20,000 bases of DNA. Source: Folioceros fuciformis. Lineage: Eukaryota. The stretch covers positions 61,110 to 81,109 of the forward strand of contig JBNGIO010006336.1 in the NCBI GenBank assembly GCA_049999805.1, written 5' to 3'. The stretch's first letter is position 1, and each line of letters begins with the position of its first letter. Positions 1 to 20,000 of the stretch are shown piece after piece. A program made the position numbers and the translations under genes. Under the pieces are notes generated by a model. It was not told where the DNA came from. It made no database searches and was given only the letters and a program-made list of their open reading frames with translations.

Positions 1-175
1 GCCATAGGTGAACGATAGACACAATTGGAGGGAGGTAACCAGGCTTGGAGGGGAGCGATTCCGAGGAAGCCTACAACGACCGTGGGATTGATGTGGCCAG
101 GATACATGTGAGCGGGTGCCTGGTAGGGGTACCATACCTGCTTGCCCACAGGAAACAAATCAACCACTGGAGAAG
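1..175 (-). mobile_element. Possible degenerate L1/Tx1-type non-LTR retrotransposon fragment (post-RT region)
   Basis: Minus-strand frames stitch into LQWLICFLWASRYGTPTRH / HVSWPH / GFLGIAPLQA, which resembles the L1-clade 'L..FLW....H.VSW..I..P..GGLGI' motif. Frameshifts are needed and the match is short. Confidence 0.3.
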
Positions 176-345
176 TGGCTAAAGTCATATATGATGAGAA
201 TCATAGACTAGGTCTAGTGTTGTGTAGTTCATTAATAGTAGAAAGTACATACCTTTGTAGGAAAGGTTGTTGTGACCATAAAATGATTATAACTAAGAAA
301 ATAATTGAACACCTACTTAAGGAATCCACCTAGTACTCTCGGTGC

Positions 346-522
346 CCTAGTGAAGTGTGCCCTAATAATAAGTTATTTTATGAATATCAAGCAAGAACAC
401 AACCCTTGGATTAGGTTCTTAGCTCACACAAAGCCTTAGTGAAGCGTGCCCTAATAATAAGTTATTTTATGAATATCGAGCAAGAACAAAACCCTTGGAT
501 TGGGTTCTTAGCTCGCACAAAG
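346..522. repeat. Tandem duplication, 2 x ~89 bp
   Basis: The unit CCTAGTGAAG(T/C)GTGCCCTAATAATAAGTTATTTTATGAATATC(A/G)AGCAAGAAC...GGTTCTTAGCTC(A/G)CACAAAG occurs twice head-to-tail with a few substitutions. Confidence 0.95.
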
Positions 523-728
523 ATGTTCATGTGTAAAATTTGATGGAAGTAAGGAAAGGAAGAAAGCAGGGGAAGGATAGTGTATGCAAATGGTACAATA
601 ACATAACTCACATGCAGCATTGTCCCATGGACAATGTTACTCTAAAGGCCTATGCGGCGCCAACAATGGAAGCAATATAAAAAAATACCTAAGTGACCGT
701 TGGCGGTAGCACAACTTGGTGTGAGCAT

Positions 729-828
729 NNNNNNNNNNNNNNNNNNNNNNNNNNNNNNNNNNNNNNNNNNNNNNNNNNNNNNNNNNNNNNNNNNNNNNNN
801 NNNNNNNNNNNNNNNNNNNNNNNNNNNN
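729..828. other. Assembly gap (100 N)
   Basis: Run of 100 N, typical of a scaffold gap of unknown size. Confidence 1.
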
Positions 829-1040
829 GTATGGAATACCGATGCGGACAGTGACTACATACATACTCATGTTTTTTTATTGGAATACGTATTTTATACA
901 CAAATATATCATGGCATCTAAGGAATATTCGTCTACTCTACCTTGCCACATCATCCAACCCTACATATAGACATATAGACCGTAGAGTAAATTTTTTTAA
1001 TTATCTCTAACTGCTTTGTGCATCGAAAGGGACACAATCT

Positions 1041-1070
1041 TTGAAGAATCGTCTCGGGACGATTCTTTAA
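1041..1070. repeat. Short inverted repeat / hairpin
   Basis: TTGAAGAATCGTC-TCGG-GACGATTCTTTAA: 10-bp perfect stem, 13 bp with one G.T pair, 4-nt loop. Confidence 0.85.
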
Positions 1071-1680
1071 CGAGCAGCGCATCTCGCGTAGGGACCCCCG
1101 CTATGGAGTAGATTCCGATGGTGGGTGTGCCTTCGTTGCATGGATTGTGCTCTTCTCCCTTGCTTTTCCACCCTGCCGCCTTCCAGAACCAGAAATGCAG
1201 CGTTAGGTTGCTTCCGGGACCTCAGTTTTGCTTTGGTATGCTTGGTTTGGCTGCAAGCAACCGTGGCGTTCAGAGGTTTCGAGTTGCCAATGCGCGGAAT
1301 TTGATGTCCGGGTGCTTGGTAACAGGCTAACACCGAAGCGTGGTTCTACAATCATGAGGGAGTGAGGACCAGACCACCTGGCATCAATTCCGCCCCAACC
1401 GGCCGGTTTCTGCCGAGCACTTGCAAGGTGATGATTTTCCCCCTCCTGGGCAGGCTTGGATCTCGGGGATGAGATTTGCAGCGGGAATGCTAGGGATTAT
1501 GCCCAAGCTTTTGTTCTTGATGCGGTTTCGTGGCACCCTTTCCTGCAGCGCTGGAAATTCTCCTCTGGAAGCTAGACGCAGACACTTATTTGGACAACCC
1601 GGTGCTAGAGAGGATAAAAAAGGAGTGCGGGTACAAGCACTGGGTAAGTTGGAAGTGACAAGTTCGTGTTGTGCAGCATT

Positions 1681-1830
1681 GGAGCTTTCGGGATCTCCTC
1701 ATCCGCTCTCGGCATCGATTTGAAAAATCAAGGGAGATTCCGAGATCTCCTCATTCGCTCTCGGCATCGGTTTGAAAAATCAAGGGAGCTTCCGAGATCT
1801 CCTCATCCGCTCTCTTTGGAAAAATCAAGG
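1681..1830. repeat. Tandem repeat, ~3 x 52 bp
   Basis: Unit GGGAGCTTCCGAGATCTCCTCATCCGCTCTCGGCATCGGTTTGAAAAATCAA. The third copy has an internal deletion. Confidence 0.95.
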
Positions 1831-1929
1831 AGCAGGGCAGCCAGCTTAAAGACAGCCTTCTGTCGCTCATGTCAGGGATGGCCGATGGCATGCCATGACC
1901 TGGATCACTTGGAGACGAGATGGACCGCG

Positions 1930-2082
1930 ACCGCGAGGAATAAAACACCTACTTTGTGCCCTATGACTGAAGGAGGCACAAGCATTATGTCCGTTATATT
2001 TGCACCGCGAGGAATAAAACACCTACTTTTTGTGCCCCATGACTGAAGGGGGCACAAGCATTATGTCCGTTATATTTGCACC
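1930..2082. repeat. Tandem duplication, 2 x ~75 bp, each unit with an internal hairpin
   Basis: ACCGCGAGGAATAAAACACCTACTTT(TT)GTGCCC.ATGACTGAAGG.GGCACAAGCATTATGTCCGTTATATTTGC occurs twice. TTGTGCC...GGCACAA forms an inverted repeat within each unit. Confidence 0.95.
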
Positions 2083-2255
2083 ATATACCACCGACCTAAA
2101 ACTTCTATGAAAGAACCCCGTCCGTATCGATATTCCAGATTTGTGTCCCAGGCTAATTGTTGATTAAAATGTGTTGGAGAAGACGGGAGGGGCACAGGAT
2201 GGGACAAGACGTAGACGGCACTGCACGGGAACGGAAAGGGACGGGCAAGGGTTCA

Positions 2256-2404
2256 TGGGAGGGTTGGATTGGGGGGTTTCGGTTTGCATTATCATGCATT
2301 TCGTGTCGCCTGCAGCGATCACCGCTGAACTGAGAGAGCTCTGGGAGGGTTGGATCGGGGGGTTCGGGTTTGCTGTATCACGCATGTCGTGTCACCTTCA
2401 GCAA
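2256..2404. repeat. Diverged direct repeat, 2 x ~63 bp, G-rich
   Basis: TGGGAGGGTTGGAT(T/C)GGGGGGTT..GGTTTGC..TATCA.GCAT.TCGTGTC.CCT.CAGC at ~2256 and ~2342. Confidence 0.8.
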
Positions 2405-2699
2405 GGTTTCGGACCTTTTTTTTCATGGACGATGGAGCATGTCCGTTGTGGGATTTTCCTTTGAACAACAACCATCTATTCGTCTTATGCGCCACAACGG
2501 CCATGTGTGGTGTGTTAAGAAAGAATTGACACCTCTCCTCTGTCCTCTGTGATATGCCATAGTGCTAACAAGTACATGGTCACAGATTTCCTCTGTCAAG
2601 TGTGATCACACGTAGCTCTAATACAACCAAAACAGAGAAAGCCTAAAAGTCGAGAGTTGATTGGCTTGCACGCACCTACACACAGCCCGAAAGTTGAGA

Positions 2700-4990
2700 A
2701 GTGTGACTGCCCCAGTTTCTTTACTTGATCAAGAGGTGCTCATTACCTGGTACGAGCTGTCTGCATTCAGCAACATAAAATGCACTCAACTCTGTTCTCA
2801 GAGAGTTGTACCTTTCACTTGCAACCTCCCGCTTCCGTGGTAGCCTCCCGCTTGACCAGTAACCTCCCTTTACCTTTAAATTGCCCTCCCTCAACTCTGC
2901 CGACACGCATTCAGGTCGAAGAAAGAACATCTTCATCCAAGACAGATCAAGTCTCAAGGAGTGGTGGCCATGACGACAGTTACATTGTTCCAGCGCCTGC
3001 AACTGGCACAGAGCAAGAGACCTCGGGAACGCGATGCACACAAAGAAACTTACGTGATCTTCTAAACCGTCAGAAAGCTGCGGATGTCACTGGCCGCAGA
3101 CGATGTGTCATGTTGTATTAAGCGTTGAACGCGAGCACAAGCATGCGCTGCGCCAACTGGTGAGCATCATCGCAGATAACAGTGCAGGGAAACAGAGTCT
3201 GCCCTGGAAGATGAAAGGAGGAAACGTAACTTTAAACGCTGGCGCAATGAAGACATGGAGGATATTGCAAAGAGACACTATCGCGCAGCGTGAGCACTAT
3301 GAAAAGTACCCTCGGCTGCAGTGTATCCGAGCCATGCAATTATCGTACCAGGCCTCACTGCGCTAACCTCTCAGCTCGAACGACGGCAGTACTCACTGCT
3401 CTTGACAAAGCTTGAAAATCAGAGTTACTGATACACCACGGGGCCAATAGTTTGCAGCGCCATGACCGTCCATGAACCATAACAACTGCAAGCCAACCAT
3501 TGAAAGAGGCAGAAGCCATGACAAGTTGAGCATAGGAAAGACAAGCTTCAGACAATATTGCAAGCAAGAGAAGACATCTACGGAAGCGAATCGGAAAGAC
3601 AAATCTAGCTAGACACTGCAAGCAAAGAACGCTGGGTCCCAAGAACTGCTGCTGACTAGAGAGAGAAGGGTGGATCACCTGGAGCATTTCTCCAACCCCG
3701 TGAGACTGACCCTGTCGCTGCTGAGGTTAACTTCGCAAGACGACGGTGTCAAGAACTGAAGCAGGGACTCTTGGATGCACGCAGCTTGGCACGATTCACT
3801 GCTTGGAGGCTTGCTTGCTGGCTAGCTAGACTGTCATGCCTTCGTGGAGAGGCAAGATCAAGAGAAACCGGTAGAGATGAAGCGATGTGTATGTCACGCT
3901 CTCGGATTCGCAGTGTAGTGTAACCTACCCTGGAACCGGGCCTCGGGAATGACTAGTCCTTCCGGCAGCGGCTAGCTAACTTTATAACGAAGTTATGGAA
4001 AGGAAGTGGAGGCTAAAAGCTGATACCACATAGGGTTAAGCGAGCCTGGTAAGCTCCATCGTCGTGCACAACTGGATGCTGATGCGGGTGTATCCAGGCA
4101 GAGGCAGGCGCTGAAAGGTAGGGGAGCGTGCCAAGCTACGTGCTTCGAAGAGGAGAGCTCTCTTGCCGATAGTTTTTGAAGAAGTCGTGGATCGATTCTT
4201 CGTCGCTCAGCCTGGCCATGCCCAACATGCGAGGCGACGAGAGGTCACATCGATGACTACGATCTTGCAGAAAACTGATATCGGGAGCGCGGACGGCGGA
4301 TCTGCGAGAACACGTGCAGTTGATATGTAAATCGGCATCTACTGCAGAGATCTCACAGACTGTGCTCAGCACGGTTGTGGCGTATGATTCTAAGCAAATA
4401 ACCTAGAAACAACAGCACAGACGGACGACACCGGATACAAGCCCGCGGCGTGCAGAGTCCGGAGCCTCATGGCGCAAGGAAACGGGGAGAAGCGCGGGAG
4501 GCAGCGGCAGGGCAACCCCGCCTCACTTCCTCCTCGCGGACAGGCAGCGGGCTAGCAGACAGCACAGTAATGAGGACTCACGTTGCTGGAGGCTCCTGTT
4601 TATACATAACCCAGCAAGCTGGACTGAGGCGGGACTCGGGCTGTGCTTTGCTGTGCTGTGCTATGCTGTGGGGACCCACAGCCCCTCCAGTGCGGTAGAG
4701 ATTCCAGTAGCACGCGTACGTCCTCTTGGCTGCCCGCCGGAAGAGAAGGGAGAGGAAGCGAGCGGCAGGAGCCGGGCCACAGCGAGGCGGAGGAGGGCAA
4801 ATCTTTTCGATGCTCTCGTGGCCGCTGCAGGTCGCGGCCCGCACCTGGCCACGACAGATTTTCGACATGAAATTACGAGCATTGGCAGACAGAAGAGGTA
4901 ATATGGGGAGAGCCGAGCGAGTTGTCGCGTTGCGAGTGGAAGGAAAAATCAGTGTGCTCTCATGAACTAGGGTTTGTGGGTTTGCCGTTT
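2700..4990 (-). ncRNA. Putative spliced pri-miR536 host transcript (multi-exon, no long ORF)
   Basis: Chain of minus-strand GT..AG candidate introns with pyrimidine-rich 3' ends: 4719-4403 (GTACGC..TTTCTAG), 3678-3486 (GTGATC..TTGCAG), 3367-3204 (GTTAGC..TTCCAG), plus a donor GTAAGT at 3053. The joined exons give only short ORFs. Transcript ends are estimates. Confidence 0.5.
3700..4250 (-). ncRNA. MIR536: MIR536-like microRNA precursor hairpin (mature on 3' arm 3794->3774, star on 5' arm 4144->4124)
   Basis: Minus strand 3794->3774 reads UCGUGCCAAGCUGCGUGCAUC, about 1-2 differences from the miR536 family as I recall it (UCGUGCCAAGCUGUGUGCA[A/U]C). Minus 4152->4124, CUCUUCGAAGCACGUAGCUUGGCACGCUC, pairs with it over 17 contiguous bp (one G:U), with mismatches only at mature positions 1 and 19. 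The lower stem extends through CUCUU/AAGAG, CAAGA/UCUUG, GACUUC/GAAGUU, GCUGAG/CUCAGC and UGACC..GUCGC/GCGAC..GGUCA. Confidence 0.85.
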
Positions 4991-5055
4991 GTGGCTCACA
5001 CGCCACACCGTAGCTTATTTTAATAAGGCCCGTTTCACAAGCCCGGTATAAATCC
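4968..5055 (-). promoter_or_regulatory. Candidate Pol II promoter: telo-box, TATA-like tract and site II-like GGCCC/GCCC motifs
   Basis: AAACCCTA on the minus strand (TAGGGTTT at 4968-4975 on +). TATTAAAATAA on minus at ~5015-5025. AGGCCCG and AAGCCCG at ~5026-5045. These lie at the GC-rich to AT-rich transition upstream of the MIR536-like transcript. Confidence 0.5.
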
Positions 5056-5113
5056 TGACACGCCTCATTCGATTGGAGGGTTGATTTGTACCCGATTCAC
5101 AAGGACTAGATAA

Positions 5114-5284
5114 CCCACACCCTGGCTCTTACGTGCCCACACCCTGGCTCTTACGTGGATGCCACGGCAGGGTGTTTTTTATGTCAGACAACACCAAAGT
5201 AAGTATGTGCCCACACCCTGGCTCTTACGTGGATGTCATGGCAGGGTTTTTTTTTTATGTCAGAAAACACCTTAGTAAGTACAT
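5114..5284. repeat. Nested tandem repeats (22-bp unit CCCACACCCTGGCTCTTACGTG x3 within a ~74-bp duplication)
   Basis: The 22-mer occurs at ~5114, ~5136 and ~5209. The last two copies are each followed by GATG.CA.GGCAGGGT.TTTT..ATGTCAGA.AACACC..AGTAAGTA. Confidence 0.9.
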
Positions 5285-5377
5285 ATGTGAGGACGTTGTT
5301 GTCAATCCCAAGATGGTAGTGGAGGCTTATGCAAGTGCCAAAGTTCATAATTATTCTTTTATGTAAGGCAAGCATAT

Positions 5378-5449
5378 TTTCATCCTCTTAGTCATGGACA
5401 AGGATTTTTCAAGTTTCATCCTCTTAGTCATGGACAAGGATTTTTCAAG
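5378..5449. repeat. Perfect tandem duplication, 2 x 36 bp
   Basis: TTTCATCCTCTTAGTCATGGACAAGGATTTTTCAAG twice. Confidence 0.95.
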
Positions 5450-5549
5450 GTTCATAAAAAGGAGTGTGCAAAGGTATATCAGAGTCATAGGAATAGGAAT
5501 GGTGTTCTTCCTCTTTCCTTTCTAGCAGCCTTCTTTGACAATGTGTATC

Positions 5550-5655
5550 CATTGCTTTGTAAAGAGCATTAGCCAACGCCGTTTAGAACAACAACAAGCA
5601 CATTGCTTTGCAAAGAGCATTAGCCAATGCCGTATTTAGAACAACAACAAGCACA
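5550..5655. repeat. Tandem duplication, 2 x ~52 bp
   Basis: CATTGCTTTG(T/C)AAAGAGCATTAGCCAA(C/T)GCCGT(AT)TTAGAACAACAACAAGCA twice. Confidence 0.95.
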
Positions 5656-5821
5656 TGTCAAGCCTCTTTTCGACACCGGTTGGTTGGTAGGTAGGCCTTT
5701 TGTTATTCTACATCATGACATTTTGCGAATAATAGGTAGTTTTTTAGAATGATGTTGTTGTATCTTTTGGGCCTTTGGTCCTGTTCGGGTTATTCCTCTT
5801 CTCTTTTATCTTTGGAGTAGA

Positions 5822-5899
5822 TGGGACGTTCCATATCTTTAGAGTAAAGATAATAAACTTTGGGACGTTCCATATCTTTAGAGTAGAGATAATAAATTT
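5822..5899. repeat. Tandem duplication, 2 x 39 bp
   Basis: TGGGACGTTCCATATCTTTAGAGTA(A/G)AGATAATAAA(C/T)TT twice. Confidence 0.95.
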
Positions 5900-6337
5900 T
5901 CAATAGTAATAAAATAAATAAATCAACTTTCTAATTTTTTTCGTACAATAAATAAATAAAAACTTTGATTCAAAAATAAGCCTCATGTATCAATTTATAA
6001 TACAAACTATGTACCCCAAAGGGACAACCATATCACACAACAAAAAAAAAGGCTTAGCTTAGCCCGTCTTCAATTACACCTAAAAGTCCTTTGTGGTCTA
6101 TAATGATTGCCTACACTTGTTTGCAACTACTGTACTATACTATGAGATAATGACTAACCATGTGTTTCTTAGAGACATTAAACAATTGCCAAAGAGTTTA
6201 TAATGTTGTGTGGCATCTATCATCATATTAGTTCTTGCTACCTCCAAACTTACTTAGATAACATCTTCCATAGTCTAGATCAGTAATGAATGGTGCCCTT
6301 AGGATTTAGTCCCCTTCAACATCGTTACCTTTGTGGT

Positions 6338-6354
6338 TTTAGGGTTTAGGGTTT
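6338..6354 (+). repeat. Short interstitial plant telomere-type repeat (TTTAGGG)2 / double telo-box
   Basis: TTTAGGGTTTAGGGTTT. Confidence 0.6.
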
Positions 6355-6844
6355 TCTGTGGTGAATGGGTTTTTTCATATTGTTTTTTAACTAAAGTCTC
6401 CATTTACTGGTATTAGCGACATGGTATTGACATGACTCTTGCTCTTGCCTTTCATCAAACTATCATGATATTATAAGGAGACCTTCTTTGCTAATTTCCT
6501 CTAAAAACTTTCTGAACGAGAACAAACTAAACAGTAAATCAAGCTTCCGAAATATGATACTTTCCAAAGCCTTCTTTTGTGCCTAATAACGTACATGGAC
6601 TTGGCAATGTCTCCATTGTTATAATTTATCCTTGATCATCATTTTCTTATATTGTATTAAAATATCAAATCTTTTTATATTTATTTTATATCTATGTTAT
6701 TTCCTTTTTGATGGTTTATTATAGAAACCAAAATCCCATTCAATGAGGTGAAAATGTGTTTCAAAGAGGTTCCGATAAGATTTTTTGGATAGCCGGATTC
6801 CTGCAAAGGTTTAATATGTTGTTTCAACACCGTGGGATCGACAA

Positions 6845-6925
6845 GTCAATATGGCCGAGTGGTTAAGGCGACAGACTTGAAATCTGTTGGGTTCGCCCGC
6901 GCAGGTTCGAACCCTGCTGTTGACG
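6845..6925 (+). tRNA. tRNA-Ser (anticodon UGA)
   Basis: Acceptor stem GTCAATA/TGTTGAC with discriminator G. A-box TGGCCGAGTGG. Anticodon stem ACAGA-CT TGA AA-TCTGT (anticodon 6878-6880). Long variable arm GGGTTCGCCC. T-arm GCAGG-TTCGAAC-CCTGC. A CAA motif lies immediately upstream, as in plant nuclear tRNA genes. Confidence 0.97.
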
Positions 6926-7552
6926 CCGACTTTCACTACTCCAAGGACTTCTGTTTAATGTGCTTTTAATAATATGACGGAACAAGTCTGGCAATGAACA
7001 GCTGTAGGCAGTGATTGAGGCGTTACAAGATAGAAAGCAACTTCGCAGACAGTCCACTAAACTAGCCGCCATGGAGCATCGTTTTGGCGTTTCTTTCACC
7101 CGCTTCTAACAAGCCCGATACACATGAGGGAAGAAACCAAAAGAAATCTGTTCTACCTGTTTAATCCCACCGAGGAAAGCGCGGTCGACAGTACACATCC
7201 GCGAGGAATAAGTATGACAGAAGGTTGTGTCATATCCCGGAGTGAGGTTCCTCGATCCTCACACTTCGTGTCGTCGTGCGTCTGGAAAAGGCGACGAGCT
7301 TCCTGAGAAATCTCCTCGCGCTGGTGATCTGAGACCTTGTGAAGACTGCAAAGCGCGTTTCGGAGGGCGAACGAGTATCCGGTGCGGGTTTTGAGCAGCG
7401 TTGTTATGTCCGGTGTGACATCCCGGTGTTGCCAAGACTTGCGAGCCTGTGAATCAGTGGAGGCTGCGTGATTGGTTTGGCCTGCTGGGATATCAGGTTT
7501 CTCGTGTAAGCCTGAGGGTTGTCTCGCCGTCTTTGTGCTAGGAGTGAGGAAC

Positions 7553-8598
7553 ATGGAGAACCGTGAGTACGATGTTGCCAGAGAAGAGCAGGAGGCTCTG
7601 TTGAGTTACTACAAGGGGGAGAAAGAGCCGGAGACGAAGGATGCAGAAGCAGGGACTGAGACGAAGGATGCAGCATCAGGGACACCAGACGGTGGATCGG
7701 CCGATGGCTTGCCTGTTGCAGCAGTGGCACTGGTCGGTCGCACCCCGTGGAGCTCCGGCTTGCTGGAATGCCTGAGTTGTAACGATGAGTATCTCGGCAG
7801 CGACATGGAAGTCTGTAAGTTTTTCGATCCCTTTCTGTCAGCGTGGTCCGGCATGTTTTTGCGAGTTATCAGGTCTTTAAACTTTGTTGAGGCCAGGGTT
7901 GTGTGATTAGCTTTTTATGCTTCTCCAGAGTGTGAGGATGGAGGGCTGGGTTGGCCTGGCTCTCTTGTCTTTTTCGTGATTGATCGACCGACACTTTCTT
8001 ACGGTGTTGTTGATGTTTGTGGAACAGGTTGCATGGGTCTCTTTTGCCCTTGTGTGCTTTATGGGAGTAACGTGGATCGTCTTCATCCTTCACAGGAGCT
8101 ATTCCTCCAGCACTGTATGTTTTACACTAGCCTGTGTGTGTTCGGTAACTCTCTGTTCGGGAGCAATTACCTGGCCCCTTGCGTTTCATACCCGAGCAGG
8201 TCTGCCCTTCGGAGGAAGTTCAACCTGGAGGTAACTAAAGTTTACAGGCGCTTTGTAGTACTTATCCTGTTTTCCCTTTTTGCTTCAGCTCTTCCAAACA
8301 CGTGGAAAGGAACCTAGTTTGAAGACTTTGACCGTTCACAGAATCTGATCTTCGGGTGTGAATTGTTTCTTAGGGCCATGGAGAGTATATCATGAAAAAT
8401 CTTGGCTGTGCGTGGGAATCAGAGGAAGTACGTGAAAGCTGCGATGTATGTTGTGACATAGCTGTCCACTTTTGGTGCCATACTTGTGCCCTTTGCCAGG
8501 AAGGGCGGGAGCTGAGGAGGAGGGTGCCTAACCCCGGATTCAACTTATCTTTTGTGCCCATGAGGGCTCCGATGCATCAGTCTATGAGCTCTCAGTGA
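7553..8598 (+). CDS. PLAC8-family protein, cell number regulator 8 (CNR8)-like; exons 7553-7814, 8028-8230, 8374-8598 (~229 aa)
   Basis: The spliced product reads MENREY...GRTPWSSGLLECLSCNDEYLGSDMEV|CCMGLFCPCVLYGSNVDRL...APCVSYPSRSALRRKFNLE|GHGE...CDIAVHFWCHTCALCQEGRELRRR...MSSQ*. It carries the PLAC8 motifs CxxGxxCPC and CALCQExREL. Introns are canonical (GTAAGT..AACAG, GTAACT..CTTAG) with compatible phases (1, 0). A likely 5'UTR acceptor GCTAG ends at 7541. Confidence 0.93.
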
Positions 8599-10454
8599 TG
8601 GCCCTCAGCAAGGTCTGAGGCGGCATTTATGGTCGTATGTGGCACCTAGCCCGGACTGGACCGAGGGGTACCTACCGTATTTTCTCGCGTCCTCTATGAG
8701 ATTAGACTGAGCTGATTCCTTGTTCCTCAAAGACAATTGTTTTTGGGATTTGAGTAGAAACTATGGTTGCCTCTATGTCGACGGGTGGAGTTTGTGCATG
8801 GTCCGTTTTACTTACTGAAAATGATCATTGTCACAGCTTTCGGACTGTCAGATGAGTCACTACAAATTGGTCACTGTAGTACAATTGCGTAGTCGGAGCT
8901 CTGGAAGTAGAGAAAATTGGAACAGTGAGTCCCAAGTATGACTTTGTCTACCTTGAAACTCATTGTGCAGTCATGTGGTAGGATAGAGATCGTGCAGAGT
9001 TGAGGTACCCATTACACTACGAAGCCGTGAGCTCTGCGTTTGGATTTCCTGTTTCCTTTCAAGAGATGTTGCCAAGACGACCTTGTCGTTCCAGATATCC
9101 GCTGTGTGCAATCCGCTTCGGTGGCATGCAAATTTAATGTCATGAATTCATCTGAACTTTGCTCCTCGTCCGCACGTATATTTTACATGTTTCTCCCGTG
9201 CTGAATCACGCCCAAGCACGTCTAGGGCTCCGAGCACATGTACGGCCGCGAACACCGATGAGTATGCTTATGCAGATACTGAGGAGTCACTGTATGTCTA
9301 ACTTCAGGCGTGGCCAGCCGTCAAGCCCCAGCTGCTTGTTTGCAACTCCCTAGGCCTGAGACTGTGGGATCCAACCCTTAGCCGAACCCCTGGCCCGTCA
9401 GATCATCCCCTGGAATTATGAGGTCACGTTCCAGCGTAACCCTGTCTTGGTCGTCGCTCCGGCTGTTCCAAGAATTCTTCTCTCGACACCCCGTTTTTAA
9501 GTTAGGCATTCATCATGGCCTCGAACGTTGAGGGAATTGCATGTCCGCCCTCGGAAACCTCAAGAATCATGGCCAATTCTTGGTCTACTTTCCGGGCAGG
9601 TATTGGAGGTGAAGGACGCTTTCATTGCACAACATTACGCAGTTGACCTAAAGCTGGATTTGAATTTAACTAGCCCGAGAGTTAAACATGCAGCTACCGT
9701 ACAAGTGATTGCTGCAGCCGGTTGTTGAATGCATGTCCCGACTCATGACGCTTCCGACTGCCGGATCGCACGCTACAGCCAAGGATGCAATCTGTGAGGA
9801 CTCAAGCCTCTTAGCACAAATTGAATTCTGTGACAGTCACTGAACACGGTTTGCCGTCCAGCATACCTTTGGAAAGCTTTCAGGACCCTTTTGCTTTTTC
9901 AGCATTCGCACAATCGCAAATTGTCTAGAACAACTAGTTGCTTAGAACACAGGAAGTAGAACAGAACCAAGCAAAAGAAACTCTCCAATCCAATTGCCAT
10001 ACACGACAACAAGAAAGAAAATTGAACATGCCAGTAAGATGGACCGAAGACAGAGGGTCTTGACATGCAAAGGATTTCAATGAAAACTTCTCCGATCTGA
10101 ATACCCTAGGTGACAACAAGAAAGAAAGAAAACAATCAAGGTCCAGTATGTGACAGCAAGAAGGAAAAGAAACAATATGGATGGGCGCTAAGTGCTCCTT
10201 GAACTATTCCTTAAGCTGGATAGCATTGCTAAGACTAATAAGCCTTTGGAAACACCTCACTCTGGAGATAGCTCCACACGTCTTTGTCCTTGCATGCAAG
10301 ACTCATCACCTAGCCTAATTATACTAGTAGAGGGAACAAACTAATCCAGTTCAAAGGTTTTGAACTTTAGGAGTTTCCAAGGTAAAAGAAATAAAATTTA
10401 TATAGTCCCCAATCCCAACATTGATTAGCCTAGACACATGGTTAACTTCAAAGT

Positions 10455-11813
10455 TTCAATTGTAACTTCCCTTCTCTACTACCAGTATGGGCCAACAGTT
10501 GAGGGGGTTTTGGTGCTTCATTTAGCGGCAGACACAAGGCAAGGCGATCGCTTAAGGGACGCCTCTTTGCGATGGCTTAATTTAGAGCCCAATTTATTGT
10601 TGCCTCATCAATTACTGATTGCTGTATATCCCTCTATGCCAAACAATACTCACATTTTGGGGCTACAAGATCACACAAGTGAAGCTTTCAAGCTTTATTT
10701 CCATAGAGTTTAGCTCGTATTGGTCTGAAGGTGAAGTTTTCAAAGTGCAAGGTTTGGTCTGCTTGCGAAGGATTGCCTTCTTTGATCTTCCCAGGGGTGA
10801 AATCGCTTCTTCACAAGGCCCTCGAGTTTCTGGAGTCCTGGTGGACCCTTCAACCTTTGCCCAAGGCTTTGTGGATGTTGCCCTTTAGGAGGACCTAGCC
10901 CATGAGGGTTATCTTGCCAATTTAGGGGACCCACAATTGGCTTTCAGGATTCTTTCCTCATGTTTTGCATGTTGTCCAATGTTTCGCATGTTGTCCAAGG
11001 CTTTAGGCTAACTTCTTCGGGATTCTTCTATCCCCAAGCCCGTTCGTGCTCAAGAAAGGGAGTAACCTCTTGGCTCTTGGCTTGACCTAGCATCTAGACT
11101 TTCCCAATCCTACCAACCACATTCTCTACTGCGATATGGTTTCACCTTGGTTTGGTCCAAAACTTTGGTATGCTCTCCTCTTGCAGCTGCAGGGCGCCAC
11201 TAGACAACTCTGGTACTCATCTTGCTCATTACCCTGTTGGAGGTCAAGGGATTGCTACGCATGACACCATGCAAGATATCATGTTTTCGTTTGGCTTTTT
11301 GCTCTTATGCAAGCGCCCATACACTCTACGTAATGGCGTTTCTCTTCGGGCTAACCTTTTGCTCATCTAGGAAGAATTACAAGTTTTTCTTGTTGACGTG
11401 ACCACATAACTGACCTGACACGGGTTACCGTCTGCAAACATGTTGTCCTCAACTCCCCGGGTCGGGCAACGGAGGGGAGTGCATCAGCCAAGGTTCACAA
11501 GTACACCCCTCTACAAGCCGGACACACCTTTATCGCTCTTGCCCTTGAGGCCCACGGGGCCATGTGCAGTGCATTTTTCAAGTTTTTGAAGTGTTGCGCG
11601 AAGGCGATTCATAACAAGAAAAATGGGCTTGGTCTTTCTCTTTCATTGATTATACCATTTTTTCGGCAAAGGGTTTCCATTGCTCTCGAGAGATCGTTGG
11701 GTAATGCCATACATATGATAACAACGTTGGTAAGAGAGGCGACATCAGCAACTCTAATGACAAGTAGGCCCTTTCTCCTCCCGAACCAAGATATTTTAGG
11801 TGCTATTGTGTGA
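10455..11813 (+). mobile_element. Decayed, 5'-truncated CRE-like (RLE-type) non-LTR retrotransposon, copy 2 (partial RT + CCHC zinc knuckle + restriction-like endonuclease)
   Basis: Frameshifted motifs in the expected order: TRQGDRL (RT QGDPL), SMPNNTHILG (degenerate YADD-T-H-I), GVLVDP..FAQGFV, CSCRAPLDNSGTHLAHYPVGG..IATHDTMQD (zinc knuckle), LRANLLL..VDVT (R-x-D..D-V), SAKVHKY..TFIALALEAHG (K-x-K-Y..F-x-P..E-x-x-G), FFRQRVSIALERSLGNAI. Confidence 0.8.
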
Positions 11814-12124
11814 AGCATGGTAGGTACACAAATTTTTCTTTTGGAGGCTTGAAGCATACCCTCCTCTTGTTTTGAGAGGCTACACACCTTTCACTCATAT
11901 ACAATTCAAGGGTGCTCAAACCCCTCCTAATTCTAACACCTAGACCTCTAGCCTTGTGTACACTCATATTTCATCTAGCCTCAAGGCCCTCTTGATCTCA
12001 CCCACAAAATCCAAGCATTATTTTATAATTTAATAATCCACAATATATATATACTTACTCAAATATTCATCCTAATTATGTCAATTAATATTTTTAATGA
12101 AATAGTTAAAGACGGGCCTAGTCA

Positions 12125-13680
12125 CTAGTGGACGCATTTCCCGGCTCTTTCCAGCTGGACGTCGTTTCCACAAGGTATCAGATGGAGGCATGCCACTGTC
12201 CCCCTAACCATTGCTACTTTACGCAATTTTCTACTGGCAATCGCAAAGTTTGAAGGAGTTCTGACAACTTGCATCCCGTACATTGCTCCACGCATGTAAG
12301 ACCTAGCTGGCAAGAATCAGCACTTACAACATCAATGATGGCTTCAGCATCTTGCATCCCGGCAGCGATATGCAGCGGGGTGATGCCCCTGGGGCCAAGC
12401 ATATCTGGAGTGAATATGGGGGCGTGCACAGCTTTCAGATCTGACAAGCCTGTCTCTGGATTTCCAGCCACATCCAGAGGCACATTAGGGGCACATGCTA
12501 GCAGAGGCTAAACCATGGATCCAGAATTCCTCCTTGCTGTTTTGTGCAACAGAATCACTCCCCCCATTCCTCCTCACTGCTCTGTGCACCAGAGTCACTC
12601 CCTCCATGCAGGTCTCCGAAACCCCCAAAGATAACCTATCCACCTCGGCGGATGCAAAGTACGAGTCCAGCACCTTCTTCACCCGAGTACACCAATCCCG
12701 TTCCACAGAGTAGACAAGCAGGCGCTCAAGACGCAAACTTATCCTACTGGCACCATCTAGATGTCCTGGTTCTGGACTAGCCATGCTCCTCTGCAACAAG
12801 CATCCTAGTTCAAAGAGGAACTTCCTCACTTCAGCATCAGCGGTCGGCCGAGCTGTGTTTGCATACTCGGATACTTCATAAGGAAGGAGACCACTGTCTT
12901 CAGGTTTCTGTCCTGATTTGTGCACTGCAACTTCTACCGCATTCTCCAGGGTGCGGACCTCTGCACCCAACGGCACTCTCCGCAACCAATACAGGTAACG
13001 TATTGCTCCGGCTTCCACTCTGCTGCACCCCAATAAAGCATCTGTACAGGAACTGAGTCGGCCACAATCAAAGCCAGACTGCTGACCGGGTAGAAGAAGA
13101 TGACCCAAAGGCCCAACTTGAGAACTCTCCACATCATCCTCTGACTCAAGTAGGGAAGGCCTTCTTTCCAGACTCTTCCCATTGTACAGGCAGTTAACTC
13201 GGGCATGAGCTTTCCAAACAAGACAAGTCTAGTCTTACGATCCAACACAACGGCAATTGGTGTAAGCGACAGAGAATGTGGAGGGAAAGGTGGTGTCATC
13301 ACCCTGTACATTTGGACCTTAGTGTCACAGATGAAGATCGTTTGTTCCTCTACCTGCACTTCAATACGTCCTGTGCTCCAAAAGCCTCGCAATCTCTAAG
13401 AGAAGGTTCCAACTCTGCCGCACTCCGCAGTCTTCCACATATCCCTCTCACGCCTCATCAGGTAAAGCAAAATCGTTAACATTAGACAGCCTGGTTTGAA
13501 GTAGGTCTCCATATGTACGGGTGCATGGGACAACCAGAGCGGAGGCCCTGGGGAATGCCTCCTGGATTGCTATCAAACAACTTGATCTGTATCCGACCAA
13601 CCAAATGTTGGTCGTCTGCATTTGAGGTCACCGGAGAGAAGTCTGATCCCGAACCGGAGTTTTCACTTGACATGTCTTCT
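12125..13680 (-). pseudogene. SPL1/SPL12-clade SQUAMOSA-promoter-binding-like (ankyrin-containing) pseudogene, C-terminal two thirds, frameshifted and apparently intronless
   Basis: Colinear motifs across frames: GRIQIKLFDSNP..LRS, METYFKPGC.MLT, FWSTGRIEVQV, SLTPIAV, AEVRTLE, FLFELGCLLQRS, LLVYSVERDWC..VKKVLD, LVHRAVRRN, FTPDMLGPRGITPLHIAAG..AEAIID, RGTVACLHLI. These match SPL1-type GRIVFKLF..MESYIRPGC..FIHEIGWLL..LLHRAVRKN..GLTPLHIAAG. There are multiple frameshifts, and I could not recognise an SBP domain upstream. Confidence 0.85.
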
Positions 13681-16489
13681 GAGTTGCTGGTTGCTGCAAG
13701 TGTAGAGTTGGCTGCGAAGAGTCCGCATCCTCGAGTTGAGACATTCTGCTCTGCCCATTCAACAAGGCCAGCATGCCATTTCCCACCCCATCTCGACCAG
13801 GACTAGCGGATGTATCATTCATCGTAGCAGAACTATCACTGCTAGATTGAAGTGGGAATATTCCGGAGGCACCCACCTCCGCCTTCGAGGACCAACATCA
13901 CAGCATGCCAGGTGGGTGGCTACCGCAACCCTGCTGGAACCACTACCTTAGACCATCTCTGGAGCCTTGGTCGAACAGCCGAGGTGTGGGACAGACGGCG
14001 CCAGTGCTGGAAGACGAAATCAACCTGGACCTGGTCCAATGACTGCTAAAACAGACAACTCTTCCGACTCACACGGACTGGAATCAGGGTGGGTCAGCGC
14101 AATCGTGGTGGGCCCATAACCAGTCAATCCCACGATCGGACCCTGGCTTTGATGGGCTCAGCGTCCCTCGAGCCACTCTTGCTACTGCACAGCTGTGCAG
14201 CAACCAAACCTCCCTCCCCAACCCCCCTGGCATTCTACTCCTTGCGCTTTTCTTCTATAATGTGCCCAATTGTCGCTTCTGTTTTGGAGTCTCCACACCA
14301 GGTGCCATGCAAATCTCGTCAAAATGATGACATCTGCAGTGTTGCGCAAGCTTGGAAGATAATTTGAGTCGTCGGATGCCATTGCTATCATTCGCAGTGG
14401 AAACCCTTCAGAGTTATGGGGAGGAGAGGAGTGAGCTACCCACGAGTGCAGCAAAGTGAGGGCCGGGCCGAGTCACCAAATATCCCCACTGTGCACCATC
14501 AAAGAAAGGTGTCCTTCAAGAATCATCCTCGTCATGACAACAGGAACGGAGACCATACCCATGATCTTTAGAGAATTGAGCTGAAAAGCCCAGCCCAGGG
14601 CCAGAGCTCTTTTCACGCGGGACTCCCTGGAAGTGCCTCCCAAGGCCAGAGCAACCTCAATCTGAAACAAACAGCAGTATCAGACAAATCACTGACAAGC
14701 GTTGATGAAGACAAGGATGCGTATGCATATTACTCAGGAGGGGGGTACCACAACCTGATTTGCATGGGAAGACACTGGAGTATGGATGGTGTCCAAAGTC
14801 ATGCAAACCATGATGATGGCCGGCCAAAGGACAGGTGGCCCAACCTGATGACATCGTCAAGGCTTGCCCCATCGGAGCTCTGATCCAGTATCCTAGTCTG
14901 CGGCCCAAGATGGAAGCCCGAAGGAACCTGAAATAGCAGCTTTTGAACGAACCGCAATCTGCCGAGCAAAGAATACATGTCAGTGGGTTGTCCTCGAAGC
15001 ATATCCATCAATCTGGACTGTGACCGTCAGAGGGATGTCTCGATGGTTGTGGACAAAGTGAAAAAAGAAACTTTGTTTACTAGCACAAACCGATACCATG
15101 AGAAGACCAGTTCGCTCCCCGTGACCGGGTTGCTGACGTAGTCTGTATTGGTAAAAGGTGGTCCCGGTGTTCAAAGTCGCCACAGTTACTGTTAAAGCCT
15201 TGTACCACGAGCATGAGTCTGCTCTACCTATCAATAGTGTGTGGCAACACGCCAAGCTAACAACCCTAGGGGAAGGGCAACTTGCTTCAGTCTATCTACC
15301 GTGGCTGGAGACGGGTCATACCAGTTCCTACAATACGCGGGCTGGATGGCACCAACATTCTGCAAAGTCATGCACCAGGCAGGCTCCGGGAGTAGCAAGG
15401 CATTCCCGAGGTGCTGTTGTTGGAGGGACCACAACCCATCTCCTGGGCTGCCATTGGTAGATCAAATTTTTGCAGGCTAAGGATGATGCCCTTGTTGTGA
15501 CCCGAAAGACACCCTCTCAAATGCAGCTAGGTGAAAAAAGTCCTTGTGCTTGTGACCCCTACTCTGCGGGATGTAAACCTTCGGGTGCCTGCCAATCTGT
15601 ACACACAAGAGGAGGCAAGTGTGGAGATTAGAATCCGTCACTTTGCCCACATAGAGAGGTAATTTGCACGTGACAACAAAGCCAGAGTCTGACAAAGAGA
15701 AGGTCGGCTGCTGCTTGATGCTCGGGGTGGGGTGGCTTCGGTAGTTAAGCGGTGCAGAAGAATGTGACGCAAGGCCTAACGTCATCTACCTTTACAGCAA
15801 CCTTTTAAGAAGTGATATTTTATCCTTTGCAATCAACTCTGAAGTTAAGGTTATTATTAATTCTATACTTAAGCATGTTGGGAGGAGGATTTTTTTTTAA
15901 TTTTTCATTCTTTGTTGAGATAATGGTGATGACAAGTGTTATTTTGAAGGAAGTTTTGATTGGTATTTATGGAGTTAAGATCCTCTTTACGTTCCAAAAA
16001 AAATATCTTTAGAATTTTTTAAGTAAAATTTATCAATAATATGTGAGAAGTAATACAGAACATAGATACAAGAGAAAAGGGCTATTACATTTCATTTGAA
16101 ACATGAACAATGAAGAATTGTGGAGAGACTAACACAGAAACTATAGAGCTAGAAACTTTGAAGCTAGATACTTTAGAAAGGAGAACACCAAAAACCAAAT
16201 AGAATAATAAACATGTAAAATATGGCTTGCACCTAATTGAGACAAAGACATTAAAGATCGCAAATAGAATCTTATGCACACAAAGGAATAACTTATGGAG
16301 CATTTTACCGCACATAGGCTCCAAGATGGTGTGAACTAAATTTGTCTCCAAAAATAGTGAAAATGAACATATTATCAAGACTTTATATTACTAGCTATAA
16401 AATAGATGCGCCAATAACCTAGTTCAACTACAAAGCAGATTTAACTCGACCCCACAAAGGCACATCTCAAGAGATGTCCTTCGTTGGGT

Positions 16490-17640
16490 CATATTGGAAA
16501 ATATTCTAATGCAATCTAGACTGTCTGCGCACAATTGGCGACATCTTCTTTTGAGGACATTATTGTGGCCTTTTGTGCTCTTCACCCCAATCTAGGGGAC
16601 TACATTTAACAAGACATTTAGGACTATGTCCCTAACGAGCCTATTTATTTCAACAAGGTGGTCTTAGCCTTTGTGCTCTCCATTGCTCCAAGTGCTTTTG
16701 GGTGGTCAGTTAGGTATAGTTTATACTCATTTTTTGGACCACTATATCCCAGAGGATTCTACTAGTGGTTTCTGCAAGTTGTTTCTTCTAGCAGCTACAA
16801 AGGTGCATAGGAAGATCCCTCCTCACTTTTATCCAGTTGGGAGCGAGCAAGTTGATGACCTTGGAGGAGCCTGCCATGTGATGTGCCGGTGCCCCATACC
16901 AGCAACATTCTCCATTACAATGTGCTTTCACTTGGGCTTAGGCCATCCTCTAGCCTTCTTTCTTTCAATGTGCTTCTGCTTAGGCTTAGTCCATCCACTG
17001 GCCTTCGTTCTTTCAATGTGCTTTCGCTTGGGCTTAATCCATCCTCAGGCCTTCTTTCTTTCAACTTGTACTTGTAGCGACCCACTTGATGTACACTTGG
17101 CTTGACATGATGTGAGCAAGGAACATATTGCTGTGCACATCTGGGATATTATGTTATCTATTGCTATGGAAGGCGAGTTTTTCCCATTTAGGGGGTACCT
17201 CTACATGTCACTTAATGGGGTTGCTCTATGGGCTAATGTGTTTATAGCCATAGCTAATTAAGTTTCTGTTGTGTATATTATTGTTATTGATCTAACAGGT
17301 GACAGCGTCTATAAACATGTTATCCTAAACTCCCTTGGATGCGGAGTAGAAGATTGCGCCATGGCAAAGGCCCATATAATTACTCTCCTCCCAGGACAAC
17401 CATACATTCATCCCCCTAGCCATTGAAACTCATGGGGCTATGGCCAAGGATTTCATGAAGTTTGTCAAGGTTTATCACAATCCCAAGGTTGGGTCCAGTC
17501 TTCCCCTTTGTTCTGTAGTTGCCCACTATAGGTAGAGGATATTCACCACTCTACAAAGAACGTTGGCTAATGTAGGGTACATGACCTTAATGAATGCAAG
17601 GGAACCCACTTGTTTCACAACCCTCACCACAAAGCACAAA
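16490..17640 (+). mobile_element. Decayed CRE-like (RLE-type) non-LTR retrotransposon, copy 3
   Basis: MCFRLGLIHP, CTCSDPLDVHLA*HDVSKEHIAVH (zinc knuckle), ALWANVF, DLTGDSVYKHVILNSLG..AMAKAH, HTFIPLAIETHGAMAKDFMKFVK, YR*RIFTTLQRTLANV. Homologous to copy 2. The 5' boundary is approximate. Confidence 0.75.
16917..17064 (+). repeat. Tandem repeat, 3 x 48 bp (in frame, 16 aa MCFxLGLxHPxAFxLS) inside retroelement copy 3
   Basis: TCAATGTGCTT...CTT.GGCTTA..CCATCC....GCCTTC.TTCTT three times. Confidence 0.9.
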
Positions 17641-19162
17641 CCTAACTGTGATCATTAAAGATCATATATATGTCCAAAGCATAATGAATAATGTTTTATA
17701 CAACACTAAGACACAAAAATTATTGTGGAACCTAGCTTGTTGTTACAGAGGCCTAAGTTCTTAGTTTAGATCAACACTCCATATTAAAGAAACACTGTAC
17801 TGGTACCTATTGCAACTACAAGAAAAGGAGTAGTGCTATGTAGTGCATCTATGAGGAGAGGAGAAGAGAACTATCTCAAAAGCTGCTACACTACCCACTA
17901 AGTGCTCTTTACTTAAAGAAATATATTGTTATGACTTCGATTTAATCACATGCATGTAAGGGGGTCAGGGCTTCTTTATGTGATGCTTGAAAGTTAACTT
18001 CTAAAGAGGATCTTGTGGTGGAATTATGCAACTTAGCCCATGACATAGTCAACATGGATTATGAAGTGAGCGTGGTGAGCTAAACTCTTAGTAAATAATC
18101 TTAAGGTGAATTTAGGTAAGCAATGATTGAAAGTCAATAGCCAATAGATTTCTATGGGATGAATGATGTACAAAAGAGGACTATTGCTGGCTGGGTGTGT
18201 TTGTCCTAATTTGTTGTTCCTTGGGTTTCATATCTACTAAAGAACGTTTAAAAGTAGCGAATTTGTCCTAAGTTTATTAAATGTTTAGGGTAAGGTTTCA
18301 CATTGGCTACCACAACGTAATGGAGGTAGTTGCCGAATGTGACCGTCGTGAATGGGCAAGGGGCAATGGAGCTGGCAGAAATGAACGGACTTCGGGAGAG
18401 AATGCGTATGCCAAGCCTTGTGAAAGTGCATCTCACGCAAAATCAGAGCCTGACGGTAACGCAAGCCAACGCATTCCGAGAGGAGAAGCGTAAGCACCAC
18501 AAGTTTGGCGCAAAGCCGTTAGTAATGTACGTAGTTGGGCCTGGAAGACTGGGCGACGTGGTCGATTTTGACATACTGGACGGGGCTACAGGGCATCTTC
18601 GAGGGAGTGGCAGCTGGTGGGACCGAAGCAGCAGCCTAGGAATTAGCAAGGAATGATGGGTGCAACGAGCTTCTTCACTCTGCTCTGCTGTTACAACTTT
18701 GCTTGCACCTGATGCCCAACGTCCCGTGTCGGCGTCGGCGTCGCTTCGCTGCACAGCAGGTGATGCGGCAAGATTCACGCTATAGCCCCTGTGGTACTGG
18801 ATTCATCGCTGCCGCTCCTCCTTCTACACACGTAGCCTACGAACATGGATATATTCGAGAAGGAAAATCCGTCTGCTGGACCTGTCTGGACGCGGACTCG
18901 GAGCCTGTAAGCAGATGATATGAGGCATGTCCATACATGGATAGAAATGGCACGGGAAGTAATGTCCATGATTCCATCCTCATCCGCTCCACACTCCGGA
19001 AAAGGCTGGCACACGGTAGAAAGCAGGGCAGTACATGTACATCATGTACAGGATGAACAGATGTTAATGACGGACGGGGCTTTTTTGCAGAGGCAAGATC
19101 GGGCCGGGCCACCAGTCCTGTGTGATCACTCCAGTCCCTGCAGCCTGCTTGTCCTGGCGCAC

Positions 19163-19205
19163 GGCAGGGTAGGGCAGGGTAGGGCAGGGTAGGGCAGGGC
19201 AAGGG
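19163..19205 (+). repeat. (GGGCAGGGTA)n minisatellite with eight G3 tracts
   Basis: GGCAGGGTAGGGCAGGGTAGGGCAGGGTAGGGCAGGGCAAGGG. Confidence 0.9.
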
Positions 19206-19940
19206 TCCCACAGTCATGGACAGTTGGGACTCTTCCCTCGCTCCAATCTGTCGTCCACCAGAACCTGCTCTCCTCTCCTCCTCGTGTCCTGCAACATGTT
19301 CCGGGAAGCAGCCCTGGAATCTGGATACAGTATCATGTGTTGCGTAGGGCAAACGCGTACATCCCATTGTGCTCTCGCTCTCGCTCTCGCCACCATGCTG
19401 CACAGACTCCAGAGCAACATAAAGGCAGAACCATGCCGATGCGCAGCAGCAGTGACATCACAGGCTCCGATGCCTCCAGCTCTAGGTCAACATCATACAC
19501 ACGAGTCCCCCACCGCCCTTCCTCCATGCCTCCACTCGCACACATCCAGAAAATAAACACAACACAACACAAAGGCGAGTCCAAGTAGGGAGCACACGGA
19601 CACGGCTACCGACCTCCCAGTCCATGGCAGTCCTGCCACTGCCGCTGCGATGCCCACTGCCACTGTTACTGCCAAACCTCTGGTCTGCCATGATTCATGG
19701 AAAAGCTAGCTAGCGGCCTTGAACCGTGTGCCGAGGCTCCACCTGTCACCTGCTCACAATGCTGCTTGCTCCCGCCTCTGCGGCTCCCGCAGATGCGACA
19801 TCGACCGAGGAAACGGATCCCGTTCACTCCACTCCACTCCCGGACAAAGCCCGAGGCTGGCCATGCAGCAAACCATGGCATCTAACAGCACGGCGTCTTC
19901 CTGCTGCCGCTGCTGCTGTCCCTGCCCCCCGTTCCGTCCA

Positions 19941-19980
19941 CCCCGCCACCCCGCCACCCCGCCACCCCGCCACCCCGCCA
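19941..19980. repeat. (CCCCGCCA)5 tandem repeat
   Basis: Five perfect 8-bp units, which read (TGGCGGGG)5 on the minus strand. Confidence 0.95.
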
Positions 19981-20000
19981 CCGGCCCTAAGGGTCCTGCA

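Follow-up and report, generated by a model that had tools for sequence, protein, structure and literature searches.

A probable MIR536 gene of Folioceros fuciformis: a minus-strand, long-loop hairpin whose arms lie about 330 nt apart

According to PMC9291395, miR536 is one of the few microRNA families common to hornworts, liverworts and mosses, and descriptions of lycophytes and ferns record it there too (PMC5569507, PMC5426797). For the moss Physcomitrium (Physcomitrella) patens, six MIR536 copies are given (PMC4957126; PMC4788410 Table 5), and cleavage of F-box and ABI3 transcripts by miR536 has been reported in moss (PMC4957126). Long fold-backs have been described in liverworts, where those of Pellia range from 55 to 834 nt (PMC4368373) and Table 1 of PMC9291395 lists a Marchantia pre-miRNA of 913 nt. 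Our analysis of a 20,000-nt stretch of DNA from Folioceros fuciformis (contig JBNGIO010006336.1, positions 61,110 to 81,109; hereafter the window) supports a minus-strand locus as a MIR536 gene with a long-loop hairpin, its arms lying about 330 nt apart, which was also the core of an earlier, sequence-only reading of this DNA. The locus resembles the long fold-back MIR genes of Pellia and Marchantia in the length of its fold-back and as an independent non-coding transcription unit, and differs from them in that theirs mostly encode lineage-specific miRNAs.

The inverted repeat lies where the sequence-only reading had placed it. Its two arms, 33 nt each, are 82% complementary with 319 nt between them, and they rank first among the six inverted pairs (at least 20 nt, within 1500 nt) found in the window. 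The elements of the fold-back are:

3768..3800, minus strand: 3' arm (mature and 3' side of the lower stem, CCAAGAG), columns 810-842 of alignment A1
3774..3794, minus strand: mature miR536 as predicted, a 21-nt strand of the 3' arm beginning with U; 19/21 letters as in the P. patens clone, and the same in the second haplotype
3801..4119, minus strand: spacer ('loop'), 319 nt, predicted to be multibranched in MFE structures, sequence unconserved; unspliced in RNA contig 12 of run X2
4120..4152, minus strand: 5' arm (star and 5' side of the lower stem) of the inverted repeat, columns 71-103 of alignment A1
4124..4144, minus strand: predicted miR536*, 21 nt, on the 5' arm; its duplex with the mature strand has two mismatches and 2-nt 3' overhangs and is free of bulges; pair probabilities of the 17-bp core 0.90-1.00

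On the minus strand the arms form a duplex with an unbroken run of 17 pairs between 4143-4127 and 3777-3793. A single pair of the run is G-U, and it is flanked by the mismatches U.C at miRNA position 1 and A.A at position 19. The run of pairs, the overhangs and the letters of mature and star are exactly those that had been noted from the sequence, and the star-to-mature spacer (4123..3795) measures the 329 nt given for it. No other inverted repeat on the minus strand of the window reaches 17 contiguous pairs, and on the plus strand none does. Plant miRNAs, by the criteria that Axtell and Meyers (2018) are said to have set out, come from a duplex with 2-nt 3' overhangs, at most five mismatched positions and at most three positions in asymmetric bulges, and from a transcribed precursor whose fold-back does not exceed about 300 nt, both duplex strands being sequenced as small RNAs with precise processing. 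The duplex described here has the overhangs and stays within both limits on mismatches and bulges, and the fold-back is longer than about 300 nt, measuring 385 nt with both arms included (3768-4152) or 371 nt when counted from the star 5' end to the mature 3' end. That a hairpin of such length could be missed by predictors with a length cap had been remarked in the sequence-only reading, and the remark fits published tools: miRScore gives plant precursors above 300 nt a warning, not a failure (PMC12594335), and predictors are described as using windows of 300-500 nt (PMC7924660).

If sequence identity is left aside, an equally good inverted repeat arises in 22/300 mononucleotide shuffles, so that the repeat as such is mildly unusual and might be a chance structure resembling miR536. 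We consider this next to impossible, given that a miR536-like 21-mer together with its complement has a mean of 0.00 chance matches (0/200 shuffles with two matches), that related loci have homologous star arms and lower stems, and that the region is transcribed.

The predicted mature 21-mer (3794->3774) shares 19 of its 21 letters with the Physcomitrella miR536 clone 3-60 (PMC1838911); it departs from the clone only in C14, where the clone has U, and in U20, where it has A. These two differences lie within the three or so mismatches that the sequence-only reading had allowed when it assigned the hairpin to MIR536. As in P. patens, whose reference entry bears the name 'ppt-miR536a 3p' (PMC5426797), the mature strand has 21 nt, begins with U and is carried by the 3' arm, which puts it downstream of the star (4144->4124) in minus-strand direction. 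Fern miR536 as printed in PMC5426797 agrees with the moss clone in having U14 and A20. A literature text search did not find the 19-mer with C14 in print. Its 12-mer core is printed in PMC1838911 and PMC5426797, both of which print miR536, and also occurs under one conifer miRNA title and four non-plant titles. MIR536 fold-back lengths were not found stated in the literature text, and the comparison with P. patens covers the mature sequence and the arm that carries it. Rfam 15 does not recognise the region 3500-4500 even with E raised to 10; five related loci likewise gave no match with E raised to 1, nor did ten at the gathering score. On the whole window, Rfam 15 reports a tRNA and nothing else.

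Relatives of the locus were collected from metagenomes by a 19-nt pattern, which matched 23 loci. In 18 of them, probably of plant origin, a clean miR536* arm lies 422-577 nt upstream of the mature sequence, compared with 331 nt in the window, and the duplex energies of these 18 (-41 to -48 kcal/mol) include that of the window (-41.8 kcal/mol). The retained loci (L002, L003, L005, L006, L008-L013, L015 and L017-L023) lie on 14 contigs and form five paralogue groups, which are 41-60% alike over the precursor. They share with the window the order of star, long spacer and mature, the letters of the lower stem, the pairing of the arms and a spacer of unconserved sequence; the MFE structure pairs the arms in 14/14 distinct precursors. 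The mature 21-mer of the window matches groups C and D at 20/21 letters, with C14 found in group C and U20 in group D. The sequence-only reading had pointed to C14 with a G opposite it, and this C-G pair is indeed present and recurs in the group C loci, but the second difference from the moss sequence, U20 for A, had been overlooked.

By an equal measure, the metagenome spacers span 438-585 nt and that of the window 332 nt. A long spacer thus recurs in each of the five paralogue groups and in the window, whose lineage is distant from theirs, and its sequence is not conserved. The metagenome loci further differ by a 1-nt bulge in the duplex, which the window lacks, and some of them have an upper stem of about 20 pairs. 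Outside 28-31 nt of the mature arm, no similarity was found between the window and the metagenome loci, nor was any protein-coding similarity common to both that would indicate synteny, and 16 long open frames on the metagenome contigs matched no Pfam family. Because the star lies 422-577 nt upstream in the 18 plant-like relatives, the long star-mature spacer appears, from sequence comparison, to be a trait of the MIR536 family and not peculiar to the window locus.

The other five matches (L001, L004, L007, L014 and L016) were dropped. They have a GC content of 0.55-0.59, the match is part of an open frame of 162-688 codons, and the duplexes that form upstream are all weak and gapped; the exact 21-mer of the window, present in three of the five, was taken as chance within coding sequence.

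Alignment A1, with 14 rows (the window and 13 distinct related precursors), showed that invariant and near-invariant columns lie almost all within the two arms, and that the CCAAG of the lower stem is invariant or nearly so across 14/14 rows. Homology to the relatives thus extends past the mature strand into the star arm and the lower stem, as expected of a family member. Of the 378 cells that make up the 27 arm pairs, 94.4% are paired, versus 32-46% when the partner is shifted by 1-3 columns. Three arm pairs have changed on both sides, with a covariation score that was reached by 4/500 shuffles. This pattern bears on the possibility that the transcript is a target or decoy of miR536, whose 5' arm, complementary to miR536 with three mismatches, would bind a miR536 made elsewhere, the 3' arm being a chance or duplicated copy. 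Such a role is very improbable in our view, as the compensating arm changes fit intramolecular pairing, the two-arm, one-strand build recurs in 18/18 plant-like relatives, and a target site needs no mature copy downstream of it.

Constraint on the arms was measured in four pairs of near-identical metagenome loci, in which 2/264 columns differ in the arms, versus 137/1965 in the spacer and 443/4831 (9%) in the flanks. A second haplotype of the window locus carries five substitutions and a 10-nt indel in 597 nt, all within 3752-3890 and outside the arms; the absence of changes in the 66 nt of the arms is a low-power test.

Run X2 consists of RNA, as shown by contig 14, from which two GT..AG introns of the neighbouring PLAC8 gene are missing. 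Contig 12 of this run (587 nt, depth 27.6) covers 3707-4303 without a joint, spanning both arms and the unspliced spacer, and contig 13 continues over 4274-4432. Depth is 26-34 over 3638 to 4573, drops from 33.9 in the bin 4340-4573 to 0.25 in the bin 4574-4807, and is zero in the bins 5744-6679 and 7148-7381. The precursor is therefore transcribed, as contig 12 demonstrates; the contigs themselves carry no strand. Since sense and antisense arm duplexes are of similar energy, duplex energy is uninformative as well, and the assignment of the RNA to the minus strand draws on homology, the G-U pair and the position of a TATA box. The features of the transcript are:

3707..4575, probably minus strand: minimum extent of the primary transcript, from X2 RNA contigs
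4599..4604, minus strand: candidate TATA box TATAAA, with the edge of RNA cover about 25-30 nt downstream; a hint only, as contigs cannot show the true start

None of the four open frames that the transcript contains matched a Pfam family. Elsewhere in the window, a search for longer relatives of the 247-aa frame 12485-13228 returned none. DNA depth in run X1 is 10-18 at the locus with a baseline of 9-11, which indicates that the locus is not a repeat. Runs X5 and X6, from other organisms of the same study, gave no match at 80% likeness, which proves nothing.

In folds of 4260->3690 (571 nt), the MFE and centroid structures both pair the arms, as had been expected from the sequence, and the arm helix has pair probabilities of at least 0.89 at 24/33 positions in contexts of 492, 571, 751 and 1074 nt. 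Beyond the duplex, a lower stem of five pairs and one mismatch is stable across all four contexts and conserved. With 50-nt flanks, the expected number of lower-stem pairs is 15.6 in the window and 7.4-13.5 in the relatives, about 7-9.5 in 10 of the 12 rows scored (out of 14). Extensions of this stem are context-dependent in the window and in most relatives, and in the window a lengthening to about 16 nt, seen in the 492-nt context only, would involve two candidate segments:

3745..3762, minus strand: candidate 3' side of the extension, uncertain; its pairing with 4157-4167 (p 0.47-0.96) is confined to the 492-nt context
4157..4167, minus strand: candidate 5' side of the same extension, uncertain; partner of 3745-3762 in that context

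In the three longer contexts (571, 751 and 1074 nt), 3745-3762 pairs elsewhere, and the second-haplotype change at 3752 would disrupt one pair of the candidate extension. The extended lower stem of the sequence-only reading is thus weak and finds partial support: five pairs and a mismatch are stable, and anything beyond them appears in a single folding context.

For plant precursors processed from base to loop, the rule attributed to Mateos 2010, Song 2010 and Werner 2010, all cited by PMC4368373, is reportedly a paired lower stem of about 15 nt followed by unpaired RNA. The window precursor is like them in that its loop may vary freely and its structure is conserved in the duplex and just below it, and unlike them in that its stable lower stem reaches about six positions past the duplex instead of the 15 or so of the rule. 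As the stable, conserved part amounts to five pairs and a mismatch, with the extension in one context, the base-to-loop processing suggested in the sequence-only reading would be no more than plausible for this precursor on its predicted structure.

The 571-nt fold as a whole is not stabler than shuffled sequences (z -0.92; 17/100 shuffles fold as well). This would suit a transcribed relic of MIR536, whose long branched spacer blocks DCL1 so that little or no miR536 is made, and so would the short lower stem with its unstable extension and an unprocessed precursor plentiful enough to be assembled at depth 27.6. We nevertheless judge a relic to be very unlikely: both arms are intact, with only two mismatches in the duplex, and the second haplotype spares them, low as the power of that comparison is. 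Moreover, the spacer is long in 18/18 related loci, and their arms differ far less than the flanks do, unlike what is expected of relics.

A different way of coping with the long spacer would be its loss through splicing or other cleavage ahead of dicing, leaving a short hairpin for DCL1, or processing from the loop side through a structured upper stem. In line with this, an upper stem some 20 pairs long rises above the duplex in three moss-like groups, where letters beside the star are shared, and intron-bearing MIR genes are known in liverworts (PMC4368373). In the window, however, pair probabilities above the 17-bp core are 0.00-0.07, so that such an upper-stem extension is absent, and the RNA contig runs continuously over 3801-4119, with no spacer joint among the 15 joints listed (of 41). 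Nor does the spacer hold a motif common beyond chance, since a single nine-mer is common to 5/6 groups, compared with 0-2 in 10 shuffles, and hence no conserved element is apparent. Both spacer removal and loop-side processing are in our estimate highly unlikely.

Our preferred reading, which we hold with high though not full confidence, is that the minus strand of this land-plant genome carries here an independent, non-coding MIR536 gene whose transcript is diced to a miR536/miR536* duplex. Pol II would most likely start near 4575, downstream of TATAAA at 4604-4599, which would place the 5' arm (4152-4120) about 420 nt into the transcript and the 3' arm (3800-3768) 319 nt further. The arms would then pair over this long range in an interrupted helix of 24 bp, closing a multibranched spacer without conserved sequence. 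As the duplex and the short lower stem (CUCUU/AAGAG) are the sole elements kept while the loop varies, the first cut would most likely be set from the base side, base to loop, with the loop irrelevant to recognition. A DCL1-type enzyme would excise a single 21-nt duplex of miR536 (3794->3774) and miR536* (4144->4124), and the strand with the 5' U would presumably be loaded into an AGO1-type protein and guide target cleavage.

The locus is a clear, expressed addition to the MIR536 family from a genome distant from its moss-like relatives, and it leaves the understanding of how microRNAs work unchanged. In all of the MIR536 loci collected (19/19), the arms are more than about 330 nt apart and thus past the 300-nt limit of tools, so that annotations of non-seed plants could miss the gene and yet find the mature small RNA. 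More tentatively, the very long spacer (330-590 nt), branched and free of conserved sequence, may be an ancestral trait of MIR536 maintained by selection, although we regard this as rather doubtful. If it were true, the distance itself or the slow long-range pairing of the arms would affect how or when the precursor is diced, and MIR536 would be a natural test case of DCL1 measuring from a short lower stem without help from the loop. Pipelines capped at 300 nt would then lose a family that dates to early land plants.

The analysis supports the main claim of the sequence-only reading, namely a MIR536-family hairpin on the minus strand, and finds the locus to be genuine and expressed. When checked on the minus strand from 4350 to 3600, the letters proposed for the mature miRNA and its star are both present:

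3794 to 3774, minus strand: candidate mature miR536 (21-mer, 3′ arm)
4144 to 4124, minus strand: candidate miR536* (5′ arm)

A repeat search placed them in an inverted repeat (3768-3800 and 4120-4152) with arms of 33 nt each that are 82% complementary and 319 nt apart, the best of six inverted pairs in the window. When the arms are aligned, a stem of 5 pairs is followed by a C.C mismatch, a further 2 pairs, an A.A mismatch and an uninterrupted run of 17 pairs between 4143-4127 and 3777-3793 that includes one G-U; pairing on the loop side is poor. This bears out the 17 base pairs and 2-nt 3′ overhangs that had been described. The 21-nt duplex has mismatches at miRNA positions 1 and 19 only and no bulge, and the locus agrees with the duplex criteria for plant miRNAs. 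A scan for inverted repeats that lie within 1000 nt and pair without interruption over 17 or more positions found these arms alone on the minus strand and nothing on the plus strand. A repeat of such quality was found in 22 of 300 shuffles, and taken alone the inverted repeat is just mildly unusual. For the miR536 21-mer with an imperfect complement, the chance mean was 0.00 matches and two matches occurred in 0 of 200 shuffles. The original observation is confirmed.

For the segment that had been singled out for folding (minus strand, 4260 to 3690, 571 nt), the MFE and centroid structures each pair the arms. This fold as a whole is not more stable than shuffled sequences (z -0.92; 17 of 100 shuffles fold equally well). 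In partition function analysis, 24 of the 33 positions in the arm reached pair probabilities of 0.89 or more in each of four contexts (492, 571, 751 and 1074 nt), and the loop-side positions above the duplex had values of 0.00-0.07.

Family identity was examined by comparison with published sequences. A table in PMC1838911 lists a 22-nt Physcomitrella clone stated there to be identical to miR536; read from the clone's second letter, the window 21-mer shows two differences, C for U at position 14 and U for A at position 20, and so lies within the roughly three mismatches allowed for a miR536 match. The fern sequence in PMC5426797 shares U14 and A20, with “ppt-miR536a 3p” as its nearest reference. 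Rfam 15 gave no match on 3500-4500 at E values up to 10, nor on the related metagenome loci.

Contigs from a DNA sequencing run (X1) and a second run (X2) were placed on window positions 2000-9000. Two segments with GT..AG ends, 7815-8027 and 8229-8371, are missing from X2 contig 14 (depth 444) in the gene listed below, and X2 depth falls to zero in the bins 5744-6679 and 7148-7381; we therefore read X2 as RNA.

7397 to 9000, plus strand: PLAC8-family gene (Pfam PF04749, E 6.6e-10) with two GT..AG introns and strong X2 expression (contig depth 444)

X2 contig 12 (587 nt, depth 27.6) spans 3707-4303 with no joint, which places both arms and the full spacer on one RNA. X2 depth is 26-34 over 3638-4573 and only 0.25 in the bin that follows; this edge lies about 25-30 nt inside a candidate promoter element:

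4604 to 4599, minus strand: TATAAA

Its position hints at Pol II transcription of the minus strand from about 4575, with the proviso that the contigs carry neither strand nor true ends. The first ATG past this presumed start opens a predicted 26-codon frame (4390-4470, minus strand) in the 5′ portion of the presumed primary transcript, which might encode a miPEP-like peptide, and no ATG occurs from 4580 to 4471; open frames inside the MIR536 transcript matched no Pfam family.

Compared with the window, contig 12 lacks 10 nt at 3881 and has five substitutions (3752, 3805, 3827, 3830, 3840), all outside the arms. In X1 DNA this form has ∼16x and the window form ∼10x depth; the two represent haplotypes or else copies of very recent origin, at a locus that is not repetitive. 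They diverge below 3707, 61 nt downstream of the 3′ arm (window 3205-3706), and the window form is found in both X1 and X2. The RNA shows a joint from 3204 to 3707 bridged by 11 other letters, and the DNA a similar one from 3321 to 3707, a difference that we read as structural and not as an intron.

Metagenome contigs scanned with a 19-nt degenerate miR536 pattern yielded 23 loci (L001-L023), for each of which RNAduplex was used to find the best partner of the mature region within 1200 nt upstream. A clean star arm was found in 18 of them (-41 to -48 kcal/mol, 422-577 nt ahead of the mature start); by the same measure the window scores -41.8 kcal/mol at 331 nt. Five loci (L001, L004, L007, L014 and L016) were dropped, as they have a GC content of 0.55-0.59, weak gapped duplexes only and a match within an open frame of 162-688 codons, and were taken as chance matches in coding DNA. 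The exact 21-mer of the window occurs at L007 1365-1383, L014 1857-1875 and L016 778-796, all GC-rich with common flanks, long open frames and no star arm; these are most likely chance matches within a prokaryote-like gene and urge caution in searches by mature sequence alone.

The 18 kept loci lie on 14 contigs and represent 13 distinct precursors in five paralogue groups (A-E), which are 43-60% alike between groups and 41-49% alike to the window; no similarity to the window was detected beyond 28-31 nt of the mature arm. Each of four contigs harbours two of the groups (L002 and L006, L009 and L013, L018 and L023, L020 and L021), A with B once and C with D three times, the latter on opposite strands, indicating local duplication of MIR536 in those genomes. 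Sixteen long open frames of the metagenome loci matched no Pfam family, and from this and the miR536 build we infer that the contigs are of plant origin.

The arms pair in the MFE of all 14 distinct precursors, window included. In an alignment of these 14, invariant columns fall nearly all within the two arms, including the lower-stem CCAAG 3′ of the mature sequence, and 94.4% of the 378 cells at 27 arm pairs are standard pairs, versus 32-46% with the partner slid by 1-3 columns. Three pairs changed on both sides, e.g., columns 72/841 (U-A in the window, C-G elsewhere) and 78/835 (A-U versus U-A); the covariation score was reached by 4 of 500 shuffles. The C at position 14 with G opposite, pointed out from the sequence, is one of several combinations through which this position stays paired: G-C in the window and group C, A-U in group D and G-U in groups B and E, with group A unpaired. 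Within a group, near-identical loci show differences at 2 of 264 arm columns, 137 of 1965 spacer columns (7.0%) and 443 of 4831 flank columns (9.2%), and 9-mer motifs common to the spacers are no more frequent than expected by chance (1, against 0-2 in ten shuffles). Such constraint on the arms with a freely varying loop is typical of miRNA genes; the exception here is a loop of hundreds of nucleotides in all members. Measured from where the common GGCACG ends up to the mature start, the spacer is 332 nt in the window versus 438-585 nt across the five groups. The ∼330-nt spacing of the arms is thus real but not distinctive, a long spacer being the norm among the 18 relatives.

The extended lower stem that had been suggested holds in part: five pairs and a mismatch beyond the duplex are stable in all contexts, whereas a longer candidate extension (4157-4167 with 3745-3762) is strong in the 492-nt context only, and in longer contexts the purine-rich 5′ flank pairs with other partners instead. 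Expected lower-stem pairs within 25 nt amount to 15.6 in the window with 50-nt flanks, 7.4-9.5 in 10 of 12 scorable relatives and 13.5 in one. The duplex is kept together with a short lower stem and the loop is free, as would be expected if the dicing enzyme orients from the base side, which the sequence-only reading also proposed; we give base-to-loop processing an about even, perhaps slightly better, chance. Some moss-like groups have ∼20 pairs above the duplex and the window has none. Groups A, B and C share letters just after the star (around AGCCTTTAG in B and C; loci including L005, L006, L009 and L002). These pair with the region ahead of the mature sequence into an upper stem of ∼20 pairs, absent from the window, which might form a second phased duplex in those genomes. 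By analogy with plant miRNAs and with moss miR536 (PMC4957126), a DCL1-type enzyme would excise the miR536/miR536* duplex and the 5′-U strand would be loaded and then guide target cleavage.

Further features of the window are:

729 to 828: assembly gap of 100 N
5276 to 5977: high-copy repeat with numerous joints and loose ends (X1 word depth 404-2262; baseline 9-11)
6845 to 6927, plus strand: tRNA-Ser (anticodon UGA) with a long variable arm (Rfam 63.6 bits; ARAGORN agrees)
12217 to 13228, minus strand: two long open frames, of 247 aa and 97 aa, that include the ankyrin-like stretch “TPLHIAA”

The repeat is AT-rich with weak inverted repeats nearby, and a variant tRNA-Ser copy differing at 6874-6887 is present in X1 and X2 contigs. 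The two frames matched no Pfam family and a search among longer proteins gave no relative; they may resemble the C-terminal region of the long SBP-box (SPL) type of protein.

miR536 is reported from a hornwort, liverworts and moss (PMC9291395), a lycophyte (PMC5569507) and ferns (PMC5426797), and the miR536 precursor falls in the Marchantia dcl1a mutant (PMC11799827). Long fold-backs have precedents, with lengths given as 55-834 nt in Pellia (PMC4368373), 53-938 nt overall (PMC7924660) and 913 nt for one Marchantia pre-miRNA (PMC9291395, Table 1). The literature searched gave no fold-back length for a MIR536 gene, and miRBase may well already show that the long spacer is family-wide. The locus is a further member of a known family and would already be known if the genome annotation lists it. 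It exceeds the 300-nt guideline for fold-back length, which miRScore applies as a warning (PMC12594335). One point is of wider use: a 300-nt length cap would lose the old miR536 family.
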